A stretch of DNA of 64,000 bases, taken from IMG/VR virus record IMGVR_UViG_3300028676_000005, positions 165,430-229,429 of that record. The stretch is one strand, 5' to 3'. The position numbers and the translations under genes were made by a program. How positions within the stretch are numbered: position 1 is the stretch's first letter; the number at the start of each line of letters is the position of its first letter. The notes below the pieces were generated by a model. The model ran no database searches, was not told where the DNA came from, and was given only the letters and a program-made list of their open reading frames with translations. Shown here one piece after another: positions 1 to 64,000 of this stretch.

Positions 1-1079
1 ACATGCAGCATATGGAGAAGAACCACTTTAAACCGGTGGATGACACTTCGCGTCAAAAAGTTATGAATGACATTGCTAACTACTTCCACACTCCTCGCAG
101 TTGGTTGGACGTTAGTGACGATTCTAATAACTTCAAGATTGAAGCAATTACTGAACACGACATGGTTGTTAACCAAGCTGCTAACTGGCAGGATACCTTG
201 GCTGACTTCGTTGTGGACTTCATGCGTAAACATACTCGTGTAAACGAGCCTCTGTTGAACGCATTGGTCGAAGTAATTGTAAAAAACAAGAAGCTTTGGA
301 AGCCAGAAGGTAGTAAAGAAACTATCGCTGGTGATGAGGGTCAAGTTGTAAACATGTTGTTGGCTGACTTCTTTACTGCGGTTAAGGTTAGTTTCCCTAT
401 TCCGTCCAGCATTGAGTCTACTGACAAACTGAAGAACCAGTTGGAAGCTGTTGATGCACTGGTTACTAAGTGGATGGAGATTGCAAGTGGTGGGGCTATC
501 CTCACTGACATCGCTACCGGCCTTGGATTTACCGATGGCAAGGCAAGCGGTGAAACAATCCTCAAACATGTTAAAGCTTACTTTTACACCGAAGCATTTA
601 AACGTTACAACATTCCAATGCCATTTGACGATGTTGTCAATGATGGTAAGAGTGGTGGTATTGCTTCTCTGGTACATGGTATTATTCATCAGCAGGCTAA
701 CTCGCAAGAGTTCTTTGTTCAATACATGACCGAGAAACTCAAGAATGATAAATCATTCCTGAAGTCTCACAAGGCTTTGCTGGATAAGCTGCGCAGCGAC
801 ATTGATGAAGCCAGCGGCGAAGAAGAAGAAACTCAAGATGGTGGTTTAGACGGCGAGACTAGTCTGACTGGTGATGTTGAACCAGGTACTGGTGGCGATA
901 ACCTCGACGTTGATGCAGAACCTCCTGCTGAAGAAGAGGAAACTGAGGAGACTGGTGATACCAAACCAGGTACTGAAGAAGGCGAAGAAACTGGTACTGA
1001 TGAACCCGCTGACGACGGTAACTCTGGTAGCAGTGATCCAACTTCTCCAGACTACAACCCTTGGAAAGGCAAAAAATAA
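1..1079 (+). CDS. Probable portal protein, C-terminal part (phiKZ gp129-like), truncated by window start
   Basis: Frame is open from the window edge. Helical region (LKNQLEAVD...KAYFYTEAFKRYNIP) is followed by a long D/E/G/T-rich tail, and the gene sits near the gp123/MCP block as in phiKZ-like phages. Confidence 0.6.
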   Translation, partial: MQHMEKNHFKPVDDTSRQKVMNDIANYFHTPRSWLDVSDDSNNFKIEAITEHDMVVNQAANWQDTLADFVVDFMRKHTRVNEPLLNALVEVIVKNKKLWKPEGSKETIAGDEGQVVNMLLADFFTAVKVSFPIPSSIESTDKLKNQLEAVDALVTKWMEIASGGAILTDIATGLGFTDGKASGETILKHVKAYFYTEAFKRYNIPMPFDDVVNDGKSGGIASLVHGIIHQQANSQEFFVQYMTEKLKNDKSFLKSHKALLDKLRSDIDEASGEEEETQDGGLDGETSLTGDVEPGTGGDNLDVDAEPPAEEEETEETGDTKPGTEEGEETGTDEPADDGNSGSSDPTSPDYNPWKGKK

Positions 1080-1091
1080 AAGACTAGAGAC

Positions 1092-1125
1092 TACTACTCC
1101 TACCGCTTGCGCGGTAGGAGTAGTA
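1092..1125. terminator. Bidirectional intrinsic terminator-like hairpin
   Basis: 15-bp perfect stem TACTACTCCTACCGC-ttgc-GCGGTAGGAGTAGTA between convergent genes. Confidence 0.85.
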
Positions 1126-1131
1126 TATCTT

Positions 1132-2043
1132 TTATTTGTTTACGTTTGCCAGAACCCAGTGGACATTTGGCATGTCTTTGAGATCGTGCAGCTCAGTTAC
1201 GGCGATCATGCCAGGAACTTGTTCTTCGGTTGCAAACAAGATCAAAGCGCTTTCGTTGTAGCCGAACTCTTCCGGCTCGTGCATTGTTGCCAGGTTGGTG
1301 ATGAACGCCATGAAGTTCTTGGCAAACTCTTGTGCGTCGCCGAAAGCTTCTGGCCAGTTACCGGCCTGAAACACGTTGTGCAAATGACCAACCACAGTTT
1401 CTGGTTTGATAGTTGCCGTTTCGTCGGTGTATTCCAGGATATCGGTGAGTTTCACTACCATTGGAAAGGTGGTAGGGATTTCGTCACCCTGGTCGAGTTG
1501 GACTTCGGTGGCGATCTTGTTCAAACGATCGAAGTCGATCTTGTGAAACAGGGCCATTGCTTCGTCAACTTCCACCGGCGTTGGTTCGAAAGTTTTGTTG
1601 ACGTACAGGTAAGCCCAGTACTGCGTCTTGGCGCCTTGCGCGGCATTCATGCTGGCGATGGAGTCGATGACGTTGTTGGTGTTTGGTGGTGCCATGAAGA
1701 AGATGCAGTTTTCGGAGAAAGCTTCTGCTTCGTTCATGTCCAGGATGTTCAGCAGTGTCGCGGTGATACGCTCCAACAGGTTTTCCAGCCGCAGGAAGTC
1801 TTTAGGCCAGTTACCGACCCGGCGGATATCTGCAAAGGCTTGTGCGATAACAGAGACGTCCACGTAGGGATGTCCGGTGTCACCACGTTCTTTGAAAAGC
1901 AGGCGGCCAGGAATGGTAATTGGAAAACTGTTAAAACGTGGGATCTCGCCAGTGTCCAGGAACGCGTCCAGGACCGGGCGGCTGAAAGTGAATACTTTCT
2001 GGAAATCTTCTTGGGAGGCAAACTTTGGTTGTGCATTTTCCAC
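1132..2043 (-). CDS. Hypothetical protein with two tandem ~150-aa repeats
   Basis: 303 aa, GTG start with AGGAGA SD; duplicated motifs GNWPKDF/GNWPEAF and YLYVNK/LANVNK. Confidence 0.85.
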   Translation of the reverse strand: MENAQPKFASQEDFQKVFTFSRPVLDAFLDTGEIPRFNSFPITIPGRLLFKERGDTGHPYVDVSVIAQAFADIRRVGNWPKDFLRLENLLERITATLLNILDMNEAEAFSENCIFFMAPPNTNNVIDSIASMNAAQGAKTQYWAYLYVNKTFEPTPVEVDEAMALFHKIDFDRLNKIATEVQLDQGDEIPTTFPMVVKLTDILEYTDETATIKPETVVGHLHNVFQAGNWPEAFGDAQEFAKNFMAFITNLATMHEPEEFGYNESALILFATEEQVPGMIAVTELHDLKDMPNVHWVLANVNK

Positions 2044-2087
2044 GGTGTTTCTCCTGATTTAAAATCGTTGGTTTTTTACTAAAAAGA

Positions 2088-2107
2088 AAAGCCCCAGTTA
2101 GGGCTTT
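2088..2107 (-). terminator. Intrinsic terminator
   Basis: AAAGCCC-taactg-GGGCTTT followed by TCTTTTT on - strand. Confidence 0.65.
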
Positions 2108-2118
2108 CCCGGATGGGA

Positions 2119-2571
2119 CTATTTGACGTCACGAGCTTTCCAAGCGTCATAACCTTCTTTTACTTTTGCTTGCAGCTCTGCCAGCTTTTCTGGAGATACC
2201 AGATCAACTGCTTGCAGCTTACCGTCGACCAGGAAATGGACGTCGGAGATGAAGCTTGCTGTGATGATGTTGGTGGATTGGTTTTCGTTGTAGTCGAGAA
2301 TGGATTGCTCCATGGTTTTGTCAAACTTCTCAACTACACCGCCGCAGCTATCACGGCTGATATGTGGCAGGTTGAACGAGTCGACGTACATCGCGTTAAG
2401 CGAGAAGTAACGCGCATCGTGCAGGCTAACGGTGAATTCTTTATTGCCGGTAACCAGTTTAGCGAGACCGAAGATATTGCGCATACCGCCGCACGCATGG
2501 TCATCTTTGCAAGAACCGGCGGAGGTGTTTACTGCGGCCAGTACTGCTGCGAAATTGTTAACTACTTGCAT
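2119..2571 (-). CDS. Hypothetical protein (probably early)
   Basis: 150 aa, AGGAG SD, downstream of a TATATTAC promoter motif. Confidence 0.85.
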   Translation of the reverse strand: MQVVNNFAAVLAAVNTSAGSCKDDHACGGMRNIFGLAKLVTGNKEFTVSLHDARYFSLNAMYVDSFNLPHISRDSCGGVVEKFDKTMEQSILDYNENQSTNIITASFISDVHFLVDGKLQAVDLVSPEKLAELQAKVKEGYDAWKARDVK

Positions 2572-2614
2572 GATAGAACTCCTGATTAGTAATCAAATGA
2601 TTTACTGTTGTTAT

Positions 2615-2638
2615 CTACCCAAGTAATATAGACTTGAA
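2615..2638 (-). promoter_or_regulatory. Early (virion RNAP) promoter
   Basis: TTCAAGTCTATATTACTTGGGTAG contains the phiKZ early consensus TATATTAC; three related copies in window. Confidence 0.7.
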
Positions 2639-2665
2639 CCATTTCAAAAGTTAAAACAATAGTGT

Positions 2666-2701
2666 ATAACTCTACTGGCCTTTGTGGGCCAGTAGAGTTA
2701 T
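2666..2701 (-). terminator. Terminator-like hairpin
   Basis: 15-bp stem ATAACTCTACTGGCC/GGCCAGTAGAGTTAT just after stop of 2708-5059. Confidence 0.8.
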
Positions 2702-2707
2702 TTACAG

Positions 2708-5059
2708 TCAATCAGTTTTCAACAGTACCAAAGGTTTTTCGGCATTGATGTGACGCAGTGTTGCCACGTTACGATCTTCGACGCTGTAGCTGAACAGCCA
2801 CAAGTGTTCGGTGCTGCTGAAACGGATCAGGTGATCACGATAACCAGTGAGGCAATCTTCACCCTCTACTTCTACCTGCACTTCTACCAATTGGAAGAGT
2901 TCTGGAAGAACACTACGTTTGATGTACTGTGCAACGTTTGTTTCGGCATGAATCGGACCGCCGTCGTTTACAACGTTAGCGATATAGAAATCGCGAATGA
3001 AGTAAACATTGTTGTCGTCTTTCAACTTGTCAATAGCTGACATGTTTTCCGGACTTTGGATGAAGCGGTTAACTTTGTGGAACATTTTGAGGTGACTGGT
3101 AATGTAGTTGTCAGCTTCACTATCAATCAGGATGTTCCAAACCAGGGCGTCTTTGCCACGCAGGTGATCATTGAGATCCTGAATGTCGTTAACGAAGTTC
3201 TTGATCTGAAGCTTGCCGCCACCGCCCTTACCTTCAAGAGCGTTGTAACCGCAGCTGTTTACCAGCCATTGGTTAGTGACATCAGTCAAACGACCGTTGA
3301 TGAAATCGGCCAGCTTTTCTGGGATGATACCTTGTTCAAAGTAATGACGCAACAGCGCACCGGCTTCCACCAAGTTTGGACGCACATCCATTTCGCTGTC
3401 GGCGAAGAGGAATGGTAGGTCCTGGAACAATCGGGTTTTGATTTCCGGGCGTTCTACTTCGTACACGTCCCAAGAGCTGACGTCAGTGAACACGCAAGCA
3501 GCTTGGCCTTTCAGGCTGGAAGTTACTTTGTTGGTGATCAGATTGATGTCGGCGAGGATTGCACGCGAATCAGTGGACACCACTGGATCAGATACAACAA
3601 TGGCTGGAGTGCCTTTGCCGTGTTTCTTGATCAGAGGGATTTTCACTACCAGGTCTTTGTCTGCGGCTTCTTCCAAAGATACTGGAACAATCGGCGGATA
3701 CGAATCGCCGTCTGCGCGCATTTTGTCGAGCGGTGGTAACAGGAGTGCTGGGTTCTGGATGAGGATTGGCACGTCAACGTTCTCCAAACGTACTGGGTAG
3801 CTAAACCAGCCATCATTCTTTTCCAGGTCGATGACAACTACGCGATAAATGTTGTGCGCAATTGCATGTTCTTGACGCTGGTCTGGATGCCGGCGGAACA
3901 CGCGCTGAATGTACTTCCAGTCACCTTCTGCCACGTAATAGTGGTTAGTCCGGCCGGTGAACTTGAAGTAGTGGTTCAGATCGAACGTGTGTTTGTTTTG
4001 TATGTCGAGATTTTCCAGATCGTTACGGAAGTTACCCCAAGTCATATTGACCTCTTCATGTTGTGGTTGGCTAGCGGCCTGATATTGGTGTTCTTGATAA
4101 CCACCGGTGTTGAACTCTTGTGCATTACGGCGAATCATTTCAAAAGTCTTTTGCAGCTCAATGTTTTGGCTGCTTGCATCTACCTTGCGGCCTGGTGTGA
4201 ACCCAAGGAATTCTGCATATGTATCTGGATCGTTAAGTCGTGCATATTCAAGCGGTGTACTGATACGTTTTACAAAGTCAAGCTGTTGATATGGGAAAGG
4301 TGCATCAAAGAAATCCCACATGATACTGAACTGCTCTTTGAATCTGTCCAGGTTGCTAAGAATATCTTCCAGTCGCTTTGGCAACCGATTAATCCAACCT
4401 TGACCTTTCTTGGTGTAGCAAATCCAGCTAAGGAACTCCAGGAGTAGCAAATGGCTAACAGCTAACTGCACACCATTAAAATAATCCTGCTGAGTCCACT
4501 CTTCTTTATTACTGCGACGCAACTCTTCGATCAGGATATAACCAAAGATAATCATACCCTGGTTTGCCACTGTCTTGATAAACTCAGGACGACGACTTAT
4601 CTCATCTACAAAGTCTTTCTTTATTGGATCTACCGCACCGGTGATGTTGTCGAGAATAAACGAGTCACGAACGGTGATGTAGTTGTGATAGAACAGCTTT
4701 TGTTCACGACGCATCATGAAGTTAAAGAACTGCACCATCGGGTACTCTGCCTTGGAGATGTAATACTCTTGGCTACCGGCATCAATCCCCCCACCGGCCT
4801 CCAACATCCCTGCTAGCACTTCGTTAGTTTCAATACCACCAGCACCAGTACGCCAGTTAAACCCGCCTACTGGTTGTCCATTGCGCTCAGCAGCACCACC
4901 CATGATTGCGCGGATAGTGCTGCCAGGGGCCATAGCACCTGATTGTACACCTAACGGTTGTTGCCCTCCCATACCACCAATACCACGATGCTGGGCTGGC
5001 GGGTTTGCGTTGTCCAGATTTACCCCAAACTGTCTAGTAGAACGCAGTGAATCACTCAT
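2708..5059 (-). CDS. Large jumbo-phage hypothetical protein
   Basis: 783 aa ORF, G/Q-rich N-terminus, ATGA overlap with upstream nvRNAP gene. Confidence 0.85.
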   Translation of the reverse strand: MSDSLRSTRQFGVNLDNANPPAQHRGIGGMGGQQPLGVQSGAMAPGSTIRAIMGGAAERNGQPVGGFNWRTGAGGIETNEVLAGMLEAGGGIDAGSQEYYISKAEYPMVQFFNFMMRREQKLFYHNYITVRDSFILDNITGAVDPIKKDFVDEISRRPEFIKTVANQGMIIFGYILIEELRRSNKEEWTQQDYFNGVQLAVSHLLLLEFLSWICYTKKGQGWINRLPKRLEDILSNLDRFKEQFSIMWDFFDAPFPYQQLDFVKRISTPLEYARLNDPDTYAEFLGFTPGRKVDASSQNIELQKTFEMIRRNAQEFNTGGYQEHQYQAASQPQHEEVNMTWGNFRNDLENLDIQNKHTFDLNHYFKFTGRTNHYYVAEGDWKYIQRVFRRHPDQRQEHAIAHNIYRVVVIDLEKNDGWFSYPVRLENVDVPILIQNPALLLPPLDKMRADGDSYPPIVPVSLEEAADKDLVVKIPLIKKHGKGTPAIVVSDPVVSTDSRAILADINLITNKVTSSLKGQAACVFTDVSSWDVYEVERPEIKTRLFQDLPFLFADSEMDVRPNLVEAGALLRHYFEQGIIPEKLADFINGRLTDVTNQWLVNSCGYNALEGKGGGGKLQIKNFVNDIQDLNDHLRGKDALVWNILIDSEADNYITSHLKMFHKVNRFIQSPENMSAIDKLKDDNNVYFIRDFYIANVVNDGGPIHAETNVAQYIKRSVLPELFQLVEVQVEVEGEDCLTGYRDHLIRFSSTEHLWLFSYSVEDRNVATLRHINAEKPLVLLKTD

Positions 5060-6714
5060 GCAATAGTTTCTCTAAATTTAAGGCGTCTATCAAACTGTTC
5101 ATAAGCCTCCTTAAACTTAGGGTTCAAGGCGGTTACTTTTTCGTTTATCAGATAGATGCTAGGTAGGAGATAACCCCGCCCATCTGGACAGGGAGAAGAT
5201 ACCTTCAAATGGCTGTTTACAAACAGCTGCGAGGTATGGATGAATGTCGAGCTGTCATTAGCATCGAAGTCACCTTTCTTCCTGTTACGAGACGAACTAG
5301 TAAACACCTTGTCCTGAGACATGCAACCCAGCATGTAGTCCACAAACGGAACGTCAGTCGGGGTAGCTTCCTGGATAAGGTTGGTATAACGTGCGTTGTC
5401 GATTTCTTTTGCATGGAACCGACTATTCATGAAACGTGAAACTTTCTTGTGGCTTAACTCTGAATTGTTCTTAATGTCGTGCTTAAAGCTGTTGGCTGCC
5501 GTGATGAGTTTGTCCATCGTGAATTCGACACTTGCCAGCTCTTTGTGAAACATTGTCGCGCGATCTGTTGTCTGAACAATCTCACTACGGTTAGTAATGA
5601 TGTAATTGAACAGATCAAAGATATTGCTGGCCATGATGTTCTGGGCCGCAAATCGTTTGATAGAGTCGTCATCCAGATACTCGTTGATCGAGATGAAGTG
5701 ATCATTCATCAGGCGCATGATGTATTCATTTGGATCGCCTGCTTTAACCGACGTACGGCCAATCAGGAGTTTCCAGTAGCTTGGATCGTCAATCCGGGAT
5801 TCGTCAAAGTAACTTGACATGCAATCCGCCACAAACTGTAAAGACGCTGCATACTGCAACCCAAGCGTGTTCAACGTAGTACGTTTACTAGACTTGTTAC
5901 GGATTGCTACTCCGTAATCCAAACTGATGAACTCGCCCAAGAACTTGGGATTGTTCGTGCTAGACTTGGTAATGATTTCCCAGCGGTCTTTAGCCTTGCA
6001 GTCACTAACTAGAGCTTCTACCGGGCCAAGCTCGTACTCACACTCCCCAAACATATCCATTGCTTTGCTAAAGCCCATGTCTGCGAACACGTACCAGGCA
6101 AGTAGTGGAGTTGGAACATTTTTACTGGTTATCTTCCGTGAGTTGGTAGGACTGTAGAACCGGTTGCTAGCAAGGTTAATACCTGCCGTCCGATACTTGG
6201 TCTGCCCACTGAGGTCAAACACATAATCATAGTTATAATGTTCAACACCAATCTTGAATTTAAAGCCCAAGACCTTAACAAACAGAGAACCATCTTTAGC
6301 AACTGGCAAACCTTTCTCTGCCAGAACCACTTGTAAACTGTAGTGCACCCCACGCAACCAAATGTCGCCATACCTGTCACAGTACGGAAGCATGGTGTAA
6401 GCATGCATCGGGATCATCTGCCCGCCTTTATCACGATACTCAAAGTTGAGCCGGACAGGGAACAGTGTTTCTTTGTGAATGTCGTACACACGGGTGCTGC
6501 TTGCGGTCAGGTAGCGAATATATTCGCGAGGGGACACCCGTACCACATTAAGGAAGAATACGCCTCGGCTTTCGATACTCTTAAAGATAGCCTTTAGAGA
6601 GTTTTCGTAATACCGCTGCACTCCTTCAAATTCCTTTAAGTGAAACCCATCCATCAGAGTTTGGTTAAAGGGTGGATACTCCGCTTTAATTGCATCGGCT
6701 ATCAAGTGAAACAT
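5056..6714 (-). CDS. Non-virion RNA polymerase beta subunit, N-terminal part (phiKZ gp123-like)
   Basis: ~550 aa; beta-like motifs MLPYCDRYGDIWLRG and FIHTSQLF...SSPCPDGRG; two genes downstream of MCP; start moved to ATG 6714 behind GAGGTG SD. Confidence 0.8.
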   Translation of the reverse strand: MFHLIADAIKAEYPPFNQTLMDGFHLKEFEGVQRYYENSLKAIFKSIESRGVFFLNVVRVSPREYIRYLTASSTRVYDIHKETLFPVRLNFEYRDKGGQMIPMHAYTMLPYCDRYGDIWLRGVHYSLQVVLAEKGLPVAKDGSLFVKVLGFKFKIGVEHYNYDYVFDLSGQTKYRTAGINLASNRFYSPTNSRKITSKNVPTPLLAWYVFADMGFSKAMDMFGECEYELGPVEALVSDCKAKDRWEIITKSSTNNPKFLGEFISLDYGVAIRNKSSKRTTLNTLGLQYAASLQFVADCMSSYFDESRIDDPSYWKLLIGRTSVKAGDPNEYIMRLMNDHFISINEYLDDDSIKRFAAQNIMASNIFDLFNYIITNRSEIVQTTDRATMFHKELASVEFTMDKLITAANSFKHDIKNNSELSHKKVSRFMNSRFHAKEIDNARYTNLIQEATPTDVPFVDYMLGCMSQDKVFTSSSRNRKKGDFDANDSSTFIHTSQLFVNSHLKVSSPCPDGRGYLLPSIYLINEKVTALNPKFKEAYEQFDRRLKFRETIA

Positions 6715-6726
6715 GTGACACCTCAA

Positions 6727-7863
6727 TCAGGAGAAGAGGAGTTTAAATCCTGTCAAGAATATACCGACCAGGCTACCTACGCCTTTAAGTAGCTCACCCC
6801 AGCCACTCAGGTTATTATGCTTCCTGGTATGATCAAGGGTAACTTTGGCATAGAACTCTTTATTACGCATTTCAAATTTATTGCGATCTGCTTCTTCTTT
6901 GCTGCTAATTTCCGAGCGAGAAGACTTATGAGCCGCAGCAGCTGCGTCCATTCTTAGTTTCTCTAATGCGTTCTTGTGATCTTGTTTCATGAACGTCATT
7001 TGGGTATTAGCTTCGTCTAGTTGTCTCTCCAGCTTGGACAGTTTAGCTTGTGCTTCACGCAACTCTTCAGACTTGCGCTCTAGCGCTTTAGAGATGTCCT
7101 TCAACTTGCCTTCAGCTTCAACATACCGTTCGGTGTTACCACCTTTAGTAGCCTCAGCCTTGTTCATGAACACGCCAAGCTTTTCGAGGGACTCTTTGTC
7201 CAAGCCATCGAAACTGTAAAATAGAATATCTGGTGAAGTATTACCGCTGTCAACTCCAACGTAGAGTCCGGCGTTAGTACCCGCGTCATGTTCTACTGGC
7301 ACTTCAGTAGCCTTACCGCCCAGGTTTACGTAATACGGATGTTGCGTTCTACCCGGATCATTTACATAAACACAGTAATATGCCATGCGACGTTTGCCGG
7401 TTGAATCTTTTAACGCAGTAAGGACATCCCCAATTGTTGCTTTTGGAACATTCATAGGACTTCTGGAAAGATAGCCGCTTCCACGATATAAAGTCATACC
7501 TAGCATTTCACTGTGAATGTATCCACCGTCTTCTGCTAAGTCTCCTGTTAACTTAACGTAGATTACCATGTTCATTGGCATGGTAGGAAAATAGGAGGCT
7601 CCCCGCCCCTTCTCTTCTTCCAGCTTTCCTTTGAATGCTTCCATCACATATTTGTCAAACTTTGTTGTTGCCTGGTCTGGATCAAATTCAATGCAGGTTG
7701 GAATAACCCCATTCATCCTGAGAACGACGACATCGCCAGTTGGAGAGTAATCAGCTTCTTTACGACGCTTGATAATGTAACTCAATCCACCTTTTATCTT
7801 TACGACAATGTCACTCGAAGAAGATCCATTAATAACTTCGCGCTCCAGCTTGAAACTATTCAT
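6727..7863 (-). CDS. Conserved protein (phiKZ gp122-like) with C-terminal coiled coil and hydrophobic tail
   Basis: 378 aa; heptad-rich region and terminal GWGELLKGVGSLVGIFLTGFKLLFS; synteny. Confidence 0.7.
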   Translation of the reverse strand: MNSFKLEREVINGSSSSDIVVKIKGGLSYIIKRRKEADYSPTGDVVVLRMNGVIPTCIEFDPDQATTKFDKYVMEAFKGKLEEEKGRGASYFPTMPMNMVIYVKLTGDLAEDGGYIHSEMLGMTLYRGSGYLSRSPMNVPKATIGDVLTALKDSTGKRRMAYYCVYVNDPGRTQHPYYVNLGGKATEVPVEHDAGTNAGLYVGVDSGNTSPDILFYSFDGLDKESLEKLGVFMNKAEATKGGNTERYVEAEGKLKDISKALERKSEELREAQAKLSKLERQLDEANTQMTFMKQDHKNALEKLRMDAAAAAHKSSRSEISSKEEADRNKFEMRNKEFYAKVTLDHTRKHNNLSGWGELLKGVGSLVGIFLTGFKLLFS

Positions 7864-7890
7864 ATTCCAAACTACCTTTATTAGTATGTC

Positions 7891-7914
7891 CTACCTTGAT
7901 AATTTAGGTTTGAA
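7891..7914 (-). promoter_or_regulatory. Early-type promoter copy
   Basis: TTCAAACCTAAATTATCAAGGTAG, aligns with 2615-2638 and 58226-58249. Confidence 0.65.
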
Positions 7915-7940
7915 ATATTCTTTGTGATTAGCAAAATGCA

Positions 7941-7987
7941 AAAAAAAGGAATCAACTACCCCACTCCCTTTTAAAGGAGTGAGGTAG
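7941..7987 (-). terminator. Terminator of major capsid transcript
   Basis: CTACCTCACTCC...GGAGTGGGGTAG hairpin followed by T-run. Confidence 0.75.
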
Positions 7988-8016
7988 AAGAGACCAGATG
8001 CAACTAACCTAAACGC

Positions 8017-8106
8017 GCCTCATCGACAGTGTCAAGAGGGGTACTAGGCAGGCCCCTCTAACAGACCGTAGTAGGTCGATGGAAGGATGAGGCCTACGGG
8101 TTTCCC
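8017..8106 (-). other. Candidate -1 programmed frameshift signal (G_GGA_AAC plus downstream structure)
   Basis: In-frame X_XXY_YYZ heptamer at 8106-8100; structure starts 6 nt later. Confidence 0.55.
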
Positions 8107-10292
8107 GCTTCGATGGCGCCTTGGATGCCAGCCAGAGCTGGAGCCAGACCTTCGATGGCGATGCGCTGTTTTGCCAGCTTGGTCAGCAGACCGTTATCAC
8201 CCAGGAACTCTGCGGCGTCAGTGATCTTCAGCGAACCGATGATCGGGTTGAGCGCCCAGTGTTTGTAGGTAGGGATGGTCATGACCACACCGAAGTCCTG
8301 CTGATCACGAGTCACGTTACCTTGTACAACGATGTTCTCTTTCGAGACAACGACGCCGACACCGCCCAGTGGGTTGATGTAATCGGAAGTCGAATCGTTT
8401 TGGGTAACGATCAGGATCTCACCGATCTGGCTGTCGAAGTTGGTTTCGACGGCTTTCATGGTGGTCAGAGGACCCAGGGTACGAGCGTCGCCCAGACGGA
8501 GCAGGAAGCGGCACAGGTTCTGGTGAGCGATGATGTTCCACTTCGGAGAAGTAGCACCGCCGTATTCGGCGATCGCGGCGATACCGGACTTGGTAGTCAG
8601 GGCCGAAACGATGTCGCTGATTTCGTTGGTGAACACGGCGCAGACTGCTTCCAGCACACCGGTGCTGTCTTGGGTCGATACGACGTCGGCCAGGGTGATC
8701 TTGCGGTTTACTGCGGCAGCTTGCACGTAGTGCATGCCTGGCAGGACGTTGGAACCCTGGTTGTTCGAGACCACAGCATGGCCGTCGATGGAGGTGATGT
8801 ACGCCAGGTGCTCAGCAGCCATGTCGAACGCTTTACGCGAGCACTGGTTGTTGATCGCCACCGACATTTGCTCGATCGCGTAGTCCAGGGAGCCCTGGTT
8901 CACGTCTTGCTTGTCGATTGGGTATTTCACAGACACCGGGTCGCCACGTTTGACGGACAGGTGCTTGTCGGCATCGAACACTTCGATACGGTAGCCGAAG
9001 TTACCGCGCGAGTTGTTGGTCACGTTACCGGTGATTTCGATACCGGATACGGAACCGTTGGTCAGGGTGCGGAACAGTGATTTCTGAGCGTCATCAGCGC
9101 GATCACGAGTGATCACGTTACCGGTTGGGATGTGCTGGAGAGCAGTGATCGAAACCTGGCCGCCGTTCAGGCGCATGACGTTCTTTTGACGCTGGTAGTT
9201 GCCGTCCATCGACACGTCCAGCAGAGGGCGGTAGCCAGCTGCTTTCAGATCGGCGAACAGGGTCTCACCAACTTCCAGGCCGTCTTTGTCCTGTACAGCA
9301 AAACCGTTGTGACGGTTCAGCAGGATGGCCATTTTGCGGTCATCGGACGATTGGCCGTTCGAAGTCGGGATGAAGGTGTTGTTCGACATCGCCTTGGTGT
9401 TGATGAAGAACGTCTTGACAGTGCCCTTGATAGTAGCGGTCAATTGCAGAGTCTGACCGGTGAGCGAGTTGGACTCGATCTCGTCGGTAGCGGTGTACGG
9501 ACGCTGGCCAGGGGTTTCGCACAGGCCCAGGAAGTTCGGAATGACGCTCGGAACTTTCAGGAAGCTGGTCAGGTGGTTTTCGCGGCCCAGGGCATCAGCT
9601 TCCATGTAGGTAGCGGTCCATGGGGTACGGTCGGCGGCTGGAACGAACAGCTCGCGGGTGTCGTCGGTGTCCGACTCAGGGTACACAGGGTGTACAGCCA
9701 GGGCGGATTCGGCGAACATTTTGCCGGAACGCAGCAGACCGAAGATCGGTTGCAGTTCGGAGGCGGACTGCCAGGCGCTGTTGCCGTAAGCGTAAGTACC
9801 CAGACCAGCGGCACGAACCTTCATCAGGACGCCTTCGTCTTCGTAACGAACGGTCAGGGTGGCGAACAGTGCTTCGGCGCCAGGAGTCTGCAAGTGGCTC
9901 TGGGCGTTGAGGGCCATGTTCAGAGCTTTGACGGTGGTTTCCGAGCCTTCCCAGTTCTGCATCGAGAAGCCTTCCAGGCCATCGACGGTACCGTAGAAGC
10001 TTTCGGTACGTTCAACGATGTCTTTCAGCTCGCTCGGAGCAATGTTGGTGGTACGGCCGAACGAGGATTGGAACGCGGCGAAGTTCTTGTCGTTCAGACG
10101 AGTGGCCAGCATGCCATTCAGCGATTGGCTCTCAGCGCCTTGAACACGAGCCAGGTCGAACTTGCTCGAGAAGCCAGAAAAGTTTTCCTGGCCTTGCACC
10201 GCGGTCAACGATTCGTTCTTCAGTGCATCAGCGATCAGCTGAACAAGGTTACCCTCGTTCTTGAGACCCATCTTAATCTGTTTGTAAGCCAT
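8094..10292 (-). CDS. Major capsid protein precursor (phiKZ gp120-like)
   Basis: 732 aa, strongly biased codons, propeptide with G-x-E sites (GQE, GAE, GLE at 105-107), position between DnaB and gp122/gp123. Confidence 0.9.
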   Translation of the reverse strand: MAYKQIKMGLKNEGNLVQLIADALKNESLTAVQGQENFSGFSSKFDLARVQGAESQSLNGMLATRLNDKNFAAFQSSFGRTTNIAPSELKDIVERTESFYGTVDGLEGFSMQNWEGSETTVKALNMALNAQSHLQTPGAEALFATLTVRYEDEGVLMKVRAAGLGTYAYGNSAWQSASELQPIFGLLRSGKMFAESALAVHPVYPESDTDDTRELFVPAADRTPWTATYMEADALGRENHLTSFLKVPSVIPNFLGLCETPGQRPYTATDEIESNSLTGQTLQLTATIKGTVKTFFINTKAMSNNTFIPTSNGQSSDDRKMAILLNRHNGFAVQDKDGLEVGETLFADLKAAGYRPLLDVSMDGNYQRQKNVMRLNGGQVSITALQHIPTGNVITRDRADDAQKSLFRTLTNGSVSGIEITGNVTNNSRGNFGYRIEVFDADKHLSVKRGDPVSVKYPIDKQDVNQGSLDYAIEQMSVAINNQCSRKAFDMAAEHLAYITSIDGHAVVSNNQGSNVLPGMHYVQAAAVNRKITLADVVSTQDSTGVLEAVCAVFTNEISDIVSALTTKSGIAAIAEYGGATSPKWNIIAHQNLCRFLLRLGDARTLGPLTTMKAVETNFDSQIGEILIVTQNDSTSDYINPLGGVGVVVSKENIVVQGNVTRDQQDFGVVMTIPTYKHWALNPIIGSLKITDAAEFLGDNGLLTKLAKQRIAIEGLAPALAGIQGAIEAGNP

Positions 10293-10325
10293 GGAAGGAA
10301 TTCCTTTTTAAGCGTTGGACGTTTA

Positions 10326-10369
10326 ACAAATATATATATTTGTGTATCTACTACACATAACATACATAT
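10326..10369 (-). promoter_or_regulatory. Late promoter region/leader of MCP
   Basis: Three TATG copies (phiKZ late consensus) in AATATGTATGTTATG, then 18-bp palindrome ACAAATATATATATTTGT. Confidence 0.5.
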
Positions 10370-10380
10370 TGAAACGAGGT

Positions 10381-10929
10381 TTAAGGGTTTTGATTGCCCA
10401 GCAGTTTGTAAACTTCAGCCATGGTGAACTCACCTACTTTACTGTCCACAATCGCACCGAAATGAGATTCCATGAAACCGTGAACATGCAAGATGGCCTC
10501 CAACAATGCACCAGAGAATGTTAGCGCAGAAGCCTTACTCCAGCTGGGCGGTGTTGTTTGGTTCTCGTCGTTAATAACAACCACGAGTTGATTACTTTTG
10601 AAAGAGCTGTATCCAAAAGATGTTGCGTCGGTAAACGCGGCGGATAAGCTTTTACTGTCGACACTATTAAATGCCGCTTTTAACATCTCACCTTCATAAT
10701 CTTTACTGAAGATTAAATCTGGGTCGAGCAAAGCAACACCGAGTTCTTTTGCAGCGCGGTATTGCATAGAAATGATTTGAGCAATTTCACCGTAAGTTGC
10801 CTTTTGATGATATGTCTCAATCGTCGATAAGTTGCTCAACGGAATGCCGACCTTAGCCAACAACTTAACCATAGAGTTGGTCAAGAAGAATACTTCGATC
10901 GGGGAACCGTTAGGTGTCCTGAGAATCAT
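10381..10929 (-). CDS. Conserved protein upstream of MCP (phiKZ gp119-like, virion candidate)
   Basis: 182 aa, AGGAG SD, synteny. Confidence 0.7.
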   Translation of the reverse strand: MILRTPNGSPIEVFFLTNSMVKLLAKVGIPLSNLSTIETYHQKATYGEIAQIISMQYRAAKELGVALLDPDLIFSKDYEGEMLKAAFNSVDSKSLSAAFTDATSFGYSSFKSNQLVVVINDENQTTPPSWSKASALTFSGALLEAILHVHGFMESHFGAIVDSKVGEFTMAEVYKLLGNQNP

Positions 10930-10957
10930 AGCGTTACTCCTGGGGAGTTTGTTTTAA

Positions 10958-12490
10958 ATGAATGACTTACTGGTATTAGTCAAATTGCTTTCAGCAATGT
11001 ACCAAGCCAAGAAACTTAAAGATAAGGTTCTGCTAAAAGAACTGGAGGAGCTTTACGAGGAACTCCCACCGCCGCCACAGGAAGTGTTTGTCCAGAATAA
11101 AGAACTCCGTGACAGCATTAAAGCATCCGTACTTTGGCTCCTCAAAGAGCCTGACGATGAGCCGATCATAAAATTAGCACTTATGCAACGGGTTCGTCTG
11201 TTTTGTGTTGGTCAAGACGATATCAAACTTGCAATTGAAGACGGTCTGGAAGACTTTGACGACGACTTGATGACGCGTAAAGTAATCTACAAACAGATTA
11301 CCGATATCCGTCTGAGCTTTGAAGACAAAGGTTTCTCGGATAAATGGAAGCGGGCAACTAAAGCTTACTTCTACAAAGACATCCATGAAATTACAAAAGA
11401 CGACTGGGTAAAGTTATCCGATCTCATCAACGAACGCATGGGTACGTTGTACGAAGATAAACAGTCAGAAGTACTTTGCGAAATCAGCACCGAGTCGCCA
11501 ACTAGTTTCCATGAAGTTATTGCACTGGCAAAGAAAGAAAACAGTAAAGAAGGTATTATCAAAACTGGTATTCAGGCGCTCAATAAAGCACTGAGTCCGG
11601 ATGGTGGCTTTCGTCGTAGTAAGTTCTACTTGCTTAACGCACTGACTAACCGTGGTAAGTCGCTTACTGTAGCGCACATGGTAGCCTCTGTAGGGCTCTA
11701 TAACAAGCCTCAGTTGCGTAACCCGTCTAAGATACCGACTATCCTCTTGGAATCGGCAGAAGACACCATGGACCTTATTATCCAGCGTATGTATAAGCTA
11801 GCTATTACTGTTAACAGTGACAACGTTCCAGATTTCAACATTGCTGCTCAAGATGACATCGTCGAAGCTATTTGCAGTTGCTTTAAAGCAAATGGTTGGG
11901 TATTGATTATTAAGGTGATCGACTCCAACAAAGATGATTGCAATCAGATGTTTGACCGCATTCGTCGTATGGAACTCAAAGGCCACGAGATCATCTTCTA
12001 CGCCTATGACTACCTGGCTCTGCAAAACTTTGACAAGCTCCCTGGTGAGACTAAATCAGACAAGCTACAGTTGTTGTTCCGTAAGGTTCGTTCCTTCATC
12101 ATCAACCGCGGCATCTGCTTTATCACCCCACACCAGCTGAGTCCAGATGCTAAGAAGCGTCTACAAGAGTCTGATGAAGAATCAGAAGTTTACTTTGCTC
12201 GTGAAGTTGCTGGTAAGTCTTACACCGAGACTTCCACTAAAATCACCAACGAAGTAGACGTAGAGATTACCTTCCACGTTGCCAAGACGTCCTTTAAGAG
12301 TTACTGGACCTTCTGTATTGGTAAACAGCGTGGTGAAGGTTGTGCACCAGAAGATCGCTTTGCTATCTACGACATTGATCCAGTAATGGGGCTCCGTCAT
12401 GATATCAATGGTAAACCTCGTTTCAGGAGAAGTCTGCAGACTAGTCTGGACGATAATGGTAACGTGGTAAAAGACTTTGACTCTATCTAA
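10958..12490 (+). CDS. dnaB: Replicative DnaB-like helicase (phiKZ gp118-like)
   Basis: KTGIQALNKAL..GGFRR, Walker A-like ALTNRGKS, ESAED, AYDYL, ITPHQLS motifs. Confidence 0.9.
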   Translation: MNDLLVLVKLLSAMYQAKKLKDKVLLKELEELYEELPPPPQEVFVQNKELRDSIKASVLWLLKEPDDEPIIKLALMQRVRLFCVGQDDIKLAIEDGLEDFDDDLMTRKVIYKQITDIRLSFEDKGFSDKWKRATKAYFYKDIHEITKDDWVKLSDLINERMGTLYEDKQSEVLCEISTESPTSFHEVIALAKKENSKEGIIKTGIQALNKALSPDGGFRRSKFYLLNALTNRGKSLTVAHMVASVGLYNKPQLRNPSKIPTILLESAEDTMDLIIQRMYKLAITVNSDNVPDFNIAAQDDIVEAICSCFKANGWVLIIKVIDSNKDDCNQMFDRIRRMELKGHEIIFYAYDYLALQNFDKLPGETKSDKLQLLFRKVRSFIINRGICFITPHQLSPDAKKRLQESDEESEVYFAREVAGKSYTETSTKITNEVDVEITFHVAKTSFKSYWTFCIGKQRGEGCAPEDRFAIYDIDPVMGLRHDINGKPRFRRSLQTSLDDNGNVVKDFDSI

Positions 12491-12512
12491 CTGAACCAAA
12501 GCGAACATAACC

Positions 12513-12547
12513 TATACTCTCCTACCCGATAAGGGTAGGAGAGTATA
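12513..12547. terminator. Bidirectional terminator-like hairpin
   Basis: 15-bp stem TATACTCTCCTACCC-gataa-GGGTAGGAGAGTATA between convergent genes. Confidence 0.85.
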
Positions 12548-12573
12548 TAAGGTTTATTTTGCATTTTCTTTTA

Positions 12574-12918
12574 TTAGCTAAACTCAATTACTGACTCGCG
12601 TGCACATTTGGCTTCGCCAATACCGATGGTAAAGTGAAGTCTAACCCCTGTCAATTTCCCTTCTTCAGTGGTTCTGGCGGAAGTCGTGACGTCGATTGTT
12701 ACCCCATCGTTTATCGATGTGAAGTCTCTGGCCGCTGTACCAGCACGATCCTCAAATTTCACAAGCATTTGCGCAAGGGTAAGATTAGTAAGCCCCAAGA
12801 CGTCTTGTGACAAAGTGATGGTCTGTTTAGTAACAGATGTAACAATCAAATGAGCCATGCTAGCTACATGTTCTTCAAAACTTCTTTCTACACTTGAAAG
12901 TTCTACATCAGTAGTCAT
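12574..12918 (-). CDS. Small hypothetical protein
   Basis: ~114 aa from ATG 12918 (AGGTG SD); GTG 12927 is an alternative start. Confidence 0.7.
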   Translation of the reverse strand: MTTDVELSSVERSFEEHVASMAHLIVTSVTKQTITLSQDVLGLTNLTLAQMLVKFEDRAGTAARDFTSINDGVTIDVTTSARTTEEGKLTGVRLHFTIGIGEAKCARESVIEFS

Positions 12919-12936
12919 GTTGTTCACCTGGGTTCA

Positions 12937-13050
12937 TTATCAATAGGGAGGTCGCTTACGCTCCGCTATACAGAAATAGACCTAACCGTCCCCACCCGCT
13001 TCCGCAGATAGTTTTATCAAGTCTTATAAGCTACCTCCCTCAGTTGATAA
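12937..13050 (-). ncRNA. Candidate structured RNA (sRNA or cis-regulatory leader)
   Basis: Nearly the whole intergenic region folds into nested helices closed by a GGAA tetraloop; non-WC pairs within helices are G-U only on the - strand. Confidence 0.55.
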
Positions 13051-14391
13051 TTACTTAACCGAGAACTCTTCAATACCAATAGTCAAAGACAACACGCTGT
13101 GCTCTCTGAAGATGGTGTTAACACTTTCAGTATCAGGTTGGTAGACAGTCCGCAGACCACCCACGCTACCTTCACGATACATCAATGCCTCACTACCACT
13201 CATGTAGTAATAACGAACTGGCATGCACGGATCAATGAGTGCTGCGTTAGAGTTGTGCCAGGACAACCCAGTGATACTTACATCGTTCTGAGCGTTCTCT
13301 GAAAGATGCTTGCAGAGGTTACCAGTCGGAGTCAATACCGTAGGGACCCACTCTTCCCCAGAAGCACGGCTGACCGTCTTGTACTCAGACAAGGAGTCTC
13401 CTCGCGTTGTTGCAGCGACACCCTTGTTGTAGTAACGACCTGTTTCGCCCATTGCCGCATCGACAGAGATAATCCTTTTACCAACGCCATGTTCCTGTCG
13501 GTCAATATCAGTAGTCTCACTGTTGTGGGCACCACCGGTTGAAAAGACAGTAATGGACTTGTCATCCATGATCCAGCTATTGTGCAGGGTGGGAAAAACG
13601 TTCTCTGGTAACCGGTATACGTTTAGTACTCGCCGAGCCTTCTCATAACGACCCATGCGGAACAATGGATAGACACGCCACAATCCCTTCCGGTAGTACA
13701 TACCTAGTCCGGTATTGTAGATGCCATACTCCTCGTTCATTTGAAGGAATTCCCCCAAGTCGATAAGACGGTTACCAAAAGGGATGACCACTTGCTTAAA
13801 TACCCGATCGTTATCAATTGGGTATTCGATGTCAACTCCTTTCCAGGCGTCAGGCCCGGTTAACCCCAGCTTAGATCCGCTCTCAGTTAACTTGTCATGG
13901 AGAACGTTATCCATGCTGGACATGAGGTAAATGTCACTGACAGGCTCGTTACGGATCTTGGCAAACCCTAACTCTAAGAGCTGGAAGTCTACCGTGATCA
14001 TGTTCATGTTATCTTTACTAGCCAAGTCGGCCAACGCACTGTGACCGCCTTGCATTTGAGGATCGTTTCCTGTTAAGGGGATCGCCCTGAACCGGTACTT
14101 GATCTGGCTAGCCTTCTCACGCTCCACAATCTCGATGATAAGGTTATCTCGAAAAGGAAGTATCTTGTTAGTGTAAACACCTGGTTGCGTCTGTACGCGG
14201 ATCGTAGCGTCGTCAGACCGACCACTAGTAAACAGACAGTTACGACTAAACCCCGAAGGCATGAGCAAAGGGATTTGGTCGTTAGGAGTTACCGCAGTAG
14301 CCTCCATCTGAAAGAGTCGTTCATTACGCTGGGTGTTTTCAACATAACGAACGAAATCTATCAGATTTTGTAAGGAACGGGGAGCTTCCAT
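13051..14391 (-). CDS. Virion structural protein (phiKZ gp101-like; possible baseplate hub)
   Basis: 446 aa, beta-rich, YGIYNTGLGMYY motif, end of structural operon. Confidence 0.65.
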   Translation of the reverse strand: MEAPRSLQNLIDFVRYVENTQRNERLFQMEATAVTPNDQIPLLMPSGFSRNCLFTSGRSDDATIRVQTQPGVYTNKILPFRDNLIIEIVEREKASQIKYRFRAIPLTGNDPQMQGGHSALADLASKDNMNMITVDFQLLELGFAKIRNEPVSDIYLMSSMDNVLHDKLTESGSKLGLTGPDAWKGVDIEYPIDNDRVFKQVVIPFGNRLIDLGEFLQMNEEYGIYNTGLGMYYRKGLWRVYPLFRMGRYEKARRVLNVYRLPENVFPTLHNSWIMDDKSITVFSTGGAHNSETTDIDRQEHGVGKRIISVDAAMGETGRYYNKGVAATTRGDSLSEYKTVSRASGEEWVPTVLTPTGNLCKHLSENAQNDVSITGLSWHNSNAALIDPCMPVRYYYMSGSEALMYREGSVGGLRTVYQPDTESVNTIFREHSVLSLTIGIEEFSVK

Positions 14392-14394
14392 TTA

Positions 14395-15156
14395 TTAACC
14401 TGCTGTAAAGATCCAGTTGGGATTAGTAGCGTGTGCGTCTTCTTGTTGAAACAACGAATCTGAAGACTGCACTGCTTGCGGATAAAACATTTGTTGCTGC
14501 TCTTCGTAATTGAACGCACGTGGAGTGTACATTGGTGCGCCCATAGTGCCGCTTGGTGGCTCAAAGGCATCCAGGTGGCTGAAGAAGCTTAAATCGCCAA
14601 TACGGTGAGTATTGATTACGCTGTCGCCCAAAAAGAGCGCAGCAAAGCCTGCAAGGCCTTTACCGTTAAGTTCTGTTTCTTGCTCCAGCATCTTCTTGTT
14701 CGATTCACGATTCTTAAACGGTTTGATCCGTTTGTATTCGGTAAACAGGATGAACGCCAGGTTTTCTAATTTACGCAATTCGCTAAATTCAGGACGTTTA
14801 CATTCCGGTGCGTTTCGGGCAATTTCACACCAGAGTCCAATGAACTCTTGAATTGCATCATAGACCTCAACAATAGTCTTAGTCGGCTTTTCAAAATTAA
14901 AGTCATGAACTGACTCAATGTTGGTGAGCAGGTCAAAGATCTGTGGGATTTTGTAGCGGCGCTTTTGTCGAGTTGTATAAAAATCTGTGTCGTTGGAATA
15001 CCCCTCTTTGTGATAGCTAGGGCGGCTACGAATTTGATCCAAAGACATTAGTTTCTCAGGGGCAATCCAGACGTCGAAGAGTTTGAGGAAACAGATGTCA
15101 TACAACTCAATCAATCGTGCACGGACTTCGCCATAACGTTCGAGGGGCATAAGCAT
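14395..15156 (-). CDS. Conserved hypothetical protein (phiKZ gp100-like)
   Basis: 253 aa, TAATG-coupled to upstream gene. Confidence 0.7.
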   Translation of the reverse strand: MLMPLERYGEVRARLIELYDICFLKLFDVWIAPEKLMSLDQIRSRPSYHKEGYSNDTDFYTTRQKRRYKIPQIFDLLTNIESVHDFNFEKPTKTIVEVYDAIQEFIGLWCEIARNAPECKRPEFSELRKLENLAFILFTEYKRIKPFKNRESNKKMLEQETELNGKGLAGFAALFLGDSVINTHRIGDLSFFSHLDAFEPPSGTMGAPMYTPRAFNYEEQQQMFYPQAVQSSDSLFQQEDAHATNPNWIFTAG

Positions 15157-16463
15157 TACGAGGGTACTCCGATTTTGCGGCTAACGTTAATCAAAAAGAT
15201 AATGATACCGCCGTAGTAAAGCTGTTTAAGCTTAGGCAGCGCAAAGTATTCATCTTTGCAATACTTGAGGAGCGCCTTACGGTCGATTACTTTATTCTTA
15301 AGACTTTGATAGAGAATCTTCTCAAATGTTTCTTGAGGACTCCCATTGTAAAATTCTTCCGAAAACATGTAGGTGACTTTCTTTTCTGGTGCAGGACGCA
15401 GAATAGGGTAACCATCCATGTTGTAATAAGCTTTGGAAACCTTGTACTCTTCTGGGTCAGTCGTAATGAAATACCCAAACTTACTAGAGCGCAAGTTACC
15501 GTAGAGTCGAGTTCCGTTTAAACGGTCAACCCCGATCATAGCAGCTTCAGCGTTTTTGCACATTGGTAGCAGGTTAATGTCCCCACGCAGGATAACATCC
15601 CAAATGTTGACAACACCGTACGTACCAAGAGCACGCCCGCCATACTGGGTTGAGTAACGACCAATAACTGGGTAACCACCTCTCATATCAGGGGTGATGA
15701 CCGCAGACAGGAAATCCACCAAGTACTGGTCGTAGCAGTAAGTGCCACGGGTACCTGTTTGATCCATGGCCACTGGATAGGCAATGGTCTCTTCCGGACG
15801 CCACCACCAGTTACGCATAATCCAACTAGAGATGGTTTGTGTCCAGGAGAAAAGTTCACCCATTGTGTTGAAGTCATCTGGGTTAACCAGACCAACGCCG
15901 CCACTTAAAGCGGAGTCAATGGAATAAACCAATTCTTGCTGAACACGGCGTTCCAGTTCTTCAGCCCAGTCTTTCTGCAAGATACCTACCATGTGAATGG
16001 TAATGCGGTAGACCTTGTTTGCGGTGAACTCTACAATCTCTGGCTGCTCAACAAGTTGAAACAAACCAGCACGACCATCCGTAATCTCGGCAATAAACAC
16101 ATCACCACGAATTGGTGCTACATCGCAAGTAATCCAGCCGGAGTACATGGTAGAACTTTCACCCTTTTCAGGATTAAAGTTAAAGGCCCCATTACCTTCC
16201 AGTTTAATGATCAACTCACGGATACGTGTGTAAGGTTGATATGTAGCTGTGTTGTTTGGATCAAAAGGAGCAGGTTCTTCACTGCCGCGCAAACGCTGAC
16301 GGTAATACTCCACAACAACCGGGGTACCTTGCACCAAAGTAATGAGTGAGGTCTCTGGTTGATAGGCACCTTGAACAATGGAATGTTGATATTGTTCAGA
16401 GTAGATCTTTGGAGCTTCTGGTTGAGGAGGTATCACACTCCCCAGCGGATCAATGTCAAACAT
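15156..16463 (-). CDS. Virion structural protein (phiKZ gp99-like, neck candidate)
   Basis: LITLVQGTPVVVEYYRQ and PIRGDVFIAEITDGRAGLF motifs; start moved to ATG 16463 with GAGGA SD. Confidence 0.7.
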   Translation of the reverse strand: MFDIDPLGSVIPPQPEAPKIYSEQYQHSIVQGAYQPETSLITLVQGTPVVVEYYRQRLRGSEEPAPFDPNNTATYQPYTRIRELIIKLEGNGAFNFNPEKGESSTMYSGWITCDVAPIRGDVFIAEITDGRAGLFQLVEQPEIVEFTANKVYRITIHMVGILQKDWAEELERRVQQELVYSIDSALSGGVGLVNPDDFNTMGELFSWTQTISSWIMRNWWWRPEETIAYPVAMDQTGTRGTYCYDQYLVDFLSAVITPDMRGGYPVIGRYSTQYGGRALGTYGVVNIWDVILRGDINLLPMCKNAEAAMIGVDRLNGTRLYGNLRSSKFGYFITTDPEEYKVSKAYYNMDGYPILRPAPEKKVTYMFSEEFYNGSPQETFEKILYQSLKNKVIDRKALLKYCKDEYFALPKLKQLYYGGIIIFLINVSRKIGVPS

Positions 16464-17988
16464 TGCGCACGTCCTCAATAAACAAATACGCGTTAAGCCC
16501 AATAGAGGCCATGTAACGGTTAAAGTCGTAATCTTTCAATCCACGACCTTTATTGATACCTTTACAGATCTCTCTGGAATGTTCAGCCCAGGGCTTAGGA
16601 AGGTTAACCCAATCAAAGCCAGGAAACAGTCCTGGAAGCATGGCTTCGTCATCAGGGTTATGAAGCAGGTCCGTCCAAAACGAATCCTGATAATCCCTGA
16701 CAGCGAAATCGCACACAACCACAAGTCTGTATCGATTTGCCATGTTTGGAGCCGTCAGCAAGCTTACAACCCCTTCCTCGTCCATTTCTAAACGGTTAGG
16801 GTCTACTTGGATATCTTCCGACCAAACAGTAATGTAGAAAGGACTTTTAGATTGCTTAAACACAACGTCACGTCTGCGAATGATGTAGTTCTTGACTTGC
16901 TCATTCCAGCGGTATCCAGGGATCATAAAAATGTTCCCTAGTTTTTGTGTTTCGACGTTGGCAATCTTTAACCGTACTTGGATAATTGGTTGCAACCAAT
17001 CACCACCAGTAAACTTCCAAGGATCGTAATCTGGAAGTCTTAGGTAGTCGGTACCTTCCCCAGTGCGGGTGCCGGATATATGACGACCAAAGCTGTACTC
17101 AGGGTTTACCCGAATATTGAACTTCTTCTTAAACCCATCGTCTGGACGTGGAATCCAAACAGCCCGGATGTCATCTTGATAAACGCTAAGCGGGTATTGC
17201 AACTCCCAACCAACAAACTCGTTAAAATAGAAGTAGTAACTAAGTTCAACTTCGTATTTGCCAAAGACATCGGCATTACGGGATTTGCTCACTTTAGAAG
17301 ATTTAAAGTAAATACCTATTTCGTCCATGCTCATTGGTACGGCAAGACGCGAGTTCTTACCAGACTCATCACTTACATAAACAAACGGAACTTTGTGGTA
17401 TTGCTTAAACCAATCACTAAAACTAACCGGAGTGGTGTCCGGTTCATTCTTGAGATAAAGCTCGTGCAAATTAGAAAGCATAGCGACGATAGTGTTGTTA
17501 ACTGGTAAATGAACTACCGCACTAAAGTTAAACGCCACAGCCTGCTCATCTTGCGCCCGGTTAATACGACGCTGAAATTGATCGGCCTGCTTCTTTGAGT
17601 TGAAGTTTGCAATAACAGAAACGTTAACAACCAACCCACTCAAAGATGGGTAAATCATCGACGGCTCTTTGTGATTAGTCATCCACACAGGGCGTTCAGT
17701 CATTTCCCGACGCTGGTTAGAAAAGCCTGAGTTGAAATTAGTTTCTTCGAACTCTGCTTTAACAAACAACTTATTACGAAAAACGCCGTCTGTGTAAATG
17801 TTGGTACGAATCTGGTCAGAGGTATTACTACCAACCAGTTTAGCAATTTCATTGTTGCCGTTATAAAAGATCTCGGCTGTACTTTCCAAACCGTAGAACT
17901 TCAGCATACGGCGCAAGGAGTCATAGACCGCAGGACGAGTAACCGTCTTGTAATCTTCCTCTGACTGTACGGTTGCTCTTAGAAGCAT
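16456..17988 (-). CDS. Virion structural protein (phiKZ gp98-like)
   Basis: 510 aa, GAGGTG SD, synteny. Confidence 0.7.
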   Translation of the reverse strand: MLLRATVQSEEDYKTVTRPAVYDSLRRMLKFYGLESTAEIFYNGNNEIAKLVGSNTSDQIRTNIYTDGVFRNKLFVKAEFEETNFNSGFSNQRREMTERPVWMTNHKEPSMIYPSLSGLVVNVSVIANFNSKKQADQFQRRINRAQDEQAVAFNFSAVVHLPVNNTIVAMLSNLHELYLKNEPDTTPVSFSDWFKQYHKVPFVYVSDESGKNSRLAVPMSMDEIGIYFKSSKVSKSRNADVFGKYEVELSYYFYFNEFVGWELQYPLSVYQDDIRAVWIPRPDDGFKKKFNIRVNPEYSFGRHISGTRTGEGTDYLRLPDYDPWKFTGGDWLQPIIQVRLKIANVETQKLGNIFMIPGYRWNEQVKNYIIRRRDVVFKQSKSPFYITVWSEDIQVDPNRLEMDEEGVVSLLTAPNMANRYRLVVVCDFAVRDYQDSFWTDLLHNPDDEAMLPGLFPGFDWVNLPKPWAEHSREICKGINKGRGLKDYDFNRYMASIGLNAYLFIEDVRNV

Positions 17989-18011
17989 AACACACCTCTT
18001 TCATAAATAGT

Positions 18012-18043
18012 CTATAACGAGAGGGGCAACCCTCTCGTTATAG
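18012..18043 (-). terminator. Terminator-like hairpin
   Basis: 14-bp stem CTATAACGAGAGGG-gcaa-CCCTCTCGTTATAG. Confidence 0.8.
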
Positions 18044-18055
18044 TTACTAAACCAG

Positions 18056-18511
18056 TTACTTAGGCAACGCCTTTTTAAATGGTTCCAGATCTACTTCCCA
18101 AACTTTTGCTGCCTTGGGTTTCGAAGGAACCATGTCAAATGAAAGTGTGCCAATAAAAAGCAGGGAGCTATCCAGTAGCACCACACTAGCCAGTTTGCCA
18201 ATCTCAGCAGAACCAACTGGTGTGTAATCAACGTCTTTAAGGATAGGGAACCCATACAGTTTAGAGAACCGTTGGATAACATCATCCATAGGCTCACCGT
18301 TAACAACTTCCACAGTCAAAGGATAAGCACCCAACCGACTTACAACTGAAGTCTTTTCAAAAGGAATGGTTACCTCTTGACCCTCAGATCGAGAAAAGAC
18401 AACTTTGCTAGTAGTTGGACTTACCACTTCAGCGTTGATAAATTCACAGCCCACCGGCAAACTACCCAGCAGGATTTTAAGTTGTTGCGGGTGAATGGTA
18501 TCTTTGTTCAT
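18056..18511 (-). CDS. Small putative virion protein
   Basis: ~151 aa, TGATG overlap; YG..L..D....S..F.G.L pattern typical of jumbo-phage virion domains. Confidence 0.65.
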   Translation of the reverse strand: MNKDTIHPQQLKILLGSLPVGCEFINAEVVSPTTSKVVFSRSEGQEVTIPFEKTSVVSRLGAYPLTVEVVNGEPMDDVIQRFSKLYGFPILKDVDYTPVGSAEIGKLASVVLLDSSLLFIGTLSFDMVPSKPKAAKVWEVDLEPFKKALPK

Positions 18512-19950
18512 CACTCAGTACCTTTTTTAGGTGGAGTTTTAGCTTTAGGGGCTTTCTCTTCACCAGCGCCAGCGTCGTTACCACCCTTGGTAAAGATCTT
18601 GGGGGTAATGCCTCTGATGGCTTTCTTAACACCGTTAACGATTTTCTTTTGGGCACCGGCCTGTGCCTTAACTTCTTTAAGCGCTTCTTTGGCCTTGGCA
18701 ATCTTGTCGCTTACATCAGTTTTGGTATTAGCGGCAACGTCTTTATTGTCACCGCTAGTACTTGATGCTTTGCTGTTAGATGCTTTGAGATCGTCTAGAG
18801 CTTTTTGGGCTTTAGCAATCTTTTCACCCAGTTTACCGCTTTTACCCAATTGTTTACTAAGAAATCCCGTAAGGCCATCGATGACACGACTACCATCACC
18901 AGCAGTATTGAGAGAAGAAACAATACGAGCCATGGCTCCGGTACTATCGGTAGTCTTCGCGAGCTGTAGGATTCCTGCTTTGGCGGCGTCATTAATCCGT
19001 ACCCCTTTATCCGTCATGGATTGGATGGCTTTCTTATTGTTCTCGCCAACTTCGGCGTTGTCCTTGACCTCCTCTTCGGCGGCTTCTGAACTGAACAAAT
19101 CAATGAAAGACTTGAGGGCATCACGACACCACTCATATGCTTTGGTTCCCATCTCTTTGATGGAATCCATTACTCCTTCTTCGTTACCTTGCAGCAAGCG
19201 CAGCTCAAGACTGTTAGCAAAGAACACACCGGCTGCGTAATGCGCCGCTGGGGTGCGCTTATTGTTCAACAGGTCTTCAAGCCCTTCCAACACCATTGTG
19301 GGGTGTTCCAAAGAGCAACCGCACTCACAGCCAGCAGTTTCGCTACACTCAACCCCAGCAACAAAATCAGGCTCTTCATCAAGGGCCAAACTACTGTAAT
19401 CACCTGGTGCAAATTCTTCAACCCCAGCGAGCATGCCATTGTGCGAAACAATAAACGTATCGACAATTTCCAACACACGTTCGCAGTAAGCAAACCGACC
19501 AATCAGGTAATGTAGATTATCGAGTTGATCAAGACCATCGAAACGCCCTTTAAGGTCCATGATGAGCGAGTTGGCTTCATCGATCCAAAGCTCAACACCA
19601 GAATCCTGATCTTTATCTTTACTGCGGTTACCCGCCGCACATGCCATGATAGCAATAGTGCGGAAATCTTCACGGATGCCATTTGTCATGTTGAGATGCA
19701 ACGTTACCAGGTAGCTGTTAAGCGCCTTGTTAACTTTCATCTCATTGGCATCAAAGTAAGCAATATCGTTAGACATTGCACTTAGTACTTGATAAGCCCG
19801 TTCCAAACGATCCTGGTCAGTTACCTCAGAATCTAAATCCATCCCTGCGTTACTAAACATCCGCCACAGGACTGGGTTACCCTCTCGCGTTGGATGTTCC
19901 TTAGACGAGAGGAGGAGACCCAATAGCTCCAATTCAAATTTAGCTTTCAT
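18511..19950 (-). CDS. Putative internal head protein
   Basis: 479 aa; multiple G-x-E sites, QGNEEG followed by amphipathic helix, K/A-rich C-terminus. Confidence 0.75.
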   Translation of the reverse strand: MKAKFELELLGLLLSSKEHPTREGNPVLWRMFSNAGMDLDSEVTDQDRLERAYQVLSAMSNDIAYFDANEMKVNKALNSYLVTLHLNMTNGIREDFRTIAIMACAAGNRSKDKDQDSGVELWIDEANSLIMDLKGRFDGLDQLDNLHYLIGRFAYCERVLEIVDTFIVSHNGMLAGVEEFAPGDYSSLALDEEPDFVAGVECSETAGCECGCSLEHPTMVLEGLEDLLNNKRTPAAHYAAGVFFANSLELRLLQGNEEGVMDSIKEMGTKAYEWCRDALKSFIDLFSSEAAEEEVKDNAEVGENNKKAIQSMTDKGVRINDAAKAGILQLAKTTDSTGAMARIVSSLNTAGDGSRVIDGLTGFLSKQLGKSGKLGEKIAKAQKALDDLKASNSKASSTSGDNKDVAANTKTDVSDKIAKAKEALKEVKAQAGAQKKIVNGVKKAIRGITPKIFTKGGNDAGAGEEKAPKAKTPPKKGTE

Positions 19951-19958
19951 GAGTCACC

Positions 19959-20312
19959 TTATTTAGTTTTCAAAACCAAGACACCGGTGTAGATCGGCGA
20001 CTTAGTAATCTCTACATTGACAATGTTCGCATCACCGCTGAGAACCACTTCACTGACTGCCAGGTCGTCGATACCAAAGTAAGCAACCCATGCTTTAAAT
20101 ACAGCGGTGTAATCGGTAACATCTACTTCCTCGTAGATCTTCCCCGCAGGGATAACCTGGGTACCAAACAGGTTTTCCAGATTTACTTTCTTGACTACAA
20201 TTACTTCACTTTGTGTAACGATCTTAAACAAAGAACCGTTAACGTTAACAACACGCCCTGGGGTATCTTTGATGAACTGATCGACGATAAGAGCTTTGCT
20301 AATAACGGTCAT
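19959..20312 (-). CDS. Small putative virion protein
   Basis: 117 aa, ATGA overlap, KVNLENLFG...FG...SPIYTGVL pattern. Confidence 0.65.
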   Translation of the reverse strand: MTVISKALIVDQFIKDTPGRVVNVNGSLFKIVTQSEVIVVKKVNLENLFGTQVIPAGKIYEEVDVTDYTAVFKAWVAYFGIDDLAVSEVVLSGDANIVNVEITKSPIYTGVLVLKTK

Positions 20313-21385
20313 TTGTCTTCGCCCTCTTTCTTGGAAGGTTTGTCAACAGCTACAGTGGCTACTGACAAAGCGGAGTTAATAGCTTTGAAGAAAACAGTCT
20401 CCAAAGTCTTGATGTTTGCCATCGCCATGTTGACAATTTGTTTAGTATCGTCAGCAACCTTTTTGGCAGTGGCTGGATTATCAATCTCCAACTGTTGCCC
20501 TACAGCAATTGCTTTATTGAGCGTGGCGATTAACACATTTTCCAGCTCAGTAATTTCTTTAGTGTAATCACCAAAGTCATCATTAGTCTTGCTGATTGCA
20601 TTAATGGCGCCGTTAACCGAGCTAGTGGTAGCTTTATATTTCAAACCGTTGACGGCTTTAGTAATACCGGCAGTAGGCTTGGCAACCAGACGGCCTTTAG
20701 GGTTAACGGTCAGCGTAACACCGCCAACAAAAGCACCTGGCTTGACTACCTTACCAAGATTAGTAACAAACTCGGTCTCTGCATTCTTAAAGCCTTCAGC
20801 AGCATGACTGAGCTGGCCTTCGTTAATAGTCAGACCATTGATCTTCTGAACATATTCTTTAAGACACTTAATGTAACCAACACCAACTTCATTGATTGCT
20901 TTACCAACTTCAGCAACCTTAGTTGGAACCCAGTTGATGTCACTACCTGGCTTACCTGGGGCATTCCAAATAGCGGTGTAGTCTTTAGGGTAAAGAACAT
21001 CACCTTCCTTAACACCAACTTCTTTAACAACCTTGATGAGCTTTTCAGTGGCTTGATCGGTAGCACGTTTCTTGCTGGTAAAGAAACTGAAGAGCCATTT
21101 AAAGAACTTCTTAATGTTCTCAACCATGTAGGTTAGACCACTCTTAATGGTAGACCAAATGCCTTCGTTACCTGCAACGTCAGGAGTTACATGTTGGAGG
21201 TTACGCTGCAAGAACTGATAGTAGGCTTCCTTACCGGCAACCTCACCATTACCGTTGTACTCGTCGGCAAGTTCTTGTACATCGGCATCGCTTTCAACCA
21301 GCCCGGAATCAGGGTTGCTTGCTTCCCATACCTCTTTTACGGTTGGGGTGTTTACATAACGCAAATTAAGCACAGTATCGGACAT
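20309..21385 (-). CDS. Putative internal head protein
   Basis: AGNEGIWSTIK..IKKFFKWLFSFF motif; start moved to ATG 21385. Confidence 0.75.
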   Translation of the reverse strand: MSDTVLNLRYVNTPTVKEVWEASNPDSGLVESDADVQELADEYNGNGEVAGKEAYYQFLQRNLQHVTPDVAGNEGIWSTIKSGLTYMVENIKKFFKWLFSFFTSKKRATDQATEKLIKVVKEVGVKEGDVLYPKDYTAIWNAPGKPGSDINWVPTKVAEVGKAINEVGVGYIKCLKEYVQKINGLTINEGQLSHAAEGFKNAETEFVTNLGKVVKPGAFVGGVTLTVNPKGRLVAKPTAGITKAVNGLKYKATTSSVNGAINAISKTNDDFGDYTKEITELENVLIATLNKAIAVGQQLEIDNPATAKKVADDTKQIVNMAMANIKTLETVFFKAINSALSVATVAVDKPSKKEGEDK

Positions 21386-21440
21386 GATAGAAATACCTGG
21401 CAATGAATAGAGGCGACCTATAGCATTTAAATAAAAATGC

Positions 21441-21493
21441 AAAAAAAAGAAATAGTAAATACCACCACCAGGTTTCCCCAGTGGTGGTATTTA
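21441..21493 (-). terminator. Intrinsic terminator
   Basis: 13-bp stem TAAATACCACCAC/GTGGTGGTATTTA followed by T-run on - strand. Confidence 0.8.
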
Positions 21494-21509
21494 TTTAGAG
21501 CAGACCAGC

Positions 21510-22805
21510 TTAAGCAGCGTTGCCGAAGCCGATGTGAGCGCTGACGCTGTCCAGGATAGCGCCGATACCGTTCAGCACGGTACGTTCTACGTTGGAAGTC
21601 ATCTTGGCGGCCAGGCCGTAGGTTGCTTTAACAACAGCAACTTTGCTTGCCACGTCGGATTTCTTGTCAGCGTCGCCGGCGGACAGGTTGTTCAGCTTGC
21701 CGATGATCTGATCGCGAGTAGTGTTGGTGAGCTGTTTGCTCAACTTGCTGTCGCGAGCAGCGGCGATACCAGCCTTGGCGTTGTCCAGGGCGGAGATCAG
21801 GCCGGACTTGTCGGCTTTGGCTTTGACTTCAGCGCCGGAAGTCAGTTTCTTGGCTTCTGGAGCTTTACCAACCGACACGGATACCGAGCGGATTGCCGAA
21901 GCAGCTTCAGCCAGGGTGGTGATCGAAGGATCGGAGAAGCTGGCAACCATGCGGATACCGGCCGACTGAGACAGAGCAACGTCTTTCGAACCTTGCTTCT
22001 TCTCGTTGTACTTGCCGAACGCGCGGGCGTCTTCCTTGATGCCGGAGACCAGTTCGCTGTAGGCGGATTTCACGCCTGCAACGGAGATGCCGTCGACTTT
22101 GGCAGCTTCAGCAACCAGAGCACCGATGCCTTTACCGATACCAGCACCGCCGGCGCCTTTGGTTTTCACGCCTTGACCGGTCAGGCCGGAAGTGGCGTAG
22201 TCGATATGGGCGTTCCAGCTACCCAGTTTGATCTTGTCCTTCAGCTTCGCGCCACCGTTGATACGGGTACGCAGGTTGGCTTCTTGCTTGGCCAGGCCGT
22301 CCAGCTTGTTGAACAGGCTGGTGAAGAAACCGATGATGACGTTGAAGATGTGCTTGATGAAGTTGACCGCGCCCGAGGCCCAGTTCTTCAGGGTTTCACC
22401 GATGGCTTCGATGCCGGAGCGAATGTGCATGTTGGCGGTAGCGGCGTCGGACATCGACTCAGCACCAACGCGGCCAGCTGCGAATTCGCAACCCAGTTTC
22501 TCGCCGAGTTTGACCATGCGGTTGTAGGTCGAAGCGGCCGACACGGAGTTGAAGTTGCCGGAGCTCAGCAGCGATTCCAGACCGTCAACGCATTCCTGCA
22601 CTTCTTCGACAGCTTCTTCCAGCTCTTCGACTTTGTCGACGAGTTGAGCGATTTCGCCGGTTTGCTCTTCGATAGCGGCGGTGGCTTCGGAGACTTCGGC
22701 CTTGATGGTGGCTTCGACTACGTCGCCCACTTCGGAGGCGATGTTCGATGCGGATTCGTCCAGGCCCAGTTCTTCGGCGCCCAGCAGCATGTCAAGTGGG
22801 TTCAT
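21510..22805 (-). CDS. Abundant internal head/ejection protein (phiKZ gp93-family-like)
   Basis: 431 aa; acidic coiled propeptide with GAE/GLE/GAE/GIE sites; strong high-expression codon bias. Confidence 0.8.
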   Translation of the reverse strand: MNPLDMLLGAEELGLDESASNIASEVGDVVEATIKAEVSEATAAIEEQTGEIAQLVDKVEELEEAVEEVQECVDGLESLLSSGNFNSVSAASTYNRMVKLGEKLGCEFAAGRVGAESMSDAATANMHIRSGIEAIGETLKNWASGAVNFIKHIFNVIIGFFTSLFNKLDGLAKQEANLRTRINGGAKLKDKIKLGSWNAHIDYATSGLTGQGVKTKGAGGAGIGKGIGALVAEAAKVDGISVAGVKSAYSELVSGIKEDARAFGKYNEKKQGSKDVALSQSAGIRMVASFSDPSITTLAEAASAIRSVSVSVGKAPEAKKLTSGAEVKAKADKSGLISALDNAKAGIAAARDSKLSKQLTNTTRDQIIGKLNNLSAGDADKKSDVASKVAVVKATYGLAAKMTSNVERTVLNGIGAILDSVSAHIGFGNAA

Positions 22806-22856
22806 CTTGTAGATCCTTTTTCGTTAACGAGAGAAATTTGTGTGTTTGGAAACGTT

Positions 22857-23861
22857 TCACACGAAGACGCCCAGTACACCATGAATGTACCGGTCGGTAT
22901 AACAGACCACTCTTGGAGTGAATCCGCTATAAAATGCGAGAGCTGCTGGTTCACCACCTAACAACTTCTCTGCATCGTTCTGTGCGCTCTTACTAACACG
23001 TTCAAGTTGACTCATGTTAGTCTCAACGGTTTTAACCATCTCGCCCCAAGACTTGATAAAGCTCAGGTAACTTTCATAAGACTGCTTGAAGCGTTTGTGC
23101 ATAGCATTCACTTTATCCAGCTTAGTCAACAAATCGTTGATGTCAGATTTGGATACTGTGGCAGAACCCGCCGACCCCTCAGGTGAGTCTCCGTTCATAA
23201 GATACTTAATATCCGACGAATCAAAAACCATTACCTTACCGCCAGGAAGCACGTCACTGGAGTAGTTAGCCCCATCATGATGTGGAAAATTCATCCCTGG
23301 ATATTTGAGGTCTTCGTACTTATCGATTACTTTGTAAATGTCTTCGGTTGTTTTAACACCCTTGAGTTCACGCAACACCGCCATGCGTTTATCAAGGAAT
23401 GTTAGAAGATCCTTAGCATGTTTATCAACGTGCTCCAACGTTTCCAACAAGGTGTCCATATCCTTGCTGATAGTGGAGTGGTCGCCAGTACTAGTGATGA
23501 GTTTGACCTTGTCCTTAGAGAACTTGATCTCGTTATCGTCGTTCTTGGAAAACTGCGTAATGATCTTTTTAATGAGGACATCGTTGTCGCTAAAGGCACG
23601 GGTGAGCAAGTTGCCAGCACCGCCAAGTACATGAGCAAAGGCAGCTACTGTTTTACCACCGACCCATCCGACAGTAGTAAGAACACCACCGCCTAGGGAT
23701 TTCATACCTTCGCCTAACGTACCCAACACTTCCTGAAAGTCTTCGTTACCAGTCACTGCTTTATGAACCTGGATAGACAATGCTGAAACTTCTTGAGAGT
23801 GCTCAACAAGTTCAGCGTGGTTCTCCAGACCCTGTGCGTACAACATTCTCAGTTCGCTCAT
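22857..23861 (-). CDS. Putative internal head protein
   Basis: 334 aa; GLE/GNE sites, SDVLPGGK motif of head paralog family. Confidence 0.75.
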   Translation of the reverse strand: MSELRMLYAQGLENHAELVEHSQEVSALSIQVHKAVTGNEDFQEVLGTLGEGMKSLGGGVLTTVGWVGGKTVAAFAHVLGGAGNLLTRAFSDNDVLIKKIITQFSKNDDNEIKFSKDKVKLITSTGDHSTISKDMDTLLETLEHVDKHAKDLLTFLDKRMAVLRELKGVKTTEDIYKVIDKYEDLKYPGMNFPHHDGANYSSDVLPGGKVMVFDSSDIKYLMNGDSPEGSAGSATVSKSDINDLLTKLDKVNAMHKRFKQSYESYLSFIKSWGEMVKTVETNMSQLERVSKSAQNDAEKLLGGEPAALAFYSGFTPRVVCYTDRYIHGVLGVFV

Positions 23862-23872
23862 ACCTAACTCCG

Positions 23873-25183
23873 TTATTGTGGAGCATTAGCGCTGATAGAC
23901 GTCTCACACAGTTCAATCAAGCCGTTAAAGACCAGCACCAAGTAATTGTTAACAGAGGCACGAGTGGTAAGCATTTCAGTCTGGTTGTGACGAACGATCG
24001 ACATGAAAGTCGACTGAACAATAGACTTAAGCTCATCATCCATTTGTGACTCGTAAATTGCTTTAACGATGTTGCTAAACTCAACATCATCAACACGATA
24101 GGTCTCCAGACCGTCAGCAGCCTTTTGCCACGACTTGAGCGTGTCTTTAAGCAGCTTAATGATGGAAGCGATATCGGTACTGGACAAAGTCTTAACAGCA
24201 GCCCCAATGCGCGGATAGCTAACTGGAGCGTTATTCTCGAAACCAACACGATCATGACTGATCATACCGGTAACGTATTCCTGAACACCATCGATATCAG
24301 TTGGTGAGTTGTTTACCTTCTCACGACGGATATCGAGGAAGAAGGCACCACCCATCAATTCCACCGACTGCTTAGCAACTGCTTTGCCTGTGGTGTAATC
24401 TTTATTTGGATAAGTGCAATCTTTAAAACGAGCCGAGACCAGTGTCTTAGGCAACAACAGAAAGCGCTCTTTACCTTCTTCTTGCCCAACACCGTCAAAG
24501 CCGCCAAAGTAGCTCATGGTGTTGTTCAGGAAGTTCTTATTGCTAAGCAGGTAATTAGAACTGAGTGCTGAGATGGTGTTGTTCAACTTGGTAACGTTAG
24601 TCACCCAGTTCTCATCCACCTTCTCGTTAACCTTAAACAGGTTAAACAGACGAGTCCCAAGCATGATCTCGGAAGTACCTGCTTTAAAGGTACCAGCCCG
24701 AGCAAGACGCTTTTCAAGAAACTCAACCTGCTCATTCAGGCTATCGATGCTTTCAGTGAATACCAGATACGATTCTCGGAAGATTCGACCAATGGAACTG
24801 GCATACTCTTTACCTTTACGGAAAAAGTCAGCCAGGAAGTTCTCACAGCCAGCCAGGCGCGTTTTAATGTACTCGGCAGGCATGAGTGTAAATCCAAGCT
24901 TTTCAACGCCCACAACGCTTCCTGCTTCGTCTACCGGAAGCTCGACATTCGAACGCTGTAGGAAGTTATCCATTTGGGTAGCGGTCGGGATGTCAATCAT
25001 CGACGGAGGCGTGGAGGTAAGCACCTTCTTGACAATATCGACACGGTCTTTACTGTCTTCCAACTTGTCTTGAAAGTTCTGAAGTTGCGCACCGTCGCGA
25101 GCCATCTCAACAAGTTGAGTAGACTTAACGGTGCTAATCAGCGCCATCTCAGCAGCAAGTTGCAGCTCATCATTGCTCTGCAT
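23873..25183 (-). CDS. Putative internal head protein (phiKZ gp92-like)
   Basis: GVE/GCE sites, SVELMGG motif; start moved to ATG 25183 with GGTGGAG SD. Confidence 0.75.
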   Translation of the reverse strand: MQSNDELQLAAEMALISTVKSTQLVEMARDGAQLQNFQDKLEDSKDRVDIVKKVLTSTPPSMIDIPTATQMDNFLQRSNVELPVDEAGSVVGVEKLGFTLMPAEYIKTRLAGCENFLADFFRKGKEYASSIGRIFRESYLVFTESIDSLNEQVEFLEKRLARAGTFKAGTSEIMLGTRLFNLFKVNEKVDENWVTNVTKLNNTISALSSNYLLSNKNFLNNTMSYFGGFDGVGQEEGKERFLLLPKTLVSARFKDCTYPNKDYTTGKAVAKQSVELMGGAFFLDIRREKVNNSPTDIDGVQEYVTGMISHDRVGFENNAPVSYPRIGAAVKTLSSTDIASIIKLLKDTLKSWQKAADGLETYRVDDVEFSNIVKAIYESQMDDELKSIVQSTFMSIVRHNQTEMLTTRASVNNYLVLVFNGLIELCETSISANAPQ

Positions 25184-25682
25184 AGTAAGTAGCTCCACCC
25201 AGTAGCAAGAATATACGGCAGACGTCCACAGGACCAACACCCGCCATTAAACGAAACAGGTCGAAGTTAAACAACCGTGCCCCATCACGAAGGGTGCCGT
25301 CCAGTGTGCTCTCGGAGCGAGCGCCTGGGGTATACGTTGCTTCATGATAGTGAATGCCTGGACGCAGACGTTCTTCATGAATGTTGATGGAAGTCTTGAT
25401 AGTGAAGTGTCCTACTTTACCGTTGAGGTAATTCAGGATGTCACGTACCAGACCTTGGAGTGGGCTGTCAGCGTTAACACGCATCCAATCCACAAAGTCA
25501 CCGCCAGTCAAAACCTGCGCTGTACGGATGACTTCGATAGGAAGGTAGCCTTCCATAAGAACTGAGAAATCATTGAAGCTATCACGACGCAATGCCGATA
25601 GGTTACGGAACAGCGTGCTAGCTTCGGTCTCGGACACTTGGGCACCAATGTACCCATTGCCGGTATACCGGAAGTCAGTCAT
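25170..25682 (-). CDS. Virion protein (phiKZ gp91-like)
   Basis: 170 aa, TAATG-coupled. Confidence 0.65.
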   Translation of the reverse strand: MTDFRYTGNGYIGAQVSETEASTLFRNLSALRRDSFNDFSVLMEGYLPIEVIRTAQVLTGGDFVDWMRVNADSPLQGLVRDILNYLNGKVGHFTIKTSINIHEERLRPGIHYHEATYTPGARSESTLDGTLRDGARLFNFDLFRLMAGVGPVDVCRIFLLLGGATYYAEQ

Positions 25683-26569
25683 TAATCGTAGTCCCGAATG
25701 ATAGCTTCGATGGTCGCTTCGTTACGAATGATCTTCTCTTGGTAGATCTCGATCTGGTGGTCGATTTGAGGATCGTTCGTGCCGTCACGTTTGTTGACCG
25801 CCTGGGAGATCTTCATGGCGTGAGTTTGGTTCTTTTTGCGCATGTTTTCAATGCGAGCCAGGTTGATATTCTTACGACCCAGACCAATCCAAAAGACTGG
25901 GTTCAGGTTGTGAATACCAAAGCCGCGATCGAGAAGATCGATGCTTTTCTTACCGGCAGTGCTTTCCAGCACACTCAACGAAACCTCGGAGACTTCCACG
26001 TCGGGAATCTTCTCCAGAGTTTGAACCATCAGACGACCACCTTTCAGCAGCTCTACAGTAAACTGCTTGTAGAAGTCCTGGGTACCCAACATCCATTTTT
26101 GATCGTGGACAGAAAGGTATTTGTTAGGATCGGCTTGGGATACCTGAATGGTCAACACCACGTCAACCAGCTTGTTCGAGTAATCAACCCAGAAGCTGAT
26201 GTATTCGATGAGGTTCATGATGTTGGCTTGACGCAGGGTAACTACCTGGCCATCCCAGATCTTGGTGCGATAGCTTTTGATCAGCTTATCGACACCAGGA
26301 AGGATGAAGGCAATGGCCGACAGGCCATACTGAATGGTACCCAGGGTTTCGCTGTTACGGAAACCTTTATCAGCTGCATATTTCAGGATGCTTTTGGTAA
26401 GCGTCCAGCTTTCAGCAGTCTGGTCGAAGGTAGCACCCAGGTTATTAGCCTTGATGTTTTCCAGGTTGGCGGTCAGGTCGTTGACACTAACCTGCAACGC
26501 TGCCATGAACGCGTAGAGCTCTTGATCAGTGAAACTACGTACCTTGCCAGTGTAAGACAAAATATCCAT
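25682..26569 (-). CDS. Inner-body/head protein (phiKZ gp90-like)
   Basis: 295 aa helical protein, GFGIHNLNPVFWIG then C-terminal coiled coil; synteny. Confidence 0.7.
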   Translation of the reverse strand: MDILSYTGKVRSFTDQELYAFMAALQVSVNDLTANLENIKANNLGATFDQTAESWTLTKSILKYAADKGFRNSETLGTIQYGLSAIAFILPGVDKLIKSYRTKIWDGQVVTLRQANIMNLIEYISFWVDYSNKLVDVVLTIQVSQADPNKYLSVHDQKWMLGTQDFYKQFTVELLKGGRLMVQTLEKIPDVEVSEVSLSVLESTAGKKSIDLLDRGFGIHNLNPVFWIGLGRKNINLARIENMRKKNQTHAMKISQAVNKRDGTNDPQIDHQIEIYQEKIIRNEATIEAIIRDYD

Positions 26570-27678
26570 TACATGCCTCCGTTGAGCAGTTTCACGAGGT
26601 CAGACAAATTGTTGCTACCGGAGTCTTTCTTGCTCTTGGTAGCGATGTCTTTACGAGTGTAGATTTCTGGACGAGCGTAGCCGTGGGTGTAGAACGTGAA
26701 AATACCACGGTCTTCATCAACAACAACGATGGTGTTGGCTTTAACAGCTTTGAAGATCTCGTTGCGAGAACTTTCATTGGAGAAGCGGCGGCCAATTGCC
26801 AGTTCCAGTTGTTGCGCTTTATCACTGGAGAAGATGAAGGTGTTAGCCAGGTTGTTAACCGAAACGATACCGGTACGCAAGGCAGCGACGCGGTTGTTGG
26901 TTTCAGCCTTCATTACTTCTTTGTAATAACCGGTCAGGTCTTCATTCTTGATCTTGAAGCGTTCCTTGACAATGTCAGAACCGCTGAGCAACTGAGGAAC
27001 AGTAATCTCTTTGGCAGCTACCATGTCCAGACGTGCAAACAACCCGTCTTCGATCTTGGCAGCAGAGAACACACGTTCCAGGCTCTTGTCATCCATCGGC
27101 ACCGGAATCTGACGGAAGGTGAGAGGGAACTCAAGATCTTTACCAGCTTCGGTAGGAATGGTGGCAATAACAGTACGACCCACAGCGAGAGGGGTGTACT
27201 CATTCAGGTCAGGCATGGTCTTGCCACCGACTTGAACGTAAGGAGTGAGTTCAGCTTCAGTTTTCTGACGCTGTTCTTTACTCTTAATGTTGGTGTCGAT
27301 TTTCTCGATACCAGCCAAAGACATTAAACCTGCGCGCTTAGGGTTGATGGAACCAATGAGGTTCTCAACCTTGACACCCATGCCCACAGAACTCTGCATT
27401 GCCAGGTGAGTCAGCGTTGCAACAATATCGCGAAGGTTGATGATTTGCATCAAATCGGACATGTATTCCTGGTGGATCGAAGAAGCCTCAATTACCACCA
27501 TTGGAGCAATGATTGTGCGGGCCGCGCTGGCCTGTACAGACGTGGTGGTAAGCACATTGTATGAACGCGTCAGGTTGTCTGCCACTTGGGCAGCGTCCTT
27601 GATATCCTTGCTGTCTGGGTAAAGTTGAGCACTCAACCCCATGAGCAGAGATCCCAGACTAAGTACGCTAGAGATCAT
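26569..27678 (-). CDS. Inner-body/head protein (phiKZ gp89-like)
   Basis: ~369 aa, PLAVGRTV motif; start moved to ATG 27678 with GAGGTG SD. Confidence 0.7.
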   Translation of the reverse strand: MISSVLSLGSLLMGLSAQLYPDSKDIKDAAQVADNLTRSYNVLTTTSVQASAARTIIAPMVVIEASSIHQEYMSDLMQIINLRDIVATLTHLAMQSSVGMGVKVENLIGSINPKRAGLMSLAGIEKIDTNIKSKEQRQKTEAELTPYVQVGGKTMPDLNEYTPLAVGRTVIATIPTEAGKDLEFPLTFRQIPVPMDDKSLERVFSAAKIEDGLFARLDMVAAKEITVPQLLSGSDIVKERFKIKNEDLTGYYKEVMKAETNNRVAALRTGIVSVNNLANTFIFSSDKAQQLELAIGRRFSNESSRNEIFKAVKANTIVVVDEDRGIFTFYTHGYARPEIYTRKDIATKSKKDSGSNNLSDLVKLLNGGM

Positions 27679-27710
27679 GAAAAACACCTCAAATTGTTAG
27701 GAACCGAATA

Positions 27711-28781
27711 ATGGCTGATAATCCGCTTAACGGGTGGTTCAACGGGACCCCTGGTAACGTAGCTCCATCTAGCGAACTAGGCAACGGCGGAATCGTCGAA
27801 GACTATTTCGATTACGCCTTCAAGGAAAACGGCGGCCCGGGTTATACCAGTTCGCTCATTAACTTGATGCGTGGAGCTCGTGTGCTGGGTCCAGGGAACC
27901 AATTGGTCCATATGCCCGACGACACCATAGGATTACTTTTCATGAGTCGTCCTTGTCTTAATTTGTCTGATGTAAACATTGCAGAGCATCCGCAACTGCT
28001 CTCATTAATAGATCCTCCTAAAAATAGTCTTAACGCATATGTCAAAGGATTGCTTGATCCGGTATGGGGAAGGTCTAATGGCGGGCAGGTAGAATTCCTT
28101 GATCCCTTCTATCCTTGGATTGCTCCGGTGTCCAATTTGATTAAGGTTGCATCTGGATTTCCTGACGTTAGCTTGGCGGTTAGTCGCTCTACTCCTGGGA
28201 TTCGTAAAGAGGTGTACCAGTATGTTTCTGGCATCCTTAAAGTCTTCTATGACTACGATATGAGCTTTACCTTTCATCCGGTTAAGCACAACTTATTGCC
28301 CTATATCTTTGACGTCTGGAACCACTACATGGACGGCGTGTCCAGCGGTGATGAAAACATGGAGCCTTATGCGGAGGCTTTGATCCAGAATTATCGTGAT
28401 TTCGATTCAACTGTTTTTACGATCATTTTGCAAAAGAACATGCGCAGCATTGCGGGCATTTATAACAACGGCTACGGCTGGGGTAATACTTTTCCGTCTG
28501 GTGCTTTTAGTGTTATCGACCGAACAACTGACAGCTTACGCGGTCAGGGTCAGGATGAACTGTCTATTAACTTCCCCTCGGTTGGTTTCCAATATAACAA
28601 CCTGGAAGTGGTGGACCGATTTAATCGGATCACTATTCAATTCAATCCTAATTTTCATCCATCAGTACGTGAACAGAATTATCGGTTGCTTAGCTTTGCT
28701 GAGTACTTTGCTGGTAACTACCACGCGTATCCATGGATCAATCCATTAAAGATGGAAATGGAATACTGGAGTGCTAAGTAA
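27711..28781 (+). CDS. Virion structural protein (phiKZ gp88-like, tail-tube-like baseplate candidate)
   Basis: 356 aa, LFMSRPCLNLS and SGFPD motifs; divergent two-gene unit. Confidence 0.65.
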   Translation: MADNPLNGWFNGTPGNVAPSSELGNGGIVEDYFDYAFKENGGPGYTSSLINLMRGARVLGPGNQLVHMPDDTIGLLFMSRPCLNLSDVNIAEHPQLLSLIDPPKNSLNAYVKGLLDPVWGRSNGGQVEFLDPFYPWIAPVSNLIKVASGFPDVSLAVSRSTPGIRKEVYQYVSGILKVFYDYDMSFTFHPVKHNLLPYIFDVWNHYMDGVSSGDENMEPYAEALIQNYRDFDSTVFTIILQKNMRSIAGIYNNGYGWGNTFPSGAFSVIDRTTDSLRGQGQDELSINFPSVGFQYNNLEVVDRFNRITIQFNPNFHPSVREQNYRLLSFAEYFAGNYHAYPWINPLKMEMEYWSAK

Positions 28782-31726
28782 TGACCATTGAACAAGATCG
28801 TTTAATTGCTCTGGCGGATAACCCAGAGAGTGGTATCGATCAGCTCATCAACGAAATTGAAAACAACTGGTTTGACCGTAAGGTCAAGTTAAACAGTAAG
28901 ACCCACCCGGCCATTTTTGCTGCTGACCTTATCTTGGGTACTTCCTACGGGTTTCTTAACCGTGTGGATGATTCCATCAGCAAGGTTTTTGCGTCACACG
29001 CCAGGAACATTACCGACATTGCCAAGCACATGGGTGATGAAGAAAAGATTGGCTTGTTTGGTAATCCGAGTTCCTGTACGTTGGTACTGGGTATCCAGCT
29101 GGAGGCCTTTAACAGTCTCGCTAAGGATATGACGGTTACTGTTGGTAAGGTAACTACCACGTATAAAGTTCTTTTGTTTCCTAAGGACACAGAGGTTACT
29201 TTTAGCGGCTTTACCTTTGCCATTGAGAATGGTGTGCAGATTCGTTACAGTGATAGCTCTGGCTATCAAGTTCTTTATGACGAAAGCACGCCAAACCCAC
29301 AGGCCCCTATCAACGACAACGTTTTGCAGAAAGACTTCCGTGATACAGGTAACGGTAAACGTTTCTTGACTATTATGGTACCTTCTCGTCAGTTGAAATG
29401 CTTGGTTAACGAAGGCATCACTTCTAACGCGTCGTCTGGTTGCTCCGGTACTGTTAGCTATGGTGATAACCTGTATAACGTGCGGGCATTCTTGCGCCAG
29501 TCTAACTCCAACGTTATTCAAGAAATCCCTGTGTCGTTTGACCAGTATGTGTTTAACCAAAACCGAGTAACATTGGCGCTTGATGTAGACACGACTAGTC
29601 GGACGTTTAACTACGCCATCCCTGACGTGTATATTCAGAATGGCAGCGGTGTTGGTACATTGAGCATCTATACCTACGTTACTAAAGGTGTGGTCGATAA
29701 AGACTTCCGACAAGTCCCTCTTAACGAGGTGGCAGTTAACTACGCGGACTATCGCTTTGGTAGCGGGCGGCTGGGTCCTTACTCAGAAGGGCTGCGTAAC
29801 TCTGGGGCAATTGCCTGGAGCGTCTTTGATCGCACACGAGGCGGTTCTAACCCACGCCCGTTCTCTGCTATTAAGGAAAGCTTTATTAATGGCCAGCGTG
29901 TTCGTAATCTCCCCATCACTGAGAACAACCTTAGCGGTGTGGTAAACAATTACGGATACGACTCGGTTAAGTCAATTGACTTCATTACAGGTCGCCAGTA
30001 CGCTCTCACTAAAGAGCTTGCTAAGCAGACCAACAAGAACTTCTTCTCACCAATGGCATGCTTTGTTGGTAGCCATCTCACCTCGATTAATAACCTGGTG
30101 GGTAGTGGTGTTGTTCTTGATAACGGTAAGCGGGTTACTATTCCGCACAACGTACTGTTTGATGTGTCCGATTACACCACGCAACTGGTATCGTCCACAT
30201 TAAAAGAAAAGTACCTTGGTCTAGGTAATGAGGAATTGGTGGATTTAGTAGCCAACAAGACCTTGGTGTACACTCCGTTTTATTACGTGATGGACACCAC
30301 CAACAACCAGGCCGTGTTGCGCACTTACCATCTGGATGCTCCAACATTCCAGTATCAAAAGTTTGTTCAGGAAAACCCTGCTCTTGGCATCGACCTGTCT
30401 ATTGGACAGATTGATATGGTTCACCAAGATGACGGCTACCTTATTACTGTGGTTACCAAGTCTAGCAAAAGCTACAAGGACTTTGATAACTCAGAAGTTG
30501 GTGCGCAAATGTCGATGAACATTGTTGACTCTGTTGCATTGGCTAGCGTGCCTGGTGTGTTCTTTGGTATTGACCAAAATGGCGAGCGTATCTTCCAGTT
30601 TAAGTTGGACACTAAGTTTGACTTGGACGTTAGCGATATTCTTTACATTAACGGCATGACAATGTTTGGTCAGCCTCAGGTCAGTGTCGGTACTTCACTC
30701 GATACGTTGTTTACCTTTATCTTTACCATGGCTGGTGACCCTCGTCAAACAGACACCACTTCGGATAAGAAGATTGAGCAGTCGTTGTTCCCTAGCTCGC
30801 AAATTGCGATCATTGAGACTTCGTATGCTGTTAGCATTGGTAAACGTCTGGCTAACCTGTACAGCCGGATTCGTCCGCTGGTTGGTGAAGGTCAGTATCA
30901 GCATTACAATCAGGACATTCCTGAGCGTTACGCTGCTAACGTCATGGAGACCGATCCAGAGACGGGTAACTTGGTTTTTGATGAACAGGGTAACACCATC
31001 ATTAAACATCGCGCAGGCGACCCTGCGTATAACTCTAACGGCACCCCACGTTGGGCATACCGTAAAGGTGACTACGTACTGGATGCCAACGGTAACAAAA
31101 TCCTGGTAGGACCGCGGGAGTTGATTTACCACTTTGACTTCATTGGTTTTGATGGGGCGTTCTTCTTTAGTCGTGACGTTTATGATGCACAGTTTGCTAG
31201 TGCTACTAAAGCGTCGTTGGTTAGCGAAGTTGGTTCTGACATGGATTACTTTGATACGTTGGCTCTGGACCGGACTGCATTGTTCTTCCAGCCACGTAGC
31301 AAGATCGGTGGGCAGAAGGTTATCGTCAACAGTAACTACCAGAAATACTTGCGTCAGGATCTCACGTTCTCCATTGTGTACTACCTGACTCAATCTGGTT
31401 ACAAGAACCAAAACCTCAAAGACGCTTTGATCCAAGCTGCACCACAGCTTATCAACGGTGATCTTGAAGGAGCCACCACAGTGTCTGTTGCTGGGTTGGT
31501 TGATACATTGCGTAAGGCTGCTCCTGCCGATGTAGTGGGTCTTAAACTGAACGCGTTGGCCGGTGATACCACGGTTGACATTATCAGTAGTCAAGATGCA
31601 TTGACTGGGTTCTGTATTCGTAAGCTGTTGAAGTTAACTAGTGACCAGCTGTTGTCTGTTCAAGAGGCCATGGAAGTTTCCTTCATGCCGCACGACAGAG
31701 CAATGGTTGCCATTAGCCCCGTATAA
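28781..31726 (+). CDS. Baseplate wedge-like structural protein (phiKZ gp87-like)
   Basis: 981 aa; YVTKG...RGGSN..F..IK..PITENNL resembles gp6/baseplate-J signature. Confidence 0.7.
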   Translation: MTIEQDRLIALADNPESGIDQLINEIENNWFDRKVKLNSKTHPAIFAADLILGTSYGFLNRVDDSISKVFASHARNITDIAKHMGDEEKIGLFGNPSSCTLVLGIQLEAFNSLAKDMTVTVGKVTTTYKVLLFPKDTEVTFSGFTFAIENGVQIRYSDSSGYQVLYDESTPNPQAPINDNVLQKDFRDTGNGKRFLTIMVPSRQLKCLVNEGITSNASSGCSGTVSYGDNLYNVRAFLRQSNSNVIQEIPVSFDQYVFNQNRVTLALDVDTTSRTFNYAIPDVYIQNGSGVGTLSIYTYVTKGVVDKDFRQVPLNEVAVNYADYRFGSGRLGPYSEGLRNSGAIAWSVFDRTRGGSNPRPFSAIKESFINGQRVRNLPITENNLSGVVNNYGYDSVKSIDFITGRQYALTKELAKQTNKNFFSPMACFVGSHLTSINNLVGSGVVLDNGKRVTIPHNVLFDVSDYTTQLVSSTLKEKYLGLGNEELVDLVANKTLVYTPFYYVMDTTNNQAVLRTYHLDAPTFQYQKFVQENPALGIDLSIGQIDMVHQDDGYLITVVTKSSKSYKDFDNSEVGAQMSMNIVDSVALASVPGVFFGIDQNGERIFQFKLDTKFDLDVSDILYINGMTMFGQPQVSVGTSLDTLFTFIFTMAGDPRQTDTTSDKKIEQSLFPSSQIAIIETSYAVSIGKRLANLYSRIRPLVGEGQYQHYNQDIPERYAANVMETDPETGNLVFDEQGNTIIKHRAGDPAYNSNGTPRWAYRKGDYVLDANGNKILVGPRELIYHFDFIGFDGAFFFSRDVYDAQFASATKASLVSEVGSDMDYFDTLALDRTALFFQPRSKIGGQKVIVNSNYQKYLRQDLTFSIVYYLTQSGYKNQNLKDALIQAAPQLINGDLEGATTVSVAGLVDTLRKAAPADVVGLKLNALAGDTTVDIISSQDALTGFCIRKLLKLTSDQLLSVQEAMEVSFMPHDRAMVAISPV

Positions 31727-31742
31727 AGAAATATAACCTTAC

Positions 31743-31776
31743 CTAACCCCTAGCCCTTTACGGGGCTAGGGGTTAG
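31743..31776. terminator. Bidirectional terminator-like hairpin
   Basis: 14-bp stem CTAACCCCTAGCCC-tttacg-GGGCTAGGGGTTAG between convergent genes. Confidence 0.85.
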
Positions 31777-31787
31777 AGTAGGATTAC

Positions 31788-32525
31788 TTATTCGCCCATG
31801 GGCACTTCAAGAAGGCTGTTAATGTAAACAGCGTACAACTTGACAATCAGCACATCGGACTTGTAACGTTCCAATGCATAAGACATGTCAGCAATGCCAG
31901 TGCGTGAGGTATTACTCTCGCTGATCTCTGTAGACACATGCTCTTTCAAAAGAGTAGTAAAGCCTTCCTTCAGACTAGGGAGGAAATCCGTCATAAACAG
32001 ATAATCACCATCGTCCTCGATATGCTGTACTACTGGAATGTCAGACCAGCACTTGGCTTCACAAAGCTCTTCATAAGAGATACCCGTACAGTTATTCATC
32101 CCCCAGATAAAGAACAACGTGCGTTTACGGAACTCGTTGTAGAAGTCCGCTTTGGCTACGTCATTGGCACTGGCTTCAGAAATGTCGTGCAGTACCTTGC
32201 CCATGGCTCTGGAGATAAACTCGTCACCATCGAACAGGAAGGTTTGTGCCGCATCAGTACGACCAAAGAACTTGTCTACCACGGATTGGGGTAGGTTAGC
32301 CCATTTGATCATGCTTGCGTTAGCAGCCTCATCATAGGTAACAAGACCGGACAACAGGCGCTTACCTTCATGACTGTCACCAAAAATCGACTTGATGATA
32401 GCCCGACCAGCAGCCAAGCTCAAACCCTTGTTGAGTTCGTCCTGGATACTGATGATCGTTTCGTGAGCGTTGTCGATAGAAGCAACAGCGCTCATTGCTT
32501 TAGAGAGCAACTCGTCAATTGTCAT
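31788..32525 (-). CDS. Hypothetical protein (possible head protein)
   Basis: 245 aa, ATGA overlap in head operon. Confidence 0.7.
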   Translation of the reverse strand: MTIDELLSKAMSAVASIDNAHETIISIQDELNKGLSLAAGRAIIKSIFGDSHEGKRLLSGLVTYDEAANASMIKWANLPQSVVDKFFGRTDAAQTFLFDGDEFISRAMGKVLHDISEASANDVAKADFYNEFRKRTLFFIWGMNNCTGISYEELCEAKCWSDIPVVQHIEDDGDYLFMTDFLPSLKEGFTTLLKEHVSTEISESNTSRTGIADMSYALERYKSDVLIVKLYAVYINSLLEVPMGE

Positions 32526-34069
32526 ACTTTCTTACTCCAACCTACTTGCTTGGCAAAGTTGTTAAAGGAGGTCTTAACTTTAGCAACGTCGCCTTCAATA
32601 ACAACATTGAGGTTAGACGACAGCTTCTCCATAAACGTTTCTGCATCAGCTTCTTTAATAAACAACATGGGTGGTGGACGCCCCTTGGAATCGTGCAGAG
32701 GAGAGTGCCCGGCCGCCTTAGCGTCTTTGATGATAGCCATCATCGTGTCGATGTCACCAATCACGCCACTGTAGTAGTAAGCGTAAGTGCGGTTGTGCCA
32801 ATCGATAAGGTTCATTGCCTGACGCTGAACTGTGAGCATGGCCTGAGCAATGCTGTAGCAGAACTGCGAGAAGGTACGAACTTCAATAGTCAACCGCTGG
32901 TAATCAGCCAGCAATTTACGATCGTCAGGAACGTTAGGTGCCTGGAAGAAGTCGCTCATTGCTTTAATCTGGTCGGCATCGTTTTTGTCAATGGCTTTAC
33001 CCAAAGACTTCCAATCGATATTTTCCAGATCAATCTTCTTATCGGCAAGTTCTTGATAACGGCTCTTAAGGATTTGGATACCCAACAAGAGCCCTGGGGC
33101 GTCCTGCTTGATTACCTTAACCTTTTCAGTCTGAAGGGTAGCCTTCAGCTTACCGCGTACCTTGTCGAAGCCGTCAACCAGTTCTTCGTTGGTAAACTCA
33201 ATCTTGTACAAAGTGCTGTAAAGCTTTTGTACAAGTTCGGTCACACCAGTGGTGTCCAAGGACAGACGGGTTTCGTTAATAGCGGCCAGAACACGAACCA
33301 TCTCAGGGGAGTTAAACCCATGCAGAGTTTCACCACGTTGTTTACGAACACGAGTGGCCTCATATTCTTCCTTGATAACTTTCTTGAGGCGAGCAACGGT
33401 CTTGTCAACATCAGCGCTGACTGCGGCCATTTTGCCGCTAGCTTGTTGAAGTAGCGGCAATGCGTTGGTCAGTCCAGTGATAGCGTCTTGGTCTTTTTCC
33501 ATCTTGCTTTTAAGCAGGATGATTTGGAACTTAACGTTTTCACCAGGAGCCAGTTCACCTAAGTACTTCTCGAGGTTGTACTCAGCCTTAGGAAAACCAA
33601 GACCAGCCATGGTGTCGGCAAACTGATCATGAAGATCATCAAGCGATTCATTAATAGCCGCGGTGATGCGAGCACTTTTCTTGAAGCCAAAGAAAGTCTT
33701 GACCGTGTCAACAACCCAGTCAATAACCATACGAATGTATTTGATAATGCCTTCAACCATTCCTTTGAATTTGTCGGCAATATACGAGAACAAACCTTCA
33801 GAGCCTTGAAGTGCGTTACGCTCGGACGGAAATGGGTCATAGGACTCAGTACCGCTAAGACCAAGGTTACGTGCCAGGGCTTTAGACAGACGCTTAAGGG
33901 AGAGTTGTTCAAACCCCTGCATCATGTAAGTGCCTTCGTCCTGGTTAGTTTCCTTGTAGTACTCTTCAAGGTCTATACGCTGCTTACCGTCACCAGGGAT
34001 ATAGGAGTCAGTTGGAGCAGAGTTACCAAGTTGTTTATATCCATCGAGTGCCTCGGAAGGCTTACTCAT
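32522..34069 (-). CDS. Internal head protein (phiKZ gp86-like)
   Basis: 515 aa; GFE/GTE/GSE sites then amphipathic helix. Confidence 0.75.
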   Translation of the reverse strand: MSKPSEALDGYKQLGNSAPTDSYIPGDGKQRIDLEEYYKETNQDEGTYMMQGFEQLSLKRLSKALARNLGLSGTESYDPFPSERNALQGSEGLFSYIADKFKGMVEGIIKYIRMVIDWVVDTVKTFFGFKKSARITAAINESLDDLHDQFADTMAGLGFPKAEYNLEKYLGELAPGENVKFQIILLKSKMEKDQDAITGLTNALPLLQQASGKMAAVSADVDKTVARLKKVIKEEYEATRVRKQRGETLHGFNSPEMVRVLAAINETRLSLDTTGVTELVQKLYSTLYKIEFTNEELVDGFDKVRGKLKATLQTEKVKVIKQDAPGLLLGIQILKSRYQELADKKIDLENIDWKSLGKAIDKNDADQIKAMSDFFQAPNVPDDRKLLADYQRLTIEVRTFSQFCYSIAQAMLTVQRQAMNLIDWHNRTYAYYYSGVIGDIDTMMAIIKDAKAAGHSPLHDSKGRPPPMLFIKEADAETFMEKLSSNLNVVIEGDVAKVKTSFNNFAKQVGWSKKV

Positions 34070-34463
34070 GACCGGAGTCCAACTCTTTGACCAGGTAGCC
34101 GACCAGAACAGGGAATGACGCCATGTTGCTTACGTCAATACCGCTTTCGCTGACGCTGGTAAAGCGTTTAGAGCAAGGCAGTGCACCGGAGCTTGCCATG
34201 GTACCCAATACCAGATTAACACGCGTCAGCACGGTCTGGTGGATCAGAGGAGCATTGATCGGCGAAACAGTGTTCCACTTGTCCAGCTGTTTCCAGAACT
34301 TTTTATCGTTCTCTTCACTGAGGCTACCGCCAGCAGCAAAGATCATCGAGCAACCTGCACGGATGTAGGCTTCGCTAAGCAGCGAGCTTTGCTCGAATGG
34401 GCACAGAACACCGGCTTCGGTCAGTTCTGCTTTTACGTCCAGTGCGTGGGCGAGATGAGACAT
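34062..34463 (-). CDS. Small virion protein (phiKZ gp85-like)
   Basis: 133 aa, AGGAG SD, synteny. Confidence 0.65.
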   Translation of the reverse strand: MSHLAHALDVKAELTEAGVLCPFEQSSLLSEAYIRAGCSMIFAAGGSLSEENDKKFWKQLDKWNTVSPINAPLIHQTVLTRVNLVLGTMASSGALPCSKRFTSVSESGIDVSNMASFPVLVGYLVKELDSGHE

Positions 34464-34475
34464 GGGTGTAACTCC

Positions 34476-35840
34476 TTATACTAAAGTTTGTAGACGAGCA
34501 GACAATACGTTCAGCTCACTGTTAAGAAGAGCCTGTGTAAAGTGCTCGGTTTCGGTTTTCTTGAAATCGTTACCACTAAACAAAGAACCAAAGAAACGAC
34601 GAATAACGTTATTCTCGTACCATGGTTTAAGTTCAGCATTAATAGACAGAAACTTTTCAATGTCGGTAATGAGTTGAGATCTCTCTTTAACCGGCATATC
34701 TTTAACTTCTTTCAGCTTGGCGATCATCTGGCGGACAGCGTCTTCAAAGCGGCGGTGTGGTGCGTTGTATACATCAGCATAACCGATGTAGAAGTACCCC
34801 ATCACAGTGCTGAGCAAGAACGTAATCAACATACAGATCAAAATACCCGGCACACCAAAGCCTAGCACCAACAGCGCAGCAATGGTCGGAGCAAAAGCAA
34901 TAGTCGTAAAGACCGTGCAAAGAATCCCGGCCATCAGACTTGTTAGCGCAATAGTGATAACACCTTGGTCTACAGCGGTACCAACAGCGGCCACCAGAGC
35001 TTTACCACAACCCATACGAATTGCATACAGGTCTGCCACCACTTCACTGCTCATGGTGGTCACACCAATGCTCAGAGCGCGACTACTATTACGGCGAGCA
35101 ACCAACTTGTTAAAGTACATGATCAAACTTTCGTCGGTGTTCTTGCTGGCAATCTCTTTCAGCTCATTGATGCTTTCAGGGGTTTCATGCAGAAGTGCGT
35201 TCATGTCCTGGAGAACTGCGACACGCTCATCATCAAGTTTGCGAGAGCGGAAGAAAGCCAGACCGGCCTTTGCCGTGAAGTTGTCCATAGCCGTGGTAGC
35301 CATAAGTGCACAGCCGCCGTAACAGTGTCCCAGCTCATGGGTAATCCCCGCAGCCAGGAGTTCCTCAAGAGGCGACCCAAACTTTTGAATCTTATCGCTG
35401 GAAAAGGTTGTCTTGATATCAGTCCCGATCTTGAAGGTAATCGGAAGGGTGGCGTAACCACCGTGCACTTTGCCAGTGCGATAATCGACATGACCTTTGA
35501 ACACTTTGTCCTTGCTAGCCACAAACCATTTGTACAAAGTGGTTTCGGTGTTCTTTAACAACGCGTCTACGTTGGCACTGTTAAAAACGTGGTTAGGCGA
35601 AAAGAAGCCAACGTCAACCGCAAGGTTACTACCTTCATGAAATTCGATTTTGATGTTGCTGAAGTTAGTAAACTCTTTAATGATATCTTTGATCTCATTA
35701 GCACAGTTAACTGACAAGGTGCCCTGCTCGTTAATGTTTTCTTTCAGCATGTTTGACAACTTTACATGGAAGTCATCGTTCTGAAAATTAATGAGTTCCA
35801 ACCCTTCAACTCGTCGGGTAAGAAAATCCATGGAAAGCAT
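34476..35840 (-). CDS. Virion protein with zinc-metallopeptidase motif and transmembrane segments (phiKZ gp84-like)
   Basis: HELGH, downstream E-x-x-A-D-x-Y-A, long hydrophobic stretch. Confidence 0.7.
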   Translation of the reverse strand: MLSMDFLTRRVEGLELINFQNDDFHVKLSNMLKENINEQGTLSVNCANEIKDIIKEFTNFSNIKIEFHEGSNLAVDVGFFSPNHVFNSANVDALLKNTETTLYKWFVASKDKVFKGHVDYRTGKVHGGYATLPITFKIGTDIKTTFSSDKIQKFGSPLEELLAAGITHELGHCYGGCALMATTAMDNFTAKAGLAFFRSRKLDDERVAVLQDMNALLHETPESINELKEIASKNTDESLIMYFNKLVARRNSSRALSIGVTTMSSEVVADLYAIRMGCGKALVAAVGTAVDQGVITIALTSLMAGILCTVFTTIAFAPTIAALLVLGFGVPGILICMLITFLLSTVMGYFYIGYADVYNAPHRRFEDAVRQMIAKLKEVKDMPVKERSQLITDIEKFLSINAELKPWYENNVIRRFFGSLFSGNDFKKTETEHFTQALLNSELNVLSARLQTLV

Positions 35841-35916
35841 AGGTAGCCACCTTTTAATTTTTTAACTGGGTCGCTATGAATATAGCGCAAATTCGGCATA
35901 AAATGCAGGATCACTC

Positions 35917-37707
35917 ATGACAACCAATAACACCCCCATTATTGCCAAAGTATGCAAGAGTGCTGGTTATAGTGTGCATAACAAAGATCGCGGTCGTGAT
36001 CTCCTGTGTGCGAAGATTACGAACATCCATGAAGACGGTGGGCGGACTAATTCGTTTATCGCAATCGAGAACTACAAACAACCTTTTTCGATTGTTAAAG
36101 ACTTCAATCGTCAGTTTAAGCAACACAAAGATTACATCAAAGATACCATGGTTCGTGAGTATAACTTACCACGGTGTAAAATTCCTTTTGAGGTTAAGAA
36201 ACAGCTATACGGTGCAGCTGACTATAAAGCCACCATGCGCGATGCAAAGAACGAGCAGTATGTGTTTGGTTTAGACCAAACAACACCAGTTCACTTTAAG
36301 CGTCGGTTCTTTGAGAAGTATGGCGAGTATCAACAGAAAGAAGCTTACACGGTAGCGGCGTTTGACGTTGAGACCGATATGCGTAAACCTGGTAAATCTA
36401 TCATCATGGGTAGCGTCACCATGAAAGAGAAAGGTTACTGGGCTGGATTACGTGGTTGGTATGACGAGGATAGTGATGAAACTATCTTAACCAAGCTTAA
36501 AGAATCAGAAGATAAATATCTTGCTGAACACGTAGCTCGTCGTAAATGCAAAATTGTTTATGAATTGTTTGACACTCCTGGCCAGGTTGCCGCAGCGTGT
36601 ATTGCTAAGTTTCATGAGTGGGAACCAGATTGGGTTGCCAGCTGGAACGCTGCGTTTGATATGGAAGCTTGTGAAGAAGCGTTAGTCGCCGAAGGTTATA
36701 ACCTAGCTGACGTGTATTGTGATCCTCGTGTGCCACCAGAGTTTCGTTCATACCTCTATAACCCTGGTCGTACTCACAAGGTTAAAGAGAACGGTGATCG
36801 TACTCCGCTAGAACCTCAAGAACGTTTTCCATCCATTCAGTGCCAAGCTACTTGGAAGTGGTTGGATGCAATGTCCGGTTACGCAATCAAGCGTTTCTCT
36901 GACGGTAAGTTGGAAAGCTACAAACTGGCAGACATCTCTGTTCGTGAAGGTGTGCCTGGCAAGATCTACACCGAAGAAGGCCGTAAGTGGGGCGAAGGTT
37001 CCGGTCAGTGGCATCGCAACATGCAGCGCGAGTATAAGTATCTTTATTCTTCTTATAACGTCGGTGACAACTGGCCTATTGAAGAGATTAACGAAAAGAC
37101 AAACGACTTGTCGCTGTCTATTCCAATGTTGTTACGTTACTCGGAATACTTCAACTTTGTATCCCAACCTAAGCTCATCTCTGACACGCTTAGCTTTGTT
37201 GCTAAGGAACACGGTTACGTTTGGGGTAGCACTCCTAACAAACGTGATACTTACTTCAGCGATCGTCTACCAACACTCAGTAACTGGATTGCACTGCTCG
37301 ATACCGAGAAGACTGCCGATCTTGGTGCATTCCTGTTTGAAGGTCTTGATGACGTTCGTAGTAATGGTCGAGGCGCTACTTCTGACCTTGACGTTACTGG
37401 TGCGTACCCAACTGCAACTGTTACTGGTAACGTTAGTAACGCGACTACGATGATGGAAGTATATCGTATTCAAGGTGCAGACGCCGATCAGCTTCGTGAG
37501 ATTGCAGTTAACTATGCGAGCAGTCCTTCGGCTAACGCTATTGGTCTGTCGCAACATCTGTATCGTTTCCCATCGGTTGGTCAGATGGTTAACATCTTTG
37601 AGAAAGCTCTTGCTGAACTGGGCCTCGAAGAAGATCTGTACGAACTGCAACAATCGGCTAACGATAAAGAAAAAGACGCTGTAGAAGAAGTTAAAGAGGC
37701 TGCCTAA
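35917..37707 (+). CDS. Split family-B DNA polymerase, exonuclease-containing subunit (phiKZ gp82-like)
   Basis: ExoI FDVET, ExoII WNAAFD, ExoIII YNVGD, motif-A-like DLDVTGAYP. Confidence 0.8.
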   Translation: MTTNNTPIIAKVCKSAGYSVHNKDRGRDLLCAKITNIHEDGGRTNSFIAIENYKQPFSIVKDFNRQFKQHKDYIKDTMVREYNLPRCKIPFEVKKQLYGAADYKATMRDAKNEQYVFGLDQTTPVHFKRRFFEKYGEYQQKEAYTVAAFDVETDMRKPGKSIIMGSVTMKEKGYWAGLRGWYDEDSDETILTKLKESEDKYLAEHVARRKCKIVYELFDTPGQVAAACIAKFHEWEPDWVASWNAAFDMEACEEALVAEGYNLADVYCDPRVPPEFRSYLYNPGRTHKVKENGDRTPLEPQERFPSIQCQATWKWLDAMSGYAIKRFSDGKLESYKLADISVREGVPGKIYTEEGRKWGEGSGQWHRNMQREYKYLYSSYNVGDNWPIEEINEKTNDLSLSIPMLLRYSEYFNFVSQPKLISDTLSFVAKEHGYVWGSTPNKRDTYFSDRLPTLSNWIALLDTEKTADLGAFLFEGLDDVRSNGRGATSDLDVTGAYPTATVTGNVSNATTMMEVYRIQGADADQLREIAVNYASSPSANAIGLSQHLYRFPSVGQMVNIFEKALAELGLEEDLYELQQSANDKEKDAVEEVKEAA

Positions 37708-37712
37708 GCAGC

Positions 37713-37750
37713 TATAACCCCCTACCCCAGTGATGGGGTAGGGGGTTATA
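37713..37750. terminator. Bidirectional terminator-like hairpin
   Basis: 17-bp perfect stem TATAACCCCCTACCCCA-gtga-TGGGGTAGGGGGTTATA. Confidence 0.85.
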
Positions 37751-37770
37751 TGTTTGCGCCGTGGTAAAGC

Positions 37771-38850
37771 TTACAGACCAAACATTTCCAACAGTGCTTT
37801 GTGAGCACCGCGCAGGCGAACGTTGGTAATCTCGATCAGCTTGGCAACCTTAACCGCTTGGTTGACCAATACACGCAGAGCATCAATTTCGCTTTTCAGG
37901 GCAGCCTTATCTTTGGCATCTTTGGCTTTCTTCATACGGTCTTCAGTTTTAGTGAGGACAGCTTGGAGAGCACCTTTCTTGCCATTGAAGTCATCACCCA
38001 AAGTCTTCATTGCTGCGACGTTGGCGTTGATGGCTGTACCGAAAGCGATTACTGCACTTACTTCTTTGGCAGTTGCCACTTTCTTAACGATTGGCTCAAA
38101 AGCAGCGTTCTTAACAATGACCTTGTTAATCAACGCTTCCATTTCGATCAGGATATCCGCAGCAGGGTGATCGCTACCGGTCATCTTGTCGTTGGCTGCT
38201 TGAGCCTTAGGCGAATCTTTGTTAACAATGCTGATGAAAGCCTTGTGAGACCCTTCTACCAGATTGACTGCCTTAACAATTTTATTCTGCGCTGTTTTGT
38301 TCAGCGTAGGAAGCTTCTTAAGAGCGGCTTTAATAGCAGCACGCTTCTCTTGAGGAGTCTTCGCTGACTTCAACGCATCAGCAGTAGCCTTGTCACCACC
38401 TTCTTCTGCGAGCTTAGCCATCTTCCCGGCTTGGCTACTAGCCTCCGCATCGGTTTGGGTACCGTCAGCGGCTTTCTTGGCCTTGTCGTTACCTTCATCG
38501 ATTTCTTTCTTGGTGGTTTCTGCCACTTCGGCGTTGTCACGGCTGAAGAAGAAGTTCCAGATGCTTTTGATGGTACCGACAATCCAATCCCACGCAGCCT
38601 TGAAGCCATCGCCAATAGCACTGAACACACCTTCGTTACCCTGGAGGGCTGAGAAAGGGATCATGTTGTTGGCAAACAGCACACCTTCGGCAACACGTTG
38701 GTTAGGAGTGATCTTGATGGACTCGCCACCTGCAATCGCATCCATCTGATCGACTGAGTCATCCAGGGAGTCGATCATTACATTTACAATCGGAAGATCT
38801 GGCACTACAAACGTAGCGCCATCCGCTTCATATTCGGCAACTGGGATCAT
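37771..38850 (-). CDS. Putative internal head protein
   Basis: 359 aa; GVLFAN..LQGNEGVF..AWDWIV..IWNFFF motif; A/K-rich. Confidence 0.75.
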   Translation of the reverse strand: MIPVAEYEADGATFVVPDLPIVNVMIDSLDDSVDQMDAIAGGESIKITPNQRVAEGVLFANNMIPFSALQGNEGVFSAIGDGFKAAWDWIVGTIKSIWNFFFSRDNAEVAETTKKEIDEGNDKAKKAADGTQTDAEASSQAGKMAKLAEEGGDKATADALKSAKTPQEKRAAIKAALKKLPTLNKTAQNKIVKAVNLVEGSHKAFISIVNKDSPKAQAANDKMTGSDHPAADILIEMEALINKVIVKNAAFEPIVKKVATAKEVSAVIAFGTAINANVAAMKTLGDDFNGKKGALQAVLTKTEDRMKKAKDAKDKAALKSEIDALRVLVNQAVKVAKLIEITNVRLRGAHKALLEMFGL

Positions 38851-38875
38851 TGCAATTACTCGGTTAGCCAGTTAA

Positions 38876-39799
38876 TTACTTAACCAGGGTGTTGAAGAAC
38901 TTGGTGAGGTTTTCTTTGCCTTTGGCAGTCGGGAGACGACTAACAGGGAAAGCGATGTCAACGCTAGTGCGCAGACGATGACGATTAGCCCAGTTTGTAG
39001 CAACGCGGGTCAGGAAGGTGAAATAAGCTTCGTAACCTTCAATGGCGTTAGCTGGGTATTTGCCTTTAATGCTTTGCAGGAAGCGATACGCGCCGCCATC
39101 ACGGAACAAGTTCACGTCTTGCAGGATCTCAGCCAGGATAGCTTTGGTTACCAGCACGTACTGTGGGTAGTCCAGAGTCAGAGAAGCCCCGACGGTATCA
39201 ATCCAGGTAACCTGTTCTTCAAACAGTTCTTGCTTGTCACGGAACGCCAGCGTGCCGCGCACAAACTTCATGTGCTTTTCCAGGCGACGCAGCATGATCG
39301 TGGTAACGGCGGTGCCGTCTTCAGTAATCATTTCACCGGCCAGAACTTTGGCTGGGTCTTCAACCAGGCTGGCTTCACCCGAATCTTCTTCGCGAGCGAC
39401 TTGAAGAGAAGGAGGTACTTCAGTAGGGGTTGGTGCTGGAAGGCCCTGATTGATAGGCTGAGTAACTTCCGGCTCTTGAACAGTGCTCTCTTGCACAGGG
39501 GGAACGTATTCGCCCTGGTTGCCATCAACGGCAGGGTGGGTAGGAGCATCGCCTTCTACAACAGGCTTGGCTTCGCCATCGTCGACAACGTTGGCTGGAT
39601 TTGGGGCGGCTGTCAGCGTACCGAGGCTGTTAGGCGCGTCAAGGTCAGCGCTTTCGAGGATCAGCCCTTTAGCTGGCTCTGTAGTGGTATCAGCCTGATT
39701 GACTTGTTCTTCAGGGGTAACCTTTGGGGTTTGTTGACCCTGTTGTGGTTGTTGGCCTTGTTGACGACCATTGTTGTTGCGATTGCTGTTATTGCTCAT
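38876..39799 (-). CDS. Hypothetical protein with disordered Q/P/E-rich N-terminus
   Basis: 307 aa, GGAG SD. Confidence 0.8.
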   Translation of the reverse strand: MSNNSNRNNNGRQQGQQPQQGQQTPKVTPEEQVNQADTTTEPAKGLILESADLDAPNSLGTLTAAPNPANVVDDGEAKPVVEGDAPTHPAVDGNQGEYVPPVQESTVQEPEVTQPINQGLPAPTPTEVPPSLQVAREEDSGEASLVEDPAKVLAGEMITEDGTAVTTIMLRRLEKHMKFVRGTLAFRDKQELFEEQVTWIDTVGASLTLDYPQYVLVTKAILAEILQDVNLFRDGGAYRFLQSIKGKYPANAIEGYEAYFTFLTRVATNWANRHRLRTSVDIAFPVSRLPTAKGKENLTKFFNTLVK

Positions 39800-39855
39800 G
39801 GGAAAATCTCCGCTTTTCGAAATATGTTTAATCGCTTGCTGATTAGCATAAAATA

Positions 39856-39885
39856 CCCCCTGCCTCCATAAAGGAGACAGGGAGG
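39856..39885 (-). terminator. Terminator-like hairpin
   Basis: CCCTGTCTCC-tttat-GGAGGCAGGG followed by GGTATTTT. Confidence 0.65.
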
Positions 39886-39892
39886 ACCTTAT

Positions 39893-40345
39893 TTACATTT
39901 TTACTTTGTTTGGATCAATACCAGCTTTCCTAAGTTCTGCCTCTTGTTCAGGCGAGAGCTTATTCTTGCTGCTTCTTTCGGCTTTGGCTCTGAGGTCCGC
40001 ATCCGTCTTTTCACGCTTGCTAAGCCCAGAAGAAACACCAGCCAAAAACTCTTCGATAATGCAGTTAGGTAACGTCAGGTAACTTTCAGGGGGGATTATT
40101 GTCCCCAGCTTATGATAACCGTAGTGTTCACTAACTTGATTCATGGACCATGGATGGAAGAAATCATGCTCTTCCGGGTACCAGGCCGCTGAGGAGTATG
40201 GTGTCTTTTTATCAGGGGTGTAAAGTTCAAAGTTAATATCAACTAATTCCTTTTCCCTGAGAATTAGAGTCTCTGGAAGAACTGACTCTAAAGAATGACC
40301 AAGCAATGCTTTGGTAATACCTTCATGCACTCTTCCAAAGGCCAC
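39893..40345 (-). CDS. Hypothetical protein; possibly expressed as -1 frameshift extension of upstream gene
   Basis: 150 aa from GTG with SD only 3 nt away; frame stays open upstream to 40483, spanning a T7 run. Confidence 0.7.
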   Translation of the reverse strand: MAFGRVHEGITKALLGHSLESVLPETLILREKELVDINFELYTPDKKTPYSSAAWYPEEHDFFHPWSMNQVSEHYGYHKLGTIIPPESYLTLPNCIIEEFLAGVSSGLSKREKTDADLRAKAERSSKNKLSPEQEAELRKAGIDPNKVKM

Positions 40346-40368
40346 ACGTCCTTTACTGTTTAGGCGGT

Positions 40369-42051
40369 TTATTCCGAGAGGGCTTTTACCCTTGCGTCGA
40401 GTCCGTCGGTCGCTTCCGCCATCAGCAGCAACTGGACGTGGGTAAAAAAACTCATGATTGGGTCGATAGGGGTGTACCCAAACTTACGATCCTTGATGTT
40501 TTCTGGATCTTCCAGATCTTCACGAGCCTTCTTACATTTAGGGCAGACAAAGTTGTTGATACCGCAGAACGACTTCGACAAGTACGGAGTCTTGTTGAAG
40601 ATGGCCGACGTAAGACGACTGTTGAACTGAGAGGAATCTTTGATAGCTTCCACCAGGCCCAGGTTGAAGTCGTCTTGGTCTTTGGCATTATCACGCGACA
40701 GAACGGTGTCCGGTTCGTCAGTGGCGGTATTGCCAACGGCAACAAACTTGTCAATCCAGTGAATGTATTCGGTGGCACCCAGGGAGGTATAGATCATATT
40801 GCGTTGGGTGTCGAATTCTTCTGGATCGAGAACTTTGGTACGCAGATCTTGCAACTCGCCAGATACACGAGCGCTGAAATAATCAAACGTCTGGAATGCG
40901 TTGGCCAACGACGGGGAACCCAGCTCGAAGTAAATCGAATCGTCGTCGTTAGACACACGGGTAGATTCCAGGCCAAACTTAGCACCTTTAATCAACGCCA
41001 TGGTTTCTTCGATAGTGTAGGTAACCTTGTGGTTAAACAGGTTGCCGTATGCCGCCGATTCTTCCGGGGTGTCATGCATGTCACGGTGATGAGCCAGACG
41101 TTCAGCGTCTACTAGCTCAAAACCTTCCCAGTCGCACTTAGGCGAAGCACACACCAGATGCATGTGAACACCTTTGTTGGTGTAAGCACGCAGCAGACCA
41201 ATGGTCAGGACGTCGATATCAGTCCAACGGATGACCGAACTCAGCTGGCGGAAATCACCAATGTTGCTTACGCTGGAGTAGGTGATACGTTTGGCGATAA
41301 AGTCCCAGATAACACGACCAGCAGCAATACGAGCCAAAGTGGCCGAGTTGTTGTTGACACGACGCACGTAACCTTTAATAGCGTTACGGATATCGTTGAT
41401 CAGGTTACCCATGTCCATTTTGCTAGGACGCAGGATAGACAGCTTAACGAAGGAGTTACGCAGCTCGATGTCGAACACCAAGCGCCCGTCTTCGGAGTTG
41501 ATCACGCGACGGCGCATGATATCCGAGTCCTTCATGTTCTTTACGTCACGCCCTGGCTTACGACCAGATACGTCAGGTGTGATTACGCCACCGCGATCGC
41601 AGAGGTTGGAAATGTGATCTTCTCGAATGGCACCGGATCGCATACGAAGATCATCAAGGAACTCCGAATAGAAGGCGACCATTTTGCCGGCACGTTCTTC
41701 AAGGGCATCAGGGGCAATTGAAGGATAGTGCTCAGCAGCAAAGCTTTGCCATTCTTCTTCTTTCTTGCGCAAGGCTGGGAGGTAATCATTATTGCGTTCA
41801 ACCATTTGACGGAGAGTGATCATCTCGATGTAGGGTTCCATCAAAGCGTTCGAATGCTTACGAGACTCTTTGCTGTTACCCAAGAAGATAGTCATGAAAC
41901 CATCTTCTTTCTCTTTATCGGTGAGTGGACGAATCACAACAGTTTCCGGCGGCACATGGTTAACCATGGGCGTGTTACCAGGAGTGTGCAACTCGTTATG
42001 TTTGGCGAAGGTCTTTTCGACCGGTACGCCCTGATTGGTTTCGTCAGTCAT
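40369..42051 (-). CDS. Putative tail/baseplate assembly chaperone (T4 gp26-like C-terminal region)
   Basis: D..VL.IGLL....G.....C...C and CPKC...FF motifs; start moved to ATG 42051. Confidence 0.55.
   Translation of the reverse strand: MTDETNQGVPVEKTFAKHNELHTPGNTPMVNHVPPETVVIRPLTDKEKEDGFMTIFLGNSKESRKHSNALMEPYIEMITLRQMVERNNDYLPALRKKEEEWQSFAAEHYPSIAPDALEERAGKMVAFYSEFLDDLRMRSGAIREDHISNLCDRGGVITPDVSGRKPGRDVKNMKDSDIMRRRVINSEDGRLVFDIELRNSFVKLSILRPSKMDMGNLINDIRNAIKGYVRRVNNNSATLARIAAGRVIWDFIAKRITYSSVSNIGDFRQLSSVIRWTDIDVLTIGLLRAYTNKGVHMHLVCASPKCDWEGFELVDAERLAHHRDMHDTPEESAAYGNLFNHKVTYTIEETMALIKGAKFGLESTRVSNDDDSIYFELGSPSLANAFQTFDYFSARVSGELQDLRTKVLDPEEFDTQRNMIYTSLGATEYIHWIDKFVAVGNTATDEPDTVLSRDNAKDQDDFNLGLVEAIKDSSQFNSRLTSAIFNKTPYLSKSFCGINNFVCPKCKKAREDLEDPENIKDRKFGYTPIDPIMSFFTHVQLLLMAEATDGLDARVKALSE
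40401..40450 (-). other. Candidate -1 programmed frameshift signal (T_TTT_TTT plus hairpin)
   Basis: AGT TTT TTT ACC at 40452-40441; -1 frame continuous with 39893-40345 ORF. Confidence 0.65.
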
Positions 42052-42065
42052 GACTGGCAAGTTCC

Positions 42066-42851
42066 TTAGTTAACGTCTTTGGCTTTATCGGCGTTCAGCA
42101 GTTCGTCGAGGTCGTCTTCACCGGCGGTAATCAATTCACCATCCACAGTGGCTGGCTCGACCAGGTCGGGTTCCGATTCCAGATCCAGACCTTCGGTAAG
42201 ATCAGGAGACAACGTGGCGTACAGAGGCGCTACGGTCTGCATACGCTGATCGTGGAACACCATGCTGAGTTGCATTTGATTCAGACCAGGTTCACCATGT
42301 TCTTTGTAGTAGTTTTCGATGAGGTCCTGGTGCGGCTTGATGGTGCCATTGAAAACGGTAGAGGCCGAATCGCGGGTAACTTCAATCATGGTTTCCATGA
42401 AACTGATGTACACGTCAGCAAATTGCTCGAAGCCCAGACCTTCTTCTATCAGGATTTGGATTGCATTAACGTCTTCGGCAATCTTTACCACGGCCTTGTC
42501 AAAGGCAGTAATCGCGAGAGTATCGCTTTCGGTAAAGACAATAGTACCTTCTTTATTCAAACGGTCGGCAACTTCGATGACCGCGTGAACAGGGATTACC
42601 AGGTCGAGACCCTTAACCAGGGTTTCGATGACTTGTTTGTTGGTCGGTGCTTCGGCGGTAGAACCGGTGTTTTTAACTTGCTTGTGATACTTATGCAAAG
42701 TTGCAAGAGCGCCGTTGTTAAACAGCTCGGTTTCGAGCTTCTTATCGAACTTGGCAGCCAGTTGCTGCGGTGTCTTTTTCTTACCGGCAGATTTCTTGCC
42801 CGCTTTACGTTGGATACGTTTTGCGGCCATTGCTTGGTTTTTAGTGCCCAT
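42066..42851 (-). CDS. Hypothetical protein, basic N-terminus and acidic C-terminus
   Basis: 261 aa. Confidence 0.8.
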   Translation of the reverse strand: MGTKNQAMAAKRIQRKAGKKSAGKKKTPQQLAAKFDKKLETELFNNGALATLHKYHKQVKNTGSTAEAPTNKQVIETLVKGLDLVIPVHAVIEVADRLNKEGTIVFTESDTLAITAFDKAVVKIAEDVNAIQILIEEGLGFEQFADVYISFMETMIEVTRDSASTVFNGTIKPHQDLIENYYKEHGEPGLNQMQLSMVFHDQRMQTVAPLYATLSPDLTEGLDLESEPDLVEPATVDGELITAGEDDLDELLNADKAKDVN

Positions 42852-42889
42852 GAATGCTATAGTCCTAATTAATCCAGATGGAGAGTGTT

Positions 42890-43867
42890 ATGCTCATCAC
42901 AGCACAAGAGGCTGTACTGCTTGAACAAGACGAAGATATTGCCTCATCGGTTATCGGAGGGGCATGGGATCTTTTCAAACGATCGATACCGGAACCTCAG
43001 TCCAATATCTTGGTAAATGCGTTAAATTTTATCCTGTTGGCAGACCGCAGCGAAGTTAATCTGGACGACCCTAACAGTTTAGATAATCTTGATATGGATG
43101 ACCTCATGGGTCGACCAACGTCATTCTTACCAATTCAAATTAACAACTTACTCGTAGATGAAATGATCGACATCTCCTCCAAGAAACTTCACGTCTACGA
43201 TATGGTTATCGAAAACGTGTTGTACCTCTTGAAGAAAATGGGGTTTACTATTGACGAGGATCAAGTTACGACACAAAGTCTGCCGCATCTCTGTAAGATA
43301 GGTCACTTCTTTTACGACATGCAGGGTTATCAAGACCTCATAGGTATTGCGGCAACGTTGGAAAGTAAGGACGTTGATCCAGTAAGTCGGTTTATTCTGG
43401 TGTTGCAACGTTACCTCGGTGAGGATACCGACATGAGCGCTTATGAGAGCCTCATTGAAGACGTTACTGAAGTAACCCTTATGGCCATCAAAGATAGCCT
43501 TGAAGGCGGCGACGCTGGCGATAGCGGACTTCCTGCTGGCATTATTAAACGTGTACGGGCTAACGTTGAAACTATTAAAGGTACACTGGCCCACACCCAC
43601 GTTCTTTCTAACGGTCAGTTAGGCGGTAGCGTGGAAAGCTTCCTGGGTTTCTTTCAGGGTGAGCTTAAAGCCATTCAAGATAACCTTGAAGGTGAAAACA
43701 TCACTAAGTACATTAAAGAGCTTATTGGGATCTATCTCATTAGTGAGGTTAACACTCCCAACATTAAAGAGGCTCTTCTCAGAACTGCACACGAACTGGT
43801 ATCGGATTTCCTTACCCTTACCAAATTAGAATCCCTCATCAATGGGTTGGTACTAACCGATGACTAA
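42890..43867 (+). CDS. Conserved hypothetical protein (phiKZ gp79-like)
   Basis: ~325 aa acidic helical protein, upstream of vRNAP subunit; ATG 42890 with GGAG SD (42878 alternative). Confidence 0.7.
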   Translation: MLITAQEAVLLEQDEDIASSVIGGAWDLFKRSIPEPQSNILVNALNFILLADRSEVNLDDPNSLDNLDMDDLMGRPTSFLPIQINNLLVDEMIDISSKKLHVYDMVIENVLYLLKKMGFTIDEDQVTTQSLPHLCKIGHFFYDMQGYQDLIGIAATLESKDVDPVSRFILVLQRYLGEDTDMSAYESLIEDVTEVTLMAIKDSLEGGDAGDSGLPAGIIKRVRANVETIKGTLAHTHVLSNGQLGGSVESFLGFFQGELKAIQDNLEGENITKYIKELIGIYLISEVNTPNIKEALLRTAHELVSDFLTLTKLESLINGLVLTDD

Positions 43868-45155
43868 GTTAGAGTATCTTAAACATTGGCTAGAGGTAAA
43901 GGGGTACGCTGCCAAGGCGGCACTCCAATCCTTTATTTCTATCCAATTAGAAGATGAAGACAGTTCAGGTGCCTTTAAGAAGATTGAGCATGCCGTCTTT
44001 ATTGAAGGCGGTAAGTTCCACGCGTTTGTTGATGGCAAACAGGTAACTATTGAAGGCGATGTAAACCTTCCCTTTTATCACAACGATGACTTCATTAAAG
44101 TACCTGCTGATTTCCACCCAGTATTGCAGGGCAAGAACTACGTCACTACCTTTGGTCTGTTGATCTTCAACATTATTCTTTTCTGGGAAGTGTTCGGTAA
44201 AAAGGTTGACTATGTAAACGAAGAGTTTACGTCCAGCTTTATCAAGAAGACCATTGAGCGGCTCATGGTGGATAACCCTAAAGAAGGGGAAACCGTTCCG
44301 GAAGACAAAGCTTCTGTAGATGACTGCCTCAAGTTTACTCGTCACTGTAATTACCTGGAAGGTCTTGGTACTTACTTTGTTAAGCCTGGTGGTATTGACG
44401 CGTTGACCGCTAGTCCTAAAGTTCTTAAGCGTAAAGCAGAACTCTTTGCACAACTTAAGAAAGACGGTAAGCTCAATGATCCAGTTGCGTTTACTAAGGT
44501 TATTAAAGAGCTGGTAGATCTTGACCGTGAAGAAATGCTTAATGGCCCAAGTGCCAACTTCTTCATCAATGATAAGTTCATCTCTAACGCCCGCAAACGT
44601 ATGTTCATTGCGTTTGGTATTGAGCCGAAGGGCGATGGGTGGGTTGGTCTGTCGATGTCCCTGGACGAAGGCATGGACCCTAACGAGATCGTTGCCTACA
44701 TTAACACGGCAGTGGCTGGTAGTTACTCTCGCTCGATGTCTACTGGTGAAGGTGGTGCTCAAGTAAAAGGCATCCTTAAACTTGTTGGTCGTCGTAAAGT
44801 AGGTAGCCCTGACTGTGGTACTAAACTTGGCGAGGCTCGCTATATCCACGAAACCTTTGGTCGTCGTTGGATTGGTAGTTTCTATTGCAAAGGTACCGAA
44901 GGGGTTCTCATCACTAAGGATAATCTGCCAGAACTTATTGGCAAGACTCTGTTGATCCGCTCCCCAGCGTTCTGTGCTGAGAGTGAAGGTAACTTCTGTG
45001 TTAAGTGTTGTGGTGAAGGCTTGGGCAAACTTGCTAACCGTCTGAGTGCCGAGGTTGTTCGTATTCCTACAACAGCCATGCTTACTCGAATGAAAGCAGC
45101 TCACATTGCTGGTGCAAGTACCGTTGTAATGGATCTTGCTATTGCAATCAAATAA
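43860..45155 (+). CDS. Virion RNA polymerase beta-prime middle subunit (phiKZ gp80-like)
   Basis: Bridge-helix-like GSYSRSMSTGEGG, DCGT, Zn site RSPAFC..FCVKCCG. Confidence 0.88.
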   Translation: MTKLEYLKHWLEVKGYAAKAALQSFISIQLEDEDSSGAFKKIEHAVFIEGGKFHAFVDGKQVTIEGDVNLPFYHNDDFIKVPADFHPVLQGKNYVTTFGLLIFNIILFWEVFGKKVDYVNEEFTSSFIKKTIERLMVDNPKEGETVPEDKASVDDCLKFTRHCNYLEGLGTYFVKPGGIDALTASPKVLKRKAELFAQLKKDGKLNDPVAFTKVIKELVDLDREEMLNGPSANFFINDKFISNARKRMFIAFGIEPKGDGWVGLSMSLDEGMDPNEIVAYINTAVAGSYSRSMSTGEGGAQVKGILKLVGRRKVGSPDCGTKLGEARYIHETFGRRWIGSFYCKGTEGVLITKDNLPELIGKTLLIRSPAFCAESEGNFCVKCCGEGLGKLANRLSAEVVRIPTTAMLTRMKAAHIAGASTVVMDLAIAIK

Positions 45156-45176
45156 AAGCAAAAAAATAAACATGAC

Positions 45177-45212
45177 TAACCCTCCTAGCCCCGTAAAGGG
45201 CTAGGAGGGTTA
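45177..45212. terminator. Bidirectional terminator-like hairpin
   Basis: 15-bp stem TAACCCTCCTAGCCC-cgtaaa-GGGCTAGGAGGGTTA. Confidence 0.85.
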
Positions 45213-45224
45213 TGCCAAAACAGG

Positions 45225-45791
45225 CTAACTGGTTTTCATGGAAAAGGTGTTAGGGTCAAAACTATTAAGGCTTATTGGGGTAGGCTCCAACATAGAGGCC
45301 AAAACGTTGTTCTGTTCCAATGCGCTTTCAGCATGTCCATACAGACAGTAGACAATGCAACCCTTGCCATGGATAGCGTTGAAATGGAAACCTGAAACAA
45401 TAGCAGGGTCAGTAAAGACACTGCCAAGGCCCAGAATTGTTGATATGTCATTTGCCGCTTCAATCGAATGAATAGCGAGGTTCAGACGAGAGACCGCCAT
45501 TTCGTGGTTATCAGAATTGTAGCCATAGTTGGCTTCATCAATCGTGATACCATTTGCCTGATCAAGACTCTTGGTCACCTCAAGCATGTATTCTGCTGAA
45601 GTGTCCAATTGGTTCTCAGGATACTCGTTAACAAACTCAGCGCTTTCGAGTACCGATACAGCATCAGGAGCAGCCGCCACCAAGATGTTCATAATGGCTT
45701 CGATTACCAGAAATCCAACAAAGTCATTACTTACGTCGCTATACAACTCTTCTTGAGTGCTGGGGTCGATCTTAACAACGAAGTTATGCAT
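45225..45791 (-). CDS. Hypothetical protein
   Basis: 188 aa acidic ORF in operon after helicase. Confidence 0.75.
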   Translation of the reverse strand: MHNFVVKIDPSTQEELYSDVSNDFVGFLVIEAIMNILVAAAPDAVSVLESAEFVNEYPENQLDTSAEYMLEVTKSLDQANGITIDEANYGYNSDNHEMAVSRLNLAIHSIEAANDISTILGLGSVFTDPAIVSGFHFNAIHGKGCIVYCLYGHAESALEQNNVLASMLEPTPISLNSFDPNTFSMKTS

Positions 45792-45796
45792 TAGGA

Positions 45797-46195
45797 TTAA
45801 TCCTTACGCAAATCGATAATCAGCTGGATTCCAGTCAGGGTGGTATTGGTAATCTGGAACATCATACCCTTATAAGGAACCAGGGTATTAAAAGCGTCTT
45901 GCACGTACTTGTTTTGTTCAAACATTTTGAAAGCTGCCGACAGTTCTTTGGCCTCGCTTTCAATAAACTCGCTAATCTTCTTCGCTGTCGTGTAATGCGG
46001 CGGCGGAGTGATGTACAGTTGAATGAACGACTTCGATGGGTCCTCGAAAGTAACACCGGTCATAATGGAACGAATGCGCAGTTCCAACAGCTTCTGAACC
46101 AGGTGATAGTAACGACACTCTTCGATCCCGGGGGTAGGAACAGTAAGAGTAACTACTTCTTGGGCAACAGAAGGAGCAAAGGGAGTATGGCTCAT
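45797..46195 (-). CDS. Hypothetical protein
   Basis: 132 aa, ATGA overlap, GGAGG SD. Confidence 0.8.
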   Translation of the reverse strand: MSHTPFAPSVAQEVVTLTVPTPGIEECRYYHLVQKLLELRIRSIMTGVTFEDPSKSFIQLYITPPPHYTTAKKISEFIESEAKELSAAFKMFEQNKYVQDAFNTLVPYKGMMFQITNTTLTGIQLIIDLRKD

Positions 46196-46623
46196 ATCAG
46201 GGTACCTCCAATGAGTACTACAATGTTGTCTTTGTTTATTTTGGACAACACGCTGGTTATATTTAAAAGCAGATAAGCCGCGTCAATATCTGGCTGGTTA
46301 TCGGTAATCAGATCTTCGAAACGTTTACGCACTGAGGTGTGGTAATCAAGCCGATGGCCAATAGGGTCTTTAGAAAAGGAGCGGGCTTCTTCCTCACTAA
46401 GGAAATTAGCTGTTTCCACTTCACCGTCTTGGTCGTACAGAAGCTCGGTTAGAGCGCTATGATACCAACTATCACTTAACCCCTCCTCGGTGTTAATAAA
46501 GTCTGTCAGAAAGAGATCTAAGGAGCTTTGAATTGCTTTAACAACTATGTTGCTACAACTACCAATACCCTCTGATCGAAGTATCAGTGTTGCTGTACCA
46601 GGAACGGCTCGGTTATCCGCCAT
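46192..46623 (-). CDS. Hypothetical protein
   Basis: 143 aa, GAGG SD. Confidence 0.75.
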   Translation of the reverse strand: MADNRAVPGTATLILRSEGIGSCSNIVVKAIQSSLDLFLTDFINTEEGLSDSWYHSALTELLYDQDGEVETANFLSEEEARSFSKDPIGHRLDYHTSVRKRFEDLITDNQPDIDAAYLLLNITSVLSKINKDNIVVLIGGTLI

Positions 46624-46653
46624 ACCAAACCTCGTAAGGTAACACTCGCGACA

Positions 46654-48963
46654 CTACTGCATCGCGAGGTCAGATTGAAGTACTCTAAACGATTTCTGTT
46701 TAGCTGCAAACGCTACCCGTCGTTTGTCCATACACTCGCCATGTTTGGGAATGTCCACACAGACTGGGAAGATAAAGCGCGCATCACAACGACCGCCAAA
46801 TTTACCTAACAGGTTACGAACACGACCAGCCATCTGTTTGTTCCGTTGTGTGGAGAAAACAGTGTGGAAGGAAATGGCTGTGATCAATCCTGGGATGTCT
46901 TTACCGGTACCGCAGCTACCTGGGGTGGTTATCAGATTTTCGTGCTCCATGTACTTCTTAGGAGTCTTTTTATCCAATGTTCCCAGGAACGTGTCGAAGT
47001 CTTCACCCGGGTAACGCTCCCGGAACTTCTCTTTCATAAGCAGCGCCATTTCAATCAGAGTAAAGAAGAAGATACATTTAGTACCAGGCTCCTTTTGATC
47101 CAAATAAAACATACGATACATTTCGTCGGCTAACTCAAAGTAGAAGTTAGTCAACGCCTCGCTCTTAAGTATAGACTTCTCCAGTGCGATATCATTGTAA
47201 CTACCGAACTGTTGAGATTGAATCTTGTACTTACGAACATCCATCTGATAAAGATAAGCGACAAAGTCAATGTAGTTCTCAGGTTCTGGTTCTTTAAGCC
47301 GGATTGCGATTGGTGCCATCCTGAGGTACATCTTGTTCATGAATGGATCGTCACCTTTTAAGGTAGCCGACAGCATGAACGTTTTAGCTACGTTACCATA
47401 AAGCATAGACAAGCATACTTCATGGAACGACTCATGACTCTCGTCGATCACACGCAGCCCAGGGGCTATCTTAGCGATGACAGTGTCAAGGCATGGTAAG
47501 TTACCATCCTTTCGCTGCGCCCGCATGTACGTGCTTATACGAGTAATAGGAAGGATAATTAACTTAGGCTCGATCCGCCCATCATTAATAATGTCTCCCA
47601 ATCTTGGTAAATCAGTAAACTCCCAAATCAATACGTCTTTTGCAGCAACCTCAAACATTTCTGCTAGGTCTTTCTGCCAGATAGGGATGTAACGTGGCTG
47701 AATAGTAATCAATGTTCGCTTGCCAAGTTTCATCATGGCAAACAACGACATATACGTGTTGTGTGTCACAATGAAATCGTCGGTAATGTAAAGCCGACTT
47801 GGGTGAGCAATAGAAATGCAACGAACTGGCTCAGATATTTTAAGATCCTCGATTGACATGATTGCCAACTCGGGAACTTCTAGTCTGACTAACTCACCAG
47901 CACGCTTCTTGTAAATTGGATCACTAAACAGATCTTCTGGTCGTGAGTACCAGACGGTCATCCAATGACCCGTGTCACCGTCTTCATGACCGTGATACAG
48001 CGCTTTACCGCCTAAACTGCGAACAAGGTATTGTACTTCTTCTAATTCTTCCTTATCGTCACTACGGAACCCTAGGTAGCGATCGTCAATAACCATGAAG
48101 CCATTAGTCATCAATGAACGCAATTTGTTTAAACGCTGCTTGTTACTTCCGTACCGATGATCGAAACCTTCTTCAATATTCGGCACACGTTCTGATTTGC
48201 ACAGTGGTATTGTTACACCAGACAGGCGCCCTTTAGTGTCTTGTAGCTCCAGCAACATCCTGGTACTAAAGACCTTACGGAAATCACCAGGCTCAGCCCC
48301 AGGGGCTTCTTTGCCATGATGATCAAACACATCCCACATATGGTCGAGTCCCACATCAACAGACCGGCCATCTTCAAACTTTACACGATACAACTGTTCC
48401 GTGTCTTGTGGGTACACACCGGTAACGTAAGTGACCGATCCATCCCAGGCGATTACTTTATCGCCTTTAACCAATTCGCCCATGGTAGTCCAGCCACCAG
48501 GGATTTTTACTTTGGCATACAACGGCTGAGATTTACCACCACCAGTAGGAGCCGCGTTAACTTTCAACGCACCTGGCTTTAACTGATAGTCAATCCATTC
48601 ATGTTGGTGCTCTCGAGGAGTCTTAAACTGCTCTTTGATGGCAAACTCTACGTCTACCCCAACAATCTCTGGTTCTTTCTTTAAAACGATCCTGGCTTCG
48701 TTATAACCACGATACTTGGCCAGGTTGATCAGATCCTTGAGGATCGAAAGCGGCATGCGGTATTCAGTGCGATCGTTATTAGTGCGGGCAAAGACGTGCG
48801 TCGGTACCCAGCGCTTTTTACGACTGTTAGGGATTGCCTCTTGACCGAACTTGGTTAATTCAGTTCGACAATAGGGTCTTAATACTTGTGCTTCAAACTC
48901 ACCGTAGAAATCCTTTACGATGATGTAGTTGTTTGCAACACTTATAGTTGCGACAGAACGCAT
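46654..48963 (-). CDS. SF2 (UvsW-like) helicase with intein (phiKZ gp75-like)
   Basis: Walker A APTGGGK/T split by intein, DESH, SAT, GTGKDIPGL, QMAGR. Confidence 0.9.
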   Translation of the reverse strand: MRSVATISVANNYIIVKDFYGEFEAQVLRPYCRTELTKFGQEAIPNSRKKRWVPTHVFARTNNDRTEYRMPLSILKDLINLAKYRGYNEARIVLKKEPEIVGVDVEFAIKEQFKTPREHQHEWIDYQLKPGALKVNAAPTGGGKSQPLYAKVKIPGGWTTMGELVKGDKVIAWDGSVTYVTGVYPQDTEQLYRVKFEDGRSVDVGLDHMWDVFDHHGKEAPGAEPGDFRKVFSTRMLLELQDTKGRLSGVTIPLCKSERVPNIEEGFDHRYGSNKQRLNKLRSLMTNGFMVIDDRYLGFRSDDKEELEEVQYLVRSLGGKALYHGHEDGDTGHWMTVWYSRPEDLFSDPIYKKRAGELVRLEVPELAIMSIEDLKISEPVRCISIAHPSRLYITDDFIVTHNTYMSLFAMMKLGKRTLITIQPRYIPIWQKDLAEMFEVAAKDVLIWEFTDLPRLGDIINDGRIEPKLIILPITRISTYMRAQRKDGNLPCLDTVIAKIAPGLRVIDESHESFHEVCLSMLYGNVAKTFMLSATLKGDDPFMNKMYLRMAPIAIRLKEPEPENYIDFVAYLYQMDVRKYKIQSQQFGSYNDIALEKSILKSEALTNFYFELADEMYRMFYLDQKEPGTKCIFFFTLIEMALLMKEKFRERYPGEDFDTFLGTLDKKTPKKYMEHENLITTPGSCGTGKDIPGLITAISFHTVFSTQRNKQMAGRVRNLLGKFGGRCDARFIFPVCVDIPKHGECMDKRRVAFAAKQKSFRVLQSDLAMQ
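47758..48531 (-). mobile_element. Intein (258 aa) with degenerate LAGLIDADG-type endonuclease remnant
   Basis: Block A SQPLYAKV, block B DHMW, block F VRCISI, block G FIVTHN|T; inserted in the P-loop. Confidence 0.92.
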
Positions 48964-49017
48964 TCAATATCCTCTTTACATAGGGGGGTGGGTACCCCCC
49001 TTGCGGGGAGGCACCTA

Positions 49018-51027
49018 TTACGTTACCCCGTGCTGGAAGAAGGTTTCCAATGGACTGGACTGACGATCTTTTACCAGGAAGGTTTTAACGTTGCTGAGAA
49101 CAGTCTGTTGACCCTCAGCAATGAGCATGGTACCAGCACCTCGGTTCTTCACACACGTCATAAAGTTCTCAAAGTACTTTGGACCAGTACCCCAAGTTAG
49201 CTTATACGACAGATTGGCTGGATCTTTACACAGCAATGCAGCCAGCATGATTTCCGGGTGTATGATGTTAATGCCCTTAGTTTCCTGGGCGATGAGTGTC
49301 CAGAACTCGGCCAGCACTTCACCAAAGATCTTGGGAGTTACTGGTTGCGATTTCCAGGCGCTGTTACGCTTGTTGAACGTCAAGAAGTTTTCTACACGAC
49401 TGCGGTGAGCATCCAAGCCTTCCCGTGTAAGTGGGAGTACAAAGATTGGAGCTTTAGCCGACCAGCCATCCAGATTGACTGCAATGTGTTTCTTATCGAG
49501 AACTTCCCAGCCTTTGTCCATAAGGAACCGCAGGAACTCCAACGAGAACCGTGAGGTACGTGAGGATACAGAAGTTTGAGCCGAATGTTGTTGGATAGTT
49601 TTACCACCCACCATTACGTCTTCGATCTCATACTGGAACGTAACGTCAGCAAAGTAAGGAAGTTTATCAATCCCTACTTCGTCGAGTACGTCTAGCGAAC
49701 GCAAGTCAGCTAGGTCGCGGACCATACTTGACTTGAGAATTAACTTAGTATCTTTTACGCACATCTCTGGCTTGAGGAAGATTTTGTCTCCATCAGAGGT
49801 CAGGATCTCACGGTCCTTGTTAGCTACCACGAACCGGCGACTTACAGCATTTCGGATAAAGTGCTTAGTAGAAAGCATCTTCTGACCAAGCGGGTTACAA
49901 ATGGTTGTCGCAGCAAACATCCCGAGGTTTGCGTCTCGAGCCATGATGACGTTGTACGGGATAGAACCTTTCATGGCTCCCACACACTTACCACACGGCA
50001 TGCCATCCACACCAGCCGTACAGAAAGCAATACTGCGGAAACGAATGGTCTCCCCAGTTTTAATCTCAAGTACGTTTGTATGGTCAATCATTCTTTCGCT
50101 ACCGTCATCCATCAGACGGTATTTGCCTACGCAGGCTAGTGCCAGCTCAGCGCTAGGAATGTACATCTCAACCAGCTGGTTGCTACCACAGTCGACATCA
50201 TGAAGAATGCCTTTGACCACAGCAGTTGCTAAGTGAGTTTTACGGTGAAACCATTCGGAGTCTTTCAGCCCACGGCCGTTAGAGATCAAGCTCATACCGG
50301 ATGATTTACCATCACCCAACACGTCTACTTGGTCCACGATGCCTTCGGCGTAGTTACTCATGATTGCGTTTGGTAGGATCGCGTTACTCAGGTCAAATAC
50401 GTTAGCACGTAAAACTGCCAACTGATATGCCTGGTTAACACTCACGCCGCCTGTGCGCGTCATCAGTGCAACGGTATTATTGATCAGACTTTCGTCATTA
50501 CGAATATGGTCGCTAAACATGTTTTCGCCATCATCGATGGAGATCTCACGATTGCGTACCTTTCTTTGTATTTCGATAATGCCTGGGTTCAGCATTAACT
50601 CATCCACGCATTCAGCGCGAGCAGAGATAATGGAACGTTCGGTCATTACCGTGATCATGTTGTTAAGCTTGGCTTGCCAAGCGTGGATCAGTCGCTTGTT
50701 GTGATCGTTCTCAACTGGGTTAGGTAAGTCTCCCTTAATACCGAGGATGTAATCCAACGGAATCTTGAGAGTTCTGTCATTGTAAACAATGTTCCGGTGT
50801 TTCTCTTCACGAGGAGACGGGACCAATTCGTCAATGCTGTACGGGACGTCGTTATACTTACGGTGAATCAACAGGCCTTGCCAGGTTAGCATCAACGCAT
50901 ATGAATCAGACTTGGCTTTGCGGCCAGCGTCATCAACAACGTCAACCGCCTTTCGGATGTTTCGCCAACGGAGAATATCCTTTTCCGTTAAATTGGCGAA
51001 GTACCGAAGATTTACTTCCATTGTCAT
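49018..51027 (-). CDS. Non-virion RNA polymerase beta-prime C-terminal subunit (phiKZ gp74-like)
   Basis: LKDSEWFHRK bridge helix, DCGS, RSIAFC..CGKCVG Zn site, trigger-loop-like QKMLSTKH. Confidence 0.9.
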   Translation of the reverse strand: MTMEVNLRYFANLTEKDILRWRNIRKAVDVVDDAGRKAKSDSYALMLTWQGLLIHRKYNDVPYSIDELVPSPREEKHRNIVYNDRTLKIPLDYILGIKGDLPNPVENDHNKRLIHAWQAKLNNMITVMTERSIISARAECVDELMLNPGIIEIQRKVRNREISIDDGENMFSDHIRNDESLINNTVALMTRTGGVSVNQAYQLAVLRANVFDLSNAILPNAIMSNYAEGIVDQVDVLGDGKSSGMSLISNGRGLKDSEWFHRKTHLATAVVKGILHDVDCGSNQLVEMYIPSAELALACVGKYRLMDDGSERMIDHTNVLEIKTGETIRFRSIAFCTAGVDGMPCGKCVGAMKGSIPYNVIMARDANLGMFAATTICNPLGQKMLSTKHFIRNAVSRRFVVANKDREILTSDGDKIFLKPEMCVKDTKLILKSSMVRDLADLRSLDVLDEVGIDKLPYFADVTFQYEIEDVMVGGKTIQQHSAQTSVSSRTSRFSLEFLRFLMDKGWEVLDKKHIAVNLDGWSAKAPIFVLPLTREGLDAHRSRVENFLTFNKRNSAWKSQPVTPKIFGEVLAEFWTLIAQETKGINIIHPEIMLAALLCKDPANLSYKLTWGTGPKYFENFMTCVKNRGAGTMLIAEGQQTVLSNVKTFLVKDRQSSPLETFFQHGVT

Positions 51028-51037
51028 GTCACGGCCC

Positions 51038-53248
51038 TTATTGTGGGGATTGACTATCTTCTTTCAGGATAGCGTTAAGGGTTTCGTCTTGAAGCATTTC
51101 TGCCATCACATGTTCAGGCACAAAGTTATCGGCTGATCGATCTTCAGGAAGCTCTGCACGAATTGTCCAACCAGAGTCAGACAACATGTCCATGGACATT
51201 TGCACGGCTCGGTTATAGATGTACTCGTCAGGCTTAACCAACAGGTCAATGTTAAACGAATCGTTTGCACGAATGATGCGACGAGTTACCCTGGTACGCA
51301 ACTCCGGGGAGTTAGCCAATGCCAAGTTCTTATTGATTTCCTGAGCACCGGCCTGGCTAGCAGTCAGACGAGCCTCAGTTTCACCTTTGTTACGGTTAGG
51401 CTTGTTTTGCAGGAAGTCTGCATATTTGTACATGTCGTTTGGTTTAGCGGGCATACCAAACATGTTGGAGAGTGGCATTGCTTGCGCACTCATATCTGTA
51501 CCGAACTTATCCAACAACATGAAGTGCTGGTTAGTCATGAGTACAGGGTTGTCGCTTTCTACGTTTTCCCCAAGACTATCGTAGAAGGTAATCTTTTCTG
51601 GTTTATAGGAGTAGACCTGGCGCAGTGCACGAATGATGGCAACACCATACAGCTTGGTGTTACTAACAACTTGGACACTGATTTGTGTCTTAGCGGTGTA
51701 ATCAATGTACTCTGCAATTACAGCATCACCTACCACTGTCCGTTTAACCAGCTCAGCAAACTCTGGGAAACCGGTCTCGAAGAACTTCATCAGTGTGGCG
51801 AAAGCTTCGGCGTACTTACCTTGCTTACGCAGGGCAACTACTTCTTTATGAACGCGAACGTTAATAAAGTTAATACTTTGTTCCAACAACATCGAGAAGA
51901 TCTGCCGACGGAATGCCGGGATGTTGTTAATAACGATATCTGCATAGGTGCCGTCTGGTGCACGAGGTGCCATCCATTGCGGGATGATTCTTACGATTAC
52001 ACCTTTGTCGCCGTTCATACCAGTCATCTTGAACTTAGCACGAGCGACCACGTTTTCACGCAGGATTATGTTTACGGTCCAGTCTTTCAACTTGGAACGC
52101 TTGATGCCACGGAACAGTGTGTTGATTTTACCCAGTGGGCTACGGGTATAACTGGCGGACGCCATACGCAGGAAAGTATCCAGCTGGTTAGACACTGGAA
52201 TGTCCAGGTCATTGTTAGCAGCCAGCTTTTGGTTATACCAGCGGATTACGCTGTTCCACATGTCGTTCTGACGACGTTCGTAACGATCCAGTTGTTTGGT
52301 ATGGGTTTGCTCAATGTGGTCCGTAGAGCGGTTATTAGAGCGGTCCTTCATACGCTCGCTGATTACTTCCACCGACATTACCTCTGCATCCACTGGGGTG
52401 CGGAACAGAATGTCATGGTTGATGTCAGGAGTACGCAGTGCTTTCTTGGTCAGTGTGGTGAGAGCCGTTTTGCTGTTACGCTTACGGAAACCCATTACAA
52501 TGCCGTCTGCACGAATACGTTCGCCAGATTCTGGCAACGCCTTTGGATCATCGTCAGTACCATACAGCATCAAAGGAACTACTTCATCTTCGTTCCAGCT
52601 GTGGCTGCGCAAGTGTTTAAACATGCACATCAGCTTTTGAGATGCCGCTACGTCGGTAATGGCGATACCGTCCTCTTCGGTGTAGTGGAATGAACCGGCG
52701 CAGGTTACCAGGTCAGTACCAAATAGCCATTCTTTGGTATCACTGATACGAGGACTTTGACCAAAGATAGTGCCTTTAGGGAATCGGGCACCTTTCTCAA
52801 TACGACCCATTACTTTCTGGTCGTACACATATTCAAAACCGATATAAGTATTCTGTGTATTGTATTTAGGTAGTTCCAAAACGTCATAAGCATTGAGCTC
52901 GTCGTTCTTAAATACCAGCCACATGGCACCCCATTTGTCAATGATGTCCCCAGAAGGGCTTGGGGAGTTTACAAAGAAGACTTCTTCAACCACCATGTTA
53001 CTAGGTGCTTCAATGCGACGCGCACCTTTTGCATATTGGTATTCTGCACCAGTGATGATCTTGCGTTTAGAACGACCATTGGTGTCTACGGATTTAGGGA
53101 TCATGTTACCAACCATGTACATACGGGTTGGTGATGAAATCCATGGGAAGCATACAAGGTTAATACCGACGCCTTGCAGCTCTGGGTCCATTTGGTTGGG
53201 ACGTTTTAAATATTCGAATTGTTCCGGTAAATTGTCAAAATCAAGCAT
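51038..53248 (-). CDS. Non-virion RNA polymerase beta C-terminal subunit (phiKZ gp71-73-like), uninterrupted
   Basis: SSPTRMYM, EEDGIAI, KMTGMNGDKGVI, ADIVIN, GETEAR motifs. Confidence 0.92.
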   Translation of the reverse strand: MLDFDNLPEQFEYLKRPNQMDPELQGVGINLVCFPWISSPTRMYMVGNMIPKSVDTNGRSKRKIITGAEYQYAKGARRIEAPSNMVVEEVFFVNSPSPSGDIIDKWGAMWLVFKNDELNAYDVLELPKYNTQNTYIGFEYVYDQKVMGRIEKGARFPKGTIFGQSPRISDTKEWLFGTDLVTCAGSFHYTEEDGIAITDVAASQKLMCMFKHLRSHSWNEDEVVPLMLYGTDDDPKALPESGERIRADGIVMGFRKRNSKTALTTLTKKALRTPDINHDILFRTPVDAEVMSVEVISERMKDRSNNRSTDHIEQTHTKQLDRYERRQNDMWNSVIRWYNQKLAANNDLDIPVSNQLDTFLRMASASYTRSPLGKINTLFRGIKRSKLKDWTVNIILRENVVARAKFKMTGMNGDKGVIVRIIPQWMAPRAPDGTYADIVINNIPAFRRQIFSMLLEQSINFINVRVHKEVVALRKQGKYAEAFATLMKFFETGFPEFAELVKRTVVGDAVIAEYIDYTAKTQISVQVVSNTKLYGVAIIRALRQVYSYKPEKITFYDSLGENVESDNPVLMTNQHFMLLDKFGTDMSAQAMPLSNMFGMPAKPNDMYKYADFLQNKPNRNKGETEARLTASQAGAQEINKNLALANSPELRTRVTRRIIRANDSFNIDLLVKPDEYIYNRAVQMSMDMLSDSGWTIRAELPEDRSADNFVPEHVMAEMLQDETLNAILKEDSQSPQ

Positions 53249-53279
53249 GGTCCCACTCCTAATAAAACTTTATACTAGC

Positions 53280-53303
53280 ACACACTGATGATATAGGTTC
53301 AAA
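53280..53303 (-). promoter_or_regulatory. Early-type promoter copy
   Basis: TTTGAACCTATATCATCAGTGTGT, aligns with the other three copies. Confidence 0.55.
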
Positions 53304-53336
53304 AAAGTATAACCACTCCATTATAGAGATTAAGTC

Positions 53337-53666
53337 ATGCCAATTGGTTCTATTCGTAATAGTGCAGCTAATGCCGTCTTTTTTACTCCAGAATACAAAA
53401 CTCTTGTTCGGTCTCTTAAAGAAATTCTGGTAAAAGAAGCTCAATCAATTCCTGTTGTTAATGCTAACGAGCGATACGCTTACCGTTACGACTTTTACAG
53501 ACTTCTCCGCAGTTTAAAGATTCCTAGTCATATGTACTGGACGGTTGCATTTCTTAACGGTGTTACTGATCCGACCAAGGATAACAGTAGCATTATTGAA
53601 GTTTTGAACATTAGCGAAGAATCAGTACTCCGCGCTATATCACGAAGTAATACACGGGAAGGTTAA
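53337..53666 (+). CDS. Small conserved protein, possible T4 gp53/LysM-like baseplate wedge fold
   Basis: 109 aa; YRYDFY.LL...YW.VAFLNGVTDP pattern. Confidence 0.6.
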   Translation: MPIGSIRNSAANAVFFTPEYKTLVRSLKEILVKEAQSIPVVNANERYAYRYDFYRLLRSLKIPSHMYWTVAFLNGVTDPTKDNSSIIEVLNISEESVLRAISRSNTREG

Positions 53667-53683
53667 AAAACAATTAATAGTAA

Positions 53684-53715
53684 CCAGTACTCCAGCCTTG
53701 CGGCTGGAGTACTGG
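53684..53715. terminator. Bidirectional terminator-like hairpin
   Basis: 14-bp stem CCAGTACTCCAGCC-ttgc-GGCTGGAGTACTGG. Confidence 0.85.
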
Positions 53716-53727
53716 ATTATTCACGCA

Positions 53728-55191
53728 TTAATAAACTGGGTTATCGAACTGGTTACCAGTAACGATACTACCACCGCTGGATGCTGCCGGAGCTTGTGGT
53801 TGCATCATACCGCCAGCCATTTGCATCATCATCAACTGTTGAGGGGTCAGACCCATCATTGCCATCATTGGGTTCATTGCCCCAACACCAGGTACGGATA
53901 ATCCTGGGATACCGGAGTTTTGTGGAACCGCCGATACGTCATTACGCTGCAACATGGTGCCTGCACGAGTACAGGTATAAACAACCTGCGAGTTAGTCAG
54001 GGTGTTCAGTGCGTAGTGACGGATCTGATTGGCGTATGGATCGATCTCGTAACGCAGGTAACGGTCACCGGTGATCATCGGTGGTGGTGTTACAACAAAA
54101 CCGTCAACAACGCCAGTCATCGGCATACCCATTTGCTGGGCATTGGTAACTTGGTGTTGTTGCAGTTGATTTTGCTGTACCGCTGGTTGTTGATGGTGAT
54201 TCGACGTAACCGAGAACATGTTGGCCATGCCGTTCATGGCATTGGTACTTTCGGCCGCTTCGTCCTGGGTGTTGTGGGTGTTGTAGTCCAGAGAAGGAAC
54301 CTGACGATACAACGTCGGGAGTTCTTCCATCTGCTCGGTCCAGCTCAGATCGATTGGATAGATACCCAACTTATCGAAGTCACCACGGAACATGTTCTGG
54401 ATTCGGTTCATTTGCTCGGCAATCTGCTCGAAGCAACCGAAGTAAGAGATCATGCGGGATGCCGACGAGTTGGTTGACTCGTAGCTTGCACTTTCTGGAT
54501 CGGTTACAGCCGGGATGATTACTTGGAACAGGTGAGCCAGCAACTTCAGGGCGCCACGAGAAACAGACACACCGTTCAGTTCGACAGTCTGGTTGTCGGC
54601 CTGGCCTTCGCTTTGAGAGAGACGTTTGATGATCTCGCTGTACATTGGGAAGACGGGCTTGGTTTTGTGGTAAACCTTGCTACCGCCGCTAGTCTGACTA
54701 CGACCGGCGCCTTTGGAAACTTTCAGGTGAATGAAACGGGTGTCGATACCGTTGTCATCGATCTCGACGGTGAACCGGGCCATGATGCTTTCCAGCTCAT
54801 CGATGGTCTTCTTCTTGGCCGCTTTGAGGGGTTCCAGGATGTTGAGGATGTTCTGGTTCCAGTTACGCTTTTCTTTGCCGGCAGCGATGCTTGCAAGGAT
54901 CGGAGGATACTTCTTAAACAGCTCCAGCAGTTTGATACCGACCATGCGACGGATGATCTTGAAGATCTCGGTCTCTTTACTGGTGATATGTTCACAGCCT
55001 GGGTGGAAGAAGACCTTGTCCGAAGTGTCATTGGATTCCAGAACTTCGGTTACGGGCAGGAACAGGAACATGCCGTCCACACGAATGTCGATTTCCTTAT
55101 TGCCTACCGACAGTACAATCTGACTGTTGGGTTTGACGATACCGCCAATCGCCATGAGGATTGCTTTGTACAACTTGTTGAGATCGTTCAT
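53728..55191 (-). CDS. Conserved core protein (phiKZ gp70-like) with Q/M/G-rich tail
   Basis: 487 aa, FFHPGCEHI motif, synteny between PicA and nvRNAP beta. Confidence 0.75.
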   Translation of the reverse strand: MNDLNKLYKAILMAIGGIVKPNSQIVLSVGNKEIDIRVDGMFLFLPVTEVLESNDTSDKVFFHPGCEHITSKETEIFKIIRRMVGIKLLELFKKYPPILASIAAGKEKRNWNQNILNILEPLKAAKKKTIDELESIMARFTVEIDDNGIDTRFIHLKVSKGAGRSQTSGGSKVYHKTKPVFPMYSEIIKRLSQSEGQADNQTVELNGVSVSRGALKLLAHLFQVIIPAVTDPESASYESTNSSASRMISYFGCFEQIAEQMNRIQNMFRGDFDKLGIYPIDLSWTEQMEELPTLYRQVPSLDYNTHNTQDEAAESTNAMNGMANMFSVTSNHHQQPAVQQNQLQQHQVTNAQQMGMPMTGVVDGFVVTPPPMITGDRYLRYEIDPYANQIRHYALNTLTNSQVVYTCTRAGTMLQRNDVSAVPQNSGIPGLSVPGVGAMNPMMAMMGLTPQQLMMMQMAGGMMQPQAPAASSGGSIVTGNQFDNPVY

Positions 55192-55204
55192 TCAACTGCC
55201 CTTA

Positions 55205-56638
55205 TTAATTGATATATTCGCGAAGATTGTTCAGGAAGTTTACCGCATCATTAACACCGGTTTCAGTACCAGCGATGTTCGGACTAGTCCGACAGATGTA
55301 GTATGTCGCATTGGTGTAATTTTGCATGGTCTGTTCGTCGCCATTGAAGAACAGTTCCACACTGGTCTCACCAAACAAAGAGCAGGTAACAGAAATGTTT
55401 ACGATGGTACGCTGATGTTCATAACCAGTGTTGAACTTGGTGTAGAACTTATCTTTAAACAATTGCGTAAAACGTTCCAGCCGGTTAATGGCATATGGGT
55501 CCTGGTCGGAGATCGACATGAACTCACCGGTTACCAGCTTAACGCCATCTTCATCCATGAAACCGCCGAACTCTGCCACGTTGTTAGTAGCAGCAAATAC
55601 GACGTGGGTCAGACCGGCACGGATTGCCAAGTCAGCACAGAGAAATGCGATTTCTTTTGCTGTGGACTCGATGATAGTAGTAGCGCCGTAAGCGTAAGAC
55701 ATCGCCACGTTGTCTACTTCGTCGAACAGGTTAGCGTTCAACATACGGTCGTCGAGTACATCTGTAAAGTTTTCGAAGACGCTGGCAATCTCGCCCAGAG
55801 TAAACCCTTCAAAGCCTTTATAGTGCCAGGTGCCAGTAGCAACAGCCATAGCACGGAAGAACTCGTTATCCGATACCAGCTGCTCAGCCATGGAGTTGGC
55901 GTAGATGCTGCCGGATATACTGTCTTCAATACCCATGCCGCCAGTAACGTCATCATGCATCACGTTACCAGCAATTTTCAACAACTGTTTAGCGTAATGT
56001 GTGCTGTCCATGTTTTGCGTTTTGGAGATCAACAACGCGTTGGACAGGTCAGCGGTAGCGTTACCGACATAACCGGCTTGGCGACCTTCTTGTTCAGTAG
56101 AGATGTATCCCAGCACCTCGTTACCGATGTCGATAGGACGCATTGAGCGCAGTTTCTTACCAGTGTTTGGATCACCGAGCAGGAACTGTGCCGAGTTGTT
56201 TACTGTTTGACGAACATCAGGCATCCCAGTCATATCACTGATGCTGGTGATGTCAATACTCCAGGTGCGTACTGGAACAAAGCGAGTAGCCGGATCGATA
56301 CCATCTTCGCGGGCTTCACCGCCTGCGAGGTAGCCAAGTACGATCAGCTCTACTTCTTTAAGTGCACTTACCATTACAGAAAAACGAAGTCGGCAGAGAC
56401 CACGGCGCATGTTGAAAGTATCTTCAATCTCTACAGCGCCGCGTGGCTGAACAGTAAGACCGCCAGATTGACCGGCGATATCATTGATCATGCTTTCTAC
56501 CAGACCGCCACGGTTAACCTCTTGGATCATGAGGTCTACGTTTTGCGATTCCAGGTTGAGCTGATTGTGACGATGAAAATGTACGTGGTTTGGGTTGCCG
56601 ATGCCCATTGTTACGTCGCGTAGTACGATGTCTGCCAT
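55205..56638 (-). CDS. picA: Phage-nucleus protein import factor PicA/Imp1 (phiKZ gp69-like)
   Basis: 477 aa immediately downstream of gp68-like gene; R..RLRF and MRPIDI motifs; assignment mainly by synteny and size. Confidence 0.72.
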   Translation of the reverse strand: MADIVLRDVTMGIGNPNHVHFHRHNQLNLESQNVDLMIQEVNRGGLVESMINDIAGQSGGLTVQPRGAVEIEDTFNMRRGLCRLRFSVMVSALKEVELIVLGYLAGGEAREDGIDPATRFVPVRTWSIDITSISDMTGMPDVRQTVNNSAQFLLGDPNTGKKLRSMRPIDIGNEVLGYISTEQEGRQAGYVGNATADLSNALLISKTQNMDSTHYAKQLLKIAGNVMHDDVTGGMGIEDSISGSIYANSMAEQLVSDNEFFRAMAVATGTWHYKGFEGFTLGEIASVFENFTDVLDDRMLNANLFDEVDNVAMSYAYGATTIIESTAKEIAFLCADLAIRAGLTHVVFAATNNVAEFGGFMDEDGVKLVTGEFMSISDQDPYAINRLERFTQLFKDKFYTKFNTGYEHQRTIVNISVTCSLFGETSVELFFNGDEQTMQNYTNATYYICRTSPNIAGTETGVNDAVNFLNNLREYIN

Positions 56639-56653
56639 TTCTTACATTCCTTA

Positions 56654-58201
56654 TTAAGCGTTAACTTTTCTAATGAGGGTCATGAATTCGGTCTTGATTG
56701 CGTTTTCTAGATCAATCGAGAACAAATCCCCAGCGGAGACCCGGTCGTAAATTGTTTCATTTTCCAGTACACCGTATTCCAAGTTAGAACGCCAGATACC
56801 TTGACCGAGGGAAGTCATGAACGCGTCTGCGTTAAGGATAGCTTCGTTGTAACCACGGTTCTCACTGTTACGAGATTGCACGTCACAGATAGAGGACAGA
56901 TAGTTCTTGTCTTCATCAGTTAAACGCAACCCGTCTGCAAGGGAACGGATACCAGTCGGGTCTACTTGTGCGCCCAATACACTTGGTAGATAAGTGAACC
57001 CCATTTCGCTCAGCTTCACTTGGGCCAATGCAATGGCTGCCGTAATCTGAGTATAGCTGCAAGCTTCCCATATAAAGGAAGAGACATCACCCGAGTAAAC
57101 GAGCATTAGCAACTGGTGTACGTGTTCGTGCAAATCAAAGTCCCAGTTAACCGGGAGGTTGTCATACACTTTTTCTACAAGCTTTTCATTCTTGATATTC
57201 AAAGCTAAGCACTGGTATTTAAACCGGTCTACAAAGCGAGGCTTATCGGTCTCGTCAAACAAACCAAAGCTAAAGAACTCAGCATCAGCTTCTTGGTCGG
57301 CTTCTTTAGTCTCGGCCGTAATACCATACTTATCCAATGACGATCGTTTATCTTCGTCATCACCGCCTGGTCGGCTTTCTTTTGCCTTGAATACAACGCT
57401 GTTCTCATGCTGACGAACTGCACCGTTAATACCGTTGGCAATATTCTTGTCTTTTTCTGTTTCAGGAATTACTGCACAGCACAACCTGTCAAAGATCGCG
57501 CTATACAAAACTTTCTTAATAAATGTCTCGCTGCCCCCGCCACCATCAATTTGAGTTGGAAAACCTCGTTTATCAAAAGAATGCTTAAAGTAGGTTTCCA
57601 GTTTCTTCCAACCTGGCATGCTGGTAATCAGTATGTTGCTACTCAGCAGTTCACCACACACGATCTCGCTGTAACCAGCACCCATGATTTGATCGAAGCG
57701 ATTAAGCAGACCAAAGATGATTGGATAAGTTGCTCGTGCCACAAACGCCAGCTTAACCAGGTTTACATAGTCCTGATCAGTAATAGTTGTTTCAAGTGGG
57801 TAGTCCCCTTTACTGGATGCCTCGCTTAAGTTACGCGGGATTACCAAGTGTTCGGAGTTTTGGATATACCCGCAGTACTTACTGATGTTGATCATATCCA
57901 AGATATTATCAACGATTGGTTTGAGCTGACTGATCTCATTGTTATAATCGTAAAACTTACCGAACTCGACAATGTGATGAGCTTTGCTGTAAAGCTTAAA
58001 CAGTTTGATCTTTTCTTCTGTGGTAAGTACCGCTTCCACATACTGGTTAAGACATAAGAAAAGGTTGTTCTCTACCTCGTCAGAAATCTTTTCCAGTTGT
58101 ACTTTGGACTTACCGTTAAACAGGACCATTTGGTCATTAAGATTTACAACAATAGCTTTAATGCCCTTTTTACCGCTACGACGAGTGTCGATTGAGAACA
58201 T
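56654..58201 (-). CDS. nvRNAP promoter-specificity (sigma-like) subunit (phiKZ gp68-like)
   Basis: 515 aa; NLFLCLNQYV, TITDQDYVNL, EDKRSSLDKY motifs; synteny. Confidence 0.78.
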   Translation of the reverse strand: MFSIDTRRSGKKGIKAIVVNLNDQMVLFNGKSKVQLEKISDEVENNLFLCLNQYVEAVLTTEEKIKLFKLYSKAHHIVEFGKFYDYNNEISQLKPIVDNILDMINISKYCGYIQNSEHLVIPRNLSEASSKGDYPLETTITDQDYVNLVKLAFVARATYPIIFGLLNRFDQIMGAGYSEIVCGELLSSNILITSMPGWKKLETYFKHSFDKRGFPTQIDGGGGSETFIKKVLYSAIFDRLCCAVIPETEKDKNIANGINGAVRQHENSVVFKAKESRPGGDDEDKRSSLDKYGITAETKEADQEADAEFFSFGLFDETDKPRFVDRFKYQCLALNIKNEKLVEKVYDNLPVNWDFDLHEHVHQLLMLVYSGDVSSFIWEACSYTQITAAIALAQVKLSEMGFTYLPSVLGAQVDPTGIRSLADGLRLTDEDKNYLSSICDVQSRNSENRGYNEAILNADAFMTSLGQGIWRSNLEYGVLENETIYDRVSAGDLFSIDLENAIKTEFMTLIRKVNA

Positions 58202-58225
58202 AGCGAGATTACCTTTTGTCTGTTA

Positions 58226-58249
58226 CTACCCTAATAATTTAGGTCTGAA
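58226..58249 (-). promoter_or_regulatory. Early-type promoter copy
   Basis: TTCAGACCTAAATTATTAGGGTAG. Confidence 0.65.
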
Positions 58250-58271
58250 ATTCTCTTGCAAAGCATAAAGG

Positions 58272-58303
58272 TTAACCTAGGCGGGATATCCCGCCTAGGT
58301 TAA
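58272..58303. terminator. 32-bp perfect palindrome, probable terminator
   Basis: TTAACCTAGGCGGGAT|ATCCCGCCTAGGTTAA just after stop of 58313-59035. Confidence 0.8.
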
Positions 58304-58312
58304 TTCACGTAT

Positions 58313-59035
58313 TTAGAAATCAACGTCGTCGAATTCGTTATCGAAGTTCGAGTTGGACTGGTTAGGGTTGGTTGGACGCTGTACAGCTGCGCCGCCGCCG
58401 GTGCCTTCACGAGGTTTTGGTGGCTCGTAGCCTTCCAGCTCCATGCGATCCAGAACAGGCTGGTGGAACTTGATCCAGCTACGCACATACATGCGCGACA
58501 TGACGCCCAGGTCTTCCACGGTTTCGCCAGCGGTGTTGCGCACCAGGATTACCGATTGGTTTGGACCTTTGAAACGGGTCTTGACTTTGTAGTCGCCCTT
58601 GCTGTAGCCCAGGGTGATGATGCCGTCGGCGTCGCGGATGATCGTCAGCGTGATCTGCGTGATCGGAGCATCGGACATGCGGCTGGCGCCACCGGTACGG
58701 ACGAACTGGTGTTTCTTGACGACCAATTGCTTGGTGCCGAATTCCGGGTTGTTCGTGGCTTCGAGCAGCGCTTCGAACAGGATGTTGCGGTGGTACATGT
58801 CGAGTTCGACTTCTTTGTGCGGAGACTTCGCACCTTCTTTGAACACGCCATCGGAAATCTTCAACACCACTTTACCGGCGTTGGTCAGTTCCCACATGAA
58901 CTGCGCAGGGTACTTCCCGCCTTCCATCGGAGCATCCGACGCAGGGTGCGGCATCCGCCAGTCGTTCAGGTACATCTTTTTACGAGGGGTAAAGACTGGA
59001 CGATCACCACCGCCACCGTTGTTGTAATTGCTCAT
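58313..59035 (-). CDS. chmC: Nucleus-associated nucleic-acid-binding protein ChmC/Imp6 (phiKZ gp67-like)
   Basis: 240 aa directly upstream of gp68-like gene; disordered G/N-rich ends, acidic DNEFDDVDF tail, high-expression codons; mainly synteny. Confidence 0.65.
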   Translation of the reverse strand: MSNYNNGGGGDRPVFTPRKKMYLNDWRMPHPASDAPMEGGKYPAQFMWELTNAGKVVLKISDGVFKEGAKSPHKEVELDMYHRNILFEALLEATNNPEFGTKQLVVKKHQFVRTGGASRMSDAPITQITLTIIRDADGIITLGYSKGDYKVKTRFKGPNQSVILVRNTAGETVEDLGVMSRMYVRSWIKFHQPVLDRMELEGYEPPKPREGTGGGAAVQRPTNPNQSNSNFDNEFDDVDF

Positions 59036-59103
59036 GACGTTTCCTTATTTCAAAAAATGTGTTTGAGTGTTATAAATATGGTTCGCAGTACTAATAAACT
59101 TTT

Positions 59104-59394
59104 TTACTTATCCACGTATTCTGGCATTGGTTCGCCAGAGAAATGGGCTTCAATAGCTTCTTTAAGCCATTGACGGTGCCCTGGTCCACCGTGAGCAATC
59201 TTGTCAAACAATTCAGGGATACGCTTGATAATGTCCACAGCAACCTGGAAGTCACCTGTAGGGCATGTATCATCACCGCTACCGGCTACACCGGCACAGT
59301 ACTCAATGTTTCCAACCAGGACGTTTACCTTTTCACCAAAGGTAGCGTCTTCGTCAGGGTTATTAAGCATTTTGTATTTATCAAATGTCGACAT
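59104..59394 (-). CDS. Small hypothetical protein
   Basis: 96 aa, AAGGA SD. Confidence 0.75.
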   Translation of the reverse strand: MSTFDKYKMLNNPDEDATFGEKVNVLVGNIEYCAGVAGSGDDTCPTGDFQVAVDIIKRIPELFDKIAHGGPGHRQWLKEAIEAHFSGEPMPEYVDK

Positions 59395-59404
59395 GACAAA
59401 TTCC

Positions 59405-60202
59405 TTAGAGCATTAGCATCAAACCACCGCGTTCAATACCTGGCGGTAATCCAGCTATAGTAGAACGCACCCTTGACATTGATGTGGCAGATGACCAGTT
59501 ATGTTCGTCGGCTAATCGTTTGACTACCTCCCGGATACCAGATGAAGATGCTTTGAAGTTAGTTGAGTTATCTCCAAACACCTGGATAGTTAAACGGTTA
59601 AGTGGGATACCCATCAGCTTCTTGCCGTTAGTCAATTTCGTATACCAATCCGGATATGCTTTAAGCACTCCTGTATAAGACTCTAACAACTTAAGCCTGG
59701 TTACCCCACTCGTTTCGCACAAATCCACAGGGTGGTGCGTCAATACAATCCCGTTGCCGCCAAAAGACGGCATACCGACATCGGTCTTAACAATAAGCTT
59801 TTCATATTTCTTTTGGACCGCTTCGCAGACTTTGAAGATAATCTTCTCTTCTTCAATCTGTTTTTCAGTACCCTTTAGAGGATCTTTAATATCAGCCTTA
59901 GGGTACTTGCTAGCGATCCCTTTATACGTTGGGAAGTAAACAATCATCTTTACTGGACGACCGTTACGGTGGGTTTCAACATATTTAGCCAAAAACGTAA
60001 TATCACCAGCTACGTCTTTGGTAAGTTGCTCCACATCATTAAATTCAGCTTCTTCCCGAGTATAAGACTCCCTGGCATTACGCACCAGGGTTCTCAAATT
60101 AAACAGAACCTCATCAACGTTACGGAAGCTCTGTAGGGTTCCTGCCTCAAGACACAACGACGTACCCACAGAAATACCGAGCGCACCTACTGAACGTGTC
60201 AT
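59405..60202 (-). CDS. Conserved core protein (phiKZ gp66-like)
   Basis: 265 aa; R.VGALGISVGTSL, FNLRTLVRNA, LLESYTG motifs; ATGA overlap with sbcD. Confidence 0.72.
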   Translation of the reverse strand: MTRSVGALGISVGTSLCLEAGTLQSFRNVDEVLFNLRTLVRNARESYTREEAEFNDVEQLTKDVAGDITFLAKYVETHRNGRPVKMIVYFPTYKGIASKYPKADIKDPLKGTEKQIEEEKIIFKVCEAVQKKYEKLIVKTDVGMPSFGGNGIVLTHHPVDLCETSGVTRLKLLESYTGVLKAYPDWYTKLTNGKKLMGIPLNRLTIQVFGDNSTNFKASSSGIREVVKRLADEHNWSSATSMSRVRSTIAGLPPGIERGGLMLML

Positions 60203-61326
60203 AGGAACTCCGATAGTACCTTAAGAGCCTCTGCTTCGGAGACTCCATATTTATTTAGCCCAGTTGCCACACTTTCTACCGCAAGTATGTTATCTGGCAA
60301 ACTAGACTTGGTTAAAGAGATACCGTTATACACGTCAGTGCTAAACAGAACCTCATCGACTAATTCATCCGCATTCTTTTCGTTCTCTGCTTTAATACCG
60401 TAATCGGGATACTCTTTGCTAAGCATCCCAAGTACTGGGTTTACTACTAAAGCAGAACCGCCCATTACCCTGATTTGAGAGTGTCTAGGTAGTTTCTTCC
60501 TTTTAACAAAATCATGAAACTTAACGATTAACTCTTCTGCGGTTATTTCACCATTGACCTTGAGGGTGACATATGGGAGCGCATTCTTGTTCTCCCAGAA
60601 ATTGGCACTGAATTTATTGTTCTTTAAGTCAAAGTCAACAACGTATCCGCCTTTAGGGTGTTCTTCCCCATGGCGTGTACGATCAAAAGATCCGGACGTA
60701 TATAAATAGCCGGACTGGACTGGGGTATGGATATGACCAGCCAAAATACACAACCTGACAATAGACGACCAACGTTCTAAGTTGTGTGCCTTATGTCTTA
60801 CCTTAGTAGGTAACTGGAACTCGAAAGCTCCATGGAAGTGGATCATGTCGACTTTATCTAAACCGGTTTCACTTAATACGGCAAGTGCCCGTTCCCAGAT
60901 TTCGTCGGGTGTTGCAGTCCCCATGTTGTCCGGGACGTACATAACAGTAAGCCCGTCGAGATGTTCATAGGTTTTGATACACAAGGTATCAATGTACTCT
61001 ACTCGCATACCTTCAGGAGCCAGGTTCAGGAAGTGTTTAGGCTGTTCCCAGTCGTGAGACGAAGTACCGGCTAACCACGTTACTTGAATGGCTGGGTTGA
61101 GCTTGTAGGCCTCGTGAAGAAAGGCTTTGGCCCATTCAAACACCAGGTGTGTATCAGGGTGGGGAAGTTCGACCATACGTTCAAAGAAGTCACCACCAAA
61201 AGACACCATATCCACATTGGCCAGGTCGTGCTCCTTACGCAAGAATCGGGTAAGGTTATTCAGGATATGTGGTGTTGGAGTTGTCTGGTGAAAGACATGT
61301 TGATCAGAACTCCATAACAAACGCAT
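60199..61326 (-). CDS. sbcD: SbcD/Mre11-like metallophosphoesterase nuclease (phiKZ gp65-like)
   Basis: SDQH, GGDFFE, GTSSHD, HFHG, GHIH motifs. Confidence 0.88.
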   Translation of the reverse strand: MRLLWSSDQHVFHQTTPTPHILNNLTRFLRKEHDLANVDMVSFGGDFFERMVELPHPDTHLVFEWAKAFLHEAYKLNPAIQVTWLAGTSSHDWEQPKHFLNLAPEGMRVEYIDTLCIKTYEHLDGLTVMYVPDNMGTATPDEIWERALAVLSETGLDKVDMIHFHGAFEFQLPTKVRHKAHNLERWSSIVRLCILAGHIHTPVQSGYLYTSGSFDRTRHGEEHPKGGYVVDFDLKNNKFSANFWENKNALPYVTLKVNGEITAEELIVKFHDFVKRKKLPRHSQIRVMGGSALVVNPVLGMLSKEYPDYGIKAENEKNADELVDEVLFSTDVYNGISLTKSSLPDNILAVESVATGLNKYGVSEAEALKVLSEFL

Positions 61327-61346
61327 GTAAACTCCCCATTAATCAA

Positions 61347-62132
61347 TTAGCACGCATTAGGATCGTAGTCCGGTTCATTATTACCGGCAGCCGCTTTTTC
61401 TGGACTGGTTTCTGCTCCAGTACCAAAGTCAACGTCATACTGACCTTTTACAAGCTTGTTAATCAGTTCTTTTTCTTCGTTGGACACAAACTCATTGCGA
61501 TGAGCTTTATACAAAACAGGGCGAGCAGCGCTCAGCTCATCAAGAGAGATAGCCTTGTTGTTGATATTTTCATAAATGAAGTAAAGCTGTTGTTCAACCA
61601 GGGGAACAATACCTTTTGCTTCGTAATACCAAGGCGATACCAGTTCGGTGATGGTACGTTGTTTAACGTCCTTCAGAGCGTTCTTGGACTTACCTGCCAG
61701 GGCAGCACTAGCCATTGGGTCGCCTTGGCGCTGACCGTCGTTAGCGATCATCTTGATGGCATGTTCGATCTGACGGAAAGCTTTGAATTGCTCAGGGCCC
61801 ATGTTGTTAGAAGACAGGGGTGGGATGATCAGGATAGGCTTATGTGGTTTTTCATCAGAGACAACCATTACTGACTGGCTGCCGTCTTCTGAGATTTCCA
61901 TCCACTGGGCTACCGGAAAATAGTTACGACCGTTGCTAATGCCCAAAGCAAACGGTATCAACCAGTCACTGATAAAGCGACTTTCCAAAATGACAGCCTT
62001 GACGTTAAAGGGAACTTCTTCACCTTTAGCTGTCATCATGCGCTTACCGTCGATTTCGGTGACGGTGTAATCTTTCAGCCAACCGAAAGCTTCTTCGATA
62101 ATCGCTGCCTTGATAGCCTTTTCTTCACTCAT
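61347..62132 (-). CDS. Conserved hypothetical protein
   Basis: 261 aa, ATGA overlap. Confidence 0.8.
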   Translation of the reverse strand: MSEEKAIKAAIIEEAFGWLKDYTVTEIDGKRMMTAKGEEVPFNVKAVILESRFISDWLIPFALGISNGRNYFPVAQWMEISEDGSQSVMVVSDEKPHKPILIIPPLSSNNMGPEQFKAFRQIEHAIKMIANDGQRQGDPMASAALAGKSKNALKDVKQRTITELVSPWYYEAKGIVPLVEQQLYFIYENINNKAISLDELSAARPVLYKAHRNEFVSNEEKELINKLVKGQYDVDFGTGAETSPEKAAAGNNEPDYDPNAC

Positions 62133-62536
62133 TTCCCCAGCCTCATTTTGTCAATTTCTCGGTAGAACTCACCGGTAATTTCGATGGAACGTCCTAGATC
62201 ATACGCCGTGCCGTCAATAATTACTTGAATGTCAATCTGCACGGTGTACAACGTCTTGGTATTGTTGATGTACTTGTACGTAACTGCCACGTTACGCTGG
62301 GAGGACAACTCGCCAAAGTACTCCTCCAGCTCTTGCTTAGCCTTTTCTACCAGGGTATCAGGAGTGCGGCTAAACTTCATAAACAGATAAAAGAAACTTG
62401 GTACCTTATCGAGCACCTTACCTTGGTTACGACGACTGATAAGCCAATAGCTAAAGTGTCTGGCTATCGCTTCAACTGGAGATTGTACCTCCCAGCCCAT
62501 TTCAGTTGTCATGGTGCCTACACAAAAATCTGCCAT
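62129..62536 (-). CDS. Conserved hypothetical protein (phiKZ gp62-like)
   Basis: 135 aa; GW..SP.E......W..S...Q pattern; synteny. Confidence 0.7.
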   Translation of the reverse strand: MADFCVGTMTTEMGWEVQSPVEAIARHFSYWLISRRNQGKVLDKVPSFFYLFMKFSRTPDTLVEKAKQELEEYFGELSSQRNVAVTYKYINNTKTLYTVQIDIQVIIDGTAYDLGRSIEITGEFYREIDKMRLGK

Positions 62537-62575
62537 AACAAATACCTATTTCACAAGGGTGATTTCGTAAAATCG

Positions 62576-62624
62576 AAAAAAAAATAAAAGAAGTAACTAG
62601 GGGGAGAGTTTCCTCTCCCCTTAG
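62576..62624 (-). terminator. Intrinsic terminator
   Basis: GGGGAGAG-gaaa-CTCTCCCC then long T-run on - strand. Confidence 0.85.
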
Positions 62625-62628
62625 CTAT

Positions 62629-63240
62629 TTACTCAACAACTGGTTCTTTGTCACTTTTGATATCAAACATGCCTTTAGCACGATGGTAATCAGTAGCACT
62701 CCAAGTCTTATGAATGTTCACAAGGTCTCGGAAGCCCAGACGGTTAGATCCGGAGTCGATGTAGTGGGTATGGTCAGCTTTGTTCTTACCTTCAACTTGT
62801 TGGATGTTGAGAACACCGTCCATAGCTTTACGGTAATACGCGTTAGACGCGCCCACACCAGAGCAAAGTGAATGCAGACTATCGTACCCCAGGATCTTGC
62901 CATCGAGAAACGCCTGCATGTGAAGCGGGTTAGCCATGATGTAGTTTGGCATCAGCCCTTGAGCGTTCATGATCGCGTCTGCGGTACCCAAGTAGCCAAT
63001 CTCAAACCGACCTACGTGTTCACCATCATCGTCGGCCCCAAAGCGCTTACTGAACTCCCAGGCACGACTATTCAGGAAGTTAGTAAACCCATCCATGATT
63101 TTAGTTGCTTGGTTAGCCAACCATCCACCGGCAGATTGGGCTTCTGCGATGTTCTTGTTAACATAGGCTGCGTTCTGCTGCATCTGGCTATCCGTAAAGC
63201 TACCAGATGTGGCAAAAGCAAACGCGTGGGCACTGTTCAT
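62629..63240 (-). CDS. Conserved core protein (probably phiKZ gp59-like)
   Basis: 203 aa; M.NYIMANP...GY...YYRKAMDG pattern; follows nvRNAP beta-prime gene. Confidence 0.6.
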   Translation of the reverse strand: MNSAHAFAFATSGSFTDSQMQQNAAYVNKNIAEAQSAGGWLANQATKIMDGFTNFLNSRAWEFSKRFGADDDGEHVGRFEIGYLGTADAIMNAQGLMPNYIMANPLHMQAFLDGKILGYDSLHSLCSGVGASNAYYRKAMDGVLNIQQVEGKNKADHTHYIDSGSNRLGFRDLVNIHKTWSATDYHRAKGMFDIKSDKEPVVE

Positions 63241-63253
63241 CTATTACTCCTAA

Positions 63254-64000
63254 CTATGCCGCAATAACGTGTTGGTGCATCAGCGTATTTAGGTTGATCA
63301 GGTTGGTTGCTGTTTGACCAGCGTAGTCACCCACTTTGAATGGAGTGTTACGATCCATTGCCTGGTGGTGGCCCCAGCCGCCGTACGCTTTTGCTTTGGA
63401 CTCATTGTCCATGCACCAAATGGTAAACTCGTTGTCGCCATCAAAGTCCGCGTTCTGGATTTTAACGCCCAGGATAGGAAGCTTGATACTTTCGTCCAAC
63501 AGATCACGGTTGATCTCTGGATGGAACGTACGCAAGCTCAGATACTCAATAGACGGGTTACGACCAGCCTGAATGAGCATACTGCGTTCTGCTTCCATGC
63601 GTGCAAAGAAGCTATCGATCAGTGGATCGATTTTGTAAGCTGCTTCCTTAATACGCTTCGCCGCCATGTTGGGGGTGTGACCATTGCGGTACAGGAAGCC
63701 TTTGATGTTGATTTCAAGTTTAGATAGCGCCATCTTCCAAGGGATGATCAGCACGTCAGGATCGATGATCCCTGTTTGAGACGTAATGATCGAGCGCCCA
63801 GTAAATGGTAACGAACCTGAGGCACAGTGTTTACGGTTAATACCGTGTTTCTCAAACAGTGCTTTAGGGTTGTTAGTAGAACAGTATTGCTCAGCCAATT
63901 CGATCAGTGTTTTACCAATCGTTTCAGCGTTCTTCAGCTTGTCGCCGTCACTCAGCTTGTTACACACGTTAGACTTGAGGGTGTCTACCATGGTGACATA
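63254..64000 (-). CDS. Non-virion RNA polymerase beta-prime N-terminal/catalytic subunit (phiKZ gp55-56.1-like), truncated by window end
   Basis: Catalytic NADFDGD, GRNPSI and FTGRSIIT motifs; frame open to the window edge. Confidence 0.92.
   Translation of the reverse strand, partial: YVTMVDTLKSNVCNKLSDGDKLKNAETIGKTLIELAEQYCSTNNPKALFEKHGINRKHCASGSLPFTGRSIITSQTGIIDPDVLIIPWKMALSKLEINIKGFLYRNGHTPNMAAKRIKEAAYKIDPLIDSFFARMEAERSMLIQAGRNPSIEYLSLRTFHPEINRDLLDESIKLPILGVKIQNADFDGDNEFTIWCMDNESKAKAYGGWGHHQAMDRNTPFKVGDYAGQTATNLINLNTLMHQHVIAA

What the first reader, a model, noticed from the sequence alone, without database searches (positions are those of the whole stretch)
12937..13050. 114-nt intergenic RNA that folds only on the minus strand
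Seen: starting right after the gp101-like stop, the interval nests five helices. These are TTATCAA/TTGATAA (7 bp), AGGGAGGT/ACCTCCCT (8 bp), GCTTAT/GTAAGC, AGACTTGAT/GTTAGGTCT and CTATCTGC-GGAA-GCGGGTGG, capped by a GNRA tetraloop, with a weak side hairpin in an asymmetric bubble. Seven positions within these helices are C/A mismatches on + but G-U pairs on -, a signature of selection on RNA rather than a DNA inverted repeat. An internal TTGATAA (13020-13014) offers an alternative partner for the 5' end, so it could switch. There is no U-tract, so it is unlike the other terminators. Inference: a new phage sRNA (rod with central bubble, loosely 6S-like) or a riboregulator/RNase III site controlling the small gene 12574-12918.
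Basis: partly seen in the sequence, partly recalled or inferred. Interest (0 to 1): 0.75.

Follow-up and report, generated by a model that had tools for sequence, protein, structure and literature searches.

The report
Conserved RNA hairpin module after gp101-like gene
The 114-base gap after a late structural gene of this nucleus-forming jumbo phage holds a real RNA structure that folds only on the minus strand; its GNRA-capped core hairpin is kept across EL-like phages and matches no catalogued RNA family, but its function is still inferred.

Summary
Window 12937-13050 folds on the minus strand at -49.5 kcal/mol (z -5.4) against -29 (z -3.4) on plus.

The phage is a 229-kb, chimallin-encoding relative of Pseudomonas phage EL. 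A homologous element follows the stop codon of the phiKZ-gp101-like gene in 41 of 44 distinct related loci. It is single-copy per genome. It is 96% identical between two phages whose flanking gene is 82% identical (59% at third codon positions). No Rfam family matches.

- The apical hairpin (YNYYUGS-GNRA-SCRGGKGG) is conserved, with compensatory changes.
- A G-rich run follows it, and an inner enclosing helix is kept in the closer relatives.
- A second hairpin of variable sequence and a pyrimidine-rich tail follow.
- The outer helices (TTATCAA/TTGATAA, GGGAGGT/ACCTCCC) are specific to the window's lineage.

The downstream gene differs among relatives, so this is not a dedicated riboregulator of 12574-12918. 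It is not 6S-like.

Best reading (inferred): a cis-acting hairpin module, recognised by a factor, at the end of the late operon. It would control read-through, processing or stability. A 3'-UTR-derived small RNA is the main rival.

The parts
12937..13050 (-). It begins 1 nt after the stop codon of the gp101-like gene.
   Evidence: RNA fold -49.5 kcal/mol, z -5.4. It is 95.7% identical to L002, against 82% in the flanking gene. Single copy in the genome.
12992..13011 (-). hp1, the conserved apical hairpin CUAUCUGC-GGAA-GCGGGUGG: 8 bp, 3 G-U pairs, GNRA loop at 13003-13000.
   Evidence: There are 17 distinct variants in relatives. 93.4% of cells are paired, 3 pairs show changes on both sides (15 cells), and the covariation score is 0.59 against 0.35 in shuffles (0 of 500 as high). 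Slid controls reach at most 60% paired. CM R1 gives one strong hit per genome (26-35 bits) in the four IMG/VR genomes searched.
12986..12999 (-). G-rich run GCGGGUGGGGACGG: the 3' arm of hp1 plus the following Gs.
   Evidence: G-runs follow hp1 in all groups. The invariant columns of alignment A1 lie here and in hp1.
13016..13024 (-). 5' arm of the inner enclosing helix (H4/P1), AGACUUGAU.
   Evidence: It pairs with 12978-12986. At the same alignment columns it is kept 9/9 in L002 and 8/9 in L003 and L004. One column over it is 7/9 in L006 and L007. It is absent in L010, L017 and EL at those columns. Changes are one-sided only.
12978..12986 (-). 3' arm of H4/P1, GUUAGGUCU.
13023..13029 (-). 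UUAUAAG, the window's version of a conserved UAUR / UUAUACAC / CCUAUGCCUAUG motif upstream of hp1.
   Evidence: Columns A27 and T28 are invariant in A1. The motif is unique per genome, so it is not a generic promoter.
12966..12979 (-). U/A-rich linker CUAUUUCUGUAUAG. Relatives have UAUUUUUGCUAUAGGCUAAG or GAUAUAAACUAAG.
   Evidence: Conserved block. The relatives' version GATATWAACTA has its only exact match at the element in two group B genomes.
12951..12966 (-). GCGGAG-CGUAAG-CGAC, the position of the second hairpin (hp2). Here it is reduced to a GC-GUAA-GC mini-hairpin whose 3' half forms H3.
   Evidence: In relatives the same flanks (GGAG...CGAC) enclose strong hairpins of unrelated sequence, 6-15 bp.
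12945..12952 (-). Pyrimidine-rich tail ACCUCCCU (anti-SD-like). It is the 3' arm of H2.
   Evidence: Relatives carry YUUCCUUNUUCU at this place. It pairs with GGGAGGU at 13033-13040 only in this lineage, L010 and group E.
13033..13049 (-). 5' arms of the lineage-specific outer helices H1 (13044-13049) and H2 (13033-13040).
   Evidence: 6/6 and 8/8 pairs in the window and L002, 0-1/6 and 1-4/8 elsewhere. The duplex test between 5' flank and tail gives p=0.003 here and is unremarkable in most other lineages.
13051..14391 (-). Upstream gene, 446 aa, a phiKZ gp101 / EL gp071 homologue (phrog_3245, virion-associated in relatives). The element is always attached to its stop codon.
12574..12918 (-). 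Downstream 114-aa gene (SD AGGUGA at 12924-12929). It matches no Pfam or PHROG family, and only L002 carries a homologue at this position.
12513..12547 (-). Ordinary hairpin terminator that ends the minus-strand unit. It lies between the 114-aa gene and the convergent DnaB-like gene.

Best explanation
Shown: the interval encodes a minus-strand RNA structure that is conserved across the EL-like clade of nucleus-forming jumbo phages. It sits in the 3' untranslated or intercistronic stretch directly after the stop codon of the gp101-like late structural gene.

The conserved core runs in this order:
1. a short UAUR motif;
2. an 8-bp, G-U-rich hairpin with a GNRA loop (hp1), held in sequence as well as in pairing;
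3. a G-rich run that pairs back to pyrimidines upstream;
4. a U/A-rich linker;
5. a second hairpin of free sequence (hp2);
6. a pyrimidine-rich, anti-SD-like tail.

Inferred: it acts in cis on the late polycistronic transcript at the operon's end. hp1 would be a recognition hairpin for a phage or host factor. The G-rich and pyrimidine-rich tracts can pair in alternative ways. Together they would decide whether the transcript ends or is cut here, leaving a protected 3' end on the structural mRNA, or continues into the variable accessory gene or genes downstream. This resembles a nut/RAT-type read-through signal combined with an intercistronic processing and stability element.

The confidence of 0.42 is for this cis mechanism. 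That the RNA structure itself is real and conserved I put at about 0.9.
For: - Strand-specific stability as RNA, which is lost with DNA parameters.
- Homologous element after the same gene in 41 of 44 distinct loci: 33 with canonical hp1, 8 with variant or degenerate forms including phage EL.
- Purifying selection: 95.7% identity against 82% in the gene and 59% at third codon positions.
- hp1 covariation. hp0 and hp2 show compensatory changes. hp2 stems are unrelated in sequence at a fixed distance from hp1.
- One strong copy per genome in the four IMG/VR genomes searched; its motifs are not the generic early promoter.
- The element is anchored to the upstream stop codon while the downstream gene varies across at least 8 unrelated families.
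- Operon-end context. More distant relatives have a plain terminator at this site. In group C hp1 overlaps the 5' arm of a terminator-like hairpin plus U-tract. In group B hp2 with its tail scores as terminator-like, and its 5' arm can pair instead with the G-run.
- No early-promoter motif lies between the element and the next gene.
- The genome encodes chimallin. Transcription and translation are therefore separated (review PMC12908238). That favours control by a factor or by RNA folding over ribosome-coupled attenuation.
Against: - No transcript ends, cleavage sites or binding partner are known. The RNA libraries gave only fragmented contigs of a ~93% relative.
- In the window's own lineage no terminator-like hairpin follows hp1, yet the element is strongly conserved. 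Pure antitermination therefore cannot be its whole function.
- A mere stability barrier would not need a conserved sequence.
- Long-range pairings differ between lineages, so no single switch model fits all of them.
- Middle and late promoters of these phages have almost no consensus (PMC7598289). A promoter inside the element cannot be excluded.
Confidence: 0.42

Rival explanations
1. A trans-acting small RNA. It would be made either from a promoter inside the element (the UAUR motif resembles the TATG core of phiKZ late promoters) or by cleavage of the 3' UTR. It would end at hp2 and the pyrimidine tail, and its G-rich or CU-rich tracts would act as a seed.
For: - The layout of structured 5' domain, A/U-rich linker and terminator-like hairpin in groups B and C is the classic sRNA or 3'-UTR-sRNA layout.
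- Single copy and strong conservation.
- Kept even where no obvious downstream gene exists (L090, L034).
- sRNAs are known in related jumbo phages (PMC11512511).
- Summed contig depth in one metatranscriptome is highest over the element, though this is confounded by relatives mapping only to the conserved part.
Against: - The most conserved part is base-paired (hp1), not a single-stranded seed.
- The inner helix uses sequence upstream of the UAUR motif, which implies that the upstream mRNA is part of the fold.
- The window lineage has no 3' terminator at the element.
- The UAUR motif is unique in each genome.
- No ends were mapped.
Confidence: 0.25
2. A translational riboregulator or coupling device for whatever gene lies downstream. 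The anti-SD-like tail masks the next ribosome-binding site. The SD-like G-run, or the 5' flank that a terminating ribosome unwinds, competes for the tail.
For: - The tail (UUCCUU / CCUCC) is complementary to SD sequences.
- In group B, RNAalifold pairs the tail with the SD of the next gene, with one compensatory and several one-sided changes.
- The element starts 1-10 nt after the stop codon, inside the reach of a terminating ribosome.
- G-U-rich arms allow alternative partners.
Against: - In the window the SD (12924-12929) and AUG are unpaired in the fold.
- In EL and group E the next gene is 240-350 nt away, and in some loci it appears absent.
- The downstream genes are unrelated.
- The model does not explain the conservation of hp1.
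Confidence: 0.12
3. A decayed or leaky intrinsic terminator, or a generic RNase III/E processing hairpin, with no specific partner.
For: - The site is an operon end, and distant relatives have plain terminators here.
- A true terminator in the window (21461-21488) has an hp1-like apex, CUGGG-GAAA-CCUGGUGG.
- In several group A relatives a U-rich stretch follows the inner helix.
- The window's outer stack of about 20 bp could be cut by RNase III.
Against: - Terminator stems drift freely, as hp2 does. hp1 instead is held in sequence across lineages whose flanking protein is about 52% identical.
- There is no U-tract in the window.
- Third-position identity is 59% in the gene against 96% in the element.
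Confidence: 0.1
4. A DNA-level element, such as a single-strand initiation hairpin, an origin or a protein-binding site beside the DnaB-like helicase gene, or a G-rich R-loop or G-quadruplex former.
For: - It always lies between the gp101-like gene and the convergent DnaB-like gene.
- G-tracts follow hp1.
- GCGAAAGC-type loops also form stable DNA mini-hairpins (my own knowledge, not tested here).
Against: - With DNA parameters the fold is weak and hp1 is not formed.
- Many G-U pairs would be G-T in DNA.
- The GC skew of the genome shows no feature here.
- There are no iterons or repeats.
Confidence: 0.05
5. A 6S-like RNA that binds RNA polymerase.
For: Only the rod-with-bubble shape of the window's own fold.
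Against: - No match to the 6S families, even at E up to 10.
- It is 114 nt.
- The rod's outer helices are lineage-specific.
- phiKZ-type phages transcribe with their own non-sigma-70 polymerases (PMC7598289).
Confidence: 0.02

Closest known systems
Lambda-type nut sites (boxA + boxB hairpin) and BglG/LicT-type RAT antiterminator hairpins
   Same: A short hairpin conserved in sequence, with a GNRA-type loop. It sits in transcribed intergenic RNA just after a stop codon and just before a terminator of free sequence, as nutR sits between cro and tR1. In group C relatives it partly overlaps the terminator's 5' arm, as a RAT does.
   Different: - The stem is 8 bp and G-U-rich with a true tetraloop, and no boxA sequence is present.
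- No N-like or CAT-domain protein has been identified.
- The polymerase would be the phage's non-canonical multisubunit enzyme.
- The window lineage has no adjacent terminator.
- The resemblance is one of layout only.
T7 RNase III processing sites (R1.1 type) and lambda sib retroregulator
   Same: An irregular long hairpin between cistrons or at the 3' end of a gene in a phage polycistronic RNA. Cleavage there would leave a protective 3' hairpin or trigger decay.
   Different: T7 sites occur in multiple copies and are similar to one another, whereas this element is single-copy. A dsRNA stack of at least 20 bp exists only in the window lineage. No cleavage data exist.
3'-UTR-derived and phage-encoded sRNAs, including 201phi2-1 sRNA005 / phiKZ sRNA upstream of gp182 (PMC11512511)
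   Same: A small structured RNA conserved by position among jumbo phages, with a structured body, A/U linker and terminal hairpin.
   Different: The published sRNA lies in the 5' UTR of the gp182-type tail gene. This element lies 3' of the gp101-type gene, and phiKZ has no gap after gp101 at all. No sequence similarity was tested or is claimed. Expression is unproven.
Intrinsic terminators of the same phage (e.g. window 12513-12547 and 21461-21488)
   Same: Operon-end position and a GNRA-capped hairpin. The apex of the 21461-21488 terminator resembles hp1.
   Different: Those have perfect 15-bp stems and U-tracts, and their sequences are not conserved between phages. This element has interrupted helices, no U-tract, and a conserved sequence.

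Membership tests
6S RNA (Rfam RF00013 and relatives) | Match to the covariance model | tested here: not met
   No hit at gathering score in the whole window. No hit at E up to 10 in 12500-13500 or up to 5 in 12 homologous loci.
6S RNA (Rfam RF00013 and relatives) | RNA of about 180 nt: a long closing stem, a large central bubble that mimics an open promoter, and a terminal stem, all conserved in shape | tested here: not met
   It is 114 nt. The centre is a small junction with a side hairpin. The closing helices are absent from most homologues.
Intrinsic (hairpin + U-tract) terminator | G+C-rich uninterrupted stem followed at once by a U-tract | tested here: not met
   None in 12937-13050; the only one in 12300-13300 is at 12513-12547. 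Neighbouring hairpins in relatives do qualify: L013 and L014 hp2. L003 and L007 do not.
RNase III processing site (T7 R1.1 type) | About two turns of coaxial dsRNA with an internal loop at the cleavage site | tested here: inconclusive
   H1+H2+H3 give 20 bp with two interruptions in the window, but this stack is lineage-specific.
RNase III processing site (T7 R1.1 type) | Cleavage that depends on RNase III | not testable with these tools
   This needs RNA from infected wild-type and RNase III-deficient (rnc) host cells.
nut / boxB-type antitermination site | Short hairpin with a GNRA-fold loop in nascent RNA upstream of terminators | tested here: inconclusive
   GNRA hairpin is present and conserved. 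Terminator-like hairpins lie downstream in groups B and C but not in the window.
nut / boxB-type antitermination site | A boxA-like linear element and a cognate arginine-rich N-type protein | not tested
   Only a UAUR motif is conserved upstream. No search for a partner protein was made.
RAT / terminator attenuator (BglG, LicT type) | Conserved hairpin whose 3' arm overlaps the 5' arm of a terminator | tested here: not met
   Met only in group C relatives such as L013 and L044. In the window and in groups A and B, hp1 does not overlap a terminator.
Riboswitch / dedicated cis-regulator of the downstream gene | Constant association with one class of downstream gene | tested here: not met
   Downstream ORFs fall into at least 8 unrelated families, and none was found in some loci.
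Free-standing trans-acting sRNA | Its own transcription start or processing site and a defined 3' end that give a discrete small RNA | tested here: inconclusive
   Only assembled contigs from RNA libraries of a ~93% relative were available, with no end information.
Jumbo-phage sRNA005 / sRNA-gp182 (PMC11512511) | Location in the 5' UTR of the phiKZ gp182-type tail gene | tested here: not met
   The element follows the gp101-type gene. The published sRNA is defined by a different neighbour.
tRNA / tmRNA-like element | Cloverleaf detected by ARAGORN | tested here: not met
   No tRNA or tmRNA in the window. Look-alikes of hp1 in phage tRNA arrays are unrelated: one lies inside a tRNA-Trp call, the other just upstream of a tRNA-Arg.

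The most novel reading that the evidence does not exclude
hp1 with its flanking G-rich and pyrimidine-rich tracts would be the first cis-acting RNA signal recognised by a dedicated factor in nucleus-forming jumbo phages. It could be an antitermination or termination signal for the non-canonical phage RNA polymerase. It could equally be a processing, export or stability tag that sets the fate of the late structural mRNA, in a system where transcription and translation are physically separated.
Probability: 0.15. Interest if true: 0.8.

Novelty: new variant of a known kind. Interest (0 to 1): 0.55.

Why it matters
Almost nothing is known about how nucleus-forming jumbo phages end, process or sort their transcripts. 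Their late promoters have a four-base consensus, and no cis-RNA regulatory signal has been defined for their own polymerases. This element is single-copy, conserved in sequence and supported by covariation, and it lies at a fixed operon end. It is also present in a cultivable phage (EL, on Pseudomonas aeruginosa), which makes it a concrete handle. It can be deleted, mutated with compensatory changes, used as bait for its binding partner, and mapped by end-sequencing. If it turns out to be only a stabilising hairpin, it is still a useful new RNA motif for annotating EL-like genomes.

Tried and rejected
- **Rfam.** Whole window at gathering score, the local region at E up to 10, and 12 homologous loci at E up to 5. 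Nothing matched at the element.
- **tRNA or tmRNA.** None.
- **DNA similarity to deposited phages.** No hit at the element; only one short unrelated match upstream.
- **Small peptide across the element.** Group B has a 22-26-codon ORF from the CCUAUG motif, but indels shift its frame between L014, L015 and L016 while the RNA helices stay. Read from the sequences. Rejected.
- **Generic promoter or terminator.** The clade's early-promoter motif YCTATATTAC occurs 5-15 times per genome but not in the element. The element's own motifs have no second exact copy in the genomes searched, and the tail motif is no commoner than chance in the window's genome.
- **Conserved closing helix.** Duplex energy between the 5' flank and the tail, against shuffles, in 22 lineage representatives. 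Only the window (p=0.003) and L043 (0.02) stand out.
- **Replication origin by GC skew.** No signal.
- **Expression.** Two run searches and one read-laying gave only Logan contigs of a ~93% relative in wastewater RNA libraries. There were no ends, and depth is confounded by the element being more conserved than its flanks.
- **hp1 in other contexts.** An IMG/VR pattern scan gave 27 stretches. Eleven are the known gp101 loci. The other 16 fall in unrelated sequence, mostly G+C-rich, or in and beside phage tRNA arrays.
- **Identity with the published jumbo-phage sRNA near gp182.** Different locus.
- **Canonical 11-nt GAAA tetraloop receptor (UAUGG/CCUAAG).** Considered by eye only; the motifs do not fit it.

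Full report
**1. What is in the window**

The interval 12937-13050 lies between two minus-strand ORFs, 13051-14391 (446 aa) and 12574-12918 (114 aa). An ordinary hairpin terminator at 12513-12547 and a convergent DnaB-like helicase gene (10958-12490, plus strand) follow.

- As RNA the minus strand folds at -49.5 kcal/mol (z -5.43, no shuffle as good). The plus strand gives -29.0 (z -3.44).
Ten are G-U, and seven of those lie in the five main helices.
- With DNA parameters both strands fold weakly (z about -2) and the apical hairpin does not form.

**2. What genome this is**

- The window is bases 165430-229429 of a 229-kb IMG/VR virus record rated complete. It was assembled from peat metagenomes.
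- The 446-aa protein is phrog_3245.
- The genome encodes a chimallin (nuclear shell protein, phrog_4795, E 2e-95). It therefore belongs to the nucleus-forming jumbo phages, in which transcription and translation are physically separated (review PMC12908238).

**3. Homologues**

Protein-guided searches of IMG/VR and JGI metagenomes returned loci with the gp101-like gene. These hold 44 distinct downstream sequences.

- 33 carry a canonical version of the apical hairpin (hp1).
- Phage EL and L090 carry variants.
- Six carry a degenerate form, CUGGGGAAAGGGG (L042 and the RisingSun-like group E).
- Three have none: L054, L088 and Erwinia phage RisingSun.
- Other distant relatives (Vibrio phage pTD1, L049) have a plain terminator there, followed by an early-promoter motif. 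In FishSpeaker a short ORF comes first.
- phiKZ has no gap after gp101 at all.

The element always starts within a few bases of the stop codon, and it always lies between the gp101-like gene and the convergent DnaB-like gene. The distance between those two genes ranges from 63 to about 2,400 nt. The first downstream ORF falls into at least eight unrelated families.

**4. Selection**

- Between the window and L002 the element is 95.7% identical. The gp101-like gene is 82% identical, and 59% at third codon positions.
- A contig from an RNA library differs from the window at one position in 101 across the element, while its flanks differ by about 7%.
- Each of the four IMG/VR genomes searched has one strong hit to a covariance model of hp1 (26-35 bits). 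Second hits are weak (at most 18 bits). EL's variant hp1 is missed by the model.
- The one real secondary hit is an ordinary terminator at window 21461-21488 with a similar apex.
- The element's linear motifs have no second exact copy in the genomes searched.
- The clade's early-promoter motif YCTATATTAC occurs 5-15 times per genome, always elsewhere.
- A pattern scan of IMG/VR found hp1 outside the gp101 context only in unrelated sequence or in and beside phage tRNA arrays.

**5. Which parts of the fold are conserved**

hp1:
- 17 distinct sequences, 93.4% of cells paired.
- Three pairs change on both sides: CG/GC at the loop-closing pair, AU/UG/GU/CG at the third pair, and CG/UA at the basal pair.
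- The covariation score is 0.59 against 0.35 in shuffles (0 of 500 as high). Slid controls reach at most 60% paired.
- Its U-G pairs are kept as such, or exchanged one-sidedly with C-G or U-A, in all lineages. Loops are GGAA, GAAA or GAGA, with GAAG once.

Other elements:
- Group B relatives add a small GNRA hairpin (hp0) with CG/UA exchanges.
- The G-rich run after hp1 pairs back to pyrimidines upstream. At the same alignment columns it holds 8-9 of 9 pairs in L002-L004, and 7 of 9 one column over in L006 and L007. It does not hold in L010, L017 or EL. Group B has a YCYCC/GGGGA equivalent. Changes are mostly one-sided, so support is moderate.
- In most relatives a second hairpin (hp2) sits about 33-36 nt after hp1. 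Its stems are unrelated in sequence and 6-15 bp long, with compensatory changes within group B. In group A it is inserted between the conserved words GGAG and CGAC. In the window it has shrunk to GC-GUAA-GC.
- After hp2 comes a pyrimidine-rich tail: YUUCCUUNUUCU in relatives, ACCUCCCU in the window.

A test of duplex energy between the 5' flank and the tail is significant in the window (p=0.003) and unremarkable in most other lineages. Whole-element z-scores in 15 relatives range from -0.7 to -6.8, with a median near -2.6.

So the 114-nt rod is this lineage's elaboration of a conserved two-hairpin module.

**6. What it is not**

- No Rfam family matches the window or 12 homologous loci, even at permissive thresholds.
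- It is not a tRNA or tmRNA.
- It is not a peptide gene. The short ORF across group B elements changes frame between close relatives while the helices persist (read).
- It is not 6S-like in size, shape or conservation.
- It is not the conserved jumbo-phage sRNA described upstream of the gp182-type tail gene (PMC11512511).
- It is not an ordinary terminator of this phage. Those have perfect 15-bp stems and U-tracts.
- It is not a dedicated regulator of the 114-aa gene, because that gene is replaced by unrelated genes in relatives. In the window's fold its SD (12924-12929) and AUG are also free.

**7. How it most likely works**

Shown:
- It is transcribed-strand RNA structure under purifying selection.
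- It is glued to the stop codon of the last conserved gene of a late structural operon.
- Plainer relatives have a terminator at this site.
- In group C, hp1's 3' arm shares its Gs with the 5' arm of a terminator-like hairpin plus U-tract.
- In group B, hp2 plus its tail scores as terminator-like, and its C-rich 5' arm can pair instead with the G-run.
- No early-promoter motif separates the element from the next gene.

Inferred:
- The element acts in cis on the late polycistronic RNA at the operon end.
- A hairpin held in sequence, not just in pairing, implies a specific partner.
- The G-rich and pyrimidine-rich tracts, full of G-U pairs, can change partners.
- The outcome would be termination or cleavage here, with a protected 3' end on the structural mRNA, versus continuation into the accessory cassette.
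- Because the phage builds a nucleus, ribosome-coupled transcription attenuation is unlikely. A protein factor or co-transcriptional folding is more plausible.

Against a pure antiterminator: the window lineage has lost the adjacent terminator but keeps the element at 96% identity. Against a pure stability barrier: that role needs no conserved sequence. I therefore give the cis 'recognised hairpin at the operon end' reading 0.42. The rivals are:
- a 3'-UTR-derived or internally promoted sRNA, 0.25;
- a translational coupling or masking device, 0.12;
- a decayed terminator or generic processing hairpin, 0.10;
- a DNA-level element, 0.05;
- a 6S-like RNA, 0.02.

**8. Comparison with known systems and novelty**

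- In layout it is closest to lambda nutR (hairpin after the cro stop and before tR1) and to RAT/terminator attenuators.
- In possible outcome it is closest to T7 RNase III sites or lambda sib.
- In form it is closest to 3'-UTR sRNAs.
- It meets the defining features of none of these where they could be tested (see the membership table).
- It is an undescribed, clade-restricted RNA motif of a familiar general kind. I rate it a new variant of a known kind, with moderate interest.
- Its value is that phage EL carries it, so the experiments listed can settle the mechanism.

Noticed in passing
G000 genome-wide; in the window at about 2630 (-): An early-promoter-like motif, YCTATATTAC(T), preceded by an A/T-rich stretch. 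The window's genome has about 15 intergenic copies, nearly all on the minus strand. Five related genomes have 5-11 copies each, all on one strand. It resembles the AT-rich early (virion RNA polymerase) promoter type described for phiKZ-like phages.
   Followed up: partly
window 12513-12547: A terminator hairpin of 15 pairs between the 114-aa gene and the convergent DnaB-like gene. Its sequence is clearly related to the 'hp2' hairpin of loci L034 and L090, where it follows the element without an intervening gene.
   Followed up: partly
window 21461-21488 (-): A canonical terminator, AAUACCACCACUGGG-GAAA-CCUGGUGGUGGUAUU plus U8, whose apex resembles hp1. It is the only secondary hit of the hp1 covariance model in this genome (17 bits). 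hp1 may descend from a terminator apex of this kind.
   Followed up: partly
G000:C1 61791, 94845, 96423 (+), outside the window: An A-rich stretch, then TATARRCTA, followed at once by a strong hairpin. This occurs at three intergenic sites and resembles the UAUAGGCUAAG-plus-hairpin part of the element in relatives. They may be bidirectional terminators or a minor promoter class. Unexplained.
   Followed up: no
G000:C1:1011-2984 (-), outside the window: A chimallin (phage nuclear shell protein) homologue: phrog_4795, E 2e-95, 687-aa open frame. A direct protein search with phiKZ gp054 failed, and only the profile found it.
   Followed up: yes
L020 (phage EL) 4450-4690: EL has about 350 unannotated bases after gp071. 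After the element comes a long pyrimidine tract (UCUUUCUCUAUUCUCUUU...) followed by a matching purine tract (AGAGAGGGAAGAGAGGGAA), which could form a long hairpin.
   Followed up: no
window 10600-13219 in RNA libraries X21 and X27: Wastewater metatranscriptome assemblies hold contigs of a phage about 93% identical to this one. In X21 they cover the DnaB-like gene, the 114-aa gene and the element, but nothing from 13358 to 16500. The cause could be early or middle expression, or divergence beyond the 90% cut-off. It cannot be resolved from contigs.
   Followed up: partly
L107 and L120 (IMG/VR contigs unrelated to this phage): Phage contigs with arrays of 10-12 tRNA genes; L107 also has a tmRNA. 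They turned up only because the hp1 pattern matches inside a tRNA-Trp call in L107 and just upstream of a tRNA-Arg in L120.
   Followed up: partly

Follow-up and report, generated by a model that had tools for sequence, protein, structure and literature searches.

A Run of T's in a Core Gene of phiKZ-Like Jumbo Phages as a Very Probable and Conserved Site of -1 Frameshifting

Introduction

Does a core gene of the phiKZ-like jumbo phages give rise to one protein or to two? The question is raised by a locus within a 64,000-nt stretch of the IMG/VR record IMGVR_UViG_3300028676_000005 (henceforth the window), to which no near-identical DNA was found amongst GenBank phages. A first-pass annotation of the sequence proposed that a gene of about 560 codons ends with a slippery run of T's, that ribosomes slipping there by -1 continue into the open reading frame downstream to produce a fusion of about 719 amino acids, that a hairpin follows the slip site, and that the pair is a tail-assembly chaperone system in the style of lambda G/GT, with an upstream protein resembling gp26 of phage T4, not described for this group of phages. 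I consider these proposals in turn.

Results

The Proposed Slip Site and Its Reading Frames

The upstream gene (gene A) lies on the minus strand (42051..40369), beginning with ATG at 42051 and encoding 560 amino acids. It is the ortholog of phiKZ gp77, EL gp47, 201phi2-1 gp136, and SPN3US gp39 and belongs to PHROG 4585, whose function is listed as unknown. Its AF2 model has a pLDDT of 81 and a pTM of 0.79. The gene contains, in the context AGT TTT TTT ACC, the heptamer T_TTT_TTT at 40450-40444 (minus strand), in the X_XXY_YYZ phase expected of a slippery site. The -1 frame is closed upstream by a TAA at 40486-40484 but is open from there through the heptamer (FFYPRPVAADGG...) to the TAA at 39895-39893, and no start codon lies in that frame between the upstream TAA and residue 36 of the extension. 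A shift after residue F536 would join 536 amino acids of A to the 183 codons of the extension (39893..40444, minus strand), giving a predicted fusion of 719 amino acids, whose junction would read ...PIDPIMSFFYPRPVAADGGSDR. The extension comprises a linker, a conserved domain of about 90 amino acids (HPWS...YG..KL...P..YL.LP), and a charged tail. The observation made in the first-pass annotation therefore holds, with two corrections, one of which is that gene A does not end at the heptamer but runs a further 24 codons (THVQLLLMAEATDGLDARVKALSE) to the TAA at 40371-40369.

The other correction concerns the hairpin at 40437-40401 (minus strand). It does appear in the minimum-energy fold (-23.3 kcal/mol), but it is no more stable than dinucleotide shuffles of the same sequence (z = -0.32), nor is it conserved, and so it is probably not a functional stimulator. 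More generally, RNAalifold found no consensus structure downstream of the site, minimum free energies had z-scores of about 0 in four clades, a search of Rfam returned no hit, and no SD-like stimulator was evident upstream. The efficiency of the shift may therefore be low, although a stimulator is not obligatory for -1 frameshifting, and lambda G/GT also works without one.

The portion of the extension that a gene caller would see as a separate gene (ORF B; 39893..40345, minus strand; 150 amino acids; PHROG 19747) starts with GTG at 40345, 24 nt after the stop of A, and is preceded by AAGGA with a spacing of only 1 nt. There is no terminator between A and B, but a strong terminator-like hairpin (39856..39884, minus strand), with a 12-bp stem and a T-rich tail, directly follows the stop of B, and A and B therefore lie on one transcript that ends there. 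Amongst 54 long ORFs of the window (20,397 codons, with 54 Phe-Phe dipeptides), the site in gene A is the only in-phase T_TTT_TTN, and it has the longest -1 extension.

Conservation across the Phage Family

The first-pass annotation had named the comparison of orthologous loci as a test of its proposal, and that comparison takes the matter far beyond chance. B lies in the -1 frame of A, and that frame is open from upstream of the slip site, in all of 37 distinct phage or metagenome loci: 20 of 20 in a first set (the window, RisingSun, EL, Miami, FishSpeaker, five Vibrio phages, four Aeromonas phages, SXP01, pEt-SU, AH04, OBP, Kc263, and Yubaba), 8 of 8 metagenome relatives, the three phages phiKZ, 201phi2-1, and SPN3US, and a further six (LucasX, Noxifer, Ea35-70, FLC4-3B, BONAISHI, and CR5). 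The same is true of 28 of 28 additional IMG/VR loci, which are partly redundant. This is so even though A in the named phages is only 20-36% identical to that of the window. In phiKZ the predicted junction peptide is of the type ...IPIDMLSTFFYFGGLEVK....

The slip site T_TTT_TTN is present in phase in all but two loci, the exceptions having weaker sites: C_TTT_TTT in L058 (an IMG/VR locus) and G_TTT_TTC in Noxifer. The first Phe codon is always TTT, although TTT makes up only 28% of Phe codons in the rest of A (171 against 448). In the 28 loci tallied for this purpose, the preceding codon always ends in T while the residue it encodes varies (S, A, N, G, or T), as compared to a background of 37% for a T ending.

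These results bear on the simplest alternative, that there is no recoding, B being an ordinary downstream gene begun at its own codon or by termination-reinitiation and the T-run conserved only because it encodes a conserved Phe-Phe. In favor of this view, the window does possess the GTG and the nearby AAGGA, every database annotates B separately, and Phe-Phe is conserved even in T4 gp26, which has no frameshift. However, the start of B is not conserved. The first possible start (ATG, GTG, or TTG, mostly without an SD) lies anywhere from residue 29 to residue 105 of the extension, and in D6 (one of the loci compared), pEt-SU, Yubaba, Kc263, and RisingSun it lies deep within the conserved domain. 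Peptide motifs of the -1 frame (FF[YRH]PxP and R..[SHN][PF]L, spanning the stop of A) are conserved upstream of any start, and the -1 relationship persists in every lineage despite variable spacers. Together with the codon choices at the site and the patterns of substitution described below, this strongly disfavors the alternative, which I consider very unlikely, and ORF B is probably not an independent gene, though in the clade of the window a GTG or ATG shortly after the stop of A could add some independent initiation.

I also considered whether nature provides in-frame fusions of A and B. The relatives of 650-690 amino acids (SPN3US gp39 and that of phiEaH2) were candidates, but their extra length is N-terminal (PHROG 8054), and SPN3US has the frameshift as well. 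No in-frame fusion was found amongst about 120 cluster representatives, and so the two-product layout itself is kept. The region of Serratia phage PCH45 that was examined, with a view to transposon-essentiality, did not contain the homologue, and the "gp77" of Goslar in a 2026 preprint is an unrelated capsid decorator.

Selection in the Overlap and in the Extension

Comparison of all pairs of sequences gave dN/dS values that were saturated and uninformative, and selection was therefore measured in 30 close pairs. The linker after the stop of A has a pN/pS of 0.32 in the frame of B, against 1.41 and 1.01 in the other two frames, and over the extension pN/pS is 0.18-0.33 in this frame only. In the overlap (40369..40443, minus strand), where frame 0 encodes a 24-aa C-terminal helix of A and frame -1 the start of a basic, Gly/Pro-rich linker (YPRPV...RKGKSPLG), both peptides are conserved, and the synonymous rate falls 3- to 6-fold, to 0.08-0.16 as compared to 0.47-0.57 downstream. 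Within the overlap, AGCCCTCTC (40376..40384, minus strand) is nearly invariant at the nucleotide level in the clade comprising the window, EL, and RisingSun. It encodes ALS in frame 0 and SPL in frame -1, a signature of double constraint.

It is conceivable that the shift serves mainly to tune the level of A, or to unfold the mRNA so that B can start, rather than to make a functional fusion. The overlapping part of the -1 peptide is indeed poorly constrained (pN/pS 1.3 in the frame of B, against 0.51 in that of A), as expected for a mere connector. But the connector is never interrupted by a stop in more than 50 loci, the B domain has no usable start of its own in many lineages, and that domain is under purifying selection (pN/pS 0.18) and so must be made, the fusion being the only consistent route. 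I regard a mainly regulatory role as a remote possibility.

Genomic Context and Possible Relatives of the Proteins

Gene A lies amongst polymerase genes (between RNA-polymerase and DNA-polymerase genes) rather than tail genes, its neighbors being an RNA polymerase beta-like subunit, a virion protein, DNA polymerase, and helicase. Searches of Pfam, NCBIfam, PDB sequences, and PDB folds with A and B gave nothing usable. A search with the model of A by Foldseek against BFVD placed T4-like baseplate hub assembly proteins amongst its structural neighbors (E 1e-3 to 5e-2, probability 0.96-1.0, TM relative to the target 0.46-0.56), a weak resemblance in which both sides are predicted models, no solved gp26 structure having been matched. 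The matches to the two models named as chaperones ("tape measure chaperone" and "tail assembly chaperone protein") had E values of 1.5 and 3.3.

The resemblance to T4 gp26 and gp51 (Pfam PF12322, T4_baseplate; NCBI name "gp26 family baseplate hub assembly chaperone") extends to a late CxxC followed by a nearly invariant Phe-Phe close to the C-terminus. In T4, gene 25 follows gene 26 in the -1 frame (with a TAATG overlap), and gene 26 also yields two products (26 and 26'). However, while T4 gp26 and gp51 hit PF12322 at 1e-64 and 4e-52, A of the window, 77 distant members of its family, phiKZ gp77, and SPN3US gp39 gave no Pfam or NCBIfam hit, and no sequence match to T4 gp26 was found. Profile-profile comparison by hhalign gave probabilities of 47% and 24% with single sequences and 5% and 1% with alignments, in inconsistent registers that disagree on which Cys pair aligns. 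A is moreover 2.5 times longer. T4 gene 26 does not itself shift into gene 25, since it has TTC TTT and a stop in the -1 frame, and the idea that B is a homologue of T4 gp25, suggested by the order of the T4 genes, was rejected (hhalign probability 0.7%).

Discussion

A Probable Single Recoded Gene

I take gene A and "gene" B to be one recoded gene, a reading to which I would assign a probability of roughly 0.8. In this view, most ribosomes translate A in frame 0 and finish with the 24-residue helix, giving the product of 560 amino acids, while a fraction slip back one base as two Phe-tRNAs sit on U_UUU_UUU and continue in the -1 frame, replacing the helix with the basic linker, the globular domain of about 90 amino acids, and the charged tail, giving the product of 719 amino acids. 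The slip would set a fixed ratio of the short to the long isoform, and B would not, or not mainly, be initiated on its own. The analysis establishes the sequence signal, its conservation throughout the family, selection of a coding type in the -1 frame, and double constraint in the overlap, but it rests on sequence alone, so that production of the fusion protein, the ribosomal rather than transcriptional nature of the shift, its efficiency, and the need for both isoforms are inferred.

Transcriptional slippage, in which the RNA polymerase of phage or host would add an extra U on the T-run, so that a fraction of the mRNAs carry A and B in one frame, would give the same two proteins, and sequence cannot distinguish it from a ribosomal shift. 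The invariant feature could be read as a homopolymer run, T7 in the clades of the window, EL, and phiKZ and T6 in those of OBP, Vibrio, Aeromonas, and SPN3US, and L058 keeps a run of T6 although position X is C. The absence of a detected stimulatory structure is consistent with this alternative, and these phages use their own unusual multisubunit RNA polymerases, whose slippage behavior is not known. On the other hand, runs of 5-7 are short for efficient slippage, known cases using 8-9 or more (PMC5009743), Noxifer keeps the arrangement with only T5, and the T at position X is kept by synonymous choice across five different residues, which a requirement for re-pairing in the P site explains directly. 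I consider transcriptional slippage unlikely.

Comparison with Known Frameshifts

The arrangement recalls that of lambda G/GT and the conserved frameshift of tail-assembly chaperones in tailed phages (Levin 1993; Xu, Hendrix, Duda 2004; cited in PMC5009743) in that a short product is accompanied by a C-terminally extended fusion made by a -1 shift near the 3' end (here predicted), the downstream ORF lacks a start of its own, no RNA stimulator is obligatory, and the arrangement is conserved across very divergent phages. The proteins also do not appear amongst virion proteins, insofar as 201phi2-1 gp136 and gp135 lack the annotation "identified using mass spectrometry" carried by gp138 and gp139, which is only indirect evidence. 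But the upstream protein of 560 amino acids compares with about 100-150 in the chaperones, it has no sequence match and no convincing fold match to chaperone families, the locus is not between tail-tube and tape-measure genes, and any binding to a tape measure would be by analogy alone. Furthermore, the homologue of phiKZ gp077 in phage Churi is listed amongst early-expressed proteins (PMC11849849), which fits a late tail chaperone poorly. The E/E' genes of P2, a contractile-tailed phage, reportedly also use a -1 shift on a U-run heptamer (T TTT TTG; Christie 2002), but the gene family, size, and genomic position all differ. Bacterial dnaX (tau/gamma) and the IS3-family transposases (PMC5009743) share the canonical -1 shift on X_XXY_YYZ that sets a fixed ratio of two isoforms with a common N-terminal body, but they use A_AAA_AAG with an upstream SD-like element and a downstream hairpin, whereas here the heptamer is a U-run and no conserved stimulator was found, and in dnaX the shifted product is the shorter one.

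The interpretation offered in the first-pass annotation is thus supported in part: the evidence favors a programmed -1 shift on the T-run yielding proteins of about 560 and 719 amino acids, and its novelty stands, in that no joined CDS appears in any of the 25+ GenBank records viewed and searches of the literature found no publication of this frameshift, but the hairpin as stimulator is not supported, the label of tail-assembly chaperone is unproven, and the hint of T4 gp26 has weak support only. The best lead as to cellular role, which is not established, is a non-virion assembly or scaffolding function distantly resembling that of the T4 gp26/gp51 baseplate-hub assembly proteins, in which case the extension would tether a second partner, as does the T part of lambda gpGT.

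A bolder possibility, which I consider unlikely, is that the gp77-family protein and its fusion are the missing pair of assembly chaperones for the contractile tail or baseplate hub of Chimalliviridae, a giant, distant relative of T4 gp26/gp51 that has adopted the strategy of lambda G/GT, with the -1 domain acting as the adaptor to a second structural partner. This would link two assembly systems so far regarded as separate, the T4 hub chaperones and the frameshifted tail chaperones. Alternatively, the fixed-ratio pair could act early, in a process specific to nucleus-forming phages.

Implications for phiKZ-Like Phages

The nucleus-forming phages related to phiKZ are amongst the most intensively studied of phages, yet this core gene appears to be mis-annotated in every record I examined. 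The long isoform is missing from all annotations, B is given arbitrary starts (phiKZ gp76.4 is annotated as only 80 amino acids), and up to about 240 nt of coding sequence is labelled intergenic, the "intergenic" stretch between gp77 and gp76.4 of phiKZ being 218 nt. Recognition of the recoding adds a protein isoform to the core proteome, corrects hundreds of genome annotations, and changes how knock-outs, transposon insertions, and proteomics of gp77 and its neighbor should be read. It also provides a clean natural U-run frameshift site, without an obvious stimulator, for the study of recoding in Pseudomonas, Erwinia, Vibrio, and other hosts, and it offers a clue to function, since a fixed ratio of two isoforms is typical of assembly chaperones.

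The Putative Slip Site and Its Surroundings

A 560-aa ORF on the minus strand (gene A, with ATG at 42051 and TAA at 40371-40369) reads ...ATC ATG AGT TTT TTT ACC CAC..., which places TTTTTTT (40450-40444) in the X_XXY_YYZ phase needed for tandem -1 slippage. The -1 frame is closed by a TAA at 40486-40484 and then stays open for 185 codons to the TAA at 39895-39893. The 150-aa ORF that a mechanical listing begins at a GTG (40345..39893, gene B) is the tail of this frame, and a -1 shift after F536 would give a protein of 536 + 183 = 719 aa. In these respects what the first-pass annotation saw holds up. Gene A, however, does not end at the heptamer, as had been stated there, but continues for 24 codons, which the AF2 model places in a long C-terminal helix.

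The GTG of B is preceded by AAGGA with 1 nt of spacing, too close for a normal ribosome-binding site. A strong hairpin resembling an intrinsic terminator (39884-39856, minus strand; 12-bp stem, 8 GC, T-rich tail) follows the stop of B directly, marking the end of the A/B transcription unit, and none lies between A and B. Phage LucasX carries an annotated Rho-independent terminator about 70 nt downstream of B's stop. The B-only part (39893-40368) is more AT-rich (GC 0.44) than gene A (40372-42051; 0.50) and uses codons such as AGA, AGG, ATA, and TTA that are rare in A.

Among 54 long ORFs of the window (20,397 codons, with 54 Phe-Phe dipeptides), this is the only in-phase T_TTT_TTN, and it also has the longest -1 extension. 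The second longest is found at 46267 (minus strand), where an in-phase T_TTA_AAT heptamer lies 25 codons before the stop of a 143-aa ORF (46623..46192) and the -1 frame runs 156 codons into the next ORF, of 132 aa (46195..45797; ATGA overlap). This second case may be due to chance, and only identical copies of it were found in IMG/VR.

Distribution of the Gene Pair

The window, part of an IMG/VR contig of 229 kb, has no close DNA relative in GenBank phages. A tblastn search finds A and B side by side in EL, RisingSun/Joad, Miami-like, FishSpeaker, and Vibrio, Aeromonas, Serratia, Edwardsiella, Kosakonia, and OBP-type jumbo phages, at 22-36% identity. A profile search adds a more distant half of the family, one member of which leads to phiKZ gp77, 201phi2-1 gp136 (annotated as "similar to phiKZ gp77 and EL gp47"), and SPN3US gp39. 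This is therefore a core gene of phiKZ-like (Chimalliviridae) phages.

Comparison of A/B Junctions

In order to assess whether the arrangement is conserved, I extracted the A/B junction from 19 GenBank phages plus the window, from 8 metagenome relatives at 41-89% identity, from phiKZ, 201phi2-1, and SPN3US, from 6 more phiKZ-type phages, and from 28 partly redundant IMG/VR loci. In every locus B lies in the -1 frame of A, and that frame is open from upstream of an in-phase T-run sited 33-90 nt before the stop of A. The site is T_TTT_TTT, T_TTT_TTC, or T_TTT_TTA everywhere except in two loci: an IMG/VR phage (locus L058, 3045-3060), which has CAC TTT TTT ACC (C_TTT_TTT), and Pseudomonas phage Noxifer (locus L066, 2530), which has GAG TTT TTC ATG (G_TTT_TTC). 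Both still have the -1 frame open into B, and they are natural variants useful for testing what the site needs.

The conservation is at the level of nucleotides, not only of protein. The first Phe codon is always TTT, although TTT supplies only 171 of 619 Phe codons elsewhere in these genes. In the 28 loci tallied for this purpose, the codon preceding it always ends in T, although it encodes S, A, N, G, or T, as compared to a background of 344 of 932 for a T ending. No in-frame fusion of A and B exists among about 120 cluster representatives; the longer relatives are extended at the N-terminus.

Evidence Bearing on Independent Initiation of B

The annotated or first possible start of B falls anywhere from residue 29 to residue 105 of the -1 extension, uses ATG, GTG, or TTG, and usually lacks an SD. 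In RisingSun, EL, D6, ZPAH34, pEt-SU, Kc263, and Yubaba it lies inside the conserved domain. In phiKZ (locus L030, from AF399011, 3646-4149), gp76.4 is annotated as an ORF of 80 aa, and the 218 nt following gp77 are labelled intergenic, but the gap is open throughout and gp76.4 is only the end of a single open -1 frame of 167 codons, starting at ACT TTT TTT ACT inside gp77. Peptide motifs in the -1 frame are conserved where no start codon exists: FF[YRH]PxP right after the slip and R..[S/H/N][P/F]L straddling the stop of A.

Selection was examined in 30 close pairs. In the 20 codons after the stop of A, pN/pS is 0.32 in the frame of B, as compared to 1.41 and 1.01 in the other two frames, and in the B domain it is 0.18, as compared to 1.62 and 2.03. 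Within the overlap the synonymous rate falls to 0.08-0.16, from 0.47-0.57 downstream, as expected for two superimposed reading frames. There, the frame of A is the better conserved of the two (pN/pS 0.51 against 1.30). The C-terminal helix of the short product therefore matters too, and the -1 peptide in the overlap is a loosely constrained connector.

Search for Stimulatory Elements

The hairpin proposed in the first-pass annotation does appear in the minimum-energy fold, but its z-score is -0.32. RNAalifold finds no consensus structure in the window/EL clade, per-sequence z-scores and alifold energies are unremarkable in the OBP-like, Vibrio, window/EL, and phiKZ-like clades, and Rfam has no match. 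The nearly invariant AGCCCTCTC at 40384-40376 is explained by double coding: ALS in frame 0 and SPL in frame -1. The signal is thus a bare U-run heptamer, as in lambda G/GT, where no stimulator is known to be needed. Slippage of the polymerase on the T-run would give the same protein and cannot be excluded. However, the runs are short (5-7 T), and the synonymously maintained T at position X is what re-pairing in the P site requires.

The Proteins

A has no match in Pfam, NCBIfam, or PDB sequences and belongs to PHROG 4585, of unknown function. Orthologues of A (RisingSun gp53, at locus L001, and the Joad, LAh10, and ZPAH34 records) are annotated in several records as "putative ZipA-like cell division protein" and in others as "putative baseplate protein" or "baseplate hub assembly protein". 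No Pfam or NCBIfam match supports the ZipA label. The AF2 model of A is confident (pLDDT 81, pTM 0.79) but matches nothing in the PDB. Against predicted viral structures, it recovers first jumbo-phage relatives and then T4-like "baseplate hub assembly protein" and "baseplate hub subunit" models, at E 1e-3 to 5e-2.

T4 gp26 and gp51 are paralogues, both belonging to Pfam PF12322, and NCBI names gp26 a "baseplate hub assembly chaperone". The gp26 family ends with CxxC...EFFxL (in T4 gp26 itself, ...EFFELL), which resembles the CPKC...SFF of A, the very Phe-Phe where the shift is proposed to occur. Profile-profile comparison, however, reaches only 1-47% probability, with inconsistent registers, and membership in that family is not established. 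In T4 (locus L033, from NC_000866, 2905-3929), gene 25 starts in the -1 frame relative to gene 26, a layout reminiscent of the A/B pair, but it merely overlaps gene 26 by TAATG. T4 has TTC TTT and a -1 stop, and so it has neither a slippery site nor a frameshift.

B matches PHROG 19747 (unknown function) and nothing else, and it is not gp25-like. The B domains of the window/EL and phiKZ supergroups align at 73% hhalign probability (E 3e-5), and the appended domain is therefore probably the same throughout the family.

Genomic Context and Interpretation

The genomic context argues against a classical tail module, since the neighbors are a virion RNA-polymerase subunit, a virion protein, DNA polymerase, and helicase. 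201phi2-1 gp136 and gp135 lack the mass-spectrometry note carried by the adjacent virion proteins, which is consistent with a non-structural role, and the homologue of phiKZ gp077 in phage Churi is listed among early-expressed proteins (PMC11849849). None of the GenBank records viewed annotates a joined CDS at this position. Full-text searches on frameshifting in jumbo phages (phiKZ and its gp77, SPN3US, and the Chimalliviridae in general) and on tail assembly chaperones, which did not extend to closed-access papers, returned nothing describing it, and the 2016 review of recoding mentions neither phiKZ nor baseplates.

The interpretation offered in the first-pass annotation, a tail-chaperone recoding system, is thus supported only in part. 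The assignment as a tail chaperone is a hypothesis with weak structural support and some evidence against it, and the hairpin finds no support as a stimulator, but the recoding itself is well supported. What the comparisons demonstrate is the frameshift as a conserved sequence feature; that the shift is ribosomal rather than transcriptional, and that both products are needed, is inferred from sequence. As a conserved sequence feature the frameshift is real, and it is almost certainly functional. Mechanistically it is a canonical -1 recoding event, in a gene family new to such events and belonging to the core of the phiKZ-like phages.

What the first reader, a model, noticed from the sequence alone, without database searches (positions are those of the whole stretch)
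47758..48531. Helicase intein combining Ser1 with the class-3 WCT signature and a collapsed endonuclease
Seen: a 258-aa intein splits Walker A (GGGK|T). It begins with Ser (SQPL) yet has Trp in block B (DHMW), Cys at F4 (VRCISI) and Thr in block G (VTHN). Known: this W-C-T triad defines class 3 inteins, which typically lack a position-1 nucleophile and are phage-associated. The middle retains only remnants of LAGLIDADG blocks (RLNKLRSLMTNG; EEVQYLVRSLGG), with no clear first motif. Inference: a possible dual-mechanism or transitional intein on its way to becoming a mini-intein. It could also gate helicase activity through splicing.
Basis: partly seen in the sequence, partly recalled or inferred. 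Interest (0 to 1): 0.6.

Follow-up and report, generated by a model that had tools for sequence, protein, structure and literature searches.

The report
Ordinary class 3 intein, decayed endonuclease
A jumbo-phage helicase gene carries a self-splicing protein insert (a class 3 intein) whose homing nuclease has half rotted away; its first-residue serine is most likely a harmless variant, so the element is an ordinary member of a well-known family.

Summary
A 258-aa intein (window 47758-48531, minus strand) sits between GGGK and T of the Walker A motif of a 769-aa SF2 helicase in a 229-kb relative of Pseudomonas phage EL. An intein-less ortholog fixes both boundaries exactly.

W66, C238 and T256 lie at B12, F4 and G5 when aligned to the solved class 3 Msm DnaB-1 intein.

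The "dual-mechanism or transitional class" reading is not supported:
- In 109 inteins at this same site, H-B10, W-B12, C-F4, T-G5, H-G6 and N-G7 are invariant.
- Position 1 is free: A59, L14, G8, S6, D6, E6, F5, M4, C1.
- Ser1 arose at least four times, and the sister clade of this intein has Gly1.
- WCT inteins with Ser1 or Cys1 were already listed in the paper that defined class 3, and a P1S mutant of the prototype still splices.

The "collapsed endonuclease" reading is right. Full-length site-mates (343-387 aa) carry both LAGLIDADG motifs. Here the first motif and about 100 residues are deleted, and the second reads LMTNG instead of LLDTDG. The remnant evolves about twice as fast as the splicing domain.

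Verdict: a new member of a known kind, of low interest.

The parts
46654..48963 (-). Helicase precursor gene: 769 aa, a divergent SF2 helicase and ortholog of Pseudomonas phage EL gp040
   Evidence: ORF list. PHROG 16 'DNA helicase', E 2e-37. tblastn to EL gp040 at 46% identity with the same flanking split RNA-polymerase genes.
48532..48963 (-). N-extein, residues 1-144, ending in the Walker A sequence GGGK
   Evidence: The junction is identical to that of the intein-less ortholog P0010.
47758..48531 (-). Class 3 intein, 258 aa
48529..48531 (-). Position 1, Ser, codon TCT (one base from the Ala codon GCT)
   Evidence: Position 1 is hypervariable among the 109 site-mates.
48334..48345 (-). Block B core DHMW: His64 is B10 and Trp66 is B12
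   Evidence: H and W are invariant in 109 of 109 inteins.
48157..48306 (-). Residues 76-125, an insert between block B and the endonuclease remnant. The whole model superposes on PI-SceI, so this is possibly its DNA-recognition region.
   Evidence: Secondary structure of the model. About 250 of 258 residues align to PI-SceI at Z about 19. The role is inferred.
47887..48156 (-). Remnant of the LAGLIDADG homing endonuclease, residues 126-215: a single alpha-beta-beta-alpha-beta-beta-alpha half-domain
   Evidence: No Pfam LAGLIDADG hit here, whereas full-length site-mates hit PF14528 and PF05204. The remnant shows 27% identity against 50-58% for the splicing parts.
48100..48138 (-). Degenerate second LAGLIDADG motif, QRLNKLRSLMTNG. 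The family consensus is QRLxLLQGLLDTDG, and the acidic residue before Gly is Asn here.
48007..48042 (-). EEVQYLVRSLGG, a conserved endonuclease block that follows the second motif
47818..47820 (-). Cys238, block F position 4, the predicted initiating nucleophile
   Evidence: Aligns to Cys118 of Msm DnaB-1. Invariant in 109 of 109 inteins.
47758..47769 (-). Block G VTHN: Thr256 is G5, His257 is G6 and Asn258 is G7
46654..47757 (-). C-extein of 367 aa plus stop. It begins with Thr+1 (47755-47757), the Thr of Walker A GK-T.
   Evidence: Sub-threshold Helicase_C match.

Best explanation
This is an ordinary class 3 intein inserted at the classic P-loop site (GK|T) of a jumbo-phage SF2 helicase.

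Likely mechanism (inferred from homology):
1. Cys238 (F4), helped by His64 (B10) and Thr256 (G5) and packed by Trp66 (B12), attacks the Lys-1/Ser1 peptide bond and forms a block F branched thioester.
2. The N-extein is passed to Thr+1.
3. Asn258 cyclises and releases the intein.
4. An O-N shift restores the GGGKT Walker A motif.

Ser1 is a selectively near-neutral occupant of a position that class 3 chemistry does not use.

The intein descends from a full-length LAGLIDADG homing intein. A deletion removed the first LAGLIDADG motif and about 100 residues, and the catalytic acid of the second motif is lost. The element can therefore no longer home, and it is inherited vertically while it decays.
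For: - Boundaries and empty-site allele.
- WCT at B12, F4 and G5 by alignment to 6bs8.
- The closest solved relatives by sequence are the class 3 DnaB1 inteins.
- Structure: Z 19.4, rmsd 1.5 A, 30% identity to 6bs8.
- 109 inteins at the same site: catalytic residues invariant, +1 is Thr (107) or Ser (2), position 1 takes nine residue types.
- Tree: this intein and its 96%-identical twin are sister, with 97% support, to four Gly1 inteins that share the deletion. Ser1 needs at least 4 origins. Ala/Ser flips occur within very tight clades, for example P0110 and P0114.
- Block B position 7 is Gly here, not Thr.
- P1A, P1S and P1C mutants of the prototype MP-Be intein all still splice. Three of 37 WCT inteins known in 2009 already had Ser1 or Cys1 (PMC2807308).
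- Endonuclease decay.
Against: Nothing here is biochemical. Splicing, the Cys238 branch point and the loss of nuclease activity are all inferred. Ser1 could in principle perform an N-O acyl shift, and comparative data cannot exclude a minor parallel route. The remnant folds with high predicted confidence, so some retained role (for example folding support or DNA binding) is not excluded.
Confidence: 0.88

Rival explanations
1. Dual-mechanism or transitional intein: Ser1 starts a class 1 N-O acyl shift alongside, or instead of, the Cys238 attack. The element would then be an intermediate between class 1 and class 3.
For: Ser1 is chemically able to do this. F4 Cys also occurs in some class 1 inteins (PMC4031507).
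Against: - Position 1 is unconstrained in the family, with nine residue types.
- Ser1 is derived inside clades with Gly1 or Ala1 neighbours and arose at least 4 times. It is a tip state, not an ancestral intermediate.
- No Thr at B7.
- The full class 3 signature and +1 Thr are retained.
- MP-Be P1S splices no better than wild type.
Confidence: 0.06
2. Regulatory intein: splicing is conditional (for example redox or metal control of Cys238) and gates helicase activity during infection.
For: The Walker A motif is interrupted, so the precursor must be inactive. The related class 3 Msm DnaB-1 intein is reported to respond to oxidative stress and zinc (abstracts of PMC6195587 and PMC7360933).
Against: Nearest relatives with 73-80% extein identity lack the intein altogether. 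Presence is sporadic, as expected of a selfish element. No sequence feature specific to regulation was found.
Confidence: 0.05
3. Dead intein or pseudogene: the element no longer splices and the helicase is non-functional.
For: The endonuclease has decayed. An inactive class 3 intein is known (Arsp-FB24, PMC3196547).
Against: Every splicing residue is intact. The frame is open. The splicing parts are conserved at 50-58% identity in the clade. The genome is rated complete, and the helicase is conserved across this phage group.
Confidence: 0.03

Closest known systems
Class 3 inteins (prototype: mycobacteriophage Bethlehem DnaB intein; solved: Msm DnaB-1 6bs8, Mch DnaB-1 6rix)
   Same: WCT triplet at B12, F4 and G5; His at B10; His-Asn C-terminus; Thr+1. 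Insertion is in an ATPase P-loop of a phage helicase. The HINT fold superposes at rmsd 1.5 A with 30% identity.
   Different: It begins with Ser rather than a non-nucleophile. This is a minority state already recorded for the class. It also carries a half-endonuclease remnant, whereas the solved DnaB-1 inteins are mini-inteins.
Intein of Pseudomonas phage EL gp040 helicase and its counterparts in other large phages (records of PhiPA3, SL2, 2050HW, Aeromonas and Vibrio phages)
   Same: Orthologous host gene, identical insertion site and a homologous intein (42% identity). The EL intein is also reduced, at 248 aa.
   Different: Position 1 is Met in an EL-type protein (P0023, 760 aa, the same length as EL gp040). 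The extent of the endonuclease deletion differs and looks independent.
PI-SceI (VMA1 intein): HINT domain plus DNA-recognition region plus LAGLIDADG endonuclease
   Same: About 250 of the 258 residues superpose at Z about 19. The overall domain arrangement is the same.
   Different: PI-SceI is class 1 with two LAGLIDADG halves and an active nuclease. Here only one half remains, and its acidic residue is replaced.

Membership tests
Intein (HINT splicing domain) | In-frame insert that is absent from orthologs, with a precise junction | tested here: met
   P0010 reads AAPTGGGK|TYMSLFAM, and 53 of 60 nt match around the site.
Intein (HINT splicing domain) | HINT fold with blocks A, B, F and G; His at B10; C-terminal His-Asn; nucleophilic +1 residue | tested here: met
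   pLDDT 96. Z 17-19 to many solved inteins. H64, H257, N258 and T+1 are present.
Intein (HINT splicing domain) | Protein splicing actually occurs | not testable with these tools
   Requires expression and product analysis.
Class 3 intein | Trp at B12, Cys at F4, Thr at G5 | tested here: met
   W66, C238 and T256 align to Trp67, Cys118 and Thr137 of Msm DnaB-1. All three are invariant in 109 site-mates.
Class 3 intein | Ser or Thr (rarely Cys) at +1 | tested here: met
   Thr+1.
Class 3 intein | No Cys, Ser or Thr at position 1 (original 2009 criterion, described as usual rather than universal) | tested here: not met
   Ser1. The defining paper itself lists 3 of 37 WCT inteins with Ser1 or Cys1. 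Later texts say an N-terminal nucleophile 'is not required'. In this family 7 of 109 inteins have Ser or Cys at position 1.
Class 3 intein | Falls inside the class 3 lineage | tested here: met
   The nearest solved sequences are class 3 DnaB1 inteins. It nests with 97% support beside Gly1 inteins within a family that mostly has Ala1. No tree including class 1 outgroups was built.
Class 3 intein | Block F branched thioester intermediate, with Cys F4 obligatory | not testable with these tools
   Needs C238A and S1A mutants and detection of the intermediate.
LAGLIDADG homing endonuclease (active) | Two LAGLIDADG helices, each ending in a catalytic acidic residue | tested here: not met
   The first motif is deleted. 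The second reads LMTNG against the consensus LLDTDG. No Pfam hit.

The most novel reading that the evidence does not exclude
Ser1 in this lineage opens a minor class 1-type route (an N-O acyl shift) in parallel with the Cys238 attack. That would make it a natural intein able to splice by two mechanisms. Alternatively, the retained and confidently folded half-LAGLIDADG domain has taken on a new, non-nuclease role.
Probability: 0.07. Interest if true: 0.5.

Novelty: new member of a known kind. Interest (0 to 1): 0.15.

Why it matters
It matters little for intein mechanism. The Ser1-plus-WCT combination is a known minority state, and the comparative data argue that it is neutral.

Three modest points of value remain:
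- The 109 site-mates form a clean natural series at one insertion site. It runs from the empty site through full-length homing inteins to several independently truncated forms, which illustrates the homing cycle.
- The series gives a natural mutational scan of position 1 in class 3 inteins.
- Curated intein models (Pfam Hint, TIGR01445) score this intein below threshold, so annotation pipelines are likely to miss it and mislabel the gene. Orthologs in public phage records carry names such as 'terminase large subunit' and 'DarB-like antirestriction'.

Tried and rejected
- Pfam and NCBIfam scans of the intein gave only sub-threshold Hint and intein_Nterm hits. They did not help with classification.
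- The two papers most directly on point (Tori & Perler 2011, PMC3133030; Brace et al. 2010, PMC2923505) are not held. The supplement of PMC2807308 that names the three Ser1/Cys1 WCT inteins is not held either. My recollection that such inteins were later shown to splice by the class 3 route is from memory only and is not used as evidence.
- Literature searches for jumbo-phage helicase inteins returned nothing specific.
- The careful maximum-likelihood search did not finish, so the tree is the quick one with SH-aLRT support only.
The exteins were scanned separately by reference, and the natural intein-less ortholog P0010 stood in for the spliced product. only counted identities over extein alignment columns and over 30+30 nt flanks inside a script.
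- The large representative-protein search, read mapping and complex prediction were not used, because the question did not need them.
- A pseudogene reading and a chance-ORF reading were considered and rejected (open frame, intact catalytic residues, structural match).

Full report
**What is there.** The finding lies on the minus strand. ORF 46654..48963 encodes a 769-aa protein. They lie between ...AAPTGGGK and TYMSLFAM.... The host protein is a divergent SF2 helicase:
- PHROG 16 'DNA helicase', E 2e-37.
- Sub-threshold DEAD, ResIII and Helicase_C matches on the natural intein-less ortholog and on the C-extein.

**The genome.** The window is part of a 229,429-bp virus record rated complete. 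Its nearest named relatives are Pseudomonas phage EL and allied jumbo phages. The EL gp040 helicase is 46% identical and is flanked by the same split RNA-polymerase subunit genes.

**Boundaries.** A word search with the whole precursor returned helicases in three size groups:
- about 511 aa, with no insert;
- about 745-770 aa;
- about 855-895 aa.

The closest extein relative apart from a 98% twin is P0010 (510 aa, 79.6% extein identity). It reads AAPTGGGK|TYMSLFAM with nothing in between. Its contig has the same gene order, and 53 of 60 nt around the junction are identical to the window. The insert is therefore precisely delimited and is polymorphic among close relatives.

**Is it a class 3 intein?** By sequence, the best solved matches are the class 3 DnaB-1 inteins of Mycobacterium chimaera and M. 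smegmatis, at E 1e-9 to 2e-8. That alignment places H64, W66, C238 and N258 on His65, Trp67, Cys118 and Asn139 of Msm DnaB-1. The literature numbers these B10, B12, F4 and G7 (PMC5222942). T256 is G5.

An AlphaFold model built on 93 aligned sequences has mean pLDDT 96. Its HINT part superposes on 6bs8 at Z 19.4, rmsd 1.5 A over 123 residues with 30% identity.

The insertion point, between the invariant Lys and the Thr of the P-loop, is described as the 'classic' intein site (PMC5050341). The paper that defined class 3 notes that these inteins sit mostly in ATPase P-loops of helicase-like phage proteins (PMC2807308).

**Does Ser1 mean anything?** I extracted the 109 inteins found at this same site. 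H-B10, W-B12, C-F4, T-G5, H-G6 and N-G7 are invariant in all 109. The +1 residue is Thr in 107 and Ser in 2. Position 1 is free:

| Residue at position 1 | A | L | G | S | D | E | F | M | C |
|---|---|---|---|---|---|---|---|---|---|
| Count | 59 | 14 | 8 | 6 | 6 | 6 | 5 | 4 | 1 |

This pattern is expected if position 1 plays no chemical role. Further points:
- On a quick maximum-likelihood tree, the window intein and its twin are sister, with SH-aLRT 97, to four Gly1 inteins of 244-246 aa. Ser1 needs at least four origins. Ala/Ser alternation occurs within very tight clades.
- The Ser codon is TCT, one base from the Ala codon GCT.
- Block B position 7, usually Thr in class 1 inteins, is Gly here.
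- Two further class 3 inteins in the same genome also sit after a P-loop GK and begin with Ala and apparently Phe.
- The defining paper counted three of 37 WCT inteins with Ser1 or Cys1, and showed that P1A, P1S and P1C mutants of the prototype still splice (PMC2807308).

The 'dual-mechanism or transitional' idea therefore has no comparative support. Ser1 is a derived tip state, not an intermediate. Only mutagenesis can exclude a minor parallel route.

**The middle of the intein.** Full-length site-mates (343-387 aa) hit Pfam LAGLIDADG_3 and Hom_end and show both motifs...PYVMGVILGDG... and ...QRLELLQGLLDTDG.... Relative to them, the window intein shows three changes:
- It lacks the first motif and roughly the next 100 residues.
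- It keeps the second motif as QRLNKLRSLMTNG, with Asn where the catalytic acid should be.
- It keeps the following EEVQYLVRSLGG block.

The model shows one alpha-beta-beta-alpha-beta-beta-alpha unit at about residues 130-212. About 250 of the 258 residues superpose on PI-SceI at Z about 19.

Within the five-member clade that shares this deletion, the remnant is 27% identical. The two splicing segments are 50-58% identical. This points to relaxed constraint on the remnant. Other lineages at the same site carry deletions of different extent.

**Mechanism (inferred).** Cys238 attacks the Lys-1/Ser1 amide and forms the block F branched thioester. The N-extein then moves to Thr+1, Asn258 cyclises, and an O-N shift rebuilds GGGKT. 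Until that happens the helicase cannot bind ATP. That is true of every P-loop intein and is not evidence of regulation. Relatives that lack the intein argue that it is dispensable.

**Limits.**
- There is no biochemistry here.
- The tree is a quick search without class 1 outgroups.
- The two most relevant papers were not available.
They were scanned separately by reference, and P0010 served as the natural spliced-form proxy.

**Verdict.** The class 3 signature and the endonuclease decay are confirmed. The special significance of Ser1 is not supported. This is a new member of a known kind, of low interest.

Noticed in passing
G000:C1:76914-77129 (locus L003), outside the window: A second helicase (PHROG 62) in the same genome carries another class 3 intein at its P-loop: ...AVGSGK|AHPLDTRV...HLW...VCITV...VTHN|TFTS. 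It begins with Ala.
   Followed up: partly
G000:C1:22355-23245 (loci L004 and L005), outside the window: The large terminase (PHROG 2; 1103-aa ORF) carries a third class 3 intein after ...PRQQGK, apparently starting with Phe and ending VTHN|T. The N-terminal junction was not verified against an intein-less ortholog.
   Followed up: partly
window 49018-51027 (minus) compared with phage EL gp039 (L001:2278-5388): The RNA-polymerase subunit gene next to the helicase is 669 aa here and matches its PHROG profile end to end. The EL ortholog is 1036 aa and contains a stretch similar to this intein. EL therefore has an intein that this phage lacks at that locus.
   Followed up: partly
window 43965-45173 (minus) and 51200-52693 (plus): Long open frames of 402 and 497 aa run antisense to the RNA-polymerase subunit genes. 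They are probably non-coding shadows of the sense frames and were not examined.
   Followed up: no
public phage records matched: Orthologs of this helicase are annotated inconsistently: 'terminase large subunit', 'DarB-like antirestriction', 'SNF2 domain helicase', 'DOD-type homing endonuclease', or split into two genes. The unrecognised intein is the probable cause.
   Followed up: no
window 48199-48201 (Cys111 of the intein, in IPLCKSE): This is the only other cysteine in the intein. In the printed subset, site-mates show Cys, Leu, Pro, Thr, Asn, Ile, Val or Ala at this spot (PLCKSE, PLLKP, PLPKSE, PLTESE). The column count was made one residue off, on Lys112, so Cys111 conservation across all 109 was not measured. 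Any redox pairing with Cys238 was not assessed.
   Followed up: no
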